Part shown: positions 1 through 64,000 of the stretch, piece after piece
Layout: each line of letters starts with the position of its first letter
Position numbering within the stretch: position 1 is the first letter of the stretch
DNA from: Lingula anatina
Lineage: Eukaryota; Animalia; Brachiopoda
Reading direction: 5' to 3'
Length of the DNA: 64,000 bases
NCBI GenBank assembly: GCA_051362555.1
Contig: CM120643.1
Coordinates: 14,730,644-14,794,643 of the forward strand
Notes under the pieces: generated by a model
What the model was told of the DNA's origin: nothing
What the model saw: the letters and a program-made list of their open reading frames with translations, nothing else
Databases searched by the model: none
Program-made: the position numbers and the translations under genes

Positions 1-1260
1 AATGGGTCCATGGTGCAACAGCATGCATATCATTCTCTTCACATCAAGTAGAAACAGGCCTGAACTTGGCATATCCATCTGCCATATTCAGCCATCTGCT
101 GCCTATAGAGTACAATTATATAATGTTTTATAATCTAATATATATACTAATAAGGTTAGTGAGGACCTCATTACTGTTGATACTGCCAATGTCTGAGCCA
201 AGTGTAGAGGAAAATTGGATAGATTTATTATGGGAGTTGGTATGGTTATGTCAGATGTGTTTGACTTTAGGGTTGAACTGAGGACACCTGGGAGAGAAAA
301 GTGATTTTAGAGTTATGGTTTTACTCAAGAGTCGCTGTGTTTATATCCCCAAAATGTAGGTACCTCACCTCTGTTCTTGTTTTTTTTTGTTTTTGTTTTT
401 TTTTTTTCCACATAGGTCTTTGAAACCAATGGTTGGTTTAAACTTAGATTATATTTTTTTCCATCTACTTTGACCTAAATAAGTCAGTGTTAGGACATAT
501 TGATTTAATTTTGTGCCTGTTTTATGAGAAAAAAGTTGTGGCAATTGTTCTAGAATAACTGGTATTTTTTTGTAGTTTTTGTGTTTTTTTATGAATTTGT
601 CCCAAATCCAAGTTGATTAACTGTAAAAATTCTATTGTGTAATGACCCCTTGGAATTCACTTAGGTGGCTGGTGGTACATAGCATGGGGGACCCCTCGCT
701 TCTTGATTTTATTAAAACATTTTTCAAAACAAAATGACAAAGTATGTTTAAGATTTATATGGTATGTATTGATCAAAAGTTCTTTAACAACAACTGATTC
801 AATATCTTTGATCTGACCTGTGGCTACAAGGTCTCTTCTAAGCCTATTTGATTTGAAATAGATTGACAGTGATTAGACCCAAGGCGTTTTTCACCTTCAA
901 CAACAAATGTCTAGGCAGAAACATTAGTGGTGGCTTTGAGTGATCCATCAGTGTATTATCTAAGATATCAAATTTTGCCAAGAGCTGATTAGCTTGAATC
1001 AAACAACAGTGGGAGGGGGGTGGGTGGGTTACACTGACTGAAATTGATTGTCTGAACAATTTTGCCCTAGAAACAGAAGTAATTCTTCTAAGTTTTTGAA
1101 GGGACTATTTGAAATTATTCCAGAGCTATGAAAGTCCTGCACTATTAGATTGGCTTCTATAATGGTTAGAGACAGAAATCGTATCATTCCTGAGGTAGTA
1201 CATGAATAAAATGAAGTCATCAAAACTATACTAAAAATGCAGGCTGCAGCCCGATGTCGC

Positions 1261-1366
1261 GGACCACAGTATTAAAAATATTGCAATTTTTTCAGTACTG
1301 TTGTCCCTGAAATGTGTCAGGGACAACAGTATTAAATAAATTGTAATATTTTTAATACTTAGGTCC
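1261..1366. repeat. ~106-bp imperfect fold-back (palindromic MITE-like remnant)
   Basis: GGACCACAGTATTAAAAATATTGCAATT...TGTTGTCCCTGA, 6-nt loop, then TCAGGGACAACAGTATT...AATATTTTTAATACTTAGGTCC; the arms are near reverse complements. Confidence 0.75.
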
Positions 1367-3938
1367 CTGGTAACAAGTCTTACGTCAACTTGGGTTTTTA
1401 TCTACAACCATTCTGAATCCAAAGCTTGTCACCAAATGGCTTAATTAACTCATAAGGGATTACAATGTCTGTGGTGCAGGCAAGCCTCTATCCCCAGGAT
1501 GGATTAGAGTTAATGGCCTCGCTGTTACGTTATTGTCATATTCAATACTGCTACGTGACGGAAATACATAATACAATGTCAAGCTACACATCAGCAACAT
1601 CTACAGACAGTTTCCAATCCACAGTGCTTGCAGTGAAGTGTCTCAAATACTAGGATTAGCAGTGGACCAGATAAATATCCCTCAGATCAAGGAAACCCCT
1701 AAAAATCACTTGGGTCCTGATTATGTAATAGTCACACATATGGTGATAGGTCCACTTTGTGCTATAAAAGCTCTTATATAATAACCTTGCTGTCATCTGC
1801 CGTTATTCAAGAGCAATGGCACCCAAGAGCCTCTTGCACAATACTGTCAAATACAAAGTGGATGATCATTCTGTTACAGTATTGTCACTGACCACAGCTT
1901 ATCATCTCGGGCAGCCAAGTGCCTCTCATATACTAAATTAAAGGTCTGTGGTCATATTGTTAAGGTATTGTCACCGAGTAAAAGCATTGTCATAGGCTAA
2001 TATGACACCCGTGGCAACCATATGTCCCCTGTATTATTACAAAATGTCCTAATGATTCCTGCCACCTGTATTTTCTGTCCTTTTACATCATATTTGTGGA
2101 AATAGTGAATAAAAGGGGGCTTGAAAATGGTTAATTCAGGAGGCACCCTTTTAGCTAGATTTGAATTTATCATCTTCACCCTTCTTTGTCCTTGCAAAAT
2201 ATTTCTAAACACGAGAGGAAAGAAATCTGTATTATGGTACACCTAGACACAATGGAACTTTTTTTCAGCTTTATATCCAACCTTTCATTCCATACACTTT
2301 CATTTCACACAATTTTCCATGAAGTTTCTGATACTTACATCAAAGTAGATATTGTGTTCAAGTTAACATAAACCACAGACATGCAGGGGATATCTATCTA
2401 AGAAAAGATTTGATACTACGGGAGGATGTTTGGGTACTGCCTGATCAAAGTTTATTTGCTGACAATGTGCAGTTAACTGTCTCCTGGGGTGACACTTGGC
2501 GGAAATTTTCACACCTTCTGCTCCTACACCTGGTTTTTCTATTTTTTAAAAAGAATTATAAAAGGAGACTGTATTTGATGATGCTTGCTGGTGTGTGTGT
2601 GTGTGTGTGTGTGAGTGTGTGTGTGGTGGGGAGGGTGATTTTATAATATGGCCCTGTGGAACAGGAACAAATCCAGAGGGTTTCCATGGTTTCTGGAAAC
2701 CGCTCCGAATTTTTCAAGAGTATTTGTCCTGTTTTTTTTTTTTTCTACCTTATGAATTAACAAAGACAAGAATCTGCTATATTATTTGCAGAAAGGCAAT
2801 GCCTGGCAAGTTTTCAATCAAGTTCATTTAATAAATTCAAATTCTTTTGTTGTAGACAAAGACCCTGTATATCATGCAGTGAATTACTAACATTGAATGA
2901 CAGATATTAAGTAGGAAAAATATCTTAACATTCTTTGTTATGAGATCTACATGTCTGCAAAGATTATTTTTTAAAGATAACGAACAATAAATGTTTTTAA
3001 AGTATTTGGTATGTCCTAATAGCTCTGTGGTATGAATGATTCCAAGAATTTATGTGACAAAAACAATATTGCAGTGTATCACCTTTGACATAGGCGACAT
3101 TTTCTGAAAGGCAGTGTTAGGTTTACAAAAAACAGCTTAATTAACTGTCTAATTGATCTTATCTAACTGGATATAGAAGCGAGAAGCTTGTGCTGACCCA
3201 AGGCATTGTCTGTTAATTAGCCTTGCATGGCATCCATGGCTGATTAACTGATCAACAGGTAAACTTGTTGACTAACAGGAAAAATTTGAAACATACTTGT
3301 TGAGGCAACCTTAGCATGCATTAGTTTCTCCAAGAAATCTGGGTAGAAAATTGTATGACAACCCTGTCCTATGTTTACCAGCTTGCCCAGGGATCATGGT
3401 TGTCTTGATAGTTGCACATGTTCAAAAAAGTTTTGGTATTATTTCAATTTTTAATGTGTGTAATTGGAGTCTTCATGTTGTATCATTGTTGTAGTTTCAC
3501 TGGCTACCATTACTAAGATGGTCATGGCAATTTTTAAAAAGAATTTAAATGCAATTTCAAGCAGTTTTATAGACAAGTGTGGTTTATAGTTTCATGTGGT
3601 TTTCTGTGATTTCTAGTTTTACTGAACTGATCAAGATGACAGCAGATCTTGTATTTAGCTTTGTTTTACAAATTACAAGTAATGACAGAACTTAATAAAT
3701 TGTTAAATATACATCTTTTTGTTCATAATGGGTTGGAGGTAAAATAAAATTATAATAGTAAACGATAATTTTATATTTTATTATAATTATATCAGTTCAT
3801 ATAAAAGCACAAATGTATTTCAATATGATGAATTAAAATAAGTTATCAATTAAATCTAAGATTAAGGCATATTGATTTTACATATAAAACAATTTTCTAT
3901 TATGATCTGCCTGTAAAAAATCCTGGATTTTACCCTGT

Positions 3939-5458
3939 TATTGTACCACCAGCGTTGGCGCTGGCGGTACACATGGTTTCGGTCCCGTCCGGATCGTTCC
4001 GCCGGCTCCGCCGGCTCCGCCGGACGGCTACCGTTACCGCTTCTCCTCCTAGACGGTAAGGGCCCCCTTTTGACCTACTTTTCACCATGAATTGAACTTT
4101 GCAAATTTTGCTTTCCATTTATCTCCAAAACTGGCAGAGATAGGTCCGTAGTTACTATTGAACTTGAATAGGAAGTTATATACTGTCAATCTTTCTGTGA
4201 CCTTAAAATTGACCTTTGACCTACTTTACACCATGAACTGAATTTTGCAGATTTTGCTTTCCTTTTATCTCCAAAACTGGCAGAGATAGGTCCGTAGTTA
4301 CTATTGAACTTGAATAGGAAGTTATATACTGTCAATCTTTCTGTGACCTTAAAATTGACCTTTGACCTACTTTACAATATGAACTGAATTTTCCAAATTT
4401 TGCTTCCCTTTTATCTCCAAAACTGGCAGAGATAGGTCCATAGTTACTATTGAACTTGAATAGGAAGTCATATACTGGCAATCTAAATGTGACCTTAAAA
4501 TTGACCTTTGACCTACTTTACACCATGAACTGAATTTTGCAAATTTTGCTTTTCTTTTATCTCCAAAACTGGCTGAGATAGGTCCGTAGTTACTATTGAA
4601 CTTGAATAGGAAGTCATATACTGGCAATCTAAATGTGACCTTGAAATTGACCTTTGACCTACTTTTCACCATGAATTGAACTTTGCAAATTTTGCTTTCC
4701 TTTTATCTCCAAAACTGGCAGAGATAGATCCGTAGTTACTATTGAACTTGAATAGGAAGTCATATACTGGCAATCTATATGTGACCTTAAAATTGACCTT
4801 TGACCTACTTTTCACCATGAATTGAACTTTGCAAATTTTGCTTTCCTTTTATCTCCAAAACTGGCAGAGATAGGTCCGTAGTTACTATTGAACTTGAATA
4901 GGAAGTCATATACTGGCAATCATTCTGTGACCTTAAAATTGACCTTTGACCTACTTTTCACCATGAACTGAATTTTGCAAATTTTTCTTCCCTTTTATCT
5001 CCAAAACTGGCAGAGATAGGTCCATAGTTACTATTGAACTTGAATAGGAAGTCATATACTGGCAATCTAAATGTGACCTTAAAATTGACCTTTGACCTAC
5101 TTTTCACCATGAACTGAACTTTGCAAATTTTGCTTTCCTTTTGTCTCCAAAACTGGCAGAGATAGGTCCATAGTTACTCTTGAACTTGAATAGGAAGTCA
5201 TATACTGGCAATTTACTGTGACCTTGAAATTGACCCTTGACCTATCTTACATCTTACGAAGAACTTGAATTTGATTGTACCATATATATATTTTGCAAAA
5301 GTTTAAAAATTCTTGTTGATTGCATTTTTACAGCTTGACAAGCACAAAACTGGTGGCTGTGTCCCTTATTTTGTGTATGTGGAGGTCTATACGAATGCGC
5401 TTGCTCCAGCTGGTGGTACAATATTCGGAGGCGGTATCGCCTCTCTGATCCTCTAGTT
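3939..5458 (+). mobile_element. Non-autonomous Helentron/DINE-1-like (HINE) element with central tandem array
   Basis: Perfect 15-bp subterminal inverted repeats TATTGTACCACCAGC (3939-3953) and GCTGGTGGTACAATA (5409-5423). A partial inverted copy directly after the 5' repeat forms a hairpin, followed by a GC-rich microsatellite-like tract and the tandem array. 3' stem-loop GAGGCG-GTAT-CGCCTC (5428-5443) and CTAGTT end. Confidence 0.75.
4068..5243. repeat. Tandem array, 146-bp unit, about 8 copies
   Basis: ATCTCCAAAACTGG recurs at 4121, 4267, 4413, 4559, 4705, 4851, 4997 and 5143 (variant), an exact 146-bp period with highly similar units. Confidence 0.95.
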
Positions 5459-6540
5459 ATATATATATTTTTTTGTCTATCTCACCAATAACTTTTTCAC
5501 TTCAAGTGTTAAACATCTTGCTAAAGAATAATTTTTTTTTACTTTTTATATACTGTTGGCAGTCAGTAAGTGCAAATTTTTGGGTATTCCTCAAGGTTCA
5601 ACTGTGCTTCAGGTGATAGAAATCCTTGACTTCAAATTTTATACTTAATCATCCCTTAGAATTATCAGAATGCCTGGAGGAAGAATACTTTGCTTGTCAC
5701 TGCTTCACTAAATAAAATACATATTGACAAAGAGATTGCATAATGGGTGTTTTTAGGTTGTTGCCCTTGAGCTGGAAAGAAGGAAATAATCTCAAATGAA
5801 AGACGTGAAATTGATTGTCACCTGGAGACATTTTAAGACCCTAACTGCCTTTGATATGAAGACATTATTATATAACAGCCACGTCTTTTTATGGCTATGT
5901 CATCAAAACTATTGATTCTCTCCTGGGGGCTTACCGTTTTGTCAATTTATTTTTATATCAGGCGTAAATGTCATGACATTTTCTTGAAAAGACTTTGCAC
6001 CACAATTTCTGAGTAAATGTTCCAGCACAGAAATGAGACCTTTGTTGAGTTTATATAGATATATAAAGTAAAAAAAAAAAAATAGCAATAAACATAATTT
6101 TGAGTCAGAAGTGACTGATTAGCAAAATATGTCAGAAAAGATTTTTGTATTCTTTAGCCAAAGTAAGTTATCTTTATTTTAAAGCATTGTGGTTTGTTTT
6201 GATTTATTACAATACCCCTAGAGTTTGTACCCCTCAATCCCCCCACACACACACATACGCACACACACACACGCACACGCACACGCACACACCACTACCA
6301 CCACCCATTTGTGCCTTTTCCATACAGATTAACACTGTATCCGTGTTAAATGTCACTTGCTGCCAAGGGTACTGTTAATATGATACATGGTCTTCTGGAA
6401 AACAGTGGTCCTTTCCCAAGGGAGTCCCTGTTTTTTTTTTATGATTCTGTCTATCAGTTGATTTATCAGGATTAGCCAATGTGAATTTAACTTTTGGCAG
6501 CCTATCAGAGAAAAGTAAGGAGATGGTGATAACTTGTCTG

Positions 6541-6578
<38 letters not shown>

Positions 6579-8399
6579 GGGATTCCCTTAAGGCAACTGG
6601 TTTTCTTAGCGGCCTGTCCTTCTGGCGACTTAAATGATGAAATCACAGCGTGCCACCGTAAACTAACTCATCAAGACAAATGGAGAAATTAGGTTTGCAA
6701 AGTGAATTTTCTATTAAGAATCTAATCAAGCTATGAGTCAGCCAGCATCTGTCATCCTAATGTGACTGTGATTACCAATTACATGTTGCGGCGATGTTCC
6801 CTTTAATGAGAGAGGGAATGACATTGTACATGTTGTTGTTACGCGGGCGTTGCCCCTATGATGTGGCTCAACTGTTACATTGTTTAGTCTGTTTTTGTCT
6901 CATTGATGATGGCGGGGGGGGGGGGGGGGGAGTGATTGGTTTTAATGTATCCTCTAGTTAACATAACAGTAACTTCTTGTCGTTCCGTCTGTGATGTTCA
7001 GAAGGAAAAAGAAACATGTTGCAGAAGCTTGGTTTACACCAGGGTGTAGTTGTTTTGCACAAATGCTGGTGGTGACTGTTAAATTGGCTGTAGAAAATGA
7101 AAAAAAATATTTTGGTTCATTGTTTTCTCCACTTTTTTTATTGATTTTGTGAAGAATAGGTTGATAAGATAAGAGATAACAAACTAATGTGACAGAGGAG
7201 TTTCATCTCTGCAGGAAGATGGTCTATTTGATGTATCTAAAAAAATAATTTGACAAAAGTGATACCTTCTTCTGTGAAATTATAAACATGTAGAGAATAG
7301 TAACAATACAATATATTGTGATGAAAGGGGCAGTATTGTAGTATTTTTGTTTTTTAAGGCATTTAGAAAGATTTCATTATTTTGAAGATAGTACAGTCAT
7401 ATTTCAGAATATATAAAGTATTTTAATATACATATTGAGGGAGAGAGAAGGAAAAATGTTTCCTATGTGTCTGTATACCATTTCATTTACATCGTTTTAT
7501 TGTTTTATACGTTAATTGCTATTATCTTCTGAATTGTACTCGCTGCGCTTTGTTGCTTTCCCTGCCCAACCCCTCAGTCCTAGCCTCCCTCCTCTAGAGA
7601 GCGAACACATTAGTCACTGGCAAATCGCTACTTGTGCAGGAAACCTCACAAGAATTTCCTTTGTGAAATTGTCATGTTATTAATTGTTTAATCCATTGTT
7701 GCCTGTGGTGGAGTTGTATTTGTCATTCCAGTTATCTTAGTGTGAGGTATTGAGTGGAGATTATATTTCTGGTCGGCAGACATGCAACAATTTGTCTCTA
7801 TGACACATTCAGATGACTTTTTTTTTTTTTTTTTAGAAAAGTGGTTTACCTTGATGTTGAAATCTGAATGAAAGTTTTCTGAAACATAATCATCTTATTT
7901 TTATTATTTTGTGTTTGGTTTAATACTTCCTAATTGTATTTTGCAGATTAAAATTGTGACCAAAATTAAAAAGTGGTTTGACATTATAAATTGAACCTGT
8001 CATGTAAAAGTAGAATGTAATTCATTTTCATTTAAACTTTTTGATCATCAGTGTTGGTTGAAAGAGTAAAACATAATATGTAACAAACAAAAGGTAGAGT
8101 TATTGGTCTCAGATGATTAAAAACTTCTTCTCAGGTGTCTTGCATTTCTTGTCTTCTTTTAATGTTTGCCTCCTCCAAAAATACCATGATTATTCCCTTT
8201 TAATTTTTCTTGGAAACAAGAGCTAAAGAAACCTGTGTGGATATGTTTTCTTTCATAGAAGCCTTTTATTGGAAGTCTGGCGTCTCGGGTGTCTGTTATA
8301 GGAGTTAAATTGCTTGCATTCACTGAGATGTTTACCACATAAACCATGCAGAGAGCGATCCTTTTGTTTTTTTTTAGAGAAAAGGATTCCCCTGTTCTC

Positions 8400-8406
8400 T
8401 CTCCCC

Positions 8407-8463
<57 letters not shown>
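8400..8463. repeat. Compound (CT)n(CA)n microsatellite
   Basis: Read directly from sequence. Confidence 0.95.
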
Positions 8464-8468
<5 letters not shown>

Positions 8469-9045
8469 ACAAATCAAACACAGGTCATTTTGTTCCATGA
8501 ACTGAAAGTTAAAACATGCCTTATGCAAGGCTACCATCCAGGGTAAACACGCAAGCAAAATTCAGTCAAACTTCTGAAATCGGTGGCCGTTTAATCCCTA
8601 TTACATGTGGGGAGTGTACAGAGAAATGGTCAACAGATTCCGCTATTTCTACAATGCTAGCACTCGAATGTGTGTGTGTGTTTGTTTGCATGTCACTTAG
8701 GGTCCTTCACTCCAATTGGAAAAACATCATAATGAGTTCTTAATTAACAGGCCTAGGTTATAGCAGGTGTTTAGTGATGTTGTGATGTATGGATTCATTC
8801 AGCGGTGAAGTTAAAGGGATGGCACATGGAAGTATTATTGACTTAAATTTTATTATTATTTATCTCTTTCATTGTGACAATTTACAATTTTTTTTAATAC
8901 TGAAATTGCTGTACCATTCCTTTTAAAAAAATAAATAAAAGTTAGATTGTCAGAATTGCATATTGTTTCTTTTGCCTCAGTTAAGTGAAGAAAAAAGTAT
9001 TATGAAAATCATATGTAGATATTTTCTTCTCCTTTGTCTTCTTTT

Positions 9046-10105
9046 TATGTACAGACACAGATGTGTCTGTACATATTGCCATCACCTGCGTCTGTCGTCG
9101 CCGATGCCGTCGCCGATGCCGATGCCGATGCCGATGCCGATGCCGATGCCGATGCCGTCGCCGATGCCGTGCACTTTCCTTGTAAACACGATAAGTGGAG
9201 GACAGTTTTACTTTTTGGCTTTATATTTACAGAGCTGATGAATATTCATAAAACGCAGGTCAAGTTCGAAAATCAGCATGATCGGGCCATTATTGTAGAA
9301 CTTATGCTGTTTTTTCACTTTTCAGCATATATGCAACCCTGTAAACACATTTTAAGGAACACCGTTAGGCCTGTTGTCATGAAACTCACAGGAGTAATCA
9401 ATCTTACTAAAACGCAGGTCAAGTTCGAAAATCAGCATGATCGGGCCATTACTTTAGAAGTTATGCTGTTTTTTCACATTTCCTCAGATTCAATTCTTAG
9501 GCATGTTAACAGTCTTATTATTTTACTAATAAGATACATAAAAGTGTTTGTTTGACATTTCCTGAATCTTTACAACATTGTTAGTTGATTATGTAAAAAT
9601 GATGGTAAACTTGTTATCGTGTATTGTGTAATAAAGTGTCAAAAATGGAAATAAACTCATATCATTGCAGTTTGTCAGATGCAATCATTCACTATGTTCA
9701 GAATCTCAGGATGGAGGAAATTGGACATTTAACACTGTTGTATTGATATTTTTCCCATCTCATCAATTTTCTTAGTTGATCGTATAAAAATGGCAGTAAC
9801 CTGTTAATTTTGTTTATGTTATAAAAATTGTTAAAAATGGAAAAAAAACATTTCAGAACAGTGCTGTCTTGTTTACATTTTGGCATTTTCAAGTTGTGAC
9901 TTTGAAGTTCCATGGGCCTGAAGACCTTTGCTAGTCACATTTTCTGAATATCCATGATACTAATATTTTATTATTAAAAATTGATGGTCATTAAGCTGTT
10001 TAACATTATGTAATATTGCATCAAAATTTGAAAAAAACTTATTTTGGGCACTGCTCCCATGATGACCATTTAAGAAAAACCATGTCACTTACTGTTCTCA
10101 AACAG
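9046..10105 (+). mobile_element. HINE-like element, second family, copy 1 (5' hairpin, GCCGAT microsatellite, ~159-bp internal repeats)
   Basis: 14-bp stem hairpin TATGTACAGACACA-GA-TGTGTCTGTACATA (9046-9075) after a T run; (GCCGAT)n at about 9100-9170; CGCAGGTCAAGTTCGAAAATCAGCATGATCGGGCC at 9254 and 9413. No clear 3' subterminal repeat seen. Confidence 0.6.
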
Positions 10106-10115
10106 TACAGTAAAT

Positions 10116-11275
10116 ATGTACAGATGTGTCTGTACATATTGCCATCACCTGCGTCTGTCTTGGCTGGCGTTGCCATCACTGTCACTGTCACCGTGCACTT
10201 TCATTGTAAATGCGATAAGTGGAAGGCAGTTTTACTTTTTGGCTGTATATTTACAGAGCTGATGAATATCCATAAAACGCAGATCAAGTCCGAAAATCAG
10301 CATGATCGGGCTATTATTGTAGAACTTATGCTGTTTTTTCATTTTTCAGCATATATGCAACACTGTAAACACATTTCAAGGAAAACCGTTAGGCCTGTTG
10401 TCATGAAACTCATAGAAGTAATCAATCTTACTATAACGCAGGTCAAGTTAGAAAATAGGCATGATCGGGCCACTATTTTAGTTATGCTTTTTTTTTTTCA
10501 CTTTTCAGCATATATGCAACACTGTAAACACAAAATAAGAAAAACAGATAGGCCAATTGTCAGTAAACTCACAGGAGTGGTCATTCCTGCTAAAACGCAG
10601 GTTGAGTTTAAAAATCAGCTTAATCGGGCCATTATTTTGAAGAAATGCTGTTTTTTCACATTTCCTCAGATTTAATTCTTAGGCATGTTAACATGCATGT
10701 TTCATTATTTAATTAGTAAGACACGTAAAAGTGTTTGTTTGGCATTTCCTGCATCTTTACAACATTATTAGTTGATTATGTAAAAATGATGGTAAACTTG
10801 TTATCGTGTATTGTGTAATAAAGTTTCAAAAAATGGAAATAAACTCATATCATTGCAGTTTGTCAGATTCAATCATTGACATTCACTATGTTCAGAATCT
10901 CAGAATGGAAGAAATTGGACATTTAACACTGCTCTATTGATATTTTTCCCATCTCATCAATTTTCTTAGTTGATCATATAAAAACGGCAGTAAACTGTTA
11001 ATTTTGTTTTATGTTAAAAATTGTTAAAAATGGAAAAAAAAAATTCAGAACAGTGTTGTCTTGTTTACATTTTGGCATTTTCAAGTTGTGACTTTGAAGT
11101 TCCATGGGCCTGAAGACCTTTGCTAGTAACATTTTCTGAATATCCATAATACTCATCATTATGCTGTTAAACATTATGTAATATTGCATCAAAATTTGAA
11201 AAAAAAAAACTATTTTGGGCACTGCCCCAATGATGACCATTTAAGAAAAACCATGTCACTTACTGTTCTCAAACT
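10116..11275 (+). mobile_element. Diverged head-to-tail duplicate of the 9046-10105 element (three internal ~160-bp units)
   Basis: Begins ATGTACAGATGTGTCTGTACATATTGCCATCACCTGCGTCTGTC and aligns by eye with copy 1 through ...CATGTCACTTACTGTTCTCAAAC. A third partial copy of the 3' part lies at about 11385-11560. Confidence 0.8.
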
Positions 11276-12189
11276 TACAGGAAAGAAACATGGGACTAAA
11301 ATACAGCTTCAGTAGGCAATGCAGTCTGTTTGGTAATTCTTACTGCCAGTTAAACAGTTTTTTTGTGAAAATTTAATTTTTCACATATTGGCATTTTCAA
11401 GGTGTAACTTTGAAGTTCCACGGGCTTGAAGACCCATGCTAGTCACATTTTCTGAAAATCCATGTATATTTTATTATTAAAAATTGACGGTCATTATGCT
11501 GTTAACCATTATGTAATATTGCATCAGAATAGAAGAAAACACAATTTTGGGTGCTGCTTGAGCATAATTAAAATTTGATGTTGAATTTGCAGTTTAACAT
11601 AATGTACTTTTGCATCAGAATTGACAGTAGCCTATTTTGTGCATAGTTATTTCCTGTTTTTTGTCTGTACATTTGACAGCTTTGCTGCCTTGTTTTTTTT
11701 TTTAAATTTGAAGCCTCAGCAAATTGATTCCCATAAAAGTGTTCCTTGTGATTTTTCTGTCCATTGTCCATATAAGGGCACACCTGCTGGCTTTGTAGCA
11801 TGTTAACCACCAGAATAAACTAGACTAAAAAGATGCCCCCCAGAGAAATAGAATATAGCACAGTGACTGTATTTTGTGAGTGAAAGTAAGGCCTCTGTTA
11901 CAAAATAATTTTATCGCCTAAACATTTTTTTTTTGTATGCTATTTTAAAGGTCTCTGATTTCAAAGTTATCCTGAACTGATATAAACCAAAAGTGCTGTT
12001 AAATTAAGATCAGTGTTTGGTCTTAGATTATTTTGTGAAACCTGTCACTGGTATTTGCATTTTACATGAGGTCTTTTCTCCAGAGAACGGTTCCACAAAA
12101 CAACTTAAGACCAAAAACTGATAGAGACAAAAAGAAAGATAGTTTGTATTTAACAAAATGCTGATCCTGTTCAAATTTATTTAGTGTAA

Positions 12190-12470
12190 AGGCTCATTCT
12201 TTAGTCTCAGGACACATTCCCTTTGAAACTGTCCATCTATGAGGATCAATCCAACTTCACTGGGGCTTGTGCTAGATACAATTCAGTTAAACAGATTGAC
12301 GCCCTTCCTATTGTTACCAAAGTACTTAATGACTAATCACCAAGCTTTTCTGTATTCTACTCAGCGAAAGGAGGAGGCGTGTTAATCTGTCAAACTGATT
12401 GCATTCAGCAAGAGTCCCCACCGAGTTAGATCGTTCTATGTAGACCGATAGTTGCAATGGGAATGAGCCC
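12190..12470. mobile_element. MITE family C (PIF/Harbinger-like, TAA target duplication)
   Basis: Ends AGGCTCATTC...GAATGAGCCC flanked by TAA on both sides. Internal CTGATTGCATTCAGCAAGAGTCC...TAGACCGATAGTT is shared with the copy at 52835-53070. Confidence 0.65.
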
Positions 12471-14758
12471 TAATAGAATACACTTGGTGTCAACCACAGT
12501 CACGTTTTTCAAAATTATTCTCCTTCAGGTTCAACTTCATCTACAACTAGACTACAGAGTGGTTGACACAGAAACTTTTACTCCAGGGATCAAAAGAGAA
12601 ACATTGAACATTAGAGCGCCTAATTTCAGTGGAAAAACGAAAGTGAAGGTGATATTGGAAGGGACCACGTGAAAATGTTACGGCAACTGGCATGTTTCTA
12701 AATGAAAGGCAATGCTAATTATTGTAGCAAAACTGTGCAAAACGGATTGGAGGAGCCCAGAATATGTGGACGTATTTGTATTGAGTCCGATTTACACAAG
12801 TATATTACTGTTGTGGTGTAAGACTCGATGATATAGAACGGATCCCCGTCATTACTTGTTGTTGAAAAGAAGGAATGTATTGGAATGGTGATTGACGTAA
12901 TTTGCCTTTTTTTTCGACATCACCTCATACGCGTAGGACTTCAAAAGACAACAGAGATAATTCATCACCAGTCGACTGGCGTTTGATGACGACAGTTAAT
13001 TGCGAAAAGTCTAAAAATGCAGTATTCTTTTAATTTGATGCTGGGTTTAAGAATTGCGAATAGCATAGTTAGTTGCTCTGCGTACTTTCATGGCCATTTT
13101 AGGAGGAAAAAAAGATACGAATTTTGAATAAAATGGGTCTTGTTGCTGCATTTCCCTTCAGTTTTGATGGCGAGTTTATACAACAAGATATATACGATTA
13201 GTTTGGTTTGTGTACTCCCACGGGTAAATTATGAAGAGAAAGAGGAGCTTTTTAAACGGCTCGCTTTCTTTGATTTAATTGCAGGTTCACAGAGTACGAT
13301 TCCTACAAGTAGCCGCAGTGCGTAATGAGGTTGTAGTAGTAGCACGTCAGATAAGCAGAATAAACATTGAAATGCCTCCAAGATTGATTGCCAGAGTATA
13401 TATACCGGTTAACCGGTGGCCTTAGATCGCCTCGTTAGTTCAGTCATGTAGTGGGATCGAAGTCGAGAAATCGTTTTTAGGTGAAACAACAAAGAAAAAG
13501 GTACAAGTACGAATAATTCTTTATCTGTATCGAATATTGACAGTTGTAGTTTTTTTTAACAAAAACGTTGTATCAAGTAGAAGTGAGTTCGCTTTATTAC
13601 AAAAGAAACAATTTATAAGAGACAGAAAAGGACTTGCAGGTTAAGATTGTAGCTGGTAATAAACAAGGCATTACTCTAATTCAAGAATGTTGACAGACAT
13701 CAGGATAAACGTTTGCCTGATTACACGTACTACACATACTGGTTTCATCTCTGAGGAAATAAACGAGTTCTTTTATAGTTCACCGCTTTTTTACCCACCG
13801 AGTAATTATCATTACGCGAATCCTTTTGAATGCAAGCCACTCCGAAGAAAAAAACGGTCTACTTTTAGAACCCTTTGTTGTTGGGAGAAAATAGCAGCTA
13901 AGACGTCAAGACCGTCTTTTAAAAAAGGGCGCTCGGATTTGCCGCCTCAACAAGTTGCTCGTCGTGCGGAAAGACAGCAAAATTAATTTGGGCTCAGTGT
14001 TTGGGTTAGGATGGTAATGATAGAAATTCCAATCACGGTGCAAAAACAATGAATGGATTGCATTTAGTGTACAAATATTGTAAGTGTAGCAAGAGTAAAT
14101 TACCAGAAATAAGATGCTGACATGGTGAGAATATTGACTACATTAGGATAAAAAAAAATCTACTTTCAGGGAACAAAGGTTATTAACTGGCAGGTCTAAT
14201 TTTCAGTTGCGCTGCGTATTTATAATCGCAGGAAACGTCCGCTGACAAAGGGAATCTCGAGGCTTAACAGTGCTTTTGCATTAAAATTTATTGATAAAAT
14301 CTTGCAAACGATGCAGCGTGAATGGCGGGAAATGAAATGTTGCAGACGACATGAAAATCGTGCGGCGTTGCGGGAAATGAGTGTGCAGACGATCACTGAT
14401 ATTTTGGTGGAAGGGAAATTACTTCATCTCCGTCGGCGCATATATTAGGTTAAATGCAATTAAAAGTTTAAATTATTTGTATTTTCAGAGGCAGGTGCTC
14501 GTAAATTCGTGTAATTAGATGATGCGATAGTTCTTGGGACAGAATAAGATAAACAAATTTTCATTTTAAAATGTTCGAGTAAACCCTAAGTTTGTCAAAG
14601 TCAGCGCTTGAGGAACTTTGTAACAATAAATGATAAGACTCCAAAGAAATAATAATAATAATAATAATTTTATTGAGCTATAAATGGTATGAGGATACAT
14701 TTGCAGGCTCACTAGACTACAGTATTTACACAATATATAAGAATATACATTTATTTTA

Positions 14759-14887
14759 CCCTCTACCAGGATGACAGATATTATAGGGAAATATTGAAAA
14801 AGGCAGAGAATGAAATGACTGTCTTTTTATCTAAAGACCTATCTGTGAATATCTTGTGGAAAATTAATCTGTCGCCCTGGTAGAGGG
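14759..14887. mobile_element. Short piggyBac-like MITE
   Basis: TIRs CCCTCTACCAGGATGACAGAT / ATCTGTCGCCCTGGTAGAGGG (2 mismatches); CCC...GGG termini with degenerate TTAA-like flanks (TTTA / TTCA). Confidence 0.55.
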
Positions 14888-17262
14888 TTCATTCCTATAT
14901 CTATATGTATATGTCTATACAGTGCTAAGTTACACATGTAATAACGCATGTTATCTTTACACGTGAATGACAAACTATTTCACCACATTATCTACTATTA
15001 GTGGCTGTGATGTACTAAATGACAGGCGAACTATGTATTCTCACAGCAATCTTTACAAAATCTACTATGAGACTTTTTTCACAGTAATGGTCAGAAAGTT
15101 TCGTTAACACCACGCGCGCTTTTACGACCGACGAGATCTCAACGTTTTCTTTTCTTAATAAACCAGCTTCGTTTATGTTACAAGTTCAGCGAATGTCATT
15201 CTCACTTTGTTGTCTCCTCGCGCGACTTGTCTGAATTAAGCTTCTTCTTAAACCAGCAGATGTTGAACTTCTCTGGACCATCGGTTTTCATCTACTACAA
15301 TAACTCACAGCGCCCCTCTTTTAGTGCTAGGGAGAATTGTGCTTCTACCTGCTTGGGGAGGAGGGTCAATATTGAATACCCTTTAATTTTCTTGTGTGTA
15401 TTTACAACGGGGGGATAATATTCCGTGCGCGCGTGCCAGCTGTCGTCTCTTTGTTCTCCACGCCTATGTGACCGCGCAGTTTATTGTTTTTTATTAAATC
15501 ATCGATCCATTAATAGCAAAATCTTTTCATTTCATTAAATTTTCATCGCACTCGAAAATAACGAGTGTTTGCAGACGATTTAGTTTGTGATATTTCTTTC
15601 AAGTACCCCTCTACACACATGTTGCGTTTCTTTCGGTAACCGGGCGACGAAGCCCCCGGTTGGCGCTGTTCTCCGTTTCGTTGGCATTCCGTGCATTGTG
15701 AACGTTGTTATTTTACGGCTGGAGATTTATTGCTGAATGATTTGGGAAAGTAAAGCTGGGGACTGAATGGAACAACAGGTGAGAACGGGATAGGTTACCT
15801 GGCCGCGAAATAGAGAATTGACAATAAAGAAGAATGAGTGACTGGACTATTATTAGCAGACAGCGCGCTTCAGTTTTAATTGCTTTTTTCATAACCTGGC
15901 ACGCGCGCGTGGCGGGATTGTTGTAATTTGAATTTCGTTGCGTGTGAATACTTTTTTTTTTTTTTTTTTTGAGGCATTATATTATGGATTCTAAGTCAAT
16001 TTGAATTTTTTAAAATTTAATTTCGTGGAGATTCGTGAAATTTTAAGTAGGTCATCTAGAAACCGAGATTCACTGTTTCCAATTATTATTTGCATATCTT
16101 TTAATATCGGTTTAAAACGTATTTTGTTTTTACTGTGCAGTAAAAGGAATATTTTCCATATTTATCTATTTTAAAAATAGAATAAAATGTCATTTTTCTT
16201 TTTTTATGAGTGATTTGAAACTAAAACTCCTTGAAGATCACTGAAATGCTTATCAATCTGCGATTTAAATGTTTTTCTGTACAGGGATTTAGAACACCAA
16301 ATTGTGTAACTAAAAACAAAGAAAAAATCTGATATGACCCAACTCATGTTAATGTCGAACAATCTTGCATAATGCTTATCTCCTTCAGCTCGGTCTTGAC
16401 TTCTTTTCACACCCATAAAAATAAATCGAAGAGAGTAAAAATCGACTCAGTGATGCATTTTTTAACTAAATAATCTTATTTATTTAATACCCGCTACTCA
16501 ATTTACCTCTAATACTTTCCCACACCTGTAAAATAATGGCCCGCCCGTTCTCCCAACTTATGTGCAAAGTACACACAAACGCGTTATTCCCGTTGATTTT
16601 AATGTTTTTATAATCTCTGCAAGTGTACATAAATATGCGAAAGGGCGAGTAAAGGTAAATATTTTCTTTTGTTTGCAAATTTATTGATGGTCAGTAGCAC
16701 AATACGCGACACGTGTCGCGCGTGCTAGCTGTCAACTGACCAGTGTGATACGACGGACAAAGACGACGGATTCAATTATATCGGTCTGTTTACTGGCGTG
16801 TGTTATGTACAGCATTATCTCGTATTGCCTTACGCGTGTGTTTTAATAACAACCCCATTAACCAACAAAATGCATTAATTGTCGCATTTAAAAGGGAAAC
16901 GGCGTTTTCGTCTTTTGTCTACCAACCCTCTGCGATCATATCTTTGTTCTTTGTTGTGACCACTCTCCCCAGATTGAGTTTCGAATTGATTGGTTGGAAG
17001 GCGTTTCTGTTTCATAAATTCAGTGTTTGCCGAGTCGTAATTTCAAATACTAAACAATTCTCTATCTTGTAATATTTTAGGCTCGACAAGGGCCTTTGTT
17101 TTTCTAAGTTCCTCGATTACGTTTTACAAATGGCCTCTTTGTGTGAATTTTCAATCTATTTATTTCTACAACTTTACACGAGGAAATACGTAAATTCGAA
17201 GCTCATCACAATATGTAACAAACTATCACAATATAATAATCGTGCACTGTCGTATATAAGTG

Positions 17263-17265
<3 letters not shown>

Positions 17266-17316
<51 letters not shown>
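17266..17316. repeat. Poly(A) tract of about 50 nt
   Basis: Read directly from sequence. Confidence 0.9.
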
Positions 17317-17317
<1 letters not shown>

Positions 17318-18794
17318 GAGTGTTAAAATTGCAGAAAACACACTTAAAGTTGCAAACATGGCAAACCCCTGTCTGGCTGTTAGTAAGCCACGCCTACAAT
17401 AATGGGCCCTTTCTCTGGATAACATAACATCACTTGCAAATCGATACGACCTTAAAGAGTGGTAAGCTATACGCTTGAATGGGCCACGCGCCACTTCTGC
17501 ATCCTTATGGTTATGAGCCATTGGTCTATTGTTGTTGAAATATTAGGGAGTATTAGTATCGAGCACTCTTTGTCCTAGCGGCATTTGGTTGGGGCAGGCG
17601 GGAGTGAGAGGTGGACCAGGTAGCACTGACAGGACAACGGCAAATGATATTAGCGCTGTGCAGTGTAAGGGGCGCTTAGTTTTTGTACAGTTCAGAAATA
17701 TATCAGTCTTACGCTTTCGGATTTGATTTTTTTTCACTGCATGATCGGTGCTAACTGAACTGCTTTAAAAAACTTAATTCTCAGATGCCATTATTATGTT
17801 TCATAATATGAGACAAAATTGCTAGAAAAAAAAGGATTGCCTCCTTAGGATCTTAAGTTAGGAATTTTTTTCATAGACTGGTCAATTTAAGCTATAAGTA
17901 ATCTAGTACTGTACTTGTGAATGATAGGTCCGTACTAACTGTTCTCTCCCGAAAGATTTGACCTGATGCATGGTTATTGACGTGAATACTGACAGAAAAA
18001 TCAGCTCCCATAGTTCTTTTACAACGCAAGACGTCCCATAGTACTACGATTAATACAACGCCTTTGCCGACGCCGTCTACAAAAGCTACTTCATCCCATA
18101 CCAAACATACTAGCAACTGGGCTCTGAACATCAGGCACGGATACTTAAGGCAAACTTCAGAGTCCCTGGGGGGACAGACGCAGTGATTAACGCAACAAAG
18201 ACAAAGCCTGGGACAAAAAGACAACAGTTGGTCACCGAGAGAACCCCGGGGTGCTGCACAATTAGTGGCAAATCATCCATTGATTGGATTTCTGCGCGAG
18301 CTTGTTGAATCCCATTTTCCACTGAAATCCTCCAAGGGCATAAGACATTGTATGAGATAGAAATTGTGGATAATCCATTTATTGGTGCCATCTGACTGCA
18401 TTTGATCCGATAAGATTATAAATAGAGCCAAACACGTCGCAGCTCCGCATTTCTATGGTTAGCTTTGGGCTTTGGCAGACGATCAAATTCACTTGGCTTG
18501 TACGCATGCGTTGAACTGGAAAGGCAAGACGCACGCTTCATAGATTTTTTTCCTTGAATAACGTGACTCCTAGAATGAGACTTAGTAAACAGGTTATTTT
18601 AAAAAAGGTGCTGCTAATTCTGTGAGTCAGCGTTTAGCCGGAGACGCTATTCATCACTTTGCGGATTGTTTGCACTGCGTGACGCACTGTTCCTCCCTGG
18701 AGTCTTGCCGTGGTTTCATTACCGAGAAGAAAACTGATTAATATTTAAATGAACGCTGGCCGGTGCTGTATCATACAAGTGCGTGGATACCGCA

Positions 18795-18800
18795 TATAAA
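18795..18800 (+). promoter_or_regulatory. Candidate TATA box of scratch
   Basis: CGCATATAAAGATC about 255 bp upstream of the SNAG-domain ATG, in a CpG-rich region. The TSS is not verified. Confidence 0.5.
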
Positions 18801-19053
18801 GATCAAGTGTGCATGTTTTCTGGAGCCTGGGAGCAACTCTAGGGATTAAGAGTCACCAGGATTCCACGATTTCAAGGGAACGTTTTGGAAGGAGGACAGT
18901 GGCATTACCAACGCTGAACCAAATGGTACAGTATACCAACATCTTCGCCTCCGTTTAAAATCAGCAGTGCCTTCCATTTCTCAAACACATATACACGTAT
19001 ATTCTACCGAGCAACATCATCATCGACATTACCATCCAACAAGTGCCATTAAA

Positions 19054-22000
19054 ATGCCGCGGTCATTTCTGGTGAAGAAACACTCCAAGTTTACGGAATA
19101 CGACATCTGCCGTCCTGCCTACCTGGGCGTCCACGAAGCCAGAGGAGCGGACAGTCCGATGCCGGCTTACTCCATTGATGCGGCCATCACGCCGATATTG
19201 ACGCCATACACTCCATTTGCCCATCAGCCTCTGACGGTCCGAGTGACGAACGGTAAGGAATTACGTTAACATTGCTCTTAGTCTATCTTTCAGAACCATC
19301 TCTATTTCAGTTTCTTGTATTATGGCGGCGCCGTACACTGCAGTATCTATGTTAGGCAGTTCTGTTATCAAATACCCGGCGTACTTAACTTTGTAGCATT
19401 TCCAAGTTAATGTGCAGATTGCATACATAATGGTCTTCAAAGGCCAAGTAAAAGGCGTTTGTTGAAAGACGCATCTCAAATTTTCATTTTAGTAAAATGT
19501 TGTCAAAAGCCTTAATTGCTGAGATAATTAGGGTTATTTTAAAATGAACAATATATATATTTCTGTTAGTCACATAACCAATCGTCAATGCATTCCACTC
19601 TTAACTTACTTTATAGAGATTTCAGTAAGTATGCATGTAGTAAGTTCTTATGCGTAGAAATGTCTAATGAATATTTTGTTTTAAATCGCCTGGGAGATGA
19701 TAATAGCATCCAGAGCACATGTATAGGTTGCCAAACATCCCCATAAATCCATTCTTTATATCCAGTGACCAAAAATCCATCTAAAACAATGGATCTGTCA
19801 ATATCTAAGTTCTCAAAAAGAGAAGAAACAACATAGATTATAACAAACAGTTGATTTACACATGGAAAGAAAGCAGATCGACGGTGAAAATGTGTTAAAA
19901 TTGGAAATAAAGTGGTTTTGCATTCACTTTTATGACTTTCCACAGATAATTCGGTTTCTAAGTTTCCAGAAAGATGATTATAAAACTGCCCAGTGCATTA
20001 ATTACTAAACGCGCGATAAGAATGTTTGCCATTCATTCAGCCAGTAAACAGTTCACTGCGAAAGTAACAGGTGGGTGATTGCTGTTTTGGGTCGATTTAT
20101 GCAAACGCGTTTAAGGAAGCTTAGACAATTGATCGAATATTTCTAAAGCCCCCCAATCCATCTGCTCGCCAAATGTGGTCCGCCATCCACTATGAAATAA
20201 GATTAAGTGAAATATGACGTGGATACTTCATGTGCTGATGTACTGTCAGTCGATATGAATTAGTTGCACTTGATTAGTGACAAACGTCAAATGAAATAAA
20301 TTAGCTTTATTTGACACATTTTGAGTAATTTGAAGTTACATTAGTTATATTATATAGCGACATTTCAAAGACCTTTTCTATTAAACAGCTGACTGTCTCG
20401 TATCAATGACAAAATATTACATTAATATAATTGTGTACGTTGTATGTAAAAATTGACGGAAGTAGTTACTTTTTATAATGCACGATTACCTTTCAGTAGC
20501 CTATTGCTACGAACACGTGCTCCTACAATATGTAGAAACCATTTTGTCTGCAGTTGCATTTTTTATCTAATACAGAAATAATGGATATAAAAAAGATCTA
20601 AATTTTTTATCGCCGACTTTGCTGATGTGACATTCATATGGCAAAAGCACCCTAAATCCTTATTGTCTGGCTTCTAAATCGCCCGCAAGCCTACTTAGGG
20701 GTAAATGACACGTTTGATAATAGATGCAAGATTTTTTTGTCTGAATCCTCGTTGACGTATCTAAAGCATTTGTTTAGAAGCAACCCATCCTTTTCCAGCG
20801 AAGTCGGAAATCACATTCTGCGTTGGCTCGCTACAGGAGAATATAAAAAATTAGGCATTGATTTTGTTTGTACATTAGGCTAAAACTCCTAACGCAAGTA
20901 GGTCAATAGTAAGTCGCTAATCTCCTCCTGTCTAATGGTTGTGTAGGCAGGGCTTATACACATTACATCCACTCAATTAATTCTATTTGGAGCGAATCTG
21001 TAAAGGAGTTTTGAAAAAATCCATCTAAAACAATGGGTAGCGCCCTGTTTTGCAAATAATTTTTTAGGTTTAGTTTTTGGATAACATTTTAACATTTCGT
21101 TGTTTAAAATGGTTTATTTCCTTTGAGCCGTAGGTAAGATTTGCCGGTGCTTTATATTGGGAATTATTGCAAACTTTTAATGATGTTGAAAATTCGTACG
21201 TTTTTAGTACATTAGAAACGCAACATGGTAATGTAAAGCAAAATCTGGTAGAGGAGAAAACACCGCCAAAACTTTGAATATTATATCAAAATTTTATGAT
21301 AAAAATAATCACGATTTGTTTTAAGATCCGGATGACTCACTTAATTGTTAAAGGTTATAGATATTTTATGGTATGAAAAAAATATTTTATGTTCCGCAAC
21401 CCTGCGTGAATTGATATGACGAATGCCTCTGCTGACGGTCCTAGAAATTAATTGTTTTCCCTGAGGGTTTATCCGAGACAAATATAGCTTATGGCACGTA
21501 GTGCAGAAATGTTAACCGCGTCAGTCAAATGAATATAACACTAACTAAGATCGCATTCAGAAAAAGTTGATCTGCTGACTAACAGATCTGCGGACTAAAT
21601 ATGGCCGATCCACATAACAGCTATGCTGCTAATTCCCCGTTGGTCTCCCCGCCTCCACACGCGCTGTCGCTGCAAGAGACTACCAATTAAAACTCTGAGC
21701 GGAGATTTAATCCGTTTAATGGCGCGTGTGGAAGCGGGGATTAAGGAGGCTTGCTTTTCAGGTTGTCCATATTTAGTCGGCGGATCAGTTAGTCCGCGGA
21801 CCATCTGTTCTGAATGCACTCTAACACCCCATTTCCATAGATTAGATCGACCTACTTTAGATCGACCTAACTCCCTGGGGGTTCACGTTAAATAGCTGTC
21901 AGCCGGGCGGACACGAAAGTTAATTACCTCCTTACAGCTTGTAGTAGGCGGGATGGACATTTAATCTGAAAGTCATCTAGTGAGACTCCCCGGTAGATCG

Positions 22001-25000
22001 ATCTAAATCTATGGGAATAGAGCCTAAAAGGCGTGCTTGTTTATCACTGTACGCTCCCAGCACTATTCCCATAACTGGGTAAAAGTAAGACCCAGGGTGG
22101 GTGTACCCTCTGAGATGTAGGACAGGTGGGTGGGTTCTAGTGTAAAAGGACATATCAATGATACAATGATATGCTCTGTTGACTGGCGACACAATAAGCT
22201 GTTGGGCCAAAATATAGATCCCCAACTAGAAATGATTTTAACAGTGTGAGATATTTTGCAATCTGAGCTATCAGATTCGTGAATGAAAGAAGCAACTTTT
22301 TTAATTTATCTATTTCAATATGCTGCGTTGTGTTGATAACGAACGATAACAATAGATTTCAGTTCGCTTCAGTACAAGGCAGCAAATGAACACGCATAAG
22401 AGAATAAAAAAGTGTGCATAATATGAATGAGAATCTCACAGGGAAGCCTTATCTCAGTATATTTTTTTCACAATAATTGGACACTAAAATTCATTAGCCT
22501 TAGTCATAATTTCACGTGGCACACTTCTAAGTCCTCAAAGAGTCCTTGTCGCAACGCAGACACGTGCCGCTGTGACAAATTGCAGTGCGTACCTGTCCCT
22601 TAGTAGTGCACGCGCCATGAGACAGCGAATGAGACAAAGCCTGAAACCCTTGTGCCAGGCAAAACAATGTGCAATAATAAATTAATGAATCCTTATGCCT
22701 ACCTTAATTTGATTGATCGACCACTTGTTGATGCGGCTTTCAGAAGCTGCGTGGTGTGTTGCCTACCTGTTCATTATGCCTCAAGATCAATTCACACAAG
22801 CCAAAGAAATGACCCGTGTTCGAAGACGTCTTACTTATGAATAAGTATTGAGATGTAAGACGACTAGCAACCCGAGTTCGTAGACTTCTTAGTTGTGAAT
22901 AATTTCTCAGACGGTATCGTACATGTATATTTAGGTAAAATAACTAATAGTCAGCAGAGTATATTGTTACAAACGGAGCTTTAATTCTTTCCTTTACTGT
23001 GTTAGGTGTTTAGGTAATGACAAAACCGTAATAATATGACCAATTTGCACAAACAGGAGGGAAATGAATACGTAGATATGTGAACATAAAATGAATAAAG
23101 TATATGTTGATTTAATTAATTTTTTTAAAAAATTTCAAACCGTGTAGAGTAATTTGAGCCTGCATAAGTATGACCGAATCAACTTGATGTGAACATATCC
23201 AAAAACATATAAACCTAAAGAAATCAGAGGGCCACAGGTTGTTCTTGGTCAGTAAAATTGTGTTTTTGATAATGACTAAGTTTTGGATCTTGTCTACCCT
23301 AAGATAAAATGTGGTATGAAAGCGTATTAAGAGAAACCAAAATGGCCGTTTGAATCACCATGAATTTTTCACTGCGTCCTCGTCGCAAAACAGCGCTATA
23401 CGACAACTCTGTGAAAAATGCTATTTAAAAATCTATAAAGATTTGAGATTTACGTTTTAGACACTTTAAATAAGTAATTATTCTTCCTTCGAAAAACGGT
23501 TTTTGTTTGTGTGTGAGCCGTAGCGTATTATAATTATTGCTTGTTACATACGACTTTGACGGACGTCAGCTCACTAAATAGAAACGCATATAATGGACTT
23601 AATAGAAATGCATATATTTACAGAATATAGTCATTTTTTGATGAAGTTTGCATTTTTACAAAATTCTAGTTCGACATCACGTCATAAAAGCGCGCCATAT
23701 CCCTACGCTCTAACGATATATGTCTTATTGCACAGAAAATTGGCAGCTGTTCAGATATCTTTGATTCAATACGATCGTCTTTTCTCACGTGATCAATGGA
23801 TGGAGTTTCCGCAGTCGTTATTTTCCACTGCTGATCGGTGTGTGCGTTCGCATTTTAGATCGAACATGCACCGCTCCAAGCAGGAAAGTGTGAATGCAGC
23901 ATAAGAGGATTGTTGTTATAATTGCTTGCGTTTCCACTGCGTCATTAATGCAATAGGTCGCTCAGGCAACAATTGCTGTACAGCACGCACAACTTTTAAG
24001 TTTTTATAATTAGTCTAGACAATCCATTACCACACGACTGCTACAGCGAACAAACACTGAAGTTTATTTGCGTGCATGCTGCTACTTATTTGATGCCATT
24101 TCACAAGTAGCAGATGTAGAATCGAGAAGTTGTCATATTTCCTAGAATTAAGTTGGTGTTATATTCATTACTTTGTCCTTAATTTCATCAATTAACTTTA
24201 CATCTTTGGATTGAAATTTCGTCTTTGAGTCCGACCAATATTAAATTTTCTTTGCACGATTAAATTATGTACGGAAAGACTTATCTTTACCATATATTTC
24301 GCCTAAAACGAGGTTATCGTAAAAGGTTTACGTTTTGTATAACATTTATATATTTCTCATCAGGGATTACCTTTTATATGCCCACTTTGCACAGCACAGA
24401 TAAAACTACATGTGTATATGTGGGTTACATTGTGAAAAATCAAAACACAACTCAAAACTCTTTAACTAATTTATAGTTTTGAAACCCATGGCAAATATTA
24501 TTGCTCTTACTGAAACGAAGTGCACTTTAATCAGTATGTACGGTTTATTGTAGTATCGTCCTCTGACAATGCATTCTTTTTAGACAGCACGCAGCGGGAT
24601 GCCATTTAGAATAATTTGCATTGTATCCGCCATTGTGGTGTCTGTAGTGCGATGATGAATACAAATCCTGAGTATCAAATAACCAATAACTCGATTACAA
24701 TAACACTTTCGCAATCTCATGGTTTACCCAACAAGACGCCAACATAATTGTCTTATTTCGTCCACCAATCAACGTCTCATAAAATCAGGCTTATTATACT
24801 TAGGCTTATAGCTCATAGTTAGTATTTCCCGAAAAAATGAGCATGATGCGGATATTGTTCGTTGGAGAAGAATGATCGAGTTGAATAGAGATATGAATTT
24901 ATGATGCCAGTAATTTAGCTGTGCTTCACATCTAACAGGTGTTTGCACAACCGCAAAACTGGGACTTCTGTGGCCGTTACGATATCAATGAACTGAAATT

Positions 25001-28000
25001 ATTACAAACAGAAAAAAATTAATAAATGAAAGTAAACAAAGTATATATGAAGACGCATGATAAATAAATAAATAAATAAACACATAGGCAGATAAGCAAG
25101 GCAATCATAAAAAAGAAAGAGTATAAAACAAGTATTATGTGCATTTGCATTGAACACTTTGTACCAAAGTTTACTAACAGTCCGATATGGCTATTGTCTA
25201 TGTTTACAGGGTCGTATCGAAAACATATATTTCCATTTTTGTAATACTTTATTTACTGTGTCTAACATTCCCCTTAACCAGACAACCGTTTTCATTCAAC
25301 CTGTTGAACTCAAGCGGAGGCATATCGCGGGGTTGCAGGCACCGTGTAACCTTTGCAAGAGAATCGATTAAGCGTAGAGAATAGAGAATCGTTAGACTTG
25401 TTGCTCAAAGCGTTATATCAATCAGGCATGGTTTGTTAGCACAGTCTTACTGCCTACGCATTAAGTCTCAGAATACTTTGGCAGACGACAGTCCGAATCG
25501 CCGGAAAGGCACAGGGTGGGTTTCCAATGTAAACGATATTCATCTTAGAAAGAAATCGATAAAATTACAGGTTTTATACGAAATTGCATCGAATGGGCAA
25601 TGCTGTTTCTAGGTTGCCTTTGAAACATAGAGTTCAAGTGCTTAATCAAATTTCTCTCTGTGTGCGTTTGGCGTCATACACGTAGATGCGACACCAGGTT
25701 AACTATAAAACAAGTGTCCTAGAGCCTTACTACTAAGAAACCTCAAATCAGCATCATGTTAGCCACAGTGTGAATGATACTTCGTTTGCATTCAGATTTA
25801 CTCAAAACTGTTAAGGTTAAATTCAGCATGATAATTTAAGGCATACAACATGCTTTATACATTCGTCTAGTAAAATATCTTTCAAGAACTTCACTAAATC
25901 GCAAAGGTATACCCTATATATATAAGAAATGACTGAACTATGATTCATAAACTTGTTCTGATTGTAACCGTTTACTAGTGATATTCACCAGTTTCCATCT
26001 ACATTATAAGAGTGACTCAAACGCACATTGTGTGACTTTAAAAGGATTATGTGCTTTGATATGAACGGTAGGCAAGACAATTGGTTGTTGTCAAACATAT
26101 GCTCTGAGTCACTTAGAATATTGTCTAAAAATTGCAAACCTTCAAGTTGTCGTGTTTTATTTCCCTTAAAATATTTTTAAACATTAGAATAGTCAATGAT
26201 AGATACACAAAAAAGTTCTAGAACCATTCCAATAAAACGGCCTCTGGCGAGCCACGGCGGCGTCCTGCGTCACATGACAAGACGTCCCACATGATATGTC
26301 TAACAATTTGATAAATTAGTTCTTCAGATGTATCGAGTAACTGTGGTACTGATACACGTCAAATCCCTGAAGTTTATTTTGCTTTTTGAGTAAAACCAAA
26401 GGAATGTCCAACGACGCCAGATAACGTTATCATTTTAGACCAGTGTCATTAAATTATGTTTTTTAAATGTGGCAATAAGGTAGCTGGTTCCGTTAGTAAA
26501 CTTGTCACCTCCCCCCTTAAGAACTATCAATTGATTGTGCTTATTAGAATATTTGCCTGAATGTTACCCAAAGATCTGCTATCGAATCTAGGCGAGGTCT
26601 TTCGATCTTTTAATCCCCTATGGCTGCAGCTAACAGCCAGAGTTGCCTTCAACAACAACATCCTCTGCACGTGAAAGTAAATTTTGATACGGGTTGCTTA
26701 TCAAGACTGCGTATCAGACACTAACAATTCCCTGTTGACAACATTTCTTGCAATTACTCCATAAAACAGATCTTGCAATTTCCATCAGATGGGATGATCC
26801 ATGGATCCTTGCGCTGTAACAAGTTTTTGATATGCTCTTAACATGCTATGCGTTGGCTTATATCTGAGTTATTGCAAAAGAAAATCGTTTTTCAAATGCT
26901 ATGTCTGACAAGCACGCGGTTATCAAAATGATACCCCAAGGTCAGTTGCTAAGGGCGGATGTATTTTTAAACGTACCAGATTTAGTCTTGACTATAACAT
27001 ATACGGCATGGTACATTTGTAGCTATAGAAGCTATAGATGCTATGTTCCGTATTATGCATATTGCCATTGGTACAAAGAGTGTTAAAGCACCAAAATAAA
27101 TAAATTAATAAATAAATAAAGAAAGAAAGAAATGCACCACTGAACCGAATAAACAGACTTCAAGAGGGTCTCGTTTTGCATTCAAATTTGTGTTTGGTTC
27201 TAAGATTCCATGTCTGTATTAAAGTTGCGTGTCTTTTGTCTATCCCTTTTCTTTTTTCCTAAAAATTTGCTTTTCATTTATATCACATTGGATTTGCCAG
27301 TTTTTTCTTTTCATTTTGTCTTTGACATTCTTTCAAGACGTCTTTCGAGATTCAACTCACTTTGTATTTGTATCATATACATTTGATATGCATATTAAAC
27401 GGCTTCTGTTAACAGCTGGGTATCTTAATATCTTATTAATCTATCTGCATTCTTTCCAGGTTATTTCCACGACCTTACACAGCGTTCCAGTGGTATAACT
27501 AGCTGCAGTTCCAAGAAGGAGCCATTGGATCGGAGCGACTCTGAAGAAGAAAGCACCAGAGACGGATCGCTCAATTCGACTCAGCCAACAAGCCCGCTAT
27601 CCGGAAGCACCGCTTCATCACACTCCGGCTCCGACTACGAGAATCACGACAGTCACGAAGCGGCACAAGACGGTGTGACCTCTGACCTCTCTTTATCTGG
27701 CACAGTTGGGTACACATACGAAGCGTTTTTAATCACCGACGGAAGATCCAAGCGCCGCCGCCGGGGCTATAACGCCGAGGGGAACGGGCGACAACGTTAC
27801 ACGTGTAACGAATGCGGTAAGCATTACGCAACATCGTCAAATCTGTCACGGCATAAGCAGACGCATCGCAGCCTCGACAGCATGTCTGCCAAAAAGTGTC
27901 CGCATTGTGACAAAGTCTACGTGTCTATGCCAGCCTTGTCTATGCATATTTTGACTCATGATTTGAAGCACAAGTGTGACGTTTGCGGGAAATCCTTCAG

Positions 28001-28274
28001 TCGGCCTTGGTTGCTTCAGGGCCACAAACGTTCCCACACGGGAGAGAAACCCTACGGCTGTGCCCATTGCGGCAAAGCGTTCGCGGATCGTTCCAATCTT
28101 CGCGCGCACATGCAAACTCATTCCGCCATGAAACATTACAGCTGCGAACGATGCAACAAGACTTTTGCCTTGAAGTCCTATCTCAACAAACATTATGAAT
28201 CTGCCTGTTTCAAAGATGATTTAAGTTCCATTCCATTTCATGGTCATTCCAGCGACAGTGAATCATCGAATTAA
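19054..28274 (+). CDS. scrt: Scratch (Snail superfamily) zinc-finger transcriptional repressor, 2 exons, 337 aa
   Basis: Exon 1 19054-19252 starts with the SNAG domain MPRSFLVKK and ends at donor G|GTAAG. Exon 2 27460-28274 follows TCTTTCCAG; the phase-1 junction is in frame. It encodes the scratch motif EAFLITDGRSKRRR and five fingers (CNECGKHYATSSNLSRHKQTH, CPHCDKVYVSMPALSMHILTH, CDVCGKSFSRPWLLQGHKRSH, CAHCGKAFADRSNLRAHMQTH, C2HC CERCNKTFALKSYLNKHYESAC). Confidence 0.96.
21549..21821. mobile_element. MITE family A (Tourist/PIF-Harbinger-like) in the scratch intron
   Basis: TIRs GATCGCATTCAGAA / TTCTGAATGCACTC with TAA on both flanks; subterminal GATCYGCGGACTAA repeats; related copies at 36922, 39023 and 42915. 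Confidence 0.75.
21826..22025. mobile_element. MITE family B in the scratch intron
   Basis: CCCCATTTCCATAGATTAGATCGACC...GATCGATCTAAATCTATGGGAATAGAGCC; a closely similar copy lies at 39397-39613. Confidence 0.75.
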
Positions 28275-31107
28275 ACGTTTGTGTGGTGGGTGACGCACCC
28301 ATTAAAGATGAGGCGGTAAGAACGTTGAAAAGAGACTGAAAACGTATTTTGATCACTATTTACAGCTTCCCGAAGAGAAAAAAAGAGATGAGTAAACGAA
28401 GTGAAACTTTCAGAATAAAATATGGCTTCCAAAAGAGTAGATTTTGACCAACAATCAGTATGATGTCATGCAATGACTAAGCTGCAAGACAATTGGATTG
28501 TCTGAACGATAAAGAATACTCATTTTTAACGTAAAACGACCGTTCTTGGGATTTTTTGTGAGATAAAAGTGGCTTCTTGGTATCACCGACAACTCTTGAT
28601 ACCCGCAACTCTAAATAAATTTACCCCCATCAATGTGCCATTTTTAGACAACCTTTTTCCTTACTTCAAGTGAGTTGTAATTTACATTAGTTCTCATTCA
28701 AAACGGTTCTTTCCACAGCTAGAACCTTGACAACTTGAAATGAGTGTGTCATGTGGTTGAGACACATAATGTATAATTAAGAAGGAAATTGGAAGGCATT
28801 AGCGAATCAAAATTCCACGAACGGTATTCTTAAGGTATACGTGTAATGTAAGAGAACATGAACAAGTGTTAAACGCTGGCGCTGTTTCGAAGAATGACTG
28901 ATATTTCATAAGATGAAAACAAAATCGGTTTTTCAAAATTGTATTTATATATATATATATATATATATATTCATATATTTAAGTTATGAGCAGCGATTTT
29001 TACAACGTTTTTGTTTCCAATTTTTGAAGCACACTTTTCCCATCATATTCCTATGAGATGGAAGTTTTTGCAATATTTCAATTAAGTTTCTTCGGATGAA
29101 ATGTAATAATTACATACTTCTTACTTTTCAACCGGGTATGCTTATGGTGGCACTAACATGCCCAAAGCAATTTGGTATCATTAAAGGTCAGGCAGGTTTC
29201 TTTAGATCAAGGCTGGACTGACGTGCTTTGATTCTCTCGGCAGTTTACGGATTTAAGAAGTTTGAACATTTGTATCCAACGAAAGTTAATTGAAGTGAAA
29301 GTAATATTTATTTAAAACTTTGTACAGATATAGTGCAATACTGAACGCAGAGCATAAAGTTATGCCACAGTCGTAATATGTTGTGAATCTGAGCTTCCAA
29401 TACATTCCGAAAGGTCTGATGCACTTGATGATAAATACCAGACAGGTTCTAGGAGAATGATAAACCATTTGATATATTTTATCGGCAAAAGTGCAATATA
29501 CTTCCGTCAACTACATGTATGAGCGTCCACTATGTATAACCTTTTATACATTAGACGAGTCAATGGTATATGTGTCGATAGGGTCTAGATATAGCTTACA
29601 AGTCGTTAGTTGAATTAGTATGTGATGTGTAATGTGTATTATGAGGTATCAGTGTGGCTGTGACTCGGCACATGCAAGCCATAGGTGTGTATGGATTCTA
29701 TATTCAAATGTAGACTTGTACTTAATTTCCAGTATCTCTTAAAGCCTGGTATTAGGTTTTCAACCACTAAGGAGTGCCAATCCTTCCGTTTTAAGGGAAA
29801 AGAAAGCAGCAGGTTTCCCAGACAACGAAAATGTAAATTAGGCCTATATTTTTCTCATAGTAGTTTTTTAAAAACGGTTCGGTTTGAATAGTTAATTTTG
29901 ATCTGTGGTGTTTGGCGTGGGCAAAAATTTGGCATATGTTCACACGCGATGTAAATGACTATCAAATCCAACTATTGAAAACAAGTTCCTCGATGTCTAA
30001 TGATGCATACACGTTATTAAGGTGCCATTTTATTCAATGAATTGAAAATACCGGGGCAACCCTCGGATTTCTTTTCATATGAAGCCTGAGAACAATAACG
30101 TGTCTGGCAATGTCACGAAACGGTACTAGTGCATGACGGAAGATACCTAGTTTTTACTATTGCTGTGGCTTTGAAAGGCGTTCAAGTGTTGAATATGTTC
30201 CAAATGACGCTAGTCACATAACGCTACGTTATCGCGAGCTCACAGATAGACAGATGAGTAATAGTATAAGAAATGAGTAACCGGACACTTTCACTAATGA
30301 TTCAGAAGCAGAGGGCAAATCGAAAAGAGAAAAAAACAATTATTTCTTTCTGGCAGCGTTCCAAAAAATGATAAACAAATGCCCTTTTTGGCGATATAAT
30401 TTGTTAATTGCCCGGCGCATCGCGCCTGGCTAATGGCTGCATGAGACAGATAAGAAGTTTCAGAGAATTGATGTATAAACCGTGTATAGTCAAACTGTAT
30501 GTTAATGATTAATCTATTGTCGAATCTCATTTTACATTTGTTGTTGTTATAATTGTTGTTATGCGCTTTTTAATCAGAGATTTTTATATTGGTTCGATGC
30601 ATTATTCTTTTTATAAGTTTTAATTTATCAACGTTATTAGTGTTTCTTACGTCCTGGACAGAATGACGAGTAGAATAACAGACGTATTTTATGTCACTAT
30701 CCGTTTTTACAAACGTCAACAACCAATAGACGTTTATATAACGTTTATAACGCAGTTTTATAATGCATATTTTTATTTTGACAGAGGTAGTTTTTCTAAA
30801 CTTTCTCTGCTGCCTCCTGCCTCGGCATTGTAAAATGAAATAAAGCAATATTTGTAGAAATGGGTTTTCTCTTCGTCGTTTTGGTTGATGCCAGTGTACC
30901 ATTTATAAATGCTCTTTAGTGAGAATCTCCCGCACAGTTGGAATGACCCAGCTAGTACGATGTGTGAATCTGAATGCGTCCTAAAACACAATGATGCATG
31001 ACTTCAACCACAATCTCCCATCCAATCCTATCAATGCACTCAGTGAAACTAACGGGCCTGTAAAACACGTCCCTTCGGTAACATATGGGTAGATCCCAAA
31101 ATTAGTC

Positions 31108-31212
31108 CACTTTGAACTAGATTAAGTTGTAGTGAACTTAGACACTTTGATCTAGATTAAGTTGTAGTGAACTTAGACACTTTGATCTAGATTAAGTTGT
31201 AGTGAACTTAGA
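31108..31212. repeat. Minisatellite, 35-bp unit x3
   Basis: CTAGATTAAGTTGTAGTGAACTTAGA at 31117, 31152 and 31187. Confidence 0.95.
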
Positions 31213-31429
31213 ATGACAAAGCGTAAACACACGTTTTTTTACTAAAAATTACTTCTAAAAGCTTTTCTTGTTGGACTTATCTAGAGACAAGAAAAACTTT
31301 TGATAATTCAAAAAGATTCAAATGAGTCGCCAAAAACAGTCTAATTTTTCATCTCCTGATAAACCCTGCCATCTGTCCAACATTACAGTTTTGAATCGCG
31401 CATAACCCGGAATGCAAATAAATCAATTA

Positions 31430-32571
31430 ATTAAATAATTAATTAAAGAATACTGTTGACTGTTTCGTCTGTTCACTCTGACAGACTTGGTCACAACTGA
31501 ATCACCTGTTCAGGTGAAGGTGAACAAGTAATTACCTCAGTCTTGATGATGACTTGTTAGTCCCTCTTTTGCCCCCTCCTCAACATCACAAGAATGAGAC
31601 TACTGGAGGACAAGAAACAGAGATCACTACTGTCTATTGTAGACATTATAAAAGCTGGAGTTTGTTTTATCTAAAAATTTGGTACAGCAATGGTCATCCT
31701 AGTGTCTCCTTTGTTAGCTAACATCTTCATGAGGACTTGGAACAAACGACTATCAAAACACCTCCCTTTTGGTGCAAGCCATGCCTATGGCTCAGATATG
31801 TGGATGACATCCTGGTGATAATACCAAAGGATACCACAGCAGCAGTGAACCAAGACATGAATAGTATTGAATAGTATACAATTCACCAACGAAGAGATGA
31901 AGGACAACCACAAAAAAGTGGGAAAATTCAAAGGACAAGTCACAATCCTATTGTGAAAGCAATTTCAGAGAAAATCATGAATGCAATGAGAAAGAAAAAC
32001 ATCAAAATGTCATTGAAACCACACGCAAAAATCAGAAACTTTCTTGTACATACAAAAGACAAGATAGAGGACAGCAAAAAGTGTGGAAAAGTATATGAGA
32101 TCGGGTGTGGGATCTGTGCCAGAGTATATTTTGGAGAGACGGGGAGAAAACTAGAAACAAGACTAGAGAAGCACATGAAAGAAGTAAAGAAAAATGTAAG
32201 TGCGGGAATTAACACCAGATCCAAACGCTCTATGTACAGGAGTTTTCCACAAATCAGCCAACACAGATCCTATGTCAGAAAACAGTCATGTGCCAAAATG
32301 GAACAATTCTAAAGTGCTAGCCAGTGAAAGTAATTACAGCAAACGCAAAGTTTTGGAACCAATCTGGATAAGAAGAAAGAAATACACCATGAAGAGATGA
32401 AGGAGCACACAAACTGTCCCATGTGTATGATGATATTCCACCTGGGGGGCGGGGCAAGAGGGACTGACAAGTCATCATCAAGACTGAGGCAATTACCTGT
32501 TCACCTTCACCTGAAAGGTAATTCAGTTGTGACCAAGTCTGTCAGAATTAACGGACGAAACAGTCAACAGG
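31430..32571 (+). mobile_element. Decayed, 5'-truncated Penelope-like retroelement with inverted pseudo-LTRs
   Basis: RT remnants GTAM..VSPLLANIFM (about 31681-31730) and WLRYVDDILVI (31788-31820); GIY-YIG remnant KVYEIGCGICARVYFGETGRKLETRLEKH (ORF 31953-32312); ~120-bp inverted repeats at about 31453-31575 and 32450-32570; 11-bp direct repeat TAAATCAATTA at 31419-31429 and 32572-32582. Frameshifts and stops present. Confidence 0.88.
32525..32570 (+). ncRNA. Candidate minimal type I hammerhead ribozyme, G3-C8 core variant (mirror copy on - strand at about 31453-31498)
   Basis: GTT-GTGACCA-A-GTCTGT(loop)ACGGAC-GAAAC-A-GTC^AAC: stem II, GAAA, minimal stem III and GUC site in the correct order. 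The core CUGANGA is replaced by GUGACCA. Confidence 0.55.
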
Positions 32572-35500
32572 TAAATCAATTATGTGGATATATCATAAAT
32601 GAAAACTTTTCAACGATAAGTTTTTGTTTATTTGATTGCATATTTAGTGCATTAAAATATTTTTGTTCTCTCTGATCTTCTTGAAAAAAATTTTCTATCT
32701 ATCTAATGGCTGGACAATGTTGTGAGGTACTGGGAATTCGCTGACAATTGCGCTCTCAGCAATCACGTCAGAATTGCCAAAAATAAACGGGCAATGACGC
32801 ATGTTAATTAACGTCATCAGCAGACACTATTAGTCAGAAAGTCGCCAGCTCAACGATAGATCACCTTAGTGGACTGTAAGTGTAGCTGGACCACGTTTCG
32901 AGAACGACTTATTGGCAAATAAGGCGTAATTAAATTTGTGTAACAGTTGTTTCAGTGGAATGTTTTCGTTAAGATAAACTACCGTGTAGTAGTGCAATGC
33001 AGGATCTTAAAAACTTTCTGTTATTACAATGTCCATTAAAAAAAGTATTAAACGTTAATATATTGAAGAAACTTTATCTTGAAAGGTCGAGACTGCACTC
33101 TACATGCGTCAATGCTGTCCATACGAGAAATGAAATACATGTATTATGCAATGAAGGTACGTTATTGTATGTCTATTAGTTGCATTTTTTTTACAAAATG
33201 CGTTAATCTTATTTTTACTCCTTTGTTCTCATAGCATTTTTAGCTTGCGCACCCGAGATAAAAGTATCAATAGTTACAACTCTCGAAACCCATTTATAAT
33301 AGATCCATCATCGACCTTTTTAAGACCATTGGCGCAATTCTATCGCTCGCCTCAAAGCGCATCACGCCATTAAAGCTTACTATTGAAGCAACATGTGTGA
33401 AGTAATACGCGATTGTTTACCAGTTTTAATGCAATCTCTTCAAATACTTGTTCTCGGAACCTTTGGAAATGTTAGTGACATTACAGTCTCTTTGAGCTAC
33501 AATACTGAGCAAATTTGGCCTATCGATTTTGACGGGAACTTGAGGAAACATGACAACCTACAGGGACTCCTGGTAATGTTTATAGAACAACTAACTCGCA
33601 TGTGTAAGGCCGCACACCCTCTGGGCTTAAAAAGGACCGAATCAGTTCGATCTAAATGACGAAGAAAATGTGTTTTTTTTTTGTAATAAAACTGACACCT
33701 GTGCGCCATTGCCACGAAGTCTGATCGCTGAATGCAGGATATAGAATTTGTAATGCTAAAGCGAAATTGGCTTCATTCCTTTTAAAATGCTGGAGTGATT
33801 TAGGTCGATTTCTATTAGCTCTATCTGTGAAAGTGTGAGCAAGGCCCGCCAGTTTGCGAACTGACTGAGTACACATAACTGTGATATATCTCATCACTGA
33901 ATGCGATTGATCTGTTTTTGAAGGTGACGCGGGTTTCCCACGCGGATTTCGAATCGATTTCTGCTCTGTCAGCTTAATTTTCGGTCGGCGACATCGTGAT
34001 TTAAACGGTAGTTTTCGTCATTTCTGTTCCGTTGATGTTTTTAGTCATTTAACAAACGAGTGCGACATCCATCAATACTTCAGGCACCATGGTTTTTATC
34101 AAAGAAACAATTTCGCTGGAATTTGCTGTCTTAATTTGTATGCATCTACCAAAGTACCAGAGTACATTTGTCATTAATTATAAGAACTGATATTTATAAC
34201 ATTTAATTTTTGGATTGGTAAATGATTGAAACAGAAGTTGCCATACAATCTGGCTCCTCCAGATTTGCATGCATCATACGGTGTAAATCTACCATCATGC
34301 AGCTGCCTACACTGGTCAAGCAGCGAGGCGGGGTAAAGGATCAAAAAAAGGTCTTGGATACACAAGTACCACGTTCTTTTGCCATAAAGCTTGGGAACCT
34401 GGACAAGAACCTGGAATAAAACGAACGAGAGTCCTCCCAGACATCATACATCTAGGAGCTTTCACTTTATCATTATTATTGGCGCCCATCCATAAACAAT
34501 GGAGAATCCTGTGAACGCAACATGTGATTGTGTCAGTGTGCTGTTTAAGTCGGCTTCTCTTGTTGTAATTTAAGATCCTCTATTGCCCTTGGCATGATCG
34601 ATGAGTAAGACGCGACGAGCTCGGTAATGACCAGACGGAGTTTTTGGCGTCGTAAAAATCAAGTTGAAGTAGTAATAACATTACTGCTACCTTTTCCTTC
34701 GCCTCCTTATTATACTCTCATTACCGACCCCTAATGAATAGTTTCTACAAATTTTGGTGCATCTTTCTGTCAGTCGCGTTTCCAGAAGTGAAAAGAGAGA
34801 GAGAGGTAATAAAATTAATAAACAATGAATCAATTCCTTTGATCTGATTTTTTATTTATTTAAATAACACTTTCAAGACACAGCATCTGCGGTATGCATA
34901 GATTGATTTTTCATTCAAACTCATCTTAAACGTTGCAGACTCCTGTTTAAATTGCTTGACAAGCAAAAACAGCAATTAATTATGCCGATTTTGTAAATCA
35001 GATAACAAGCACACAAAAATGGATTTATCAAAACAGGAGAGATATCAGAATATATTGTCATCACAGTCATCAGGGACTAAAAAACCTGTAATATTTCTAC
35101 ACATTATCTTGATGTGTGAGAAATAATTAACAGTACACATACAGTCAGCTGTACTTTTCTCCGTACTTAATCTTGAACTTCAATCAATGACTCAAATTAC
35201 TTCTGAGCTCTTGTACCTTCTTTCTTCGTGATTTATATAAATGCAAAACAATACAGCTATTAGAGTGTTCTTTTAACTTTCAGAGTGATCTTTCTTTTAC
35301 CGATTTTCAAGGAACTTCGTTAGCAAATGGCAGCTGCTTATATCTGGTATTTCATAAGATTTATCATCTTGTGATCTAATAATATTGAAATCCACACAGT
35401 TTTTTAAAGATATACACCTGCAAAATCCCAACTAAAGGTTATGTCTACAAAGGATAATGTATATAATACAAGCCATTAAGTCTATACATCACATATACAT

Positions 35501-36179
35501 ATTTAAAAAAAATGGTGTCAGCTGTGGATGCTTTGTATTTTGGAGATCATGCCTTGAAGCTGAAGAAAGAAGTCAAAAACATGCCAACACAGACGAACAC
35601 AAATAAAATTTCAACATTAAAAAGCTGCACAAATATAGTGGATTTCTACAAATTCTCTGGATATTGAGTATTCATTAAAACATACGTATTATGCAAAAAG
35701 AATTCTGTGCATAAAATGTTTCTGCGCTCTTAAAGAAATCACCAAACAGCAGTCTCTGCAAATGGATGATATTACGCTCCTGTTCTTATGAAAGTTATAT
35801 TCATTATAAGATAAAAGCAAACATTTGCTTATAATATAACACATAAATTGCTGGATATTCATTAGGACCATCTACCAAGTATTTGGTTTGCAGTATTTTA
35901 TATAATTAAATTTTATCTTTAATGCATCCAAAAACATAAAAATTTCAATTTCCGTACTTGAAATGTACTTCACAAAAATTAGTTTGCAATCTTAAATAAC
36001 TTGCCAAATTACCAACATTTTAACATTTCATATCGAAAGCTATTGAGAATAGTGGGATAAGAAAAACGAACGCTTTACATAATATTGCGTCAGGTGTGAA
36101 ACTTAAGGGCATGGCAAAGATCTTGGATTGTGTTAGGTGTGCCAGCACATTTCATAGCTTCACAATAGGATCAATAGTT

Positions 36180-37195
36180 CTACACTATAGGATCAGCATA
36201 CACACAGCCAGATTCTATCCCCAGGTTGTAATCATTGCCTTTCCCGCCTTTATAGGCACTGGTGACAATTCTGAACCAGCCCTGCTCACCCTAAAGAAAG
36301 ACAAAAATATTCAGAAGAGTATTTCATCTGCTGTTTTTAAAGTAAATTTTTTTCATACCAGAAGCTACTATTACCGTACTTTGCTTTCCAACATTTTAGC
36401 ACATCTCCATCAACTTTGTGCCTTTTATTTTTTGTGTTGGGTAAAGTACAACCCGGGTTAAATCTAAAACCAGTTGAATTATGTTCAGCCACCTTCTTTA
36501 ATATTTCTGTGTAATTCATGCTCTGCAGAGCATGTTTTTAAAACTTTCAAAATGATTACTGTACACTGAAGACCAGCACTGCTGGCCAGGGAAGTCATAA
36601 ATGTATAAGTATTTGTTTTTAACATTGAAGGCAAGCAACTGAACTGCCCAAAAGGTAAGAAAGTGTATCAAATATCTTGTAAATTATTATGCAAAGTTTA
36701 AGAACATTAATTTTTGCACCAAAGGGTACGCTTACCCATGGCTGTCCCCAAGAATTCCTTACAATCCAATATTCCACCCCATTCTCTACTCCCCAGCCGA
36801 CCACTGACACAATGTGGTTTACCTGAAACATTAGAGGCAAGGAAAACTAGTATATTGTTATATATATTGCTTTCAGCATCTTTGGATCTTTTGATCAGCG
36901 TGCAGTCAGTGGGATGACTGTGAGCACAATCAGAACAGCGGGTTAACAGATCCGTGGATCAAGCATGACCTAATTACTTGAACGCTCATTGCGTAACTTC
37001 TGTGGGTAATTTATTCAGTGTCTAATTGGGAATGAAGCCACAAGCTTTTAAGTGGGTCAGCCGTATGTTATCCACGGTCCTGTTTACCTGCTATTTTGAA
37101 TGGGTCCAACAGCACTTTACTTGTTTTGTCAAAATCACCACGCGTTCAAAAAAAAAAAAAAAAAAAAAAAACTAGAAGCTGGCAAACAGTTCATC

Positions 37196-37228
<33 letters not shown>

Positions 37229-38094
37229 GTCACACAGACTTACAAGAACAAACCACTTGTCCTCGGCATAAATTCCACCTTTGTATTTTTCAAAGTTGTC
37301 TGTCACCATGATGCCACAGCTAGGCATAGAAATTGAAATAAAAATTAATTGTAGCGCAAAAAAGCAGGTGTACTTACATATATTTTATTTTTCAGTTCAG
37401 TGTAGACACCACCAGTGTATTTCTCAAAGACAGCTGTCACCATGATACCACAACTGCCAAAAAATGAAAGAAATCCTACAATGATCCCTTTCCCGACAAA
37501 AATAAATAAATAAATAAAACTGCAGTCTAGCTTTAATTTTCACTTTTCAATTTTTTTGAAACTGACACCTAAATTTTAAGGGCATCTAACCCATCATATC
37601 ACTTTTATTCTGAATAATTATCTAGAGTGTTAAATACAATCATACACGCACACACACATATACAGACACACACACTTCTTTTGAGAATTAAAATCAAATT
37701 TTAGTGACAGAATAATTACATCTCTTTTTTTAAAAAAATTTTAGTTATTTATACTTAGGAACTGTCCCTTCATTAAATGCATACAAAATGAAAAAAAAAA
37801 ATCTCTTGAACACCAATCACATACAGTGCCCCTGTATAAAATTGTAATAAAAATCAAGAAATTTCACAATCTGTAGTTTAACTTACGCAATTGGCCCTTT
37901 CTCATAAATCTCCATCATCATCTTGTCTCTGCCCTCTACATTGCCGTAGTCACCCACTCTCCACCTAGTGTAGTTCTGAATAGAATAGCACTGGCCAAAT
38001 GTGCTGCAAGTGCCGCACTCGTTGAAAGGATCACATTCTGAAATGACATTCAAGTAACATGAGGCTGCTGTCCTTTAAATTGCCCTGTGAATTC

Positions 38095-38158
<64 letters not shown>

Positions 38159-40844
38159 CTTTCCTAAAATTATAAGCCAAGGTTTTCTATCGAATAAATT
38201 TTTCTACAAACTAAGACTGTCTGAGAAGAGTTTAGAGTGGATTGCACTTAATGGGTGCTGACAAGATGTTCAATTAAAATGGTTTGGATGGTTGGGGGGG
38301 GGGGGGGTGAGGAATCTGCTCAAAATGGGCGTCCTTGTATGGCATCTTTATTTATCCCACTTTCAATAATTGCTAACCTCGCCCAAGTATCGATCTCAGT
38401 ATTTTATCAATTTATCACTCTGACATCGGTCATCAAGGTTTTCCTGCTCGAACAAGTAAGTGTGACACTCGCTCTCGCCACCAACACCAACCAATTATTG
38501 AACCGAGCAAATAATTTTTTCCTCTCCTTCCATATTAGCAACTATAAAAAACCTTGCTCTATCCCATTTTGTTTTTCATTCAGTTAAATGGTTTATGTTA
38601 TAGGCAGCATTATGCACTAAACTCCTTACTTTGATCAAGGGCCTGATAATTATTGCACGTCTCATCAGGTATACCACGCTTGTGTGCGTACTCGTACACC
38701 CCTATCATCCCTCCGCCATGACAGGTGCCCGAGTCGCCACAGTCCAAGACATCTTGTACAGAGAGGTAGGCAGAGGGCCAGGCGTTCCCTCGCTTTATGT
38801 TGATGCGATCCGCCAGGGCGCTGGTTGTTCCCATGGCCCAACATGAACCACAGTCTGTACAAGAACAAGAAAAAATTTTTTTTTACAAATTTCATCATTT
38901 TTGAAATCATCATTATTGCTGAAAGTGAAAATTGAATTCTTTTTGACTGCTTAACTTATAGGGAGTGTACAAGGAACCCCTCTTGCAGGAGATACAAAAG
39001 AAAAGAGCATGTTTGATTCCTAGAAGACATTCAGAACATATGATCCGTGGTCTAACTGAACCACCAACAAACTATGGCTGACCCCACATAAAAAGCCATG
39101 CTGCTATTTCCCTGTTGATCTCCCTGCCTCCACACATGCCATTTAACAAATTAAATCTCAGCTTCAAGGGTTCATTGCTGGGCCCCTGCAGCAACAGCAT
39201 GTGTGGAGCCAGGGAAACCATCAAGGAATTAGAGGCATTGCTTTTTATATGGGGTCCGCCATATTTAGTCAGTAGATCAGTAAGTCCGCGGATCATCTGT
39301 TCTGTATGCGCTCTTAGTATCTAAAATGAGTCTATGGGAAAATACCCATAGGACACATGCACTAGAATATTCATAATGCTGTATTATGGTTGTGTCAGAC
39401 CCCATTTCCAGAGATTAGATCGATCTACTTTAGATCGACCTAACTCCCTGGGGGTTCACTCTAAATAGCTGTCAGCCGGGCGGGTACGAAAGTTAATTAC
39501 CCTCTTACAGCTTGTAGTAGGCGGGACGGACATTTAAGCCGGATTATCTAACAGTAATCTAGTGAGACTCCCCGCAGGGATAGATCGATCTAAAAGCTCT
39601 GGGAATACAGCCTTATACTTACATTGAGGAATGTGTTGATTCCTTGTGACAGACACAAAGTTTGTATTGTTCACGTTTCTCCAATCCCACGCCTTGGGGA
39701 CAGCCTTAATGCTCATGTACTCATGAGGTCGAGGGTATGTCCTATGTAAATACTTCACAATGTTAAATCAAAACATCACTTGTAGCACAATCTATCAGTA
39801 AGCAGGATGGCAGGTAGAAAAGAGAAAATTGTTGTACTTGTAGGCTAATATCTAGAAATGATTGGAGGGAGAATAAGGCAACAGAAAATACAACACTAAA
39901 TCTCACTGGCCCTTTAACTTTTTTCAAGCACCTATAAATTGTAAACCTGGGTAGTTACATGTACAAAATCACAAGTACTACTAGTACACTATAATACCAT
40001 GTGAATTTACCATTTTATTGTTTACTTTCCTCATATGAATTAGCTAGGTCAACTGAGGGGTCACATAATTTCACTGAACTCCAATTTATGCAAAAAAATG
40101 CAAAATTTCAGCAAGAGGCACTCATTTCAAAACATAAAAAGGGTGCAATTTACAACTGGTCTGACTTTAACCAGCACTGGGACTGGGTGTAAGCTATGAA
40201 ATGATTAATTTCCCCCTGAAATTTGATTATTTTAATGTTCAAAATGCCATGTCATGATCATGATTACTGTAGATCAAACTTGTAAACAAAAAAGTACACC
40301 TTGAGCACAAAAACAACAGCGGAATATATTGTACAGAGAATAATTAAAGTCAATGCAGGATCTTGCATTACAGGAGTATCGTCTCTGACCATTTAATCAA
40401 ATATCAAATAAAATATAATATTAATGCATAAAACAAATTAATTAAAAAAATAAATACCAACTATGGACGTTTTATAAGATAGCATTACTAGACAGTAATG
40501 CAATCTAAGTTATATCGACCTAAATTTCGAAAGTAGTAGTACAATGTGACAGAAATCTTTAAAGCAGAAATCATAAAACTAGTGCTGATATTCAGTACAG
40601 AGTCAGATGCAGAGATACCGATCTATTTAACGAAATTAACGGCTCTTACTGTACATATCTTGAGCAATAAATCTTGATCTTAAAATGATCCTTCAAAAAG
40701 AAAATATACTAACCTGATAGTTTGCTTCCCGATGTCATAGTTCCTGTCATAGCACGCTTTATTATGCTTTAGATACTTCAGTTCAGATGAAATCCCAAAA
40801 CACATAAGAGACAAAAACGTCGCGAACAACAAGCCGTTCGCCAT
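36180..40844 (-). CDS. CTSZ: Cathepsin Z/X (papain-family carboxypeptidase), 7 exons, 299 aa
   Basis: Exons 40844-40714, 39741-39623, 38854-38630, 38037-37887, 37453-37378, 36822-36736, 36290-36180; all GT-AG and in frame (900 nt). Signal peptide [20 protein letters not shown], short Cys-containing propeptide, mini-loop RNQHIPQYCGSCW, catalytic His (VNHIV) and Asn (RNSWG), C-terminus [16 protein letters not shown]. Confidence 0.96.
36922..37106. mobile_element. MITE family A, diverged copy in a CTSZ intron
   Basis: GAGCACAATCAGAACAGC..AACAGATCCGTGGAT ... ATCCACGGTCCTGTT..GCTATTTTGAATGGGTC inverted ends, similar to 21549-21821. Confidence 0.55.
38096..38155. repeat. (CA)n microsatellite in a CTSZ intron
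   Basis: Read directly from sequence. Confidence 0.95.
39023..39313. mobile_element. MITE family A copy in CTSZ intron 2
   Basis: GAAGACATTCAGAACATATGATCCGTGG...AGTCCGCGGATCATCTGTTCTGTATGCGCTC; same termini as 21549-21821. Confidence 0.7.
39397..39613. mobile_element. MITE family B copy in CTSZ intron 2
   Basis: Closely similar to 21826-22025 (TAGATCGACCTAACTCCCTGGGGGTTCAC...TTACAGCTTGTAGTAGGCGGGA). Confidence 0.75.
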
Positions 40845-40873
40845 TTTGCTTAAAATTACACCTCCTCGTGACT

Positions 40874-40897
40874 GTCATGTGAGATGAGTCATGTGAC
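40874..40897. promoter_or_regulatory. Two M-box/CLEAR-like E-boxes upstream of CTSZ
   Basis: GTCATGTGA (40874-40882) and GTCATGTGAC (40888-40897), 30-53 bp from the start codon of a lysosomal protease, with an overlapping TGAGTCA. Confidence 0.65.
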
Positions 40898-41515
40898 CAG
40901 CAGGTGTTTGTTGCCTGTTGAACCTGCTATGTAATGCGCGGTATCAAGTAACTAACTCTGCCCCCTTTAGCGGCAGTTATGTAGTAAATTAAAACATTCA
41001 GATACAAATAGCTGGTGATTTGAATGTCTGTTTCTCCTCAAATAGCAACTTTTATAGTAAGCAATGGTCAATATTAAAACCTGCCATTTCAATATTTCAT
41101 TCTCTCCTAGCCTTTACTGTTAAATCGTTATTTTATAATTTCTTTTCTTTCTTAAGTCTACAAGTACTGGTTATTGTAGTTCTTCATCCCTGCCTTGTAA
41201 ATTTGGATCGCCACATATGATGTTACATATGATTGTAGCCGTATGCTTCCTGATTTGTGTTTATGATGAATTTGTAAACACACCAAGAAGTTTTATCTCA
41301 CCGCTTAGGCCTATCTTGAGTAGGCCTACTTTATAAGTAATTTCACTAGTAGGTCCTACTGTTCATTATATAGGCTAAAGATATATATTTGTTAAGTCAC
41401 AACATACTGGAAACAAAGATCAATAACAGAATGGTAATGCCTCAATCGTATTGTTTTTATTATACATGTATTTTATTGTACAAGGTTATGATAATGTACG
41501 TAGGCCTACCAGTAT

Positions 41516-42129
41516 CACCCTGAGCTTCAGAGCTAACTTGACACTAACCTTTTCACTGTAGCCTATCTCCATCGTGTCAAGTAACCTCTGACGAAAATAG
41601 TTTGACCTATTTTATATAAGCCAATCGAATCCATGTTTCAAAATTTTTCACCAAAGTTTGGTGAAAACGCTGATTGGTTGATCGTCAATCGGCAATCCTC
41701 GGCTGATTCCGCAAGCTCCATACTAACAACTTAGTTATTGTCGAGTGCGGAGACATCCGAGTAGTTCCGAGTGGTTCCGAGTGCATAACCGTACACAAAG
41801 AAAGCATGGAGTATATCGGAATTGAAACCAGAGCAGTATGATGCCCTGCATCATTATCTACTGAGGGATGATGTATTTTGCGTGCTGCCCACAGGTTACG
41901 GCAAGTCCCTGATATTCAGCCTTATCTTTGATTGGTCCGGATTTGAACAAAGCGCGCTTTGACTCGTTCGCGTTCATTGGCTAGATCGTTCAATGAGTCA
42001 TTGAGTGCGGGCTTTAAATTTGATTGGCGGGCGGCGGGGGCACTCGAATCTGGTCAGAGGTTACTTGACACGATGGAGATAGGCTACATTGAAAAGGTTA
42101 GTGTCAAGTTAGCTCTGAAGCTCAGGGTG
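41516..42129 (+). mobile_element. Non-autonomous DNA transposon (~77-bp TIRs, 8-bp TSD) with RecQ-like helicase fragment; Academ(H)-like by inference
   Basis: TIR CACCCTGAGCTTCAGAGCTAACTTGACACTAACC...AGTAACCTCTGAC and its reverse complement ending at 42129; TSD ACCAGTAT at 41508-41515 and 42130-42137; 41822-41920 reads LKPEQYDALHHYLLRDDVFCVLPTGYGKSLIFS. Confidence 0.85.
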
Positions 42130-42264
42130 ACCAGTATAGGCTACAGCAATAAATTGAACTGAATTGGGTTGAATTAAACCTAAGCCGTCCATTAAACTGA
42201 CAATTTGCAGGCCCGTAGCCAGCAATTTCCAAAGGGGGTTATTTTTCTAAAAAAAAAGTCTCTT

Positions 42265-42310
<46 letters not shown>

Positions 42311-42597
42311 ACGGCCCGTAAATAGCACCTATAGAGTAAGTCTGGTACCCTGAATGTCCATGTCAAATAATAGGTCTTTACCTATAGGACCCTTAATCTT
42401 TTTATAGATTTCATATCTTAATACGATTCCAACCCTTATGTTTTGTTATAAGTTTGTGAGCAAAATTCTCTGCTCGTTCATTTTTCATATCAGAGGGTAT
42501 TGGGACACTATGGCCATCGGTGGCAGTAGACCAAAGTGTCGGTAGTCTGTCTAAATGCGCACATGTCCAGATATGGATTTAAATTTATTATAGTCTT

Positions 42598-43130
42598 TCA
42601 CGGTGCCAGACGCTCCTTAAAGACTGTGGCGACCAGATAAACGCAAGCGATGCCCATTATTACTGGGCTGACGTAATGCAGCACTGGCCAACTAGCCTGT
42701 TGTTCGTTGTCTGAAAGAGCAGAAATGATATTTTATCGAAATAGGTGTGAGAGTGTGCTATCTATTTTATCCTTTAACATCTTTTCTTTAAATCCTCAAA
42801 ATTAATTTTATCAAAATTGATTACACATTTCTAAACATGTGTCTATCGATTTTTACACAGGGTGGCTCAAAAGAAATCCCATCAGTTCTAATGAGGCAGT
42901 CTGAGCTAGTATAAGGCCGCATTCACAATAAAAGTTGATCCGCGGACTAACAGATCTGCGGATAAAATAAGGCCGACCCACTTAAATTTTTTTCATAATT
43001 CCCGCGCGGAATCTATTTAGTGTCTAAAAGGGGATTATGCGGCAAGCTTTCGAGTTAGTCCGCGGATCAACTTGTTCTGAATGTTCTGAATTAAGTCATG
43101 GCCAAGACTTCACGTCATTAAAGTTTGAGC

Positions 43131-43165
<35 letters not shown>

Positions 43166-44666
43166 AGAAAAGAATAAAAGAGAAAGCACACACACCTGTC
43201 CACTGACTGTTGATAGAGTCAGGAGGTTCATAGCTACCTGTAAATAAAGGGAAAATGAAAGTTGAGTAAACCAAGGAATCTTATCACAACCTACCTTGAG
43301 TAAACAGGCATAAGTCTTAATTGTTAAACAAAAAAGGTCTTTAAATCCACATCACTGAAAATGATTCGCGATATATTCAGTACTGCGTTGCAGGCTTTTT
43401 TCCCAAGCTCTGAAAATTTTGTCAAAGTACGTACTGAATATACCATAAAAATATTTTCATTCTGAGTAAGTTTTTGCTATGTTAAAATCCAATATAAACA
43501 AACTTACTGTATTCAGTAGACTCGCATCCAATTTTACGGTGCGTGTCGCCAGAGGTCCTCGTGATGACCTGTTCCAGTTTTGTCAGCGCCTCTTCATCAT
43601 CCTGGCTATCAAAGCGCAGAATTCTGTGAAAATAAAAATTTAGCTATTTTGATTTCAGCAGTGTAATATGATCTTTTCATCAGTATAACTTAACAGGTCA
43701 ACATGTGTTAATTCGTAGCCTTATATCTCCAGAACCGGCACGGATGTCATAGATTGGACTTTTTAATGGAGCCTTAAATTAATATTTGACCTCTGACCTA
43801 CTCTCAACATTAAACTGATATTTCTCCACAACTGAAACAGATACATCCATAGCTAAAAAAAGTGAAAAACTTACACGTTAACTTATACTAGTTACTACAT
43901 ATATAAAAATAATCGAATATTTGAAACCGATAGTTTTTTAAAAGTAATATATTCAATTCATATCACCTTAAATCTTAATGCGTGTGTTCTATTTTCTAAA
44001 CATAAAAAATATAACTTTGGTCTTAATCCAGTGCTTCAATCTGCCTACTTATGTATTCTCAGCTCCTGCGGTACTGGGCACTTCACGACCGCTATTGGTA
44101 TCAATCTTCGTATGTTACCCGTGCCTTTCATATCTAAGAGGCTGGAGATACATTGTAGGCGGGACCAACGGGCCCATCCACTGTCATTGGAAGATGGATC
44201 GACAATGACAATGTTGTACCTGGTAAAAGGAATGATACTTATGTTAATATCTTCAATTTTGCGTTCAGTGATATTTCTTGTAGATTGATTAAGATCAAAA
44301 TGCACAGTAGGACGCAGCTGTTATTAATGTTGATAATCTAAGTTACAATAAAAGATGCTACGAATAAGTAGTGGAGTAAAGGCGCCTTTCACCAATCTGG
44401 TTTTATCACGAGGGTTTACCAAACGCTGCACAAAATTATATACAAACTTCTATTTTCACTTACATTGAATTGTCCACACCAAATATCCTCTCATCGGCGA
44501 TAGCATTGCCTGGCAAATTATTTCGCGGGTAGAAGAAACCTCGAAGCCCTCGTGCCTCGAGCTTTTCCATCACATTCCGCCCAAATACGAAAGATTCGTT
44601 ATTATCTTCATCGAAGATGATATTGAAGTCGTACGTCATTTGGGGTTCAAGCATGACACCAGACAT
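42598..44666 (-). CDS. Single TIR-domain protein with predicted C-terminal transmembrane tail anchor, 5 exons, 214 aa
   Basis: Exons 44666-44464, 44219-44049, 43623-43508, 43237-43196, 42710-42598; all GT-AG and in frame (645 nt). CAAAATG start with an upstream in-frame stop. TIR-like elements YDFNIIF, LEARGLRGFFYPRNNLPG, NSMYNIVIV, SGWARW, RLIPIAVVKCPVPQELR. Last exon WPVLHYVSPVIMGIACVYLVATVFKERLAP. The last two exons are less certain than the first three. Confidence 0.75.
42915..43083. mobile_element. MITE family A, internally deleted copy in the last intron of the TIR gene
   Basis: GGCCGCATTCACAATAAAAGTTGATCCGCGGACTAAC...GTTAGTCCGCGGATCAACTTGTTCTGAATG. Confidence 0.7.
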
Positions 44667-44819
44667 TTTGACAAAACGGCTGATCCGATGTCTTTCGCCG
44701 TCCCCAAATCAGAGTCAAATCAGACGCCCGCGCTTTCTATCTGCTATGACACTACATAACTCGATGGACAAATAAACATGGACTATTAGGTAAGCGTCTA
44801 CAAATAATTTCTGCGGTTT

Positions 44820-45011
44820 TGAAAATCCCCAAATTAAATTACCACTTTATAGTGCTTGGTGTTAACGCTAAGAAAAGCCTTCGACTCTGAAGTAAAACTA
44901 TGATATCATGCCTTTTTTTGAAATTTTGAATTAATGTGAAAGTTTACAGTCGTGACTTCAAACAAAAAGCCACCCACATTACAAAAAGGGGCACTACCCA
45001 AGGAAATTCCA
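44820..45011 (-). promoter_or_regulatory. NF-kB/Rel-like sites upstream of the TIR gene
   Basis: On the - strand: GGGGATTTTC (44830-44821) and TGGAATTTCC (45011-45002), about 155 and 340 bp upstream of the ATG. Confidence 0.45.
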
Positions 45012-45093
45012 GGCTTGTATACATTGCATCATCGAGCTGGCCAAAATGAGTTCAACAGTCCAGTGTATTTTTCTTTGTGTGTTTATCGGTGCA

Positions 45094-45094
<1 letters not shown>

Positions 45095-45136
<42 letters not shown>
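45095..45136. repeat. (TTA)n microsatellite
   Basis: Read directly from sequence. Confidence 0.95.
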
Positions 45137-45629
45137 GAAAATGGCAATTCTTATTTAATGCCCTTATATATACAGAGAGAAAATAAGCATCTGAGTCTGA
45201 ATTTTATCTTGACTGGATAATTCTTGATGCCTTTGAAGTCACTGCCTTTTTGCCACTGAGGCCGACCAGTTGCCACCAGATAGTCACGAATATTATAACT
45301 AAGATAAATACCAGAAAAAATCGTTACATATTACCCGAAAATGTTAATTGAACGGATTTTTCTGCTTGCTTTTTGTGCTGTATACATGTATAAATGGGGC
45401 AGATAAGTAACGATGCATGTAGGTGAGATACGTACTGTAGGTGAAATTAACGACCTTTAAAAAGTATGAAGGAGGTGCAGTTTAAAGCTCTTTTATGGCT
45501 GATCTGATCGAGTAATTAATTCGGTTTATCCTGTGGTATCTCGACTTTATTTGGGTCATATAAGACACAAGTAGGGGGGGGGGGGGGCTACTTGGAATTT
45601 ACGCTCAACCGACCCGCAGTTGAAATGTA

Positions 45630-45797
45630 CCGGTGTGACAGGACTGGAAGGAACCGTAGTTCGTTTCCCATTACTTTTTACAGGTGACATTCGTCCCATA
45701 TGCCAACCTCAATACTCCGACTAATCCTAATCTGTAGGCCCACTAATCATAAGGGACCCCAGACTTCCATTTCTAGGACTACCATTCAAGTCACAGT
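45630..45797. mobile_element. MITE family D, decayed copy
   Basis: CCGGTGTGACAGG...GGAACCGTAGTTCGTTTCCCATTACTTT...ACTTCCATTTCTAGGACTACCATT; colinear with 46791-46949. Confidence 0.55.
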
Positions 45798-46790
45798 TTC
45801 GACTGATGTGTTTGTTTTCATCCCTTTCACAGCACACATATATTAACATAATTCAGATGTGACGCTAAGGCGACGTGTACTTTGGCAATGTGCCGTGATC
45901 ATTCACTGCGAAACACATAAAATTGCACTGTGCGATCTCCCCATTGTAATCACATGACACAAATCTTTGCCCCCCATTGTAGTTTTATATTCTATAGCAT
46001 CACCAGCGCTGCAGTCCGTACTACAGTGTATCTACAGGTACGTTTACAAAGAGAGATACTTTTGTTCGCGATTTTAGTAGGTCAACACAAGCGAAACACT
46101 ATTGATAAGGTTAATCTCTGGGCCCCTTTTGTCTTCATACCTAAGCTGCATTACCTTTGCTGCTTCTACATGTATAGACTGGAAAAATTACCGATCAATC
46201 AAATTACCCACTGCTGGTTGTTGTAAAAATGCCGTCTTTGGTACCAGATTTATTACCATCATTTATTTATTTCTTTTAATATTAGATTTAGCCGTCTTCT
46301 CAGCCACCAGATCAGGTAATCTTGAGACTACATGTACTAAAAAAACTATAAAATTGTTGTGAAAATCGACAATCGCTAACTGTATAAGCACACACACTAC
46401 ACACCATTCGCAAAGAAACTTTATTTCTAGTTGCAGGAGACTCGAATACCCAACATTCCACTCACTAGTTTAATTAAAAAATAAATATTTTAAGCAAAAG
46501 GGAATTTTTTCTATGTAGTTAGATAAACAATTGAACATCAGAAATAAATTCCAAATACACTCGAAAACAATGTAGGCCTAGTAGTATTTGGTAACGTAAA
46601 ACATGTCATTTACTATTAATTCGCATGTGAAACATACTGTAAAAGTGCTTCTGATTACTAATTTCTTATTGTAAAAATTGAAAAAATGGGCCTACTCTCT
46701 CTCTCTCTCTCAAAAAAAAAAAAAAAAAAAAAAAACTCTTTCTACAAAGAAAAGGAACAAATAATGTCACATGGCCATCAAGTGGTTACA

Positions 46791-46949
46791 CCGGTGGGAC
46801 AGGCATGGTAGTCCGCTAGGAACTGTAGTCCGTTCTCCATTACTTTGTACTGCATGGTGACATATGTGAGTCGTCCTATACACTATCCCCAATGCTCTAA
46901 CCTGTACTATTAACTTCCATTCCCAAGACTATCATTTCTGTCACACCGG
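46791..46949. mobile_element. MITE family D (CCGG termini, possible 2-bp CA TSD, CACTA/CMC-like)
   Basis: TIRs CCGGTGGGACAGGCATGGTAGTC / GACTATCATTTCTGTCACACCGG with CA on both flanks. Confidence 0.6.
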
Positions 46950-47167
46950 CATCAGTGCAGTAGTGGGGAGTTTGCCGGGAAGGCGCCACTTTTGAATTCC
47001 AATATTATATGCACTTTATGTCTGTTATAAATATTATCTTCTTTCCTGATCCAATTCCGAATACAGAACTTCGTGGTGATATTGTTGGTTAGAACACAAG
47101 ATACATCTTGTTCAGGAACTCGATCTTCAACGCTTGGTTGCCTCTTACGATAGTTGTCGAAAGGAAG

Positions 47168-50100
47168 CTACTCATCGATGAATCTTGATTTCGATTGGAA
47201 CTAGAAAGAGACGTTATTATCATTATTTATTTATTTATTTATTAAATTTGTACAGCTCCGATAAAAATAATCTTTCACAAGAATCGAAAAAAGTATAAAT
47301 GAAGACCAAGCAATTGATGAAAAGATTTAAAAATAACTTTAAGTTATTTTAATACGTACATGTGTCTGAGCGTGTTTTGTGAAGTGGTCTTCGCATGCCA
47401 TCCTGATTCTCTCAGCCGTGGCTGGACTGTCCAAACGGAACCTCCCTTTCAAACCGGACTCGGCTCTAGCGGACGATATGGCGTCTTTGATGGCTAAGAA
47501 TACTGCAGACGCCAGTAGCAGAGGAGGTTCACCAATTCCCTGTAAAAATGAAAAATTTCGTAATCAAACGGTCTGATGACTTAAATAGGCCGATTTTTCG
47601 ATTACACTTGCATTTTTACCAAACAAAACCTTCCTGCAAATTTTAAAGTAGTAGTGCTAGCTTGCAGCCAATGGCGACGATCATTTCGACGGCGATGAAG
47701 TCGACACAGTACACAGAAAATAATAATAATAATTCTTATTCTAATTATTATTATTATTCACATTTGTTTTCGGCAATGTTACTGTCATTGAATTTCCTTG
47801 TCACTTTATACTGGTGTGTTGTCACCTTAGAAGAGTAAACAGCTCTTGGATTGGACGCCCCTTTCAGGAAGGACACATTGAATTCTACAGGGATATCTGC
47901 GTAGCCTGGGATCTTGTACGTGTTTGGACCGGTGGTTACCATTTTTCCATCAGAAGTGTATCTTAATTGTTCAATGGTATATAGCCCATAACCCTTAAAT
48001 AAGATATATATATCAGCTGGAAAATCGGTATTTAACGCTCATTTGGAATTTGACATAAAGAATTTCAATTTGGAAGATATATTTATCTTTTCGGGCACAC
48101 TGAATGGTTAAAGTGCTTGTTGTCACTATACCTGTGCAAAAGCGCCCTCTATCTGTCCAATATCAATGGCCGGATTCAGGCTTCTTCCAACATCCATTAC
48201 AATGTCGGTTCGTAACACCTTAGGAATAGATTCGAATATAAAGAACTACATGTAGTATTTATGGTATTGAAAACAAAGAAGTGGCGACACTTTAACTTAA
48301 TTTTCTATGAACAGTTTTATCATTCTAGCGTGTCGACATTTTAAAGCCAAAGATATATCAAATTATCGTAATGTAAACTGTTTGAATTTGAGATGGGTGA
48401 AAGGCAACTAACCACGTGGTCTCCTGTAAGACAATCTATTTCCACCACGGAGCAAGCAGCGCCGTACGTATGGTACGCTTCTTTTGCTATCTCACCCTTT
48501 ATATAACTGTCATCCCATGTGTCTGGTACTCTACATGTTATTAGAAAGGAATAGTTTACAATGATTTAAATAAAGAACCCGAGAAGGCAGAGGACAGCGA
48601 GAACCAAAAATATAGAGAGCAAAATTAGCCATGTGAACTTTATTTCTCGTTTTGAATATATTAAATAACTTTGTCAATCATCTTTTATGTCTAAAATTAT
48701 AGTTTTTTCGTTTTAAAACGTTATTACCGATGCCAAAGAATGAAATTTCAAATGCATGCCTTAAGCAAAAACTCTTCCTGTAAAGTATGGACTTGCATTT
48801 AATCCAACGAGCTCCGTCTAAGCAAAAACTAGATAAGGTATACAGAAACAATATCTGATTGACTTTATGTAGGCGATTTTTCATGGTTCCCATTATTTCT
48901 ATGAGTTATAATCACTAAACTGAATATTCTTTGTTTATATATCCATTTAAATACAGTACTGGTTTCTTTACTTGTAGAATCCAGTCGCCGATAGGCTGAT
49001 CCTGTCCATGTAGGCAGCTTTCACCTAAGACAGAATTGGAAGCCATATTGTTTAAAAACACGGTTGAAGACAACACAGCATTACTGATAAGGAAATAAAT
49101 ATTAGTTTCGTTTCTAATCCATAGAAAAATAGTTTTCTGTCCTTATGGCATTTGAAAGTTTTGATATAGAAACTTTTTTTTTTAAATGTTTGAGTTTTTT
49201 ATTTCTCTTTCATTGTTTGTCTGAATAGCTTACCCAATCCTCCCACGTGCCACTTGGCTTTTCAGTGACATATGGAGCCAGTCGTTCTTTTAGTGCTTTG
49301 CAGGCGTTCTGGAGATATGAAGAGGGCATATTAATAGGATAAATCCAGAAATGTTTGTTTTTTTTTTCATTCCAATAGGTTAATCAACACGATAAATCGA
49401 AAAGGTACGAAAATAATTGCTATCAATTTCAAGCTGAAAGTACTTTCGCATAACCAGCTGCCTAGCTTTCAGCTGCATTCTCCGTTGCAAATATTTCAAC
49501 TTCAACGGCGCCATGATTCAACTTACCAATACCGCCATTCCAAAGTAATCAGTGCTTGTACTGGAATTTGTGGCAGTGGCATTGGGCACCGTATCGGTAG
49601 ATGTCTCGTTGATATGGATTTTCCGAACTGGGATCTGTAATGCTCGGCTGGCAATCTGGCAAAAAACAAATTCTTTAATATGTAATTATCTTACGGCTGA
49701 TAAGGAGCGTCAGTTTACTTTTTTGCCCTGCGTCCATCTCCTATTACACGAAGAAATATAGCAGTACAAAATTTAACTGTAATTATACAAAAAAAGGGTT
49801 AAAACACGCATCGTCCTTATTATAAATAGTGAAGCTAAAACTAACTGCTTTATAGTTGAACATTGTCGTAGTGAGTATGTTCAGCTATTACCTCAATGTC
49901 CATTCTTTTTCACGGATTTTCACGGATTTTATCCATTTTCATTGAGTGTATTTTCTAAAATTTTGGATCTATATTAGTAATTTTTCATTAAAACCAATAC
50001 AGAATATTATGAAGTGAACGGACAGATTGGATGAAGTTTTCATGTAAATTATCACACTACCTGTATCAACTTAGTGTGCAATCCTTGTCCCATCTCTACA

Positions 50101-51842
50101 CCACCATGTGTTATCAGAACTGAACCGTCCTCTTGGTACACATGAACAAGTGCAGCCCCCTATCGGTAAAAATGGTGATGATTATAATTATACGACATAG
50201 ATATAATTGACGCAATGTTTTAATTGAAAAGTACCGCCTAATTGTTTATTAAACATGTATCTCGCTCTTTTAAAAAGACAGTTTTATCTTAACAGAATCA
50301 TCATCAGCAACTTGTTATAATTATGATAAGCCACCCACTTCTACAAATATAAGTACACTGTACTTACGTTCTGTAGATGACGATTAGGATAGTTAGTAAT
50401 CGGATATTTGGCAGGAACCAAGGCGATGCCACGCTTCTTCCAACGGTTTTTGCTAAAACAGATTTGGTGCTTGTAATTAATCGTGATGTTTCATTAGATT
50501 TGTAACAACGATACAATGTGTATATTTAGAGTATAAGCTATATCGGGACAAGAACGGTTGTCCTAGATGTAGCTGCTCGACACGAACATCCAAACTTACA
50601 CGCAGACAAACACATGCCTACTGCTTTGTCTTTCTTAGTGGGCAGCCGAGAAAAAAAATTTCCAATAATTTGTTGACAGTAAAATGACCACAAGTGTTAC
50701 GTGAAACTGTAGATGCGAATATTCTCACTACCTGAAGTTATGTAGTCAATATATCCTTTGTTTGACATCCGAATTATAAATTTAGTCACGTTATATTATG
50801 TTATGTTATGCTCAGTAGGGACCGACATGTGAAGTTATCCAATGCCACCTTTAAAAACCGTGATTCATACAAGGGGATAACAAACGGTCAGAGGTAACTT
50901 TTCGGACTTTTAGCAATACAAATGGCCCCAGTTTACAATAACGTCGAATTCGTCACTGAAGCGTGCAATCTTTTCAATTTAACTTGGCCCTGGTCGGAGT
51001 TTGAACGGTGATCGTTGCTGTCACGCCATTCAATGTTTTTACTAACTTTAAGAAACTAGTATTTAGTGTTTGGATATTAATGGGTTGCAAACTAACATAG
51101 GCAAGTACCTTAGTACTTTATCTTAATTTCATATCACCTGTTAAACGCTTCTACTTCTTTTTTACTCGTATGAAATCCATTTTGTTTGATAACCTCAGTC
51201 CAGCAACGTCCTATGTTACAGTTCACCAGGCGATTGCCATTGGGTGTTAGATCATTTTCCTTGTACATATTCACTTCTCTGACCTAAACAATATGGGAAT
51301 GGTACTTAATATTAGTATATTAGGCCTATTCGTTTGAATAATTACGTTTTCACATTTACTGGCAGATTTGGAGAATATAACATGATACCCGTTACCATAA
51401 TTTATGAATTTATTAAAGGCCAGGCGCTAATACTGGATCGTGGACAAAATTGGTTTTATGACAAAAACAAAGGTTAAGTAAGAAAGTCAAATTATGATCC
51501 TTCGGTGATTTCAAAGTAAAGGCACAAACACAATTTAATACATAGTGCGTTTTTCGAGGTTTTTCTTGAACGTACCGTACGTGGTGGGATCTTTAGTTGA
51601 ACAGCGATATCTTCGATTATGTTCTCCATAACCAAAACTGACTGAGGGCTACCAAATCCCCTGAACGCCGTGTTTGAGCGGAGGTTGGTCTTGCACAAGA
51701 CGCCAGTCAGCAGTAGATTTGGAATAAGGTAACAGCTGTCAAATCTGTCTAACGCCTCGCCTAGAACCTGATGAATAAAACACTTTATATGGGGCCTAAT
51801 AGATGAATGAGCGATATGATAACTCACACACGCACACGCACG

Positions 51843-51873
<31 letters not shown>

Positions 51874-52108
51874 ACATTTCAATGTTTCTGCCCCGATTAT
51901 ACAATAAAACACGAGGTATTCTTTAAACTATACCTACGTATGGGGATAAATCGCACACATTGCCAGCGTTTAAATATAGCGTGGCTTCTAGGGCTAGTAA
52001 ACGTCCCCTGCTGTCCACTCCAACCTAAAACAAACATTAATTTCCATTTCTGTTATTATAGTATATATTATAGTAAATTAATGCAACTATTCAAAAAAAA
52101 AAAAAATA

Positions 52109-52162
<54 letters not shown>

Positions 52163-55100
52163 GCTAAGGCAATTCCCTGGAGAACCCCAAACCCCTGGCA
52201 AACACCCTCACCATAAGACCATATCCGCAAACCCTACCCAAATTAAATGAACTTAGATGTAAGACCATTGCAAATAATAATCATGAAAAGCGTTTGATTA
52301 TATCAACATTCCTGCCCACTTAGAAAAATCACTGTCAAGTCAGAACTTCTGTTTGTGTAGTAGCATGTAGAGAATAGGAGGGAGGGTGTGCGGAGGGGGT
52401 TATCGTAGCAGAAATGTGCAAAAGGACTGTCGTAGAATCCACAGAAGTCTATAGAATTACTGTGAAGAACTCGAAAATAATGTATGAGAGAGAGAGACTG
52501 AGAGAGAGTTCCAGTTGAAATATTTAAATATAGTAAGAAATACCTTGTATTTTGCGAGGAAAGGGTGTCTACCTCCTGTTATCAACATGTCTTCATCTCT
52601 ATCCAACATACAACGCACCGGTCTGTTCAACCTGCGCATAACAATCAACAAACGATGAAGCAAAGAACTGTTCTGTTACACAAATAACATCTCTGCACCA
52701 TAAATGTAGAAAAAAGTATTGTTCGAAATAAGGCATGTCGCTCTCACTGAAGCTGCTGTGTAGATAGTGGATTGCACCGAGTTTAGATGATCACGTATGT
52801 ACATTGTCACCATTCCATTGTCACCATTGACTTTGGGTACATTCCAAATGAAACTATCGTTCTAGCCCGCAGGGACTAGATTGCAATCAGCTTAGCAGAT
52901 TATCACGCTTCCCCCTGGTGTTGAGTAGAAAGGAGAAAGGCCGGTGGTTGTACGAGTACATTGGAAACAAGATGAGGCATGTTAATCCGTTAATCTGATT
53001 GCATTTAGCAAGAGTCCACCTGGGGGAGGATCTACCTACGTAGACCGATAGTTTCACTGGGAATGAGCCTTTGGTCTACAATGATGCTTCACCACTAAAC
53101 ATTATGCGAAGCATACTTGATGAAACGTAATGTACCATACAATATATCGTAACAAACTGTTATTTTAATTAAAAGTACTAGTACCTCAGTCACCTAAATC
53201 AAGGGACATTGACTCAACATTTGAAGACTTTTGAAACACATTCCTCTAATTTATATCACGAACTGACAAAAGTTTCAAAACTATTGGAAATGATATGAAA
53301 ATCAAGCTTAAACAATTTGATAACCTTCATGAAATAGGTGGGTGGTCAAATGCGGATGATGCGACATGCCATGCACAACACAGAGGTTTAGTGTATAAAA
53401 CATACCTTAAACCAAGTAATGTGTCTCAATATCGCCTCACTCGTCCTAAGTTAAAGTCCCCAACGTCTGACCGTATGTGAGGTAAAATACTGATGGTGTC
53501 CCGTAAAATGCACATAGTTATACACTTATTTGCTTTTGTTTTGATCACAACAAAAAATGTTCAAAAATGTCCATAAGCTTGGTAGTTGAATCATAAATGA
53601 AAATTATCAAACACACACAAGCCAAAAAACTTTCATAAACTGACATCTATATGAGGGTCCTGGCCGCTACACAAACTAGCGGTCAGTGAGTGTCAACATC
53701 AGCTCACATCAGTCTGATGAAGGCCTACGTCCAGGTTGGTCTTGCCGTAAGCTAACGGTATGGAAGTTTTGGCTTGTGTTTGATAATTTTCATTTCTGAA
53801 AAAAAAAATGCTCGTTTACTTACATTTGTGCAGCAAGGGCGACTGGCAAAAGAACATCGTACAGTTGCTTTCCACCAAAAGCCCCACCTATATAGAATCA
53901 TATTTTTAACTTTGAGTTTTTCAACAAAAAGACGTTCAAGTAATAAGAAAAAATAATCTTCCGCTGCGAAATCGGTTGCAAAACATTCAATACAAGGGAC
54001 ATAGTATGGAAAAATTCAAATATTGACGCGCGCAATAACTTATTATACATTATATTAATTATGAAATATTTTAACATATAAATAGACAAAAGCAATGGTG
54101 AACTATATATTGGTATTTTTATATCTAGATTGTTATTCGATTTTATTCTAAAAGCATACAAAGACAAACTACGCTGTCAGTGTAAATTCTGACATATATT
54201 AAAATTATTTTCACATCCAAAGACATACAATAATCTTTAAACAACGAAAAAATATCCCCAAAACGTTCACAATTTTCTCTTAATCACAAAAATATACCCT
54301 GTTTAAAACTGATAAGAGAATTGGTATATATAAACTTGTGCTAGAGTCGCAAATTATAATTTTTTCTTCTTAACGAAACTAGCGCTTAAATGACAAATTA
54401 GAAAGTTAAAGACAGTTTTATAGAATTAGTAATTTTGTCAACAGACGTGCTAAACCTTGGTGATTTAAAAATACTTGAAAATTTACTAAAGCTATAAAAA
54501 CATTGCATGCCTTAAATGCTAAATTTTTAAAAATTGAGCGAAGAATGGCAGCCATCATGTTACATATAAACTCAGTAAAAGAAGTATTAGCACAAATGTT
54601 TGTCTTGAGATTGTAGATTTGTCTTGAGATTGTGACTGTATTAATTTCCAGTGTCAAAAGTGATTCTTACCCATTCGTTTTGTTCTCACGAGTACTCTGT
54701 TCATCGGTATGCCAAGAGCTCTAGCAACCTCAGCCTTTCGGGAACGTAAGAGGAATGGCATAATTAAAGATCGACGTACTCATCAAATCAGAACAACGTG
54801 TTTGTTTGTGTGTACGTGTGCGTGTGTACCTCATACAATCTTTACATGGAGAAATTATGAACATATTAAAAATGCACTGTTTACAATTCTATTCATACTG
54901 TATGTAGATATTGGATACGTTATATTGTTTTAAAAATAGAACTTGACACCTGATGACAACAAGGGAAGGTGAAAGAAAATAAATCCATACGTCATGAAGA
55001 GCATACAACTGGTACGTATGGGTTTAGCTGTCCTGATTACAAAAAATACACTGCATAATTCTCTTAGTTACCTGGGCATCTGAAGGGCCCTGTATGCCAC

Positions 55101-57932
55101 AAAATATCTCAATTTCTCCATCCTCTCCTCTAGGTACGGCTCTAGCCCCATTCGTCTCCAGATAAAAATGTTCCTGTCCCCCTCCTTTGATCTCCCCTTC
55201 TAAGATGTGCTCAGCCTGCTCAAAGCCATGTGTCGTGTCGCCGGTTTTGATGACATTCTCATGTACAGGGTAATATGACTTTACTTCAATTGCTTCCTAC
55301 AAAAATATTTTTTTTTACTTGAATCGTATAACTTCCATTTCTTTCATAGAAACCATGACCTACTTTGTCGTATTTTTGATTAAATATATTTTTGTCACAT
55401 ATACGACTCCGTCATATTTAGAACTCGAAAACTAACTTACAGGTCGTTATTCTAATTGATTAGAAAGTCTGGTATTTGTTATTTATTTTAACATATGTAT
55501 GCCGGGTGTATTGTTTTCTTATTTATACCTCCATTGTCAACACTGTTGGAAGGTCTTGGTACTCAATTTTCACAGCTTTTGCTGCCCTCTGTGCATTCGT
55601 TTTGGTGTCGGCCACAATGGCTCCTATCACCTGACCATAACTAGTCACCTAGAATAACAACGTCTCATAACTATGTATCAAGGGTTATTAACATGAACAG
55701 CTTCAAATTTTATATTTTTCCACACAAAATATTCTGACCATTAAAATACCACATACGTATACGTTCAATATTTTTAGCCATTAAAAGTAAAGGTGTGCTA
55801 TCCGAACTCACCTCACTACAACATTCAAGATATACTTCGTACAGATGTCTGACTTTCTAATATTGAAATTATTTAATTGTTGCTAGGTTTGAGCCATGAG
55901 ACGTCTTTTAGAACATGTGCCCGTAGGTATTCTCAGTATTTGGACGTTTAGGTCTTTGGGCCTAGGGGTTGCCTCACACAGCAAAGGCAAAAACGGTTCA
56001 TTGATAAATGTTTAAAAGTAGGGAAAGGATACAGGATAGATTTCAAGCAATCTGATGATCTGAACGCGGAATAGCTTACTGCTCAATAAAGTATAAATTA
56101 ATTATAGGAGAAAACCGGTCTATGTAGACAATTGCCCAATGCACAACTTTTCACAATTTCTAGGGTTCATTTTAGTTGTACCAAACAATGCCTTTGGTAC
56201 CTCTTCGGAAGCAAATATCTCCTCTGTTCTGATCTTTGATCCTGGTACATCCTTGTGGCCAAAGAATACCTCACCTCCAGGCAATGCAAGGGCTTCACTA
56301 GTGTCAATTGAGAGGATCTTGGCGTGGGCTCTGGTGCTTGTCACTAATGCCAAGTACAGCTCACCTGTATTATAATGAAAGACACGTTTTGAGAACCTAT
56401 AGAATCAAATCCATATGTGCTTTTAATGACAATGGAATTGATTCGACATCGGGACAGCTGTCCAATTTCACAGTTTAATCGTCGTTGTTTATTTTTTTCC
56501 CAGATGGTTGAGATTATTGCGCTGTTGTTATCGTCTGGTCTTATATTTTAACTTTTCAGCGACTATTTTGTGACTACTAAAACATGTCTTTGAACGTATC
56601 ACAGAATTGTAACATTAATGAAATCATACTGATAATCGCTGGTCAAAAATATTAGTTCCTTTTAGTACCGTTTAAAAATGGCATATCATCGCAATATTGA
56701 GCCTCCCCTGTTGCGTGCTGCATGCTGGCCTTGTGTGGCAATGGGCGCCCAACGACGTCGTATTCTGGTTGTTCAGGGGGCACCTCCTCAAAGACTTGCG
56801 TGCCACGACTTGTCCCACGTGTCAAAGTAAGCGCTGCAGATGCGTACGACTGGGGAATTGTATTGCTCACTTCACCTTTCTAAAGGACAGATGTAACTTG
56901 AGGCATGATTTGCAAACGTATGTGTTCTACGTTAGCATTTTGGTACAAGTTCAAAATGAAGCAAAGTGTATGTGAAATGCGGTAACTACGTGAGACAAGA
57001 CTGTAAATCAGATCAGATTATTAGCATTCTTTTATATTGGAATTCTGTAATATATTATTTTTTCTCATTTTTTCAAGAGTTTGCATTATGTCTAACACTT
57101 GTTTGTGAATTACATTGTATGCTCGCAAGTTTTACAATACATACAATAATAAAAATAGTTAAAGTACCCCATTTCTACACTGCTCTAGGTGTATCTTTAG
57201 GTAGAATTTGAAAAAGAAACATTCAGCCAGTGTCCTCTTGTACGCTACATGACCACCAATGCCATCTGGAGGTGCTGGAAAATCTTCTGCCAGCCATTGG
57301 CTTACATCTGTTAGAAGCTGCTCGTCCCACTTTCTAAAATGAAGTTACTGTAAAATGCATTATCGTGTGATATCTGCGCCATAAAAAAATGGCACAAAGT
57401 TTAAAACAGAGTTTGAAACAGAGTTAAAACTTTTTGGTGTTCTCCTTTGTTCTTCTCCAATTGACTGTACATTTATACATGGTATCTGTATAGACCCCTA
57501 CATGCACCTATCTGTACCTTCCAATTACATTCTTTGCTGTTTTAAGGGCCAATGAAGGGGTTTCAGACATGCCACCAAATGCCAGTGATAGTTCTTTGAT
57601 GACGTCGGTTCCATCTTCAAACAGGACTCTCATCCCAGCATTCACTATGGCTCCTGCATTTTCTCTACGCTGGGTTTGTTTGTAACTGGACACAAATTCG
57701 TTCTAAAACAATTGGAAGCATTTCATGCGCATACTGTGCACATATAACGATACCAGAAATAATGCGACCATTTAATTATTTTTTGTAAACTTTATAATCA
57801 TCCAAAAAGGTAAATAAGGCTGCCTTTATTACTTCCCTGGCCATCATTATGTACGTACTAAAGGTGGGAAAAGGAGAACTCTAGAGACAGGCTGGCGATT
57901 TACAATATCTTATATATATAGCCAAATAAAAC

Positions 57933-57991
<59 letters not shown>

Positions 57992-60900
57992 GGAAACCCT
58001 TCGTACCTCTTTTGAATACGGGATAAAGACAGACAAGATAATCTCATCAGATCCAATGTTCCACTTTTTGCGACTAACGAAAAATGTGTTGTCCATAAGA
58101 GCATCTCTCCGACCACGTTCTAAAAATCAAATTAATATTGTTTGGTAAAATGTGCACAAAATAAGAACAAAATAAGAACATGCAATGGAAACAGAACAAA
58201 ATATGTTTATTATGGCGATGGTAGTATTTTTTATTATGTCAGGATACGTCAAGTAAAGACAAATAGGTAATAATAGTAGGTGCCATATATGCAACTGATG
58301 TTAAATATGGAACCCTGCAATGCTGAGTTTAACAATGACAAATCGAATAATGCCTAATGGATGATGTAAGCCTACAGAGCTTGAACCTCTGAAAACACAC
58401 TGTTGGGGAAGAAGCTCAAAGCCCTAAAGGCAATTAAGACAACATTTGCTTATGTATGCTTTATTGTTTAAAATGACTTTTTACCTTTCGATATCAGGGT
58501 TATCGTAGATCCCGTAGCCATCAAGAGAGGAACGAGGTCGGAATGGTGATGTGCCCACAAAATATTCCCAGCCAACGACTGAAAATGAATCGATAGTTTT
58601 TACTACATGTTTGGGCGATTTGTCCATGCTGTGTTACTGTTACATGTAAAGTCGCGTCTATAGCGTTGTTGAGATACCGTTTGTATCAAGTTATATTAAA
58701 TCAATATCGATGGAGAGATGTAGATATGATGACTTACTAACACACAGGCTCTATACAACGTTTTTTTCTATATATAAGTGAAATACGTAAAAAAAATGTA
58801 CTTATGAACTTACTGCCACATTACGAATCTGTTGCCCTGCGATCCCATAAACAATGTCCTGCATGGTTTTAAAGATCCTTGCTTGACGTTCTGAAAGGGT
58901 ATATTTCTACTTGAAACATAACATTTTAATTTTTCTGCACGTTCGGTGAGAAACATAAGTTTTGGATAAATGTTACGCAGCAATGGTCATGTGCAAACGC
59001 CGTTAATTACAATGAATCATAAAAGCAATTTATTCAAAAACATAATGAAACACAAAAAGTCTGCTAAAGCTATTTGACCATAAACCATTTCTCATCTTAC
59101 ATAACAAAAATATATGCTTCCATTCTTAGGTAGTGAATCTTTTCTTCACCTGGGATATTACTGGCTATTTCAGCAAGAAAATCCCCAAATCTCGCGAGAC
59201 TCACAGCGCCACCTACATGGATCCCCGCGTCATCCTTAACAATTTGTTGCAACTCTGGCACGTGTGTCGCGGCAATCATAACTCGGATATCAGATTTTCC
59301 ATCTTTCAAGTCCAATGCTAGATACAAATATAACAATGACTATTAACATATAGGGAAATTAAAGTTGATGTCTCTAGTCCAAGTTTTTAAGAACTATACA
59401 GTACACTCTATTGAAGCTATACACACCCTTTTGTTTACAAATGAATAAATGTTGGAATTTTAAATTATAAAAAACTTATTATTTAACAAACCTGCTTTTA
59501 CCTGCAGATAAAAAAATGCATAATTTTAATTTTCTTTACATTTGCACCTTTTTGTAATCTATTCATCTGTATTTAAAGATAGACAGTGCATGTTGTTCAA
59601 CAGAAGAAGAAGATAAATTCTATGGCAAACAGGGCTCCGTATCTCGAAAGGTTCGCTATGTTGCGCACAAGCGTTAGTGTCTCGATTCCATAACCGATTA
59701 TATTTCGAGATACGGGGCCATGGAATCGAGACGCACTTGCACGTGCGCAAGTGTCTCGATACCATGGCCCCGTATCTCGAAATAGAATCGGTTATGGAAT
59801 CGAGACACTAACGCTCGTGCGCAACATAGCGAACCTTTCGAGATACGGAGCCCAGGTCTCTTTGGCTGAACCGCAGTTAACGTTATTGCATAATTCTAAT
59901 GCTCTGACTTCTTCACAATATAGAAAAGTGCACATTTCTGTACTCACTCTTCTCCTATCAAAAATTGGCACTGTCGTTTAACAGTCACCAAGTATTCTTT
60001 AATCTTTTATTTAATATGTTTAACCCTACAACTACAATTCAATCAAAACCTTTTTATCTAAATGGCTGGAAAACTTGACAAACGTACCAAGACTTGTGCT
60101 ACCAATGACCAGTCTGGCATCATGGTATTTGTATTTCAATTCCAGAAGCTCCTCCAAACATACTGGTCGAAACCACGTTATCCTTTCGCCCACGAATGTG
60201 AGCAATTTTGACTCTAAGGAATTTGCGAGCTGCAATGTCAAGTATGTAATGCTAGGATATGAAAGCAGTAAGTTTTGCAAAATTCACTCTTTACTTTAAA
60301 GGTATTATCATGTTGTAACATTTGTAACCGTTACTGTTTTATTTCATTCGGACCTATCTATTTCTACGTCTACTGTATTCAAATGTAATTTTGAGTCGAA
60401 TCGTTTATCGATTTGGTTAACGTTGTACTGGATTTTGTGCAATATTTCGAACAGGTAAAGTTGTATTCTTCACAAGGAAATCTGCGAGTCCCGTTATGCT
60501 GATAACTCACATAGTACACTTACATATACTTCATTTAGACAAATATAACATCATTTCATTTTGTTTTTTAATGGTAAAGCAAATCAAGTAAATATGACCT
60601 TTAATTCAGGGGGGAAAATCGGCTCTTGAGTTGAGTCGAAGGGGACATAGTCACGTGACTCAGCACAATCTAATGCAGGTTCGATGGCAGTTGGTTGGTT
60701 TTTGCAGCATTGATCCCCCATTAAGCATGATACGTCTCTACTGAACGTTTTAAACCCGTCCAAGATAGGCCTATAGCCAGTGCACCTACACAGGTTTCCT
60801 AAAGAGATAAAATAGATTTATAGTAAGCATGAACATTCTGTAATAAAATGCAATGCCACCATTGCCTTTCGCCACCGTTATTGCTGTTTATAAACAACTT

Positions 60901-63773
60901 GTATTTGCATGATTATTTTTTCCCAGTAAAAGCATGGAAGAAATGAAACCGATCCATTGCACAGTACTGAATTCTGCAAATACGTATATTTTACCCCCCC
61001 CCCCCCTCCCAAACAAACAAACAAAAAAAAAAGAAAAAAAAGAAAGAAAGAAAGAAACTTCCCCTGAACTAAAATACGAGGTTCAAACAAAGTACCTTGA
61101 AACACATGTTCCACTTCCTCCTCTGTCGGTTTTGGCTTATTCCTTAGTAACGTGTACATTGACATCACCATTCCTGGAGTGCAGAAACCACACTGTGTGC
61201 CGTGGGACTTAGCTATTATCTCCTGAAAGCAATGCATCCCTTTTTGAGGAAAAACACGGAAAGAAACTAATTTAAAATGATAATGAGACACGAAGCGAAC
61301 TCCATTTACAAATTGTCAACGTGCCTTCAAGTCTAAACGCAGTCGAAATAAAGAAAAAAAAGTAAAACATCTTTTCAATTTTTGTCAAATTCGTAAGACC
61401 TCGTCTACCCAAACCAACCCTACCTGCACTGGGTGTAGCCTCGTTTTAGTGCTACCAATCCCCTCCACTGTAGTGACAGCGAGGCCATGGAGAGAACATA
61501 TTGGGACAAGACAGGCATTGGCTGCAAGATGACTGGTTAACAGATAAGGTTTACAACGCAAAAAGATGTCAAGATTAATTATCAAACGTCCACTGTGTGT
61601 TGGATACGGTATGGCTCCCTAATGAGAAAGGATTTGAGAAAACAGTGCATAAGGATACAGTATTTTGTCCTGTTCCTGGTCGTACTTTGATATCATCACT
61701 GTGCATGTACCACACCCGCCTTCTCCACAGCCAAGTTTTGTGCCAGGAAGACGCACTGAGACACGGAGTTAAGGACGAATGTATCAGTTTCATTTAAGCT
61801 GCCAAGGTGTTCGTTTTATGGTTACAATTATGACAAGACGATTAAACAAATATCTGAACGTATAACTACACATAAATCTACCAGTATCACAGAAACGAAT
61901 ATAACATTAACCCATTATAATAACATTTCGAACATATAGTGTTTTAGCTCTCTAAAATATTAGGTGCTGCTTAACTACACTTTTGAATATATAAGTCCTT
62001 TATTACTTGATGTTGCAGTTTGCATAAATTGGGCCCAAAAAAGCGGCAAGATTTATATCAACTCAACTCCCCCATATTAACAATGCACCCGTCATCAATG
62101 GAATCATGTCTTAATTATATAATGAGTCCTTAATGTTAAGGGGTTTTTAATCTTAAGATCAGTAAGTCTAACAAAAAGCAAAGATAGTGCATTTAATTTC
62201 ACGTTCATTGGATTACTATAAATATTAATGCAAGCGCAGTCACCAGTCTACTAGCTAGCTAAACCCTTGGTATAAACACATGAAACAGTGAAGGCATAGG
62301 AAACAATGAAGCCATTAAGACATAGATACAGTTTTTTTTATATTGCAATATTTTTAATATTCAGTTAAAACGAAAGGATACGTTTAGAGCGCAGATACTG
62401 CAGCAAGGTTGTCTCCGGGTCGGCATTGCTTTCTGTTACCTTTGGATAACAAATCAAATTCCGCAATATATATATACATGTACCCTTGGACGAATAAAAC
62501 GTTTTATTCCTTAAATTTGTGCTCATTATTTGGCATGTTGTATTTGTGATCGAGAAAATTTGACACCAATTTTTAGTATAAATAGGAACTTAAGCTAGGC
62601 GTTCATACGGAATTACTTCATAAAAAGCACAGGTGATGTAACAGCCAGCCCAGTTTATTTTAAAGTCATTTGCAGCCTTCTTTGCTGAAAATAAAGTGCT
62701 TTCAGACAATTATAGAGGCGTTGCGGTGAAGGCGTTTTAGGTTTGTTATTCTCATCATGTTTATTGTACATGTATTATGCTGTTAAGTTGTTGTGTAAAG
62801 AAATCTTGCGTGGTAAGAATATGATTGCAGAGACATGATGGCGGACGAGCGTATTTAGTATGAGTCTTGGACACTATAGCCTTTAATTTACAATATCCTG
62901 TCTGGCTCTTAAGTTGTACCTGGCAAACAAGTTGACTTTAATTGCATCTGTAGGCCTTTGCTCACCACAAATGTGCAAATTAAACGCTGACATTGGAATG
63001 CACCACTGAATATTAAGTACTTTGAAAAGCATAATATTGGGAGCCCGAACAATTTACCACCAATAAATGAATGAGTTGATTAGCATTAGTATTAAAGCGA
63101 AAGCTCCGTTTCAATACTTAAGACGTGTGATAGCTGGGTAGGTAAGCGTACATGCATCATTCTTTTCATGGTATGATTACATACAGGCGCCCGTATGCCA
63201 GTACAGTGTGCTACCTGGAAAGTCCGCTTTTTGGTACTTATTTCTAGTCCTGGTTGTCTGTCTTTTCTTAATTTAGTTGGCAAATTATGTTGCACTGCTT
63301 GGCTTAGTAGTTTGGCTTCTTGCTACACTCCCGTTTGTTTTTATCAGCTTTTTGAAATCTGACAATTTCATATAAGTTTTTTTGTCTGTAACCACTGCCT
63401 AATGGCTGCCAATCGGACAACTGACCTATTTCAGCGCTGCAATTCTACGCAATCTCACGCTTGTCCCTGTACACAAGAGCTAAGCCTGGTCACTGGGTCA
63501 AACATGAGAAGATTATGTTTGAAGTAACGTATTACATATCTCTCTCTGGTGCTATATGGTCCGATTCCTTGCTGTGTTCCATATTACATATCACATATAG
63601 GCCTACTAATTATAAATGCTAATACACTGGATATCACAGCTGTAAACTTGCATAAGTTTAGTCTGCATATGTAAAATAAAAAATGACGGTTAAAAAATGC
63701 ATAGGTCACCACCTTTGTAGCGTCTTATTACCTTTTTACCATTCACGAAAAATACGAGGTCGTCTACCTCCAT
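47168..63773 (-). CDS. XDH/AOX: Xanthine dehydrogenase/aldehyde oxidase-family molybdo-flavoenzyme (aldehyde-oxidase-like residues), 33 coding exons, 1321 aa
   Basis: Exons 63773-63732, 62439-62382, 61755-61659, 61532-61424, 61222-61096, 60798-60599, 60229-60088, 59317-59150, 58890-58814, 58578-58485, 58119-58007, 57702-57518, 57333-57168, 56879-56669, 56364-56201, 55648-55529, 55296-55072, 54734-54671, 53887-53824, 52631-52544, 52024-51938, 51767-51576, 51283-51138, 50452-50368, 50159-50061, 49655-49527, 49308-49234, 49024-48972, 48530-48413, 48218-48132, 47993-47826, 47539-47360, 47200-47168 (3966 nt, open frame). Motifs [79 protein letters not shown]. Confidence 0.95.
50790..51030 (-). mobile_element. 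Possible 5'-truncated tRNA-derived SINE
   Basis: - strand B-box-like CGTTCAAACTCCGACCAGGGCCA at one end and a (CATAA)n tail at the other. No A box seen. Confidence 0.3.
52835..53070. mobile_element. MITE family C copy in an XDH/AOX intron
   Basis: GGGTACATTCCAAATGAAACTATCG...CGATAGTTTCACTGGGAATGAGCCT inverted ends; homologous to 12190-12470. Confidence 0.65.
57936..57988. repeat. (TA)n microsatellite
   Basis: Read directly from sequence. Confidence 0.95.
59633..59852. mobile_element. 220-bp near-perfect palindromic MITE (Harbinger-like, CAG TSD)
   Basis: GGCTCCGTATCTCGAAAGG...CCTTTCGAGATACGGAGCC; arms complementary almost to the centre; CAG at 59630-59632 and 59853-59855. Confidence 0.85.
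61533..61658 (-). other. U12-type (minor spliceosome) GT-AG intron, XDH/AOX intron 3
   Basis: 5' splice site GTATCCTT; branch-like ACCTTATC (61550-61543) about 10 nt from the AG; no polypyrimidine tract. Confidence 0.8.
61756..62381 (-). other. U12-type (minor spliceosome) GT-AG intron, XDH/AOX intron 2
   Basis: 5' splice site GTATCCTTT; consensus branch TCCTTAAC (61775-61768) 12 nt from the 3' splice site. Confidence 0.92.
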
Positions 63774-63899
63774 TCTGTCTGCAGTTGGTGACCTTTACGG
63801 TTAATATCCGGGTTAAAGATATACAAATATGGATTCCGAAAACGACCTGAAAAGCAGTCAGAGAGCGTAAACCTCCGTCAAGGCAAACCAATTATATAT

Positions 63900-63930
<31 letters not shown>

Positions 63931-64000
63931 TGCACAGACAAATAAATACACAAACTAATGGCAAGCAAAACATGACCGCCTTGAAGGAGGGAAATATAAT

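Follow-up and report, generated by a model that had tools for sequence, protein, structure and literature searches.

Adaptor proteins built around a TIR domain are the closest described counterparts of the protein presented here. In MAL/TIRAP and TRAM (TICAM2) the TIR is the sole folded domain, its alphaC helix lacks the glutamate residue (WCKYQ in MAL, WCNFQ in TRAM), its BB loop carries a proline, and a membrane-targeting element is present without any effector domain. These anchors are N-terminal and peripheral, and act by phosphoinositide binding or myristate (PMC6901815). The same source describes the sorting adaptors TIRAP, TRAM and dMyD88 as using lipid binding or myristate, and MAVS and STING as transmembrane proteins of other pathways. 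Aplysia has yielded no orthologue of either MAL or TRAM (PMC9334734).

Other arrangements of an interaction domain and a membrane helix are also known. MAVS (CARD-Pro-TM in vertebrates, CARD-Death-TM in oyster) consists of an N-terminal interaction domain, a disordered linker, a C-terminal helix and a short tail. In TLR, IL-1R and TRR proteins a TM helix or ectodomain stands before the TIR, and in TRR-type TM-TIR proteins the helix precedes the TIR in a type I topology. Two amphioxus TIR proteins, bbtTIRB and bbtTIRD, are reportedly endosomal (work of Peng in 2015), and surveys by Gerdol from 2017 and 2018 are said to cover metazoan and Lingula immune/TIR proteins. Hydra TRR-2 and other TM-TIR proteins combine a TIR with a single membrane helix and no LRRs (PMC6321704).

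Mollusc orphan TIRs, amphioxus bbtTIRA-D and ecTIR-DC are invertebrate TIR-only or oddly fused proteins, for which roles as adaptors and inhibitors have been proposed or demonstrated (PMC6043800, PMC6321704). Greenlip abalone has 21 orphan TIR proteins, oyster has 57 (PMC11103948) and Aplysia has 17 (PMC9334734); ecTIR-DC families are widespread in invertebrates (PMC6321704). The abalone classes include "TIR and TM domains" and "TIR flanked with TM domains", which PMC11103948 lists without giving the order of the domains.

The gene described below (the TIR gene) lies within a 64-kb stretch of the genome of the brachiopod Lingula anatina (the window, to which all coordinates refer). It was initially annotated as encoding a TIR-only protein that ends in a tail anchor and is a candidate organelle-tethered immune adaptor. 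Like MAL and TRAM, to which it gives strong profile and fold matches, the protein has a TIR as its sole folded domain, a Glu-less alphaC and the BB-loop proline; however, in place of an N-terminal peripheral anchor it has a predicted C-terminal TM helix. The basic cluster and Gly2 are absent: about 10 residues precede the TIR, and there is no myristoylation site since residue 2 is Ser. On the best reading, which compares features only and does not claim orthology, the protein would work most like MAL or TRAM without their anchor features.

The protein has neither the TM helix nor the ectodomain that precedes the TIR in TLR, IL-1R and TRR proteins, its order of parts is the reverse of that of the Hydra TRR-2 type, and it lacks the death domain of MyD88, the rest of the molecule being a low-confidence linker and one helix. 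In contrast to MAVS, with which it has no homology, its interaction domain is a TIR and not a CARD, its acidic linker is short and without TRAF or pLxIS motifs, and the charge of its tail is only +1. Oyster TIR-STING (6wt6/6wt7) provides the closest solved TIR by both Foldseek and VIA-align, but the identity is only 18-23%, and the L. anatina protein has no STING domain and ends at residue 214 in a hydrophobic helix.

Gene structure and transcription

The coding sequence is composed of five exons on the minus strand, separated by four introns that all have GT-AG borders (phases 2, 2, 1 and 1), and totals 645 nt, equivalent to the 214-aa spliced ORF that had been proposed. The features of the gene are as follows:

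44464..44666, minus strand: coding exon 1, residues 1-68, with the start codon, TIR betaA-alphaB and BB loop P52-G53; reads in X8
44049..44219, minus strand: coding exon 2, residues 68-125, with betaC, alphaC (W83, and Ser87 at the catalytic-Glu position) and betaD; reads in X8
43508..43623, minus strand: coding exon 3, residues 125-164, with betaE, alphaE and the start of the linker; reads in X7 and X8
43196..43237, minus strand: coding exon 4 (42 nt), residues 164-178, acidic Ser/Pro linker, predicted disordered; bin depth zero in X7 and X8
42598..42710, minus strand: coding exon 5, residues 178-214, with the predicted TM helix (187/190-208), a 6-residue tail of net charge +1 and the stop codon; reads in X8
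42584..42589, minus strand: putative poly(A) signal AATAAA, eight bases past the stop codon, with a presumed function in polyadenylation

The product is letter-for-letter identical to the L. anatina RefSeq protein XP_013387071.1 (LOC106156392), matched through a search with exon 1 (P0001). Since the RefSeq model is computed, it represents a second prediction and not an experiment. It uses the same ATG, upstream of which lie two in-frame stops (44717-44715 and 44711-44709). Between these stops and the ATG, AG dinucleotides occur only at 44691 and 44679, with 9 and 6 pyrimidines of 20, respectively, compared to 13-17 of 20 in the four real acceptors of the gene. The better acceptor site at 44759 precedes the in-frame stops and could therefore add untranslated sequence only. 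Over the 2.4 kb that separate the TIR gene from its upstream neighbour, whose putative last exon has its acceptor at 47200, the longest open stretch is 69 codons. Taken together, the stops, the poor acceptors and the short open stretches do not fit a receptor ectodomain upstream, in agreement with the initial view that a conventional receptor N-terminus is missing.

At the other end of the gene, four acceptors with at least 14 pyrimidines are present after the exon-4 donor and before 40900, and only that at 42710 yields more than 10 residues. Retention of intron 4 as the source of an alternative hydrophobic end was considered and rejected: the hydrophobic run would derive from a CT microsatellite and is without support.

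RNA evidence was drawn from four of nine runs chosen by the same species label, with 6-26% of each run used. In X8, the bins that contain exons 1, 2, 3 and 5 had a depth of 0.3-2.6, and the purely intronic bins 43277-43483 and 43691-43897 a depth of zero. X7 gave some depth on exons 2 and 3, and the other two of the four runs, X1 and X4, gave zero depth on the exons of the TIR gene. Exon 5 is therefore transcribed, at a low level. In none of the four runs did a splice joint of the gene gather the 3 reads required for listing. Exon 5, on whose splicing-in the initial annotation depends, is backed by the X8 reads, the choice of acceptor and the AATAAA, whereas the 43196/42710 joint itself, at a depth below 1 and with a threshold of 3 reads, is unlisted in all four runs.

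Three X8 reads on exon 5 carry differences at 42619 and 42625, one silent and one Phe->Leu, with hydrophobicity retained. Five of the eight coding differences listed from RNA change a residue. X8 also shows four differences within 13 bases (44504-44516; 3/3 reads), all of them in the BB loop: L51M, a silent change at G53, N54S and A55S. They leave P52-G53 intact and form a clustered change at the TIR binding surface, which may stem from allelic variation, from a different population or from a closely related paralogue.

No second TIR gene or paralogue was found within the 64-kb window. The upstream neighbour on the minus strand is a gene for a molybdopterin-binding enzyme (MoCoBD_2, 26.6 bits, slightly below the cut-off of 27), which we take to be xanthine dehydrogenase-like or of the aldehyde oxidase type. 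Its 3' exons are located at 47339-52000 and beyond, also on the minus strand, and its putative last exon starts at 47200 and, in phase 0, reaches a stop after 10 codons. Downstream, the minus strand encodes a papain-family cysteine protease (Peptidase_C1; 5' exons at 38610-40874), presumably cathepsin Z-like. The region between the TIR gene and the protease gene (41414-42241) is heavily transcribed and variable, with many loose read ends and a depth of up to ~350 in X4; it is probably a repeat or transposon fragment that collects reads from other copies.

TIR domain and its relatives

A Pfam search with the whole protein gave a match to TIR_2 of 31.1 bits (cut-off 28; residues 30-141). TIR families were the only ones matched, with no death domain, CARD or STING family, and the whole protein was required, single exons giving no TIR match. 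The AlphaFold2 model (12-row alignment; mean pLDDT 61.9) contains a five-strand TIR core extending to about residue 150, a low-confidence part (residues 149-192) and a helix (193-211); the TIR begins near residue 11. Foldseek placed the TIR of oyster TIR-STING first (E 1.7e-07), with a MAL filament at E 3.6e-06. VIA-align also ranked oyster TIR-STING first (Z 15.0, rmsd 2.7, 133 residues aligned), Hydra TRR-2 (Z 13.9) and two MAL entries (13.8 and 13.7) following about 1 unit behind. The top 10 VIA-align rows were all TIR domains (Z 12.4-15.0), and the predicted model has the flavodoxin-like TIR fold.

Sequence-based searches gave a different order. In a single-sequence search of the PDB the best match was Hydra TRR-2 (E 1.1e-04), followed by TLR1, oyster TIR-STING and MAL (E 1e-04 to 1e-02). 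A family profile made of the protein and 11 relatives matched chicken TLR15 best, followed by entries of MAL/TIRAP (E 1e-13), with TIR-STING ranking below TLR15, MAL and TLR2. In the ESM Atlas the structure rows were TIR, and the feature matches, all below 0.9, serve as leads only.

The BB loop retains P52-G53. W83 aligns with the tryptophan of TLR1 WCHYE, which puts Ser87 at the position of the catalytic Glu (W+4), and no WxxxE motif occurs within the TIR. The retained PG of the BB loop and the replaced Glu, as well as an N-terminal TIR without a death domain, had all been read from the letters beforehand and proved correct. The alphaC Glu is essential for TIR activity, and its loss abolishes activity in the tested TIRs (bioRxiv 10.64898/2026.04.20.719644). 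Since Ser87 replaces this essential residue, NADase activity of the protein is very unlikely. According to the same preprint, most non-receptor animal TIRs retain the catalytic Glu, and a Lingula TLR TIR produces cADPR.

An exhaustive search returned 17 proteins at E <=0.001, including the query, with 26-35% identity that extends in nearly all cases over the TIR alone. A profile search of 1496 candidates gave 5 matches and added P0024 and P0025. The query was the only protein recovered among 42 candidates of a word-index homolog search and forms a single-member sequence cluster; pattern matches in viral contigs (112) and metagenome contigs (447) yielded no confirmed relatives. In a tree of 19 TIR stretches, from which 9 near-duplicates or non-TIR rows were left out and which contained no MAL or TRAM sequences, the query is sister to 10 Glu-less proteins (support 94/88, below the starred level) on a long branch of 1.26. 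Glu at W+4 is present in none of the 13 relatives in its group, and the group profile aligns with MAL WCKYQ. A TIR as divergent as this (26-35% identity, branch 1.26) is also expected of a decaying or lineage-limited gene.

The only named relative is Haliotis asinina XP_067657652.1 (P0009). Judging by their lengths and sources, most of the others look like single-exon or read-through gene calls that end soon after the TIR, and since most look truncated, their C-termini say little. A 19-residue KD of at least 2.0 in the last 60 residues was reached by 0/13 relatives, the best values being 1.67 (P0018, whose hydrophobic end is probably intron read-through) and 1.60 (P0009). No hydrophobic tail was found in P0025 (521 aa). 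In P0009 the parts follow one another as in the query; its linker is acidic, and a hydrophobic run of 15 residues (KD 2.16), shorter and weaker than that of the query, lies 11 residues before its end. Conservation of the anchor is suggested by this one protein. The search for homologs of the same architecture, proposed in the initial annotation, thus led to one similar layout with a weaker tail and to no relative with an equally strong one.

Two other arrangements were observed among the retrieved proteins. P0023, a 289-aa CARD_2 + TIR protein, retains WxxxE (seen in cluster member P0012) and is, from its sequence, a candidate CARD-triggered enzymatic TIR. In P0015 and P0017, which are bacterial-like in the tree, the TIR is followed by a strong hydrophobic helix at about residues 166-171 and then by another domain; the helix in this TIR-then-TM order is internal and does not form a tail.

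C-terminal tail and predicted location

The strongest hydrophobic segment of the protein comprises residues 190-208 (19-residue KD 2.03) and is followed by a 6-residue tail of net charge +1, much as the initial annotation had described it (about 20 residues and a short tail). The eight best 19-residue hydropathy windows all begin at residues 185-194, and thus there is no N-terminal hydrophobic segment, consistent, as far as hydropathy goes, with the claimed absence of a signal peptide. GRAVY is 1.97 for residues 187-208 and 2.21 for residues 191-208, the helical moment is 0.39 (not amphipathic), and the first third of the segment contains His, Ser and Pro. Judged by hydropathy alone, the protein resembles tail-anchored proteins, with one C-terminal hydrophobic helix, a short tail and no N-terminal helix.

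Of the 886 open stretches of at least 36 aa in the window, 48 close with a segment as hydrophobic as this one, a chance rate of 5.4% at which hydropathy is weak by itself; the case for the tail therefore rests also on the evidence for exon 5, i.e. the sole acceptor giving more than 10 residues, the AATAAA at 42589 and the X8 reads. The preceding linker (38 residues, net charge -5) is acidic and Ser/Pro-containing, as had been stated, and is predicted to be disordered. A pattern scan found no TRAF2/3/6, RHIM or pLxIS pattern in it, and a search of the ESM Atlas with linker and tail gave no usable match.

Among mammalian tail-anchored proteins, those of peroxisomes have a mean tail charge of 6.03, shared ones 2.5, mitochondrial ones 1.12 and those of the ER 0.21; a low tail charge combined with a hydrophobic helix favours the ER (PMC5450235). 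By analogy, applying mammalian rules to a brachiopod protein, the ER/endomembrane system is somewhat more likely as the predicted location than the outer mitochondrial membrane. A peroxisomal location appears unlikely, because the tail charge is +1 against the peroxisomal mean of 6.03 (PMC5450235). Among the organelles named initially, the ER and mitochondria thus agree with the chemistry of the tail and peroxisomes do not.

Proposed role and alternatives

The explanation towards which we lean, with slightly better than even confidence, is that the protein acts as a non-catalytic, MAL/TRAM-like sorting adaptor or decoy, fixed to a membrane by its predicted TM tail and binding other TIR proteins; we infer its localisation, its partners and the direction of its effect. 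A Glu-less TIR with a BB loop and a membrane anchor, and with no effector domain, could do little except bind TIRs at that membrane. The protein would be inserted post-translationally with its TIR facing the cytosol, where this domain may assemble, in a manner that depends on the BB loop, with the TIRs of TLR, MyD88-like or other partners. In an activating version, assembly would be seeded at one membrane, as is done by MAL/TIRAP and TRAM with their lipid anchors. In a damping version, partners would be sequestered at the membrane and NF-kB signalling reduced, as in the case of amphioxus TIRA and TIRC, which damp TICAM and MyD88 signalling (PMC6043800); oyster TIR-only MyD88-like genes have likewise been proposed as competitors (PMC4346834). 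With no death domain, CARD, RHIM or TRAF motif, the protein would not signal alone.

The single-member cluster, a tail without detectable relatives, its 5.4% chance rate, the low expression and the proportion of listed RNA coding differences that alter a residue (5/8) would also suit a lineage-limited orphan TIR whose tail is a recently recruited exon with no conserved role, the soluble TIR being the working form or the gene having little function. This appears rather unlikely, given a frame intact across five exons with canonical splice sites, exon-5 differences that are silent or Phe->Leu (two sites only), a poly(A) signal after exon 5 and the similar layout of P0009. It is most improbable that the model is incomplete and represents the end of a longer receptor, or that the TIR has enzymatic activity through a residue other than the standard Glu. 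The 5' end is predicted and AGs exist at 44691 and 44679 between the upstream stops and the ATG, but their pyrimidine counts (9 and 6 of 20) fall well short of the 13-17 of real acceptors, the longest upstream open stretch has 69 codons and RefSeq starts at the same ATG; a hidden enzyme is opposed by the missing alphaC Glu, whose loss abolishes activity (bioRxiv 10.64898/2026.04.20.719644).

The initial annotation inferred a MAVS-like topology, and a true MAVS analogue would be a mitochondrial tail-anchored platform that forms polymers by its TIR once a cytosolic sensor has bound it, and that itself drives antiviral signalling. The topology is the same, the tail charge of +1 matches the mean for mammalian mitochondrial proteins (1.12; PMC5450235), filaments of MAL-like TIRs are known from PDB titles, and some molluscs are without a recognisable MAVS (PMC11103948, PMC9334734). 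We nevertheless regard such a role as distinctly unlikely: a CARD is absent, as are TRAF2/3/6, RHIM and pLxIS motifs from the 38-residue linker, a GRAVY of ~2.0, together with the low charge of the tail, points rather to the ER (PMC5450235), and a CARD-Death-TM MAVS exists in oyster and scallop (PMC11103948). The likeness to MAVS therefore extends to topology and no further. A catalytically dead partner that co-assembles with soluble TIR-STING or a cADPR-making TLR TIR, providing it with a dock at the membrane or capping its filament, is highly unlikely, even though the oyster TIR-STING TIR is the best fold match in both Foldseek and VIA-align, oyster TIR-STING types have a TIR in place of TM domains (PMC11103948) and are suggested to deplete NAD+, and a Lingula TLR TIR makes cADPR (both bioRxiv 10.64898/2026.04.20.719644). 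The Z lead over Hydra TRR-2 and MAL is only ~1, the sequence profile puts TIR-STING below TLR15, MAL and TLR2, and there is no linked STING gene in the part of the window examined.

The gene is real and low-expressed, and its architecture is unusual but confined to a single gene. No TIR-only protein that ends in a tail anchor is described in the full-text literature searched, which covers few subscription journals, and earlier TIR surveys or their supplements may list the locus; PMC2575513, PMC8195603 and PMC4346834 yielded nothing with a TIR followed by a terminal helix. To speak of an undescribed system, as was done initially, was an overstatement for a single gene with no partner found and 0/13 relatives with an equal tail, orphan TIRs being common in lophotrochozoans. 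There is a slim chance that lophotrochozoans possess a family of catalytically dead TIR adaptors with tail anchors, of which this protein is the first to be recognised; such adaptors would designate an organelle as a site of signalling and either offer soluble TIR-STING or enzymatic TIRs the membrane dock missing from them, or replace MAVS.

Three points limit the weight of the membrane-fixed adaptor reading: no partner was found, conservation of the tail is suggested by one protein, and the animal is not an easy one for experiments. TIR sorting adaptors set where innate signalling starts; the known ones are peripheral and lipid-based, and the transmembrane MAVS and STING use other domains (PMC6901815). 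A tail-anchored TIR would unite both designs and, if true, would constitute a third means of positioning a sorting adaptor of the TIR kind, alongside lipid binding and myristoylation. It could thereby reveal how TIRs are positioned in animals without MAL, TRAM or a clear MAVS.
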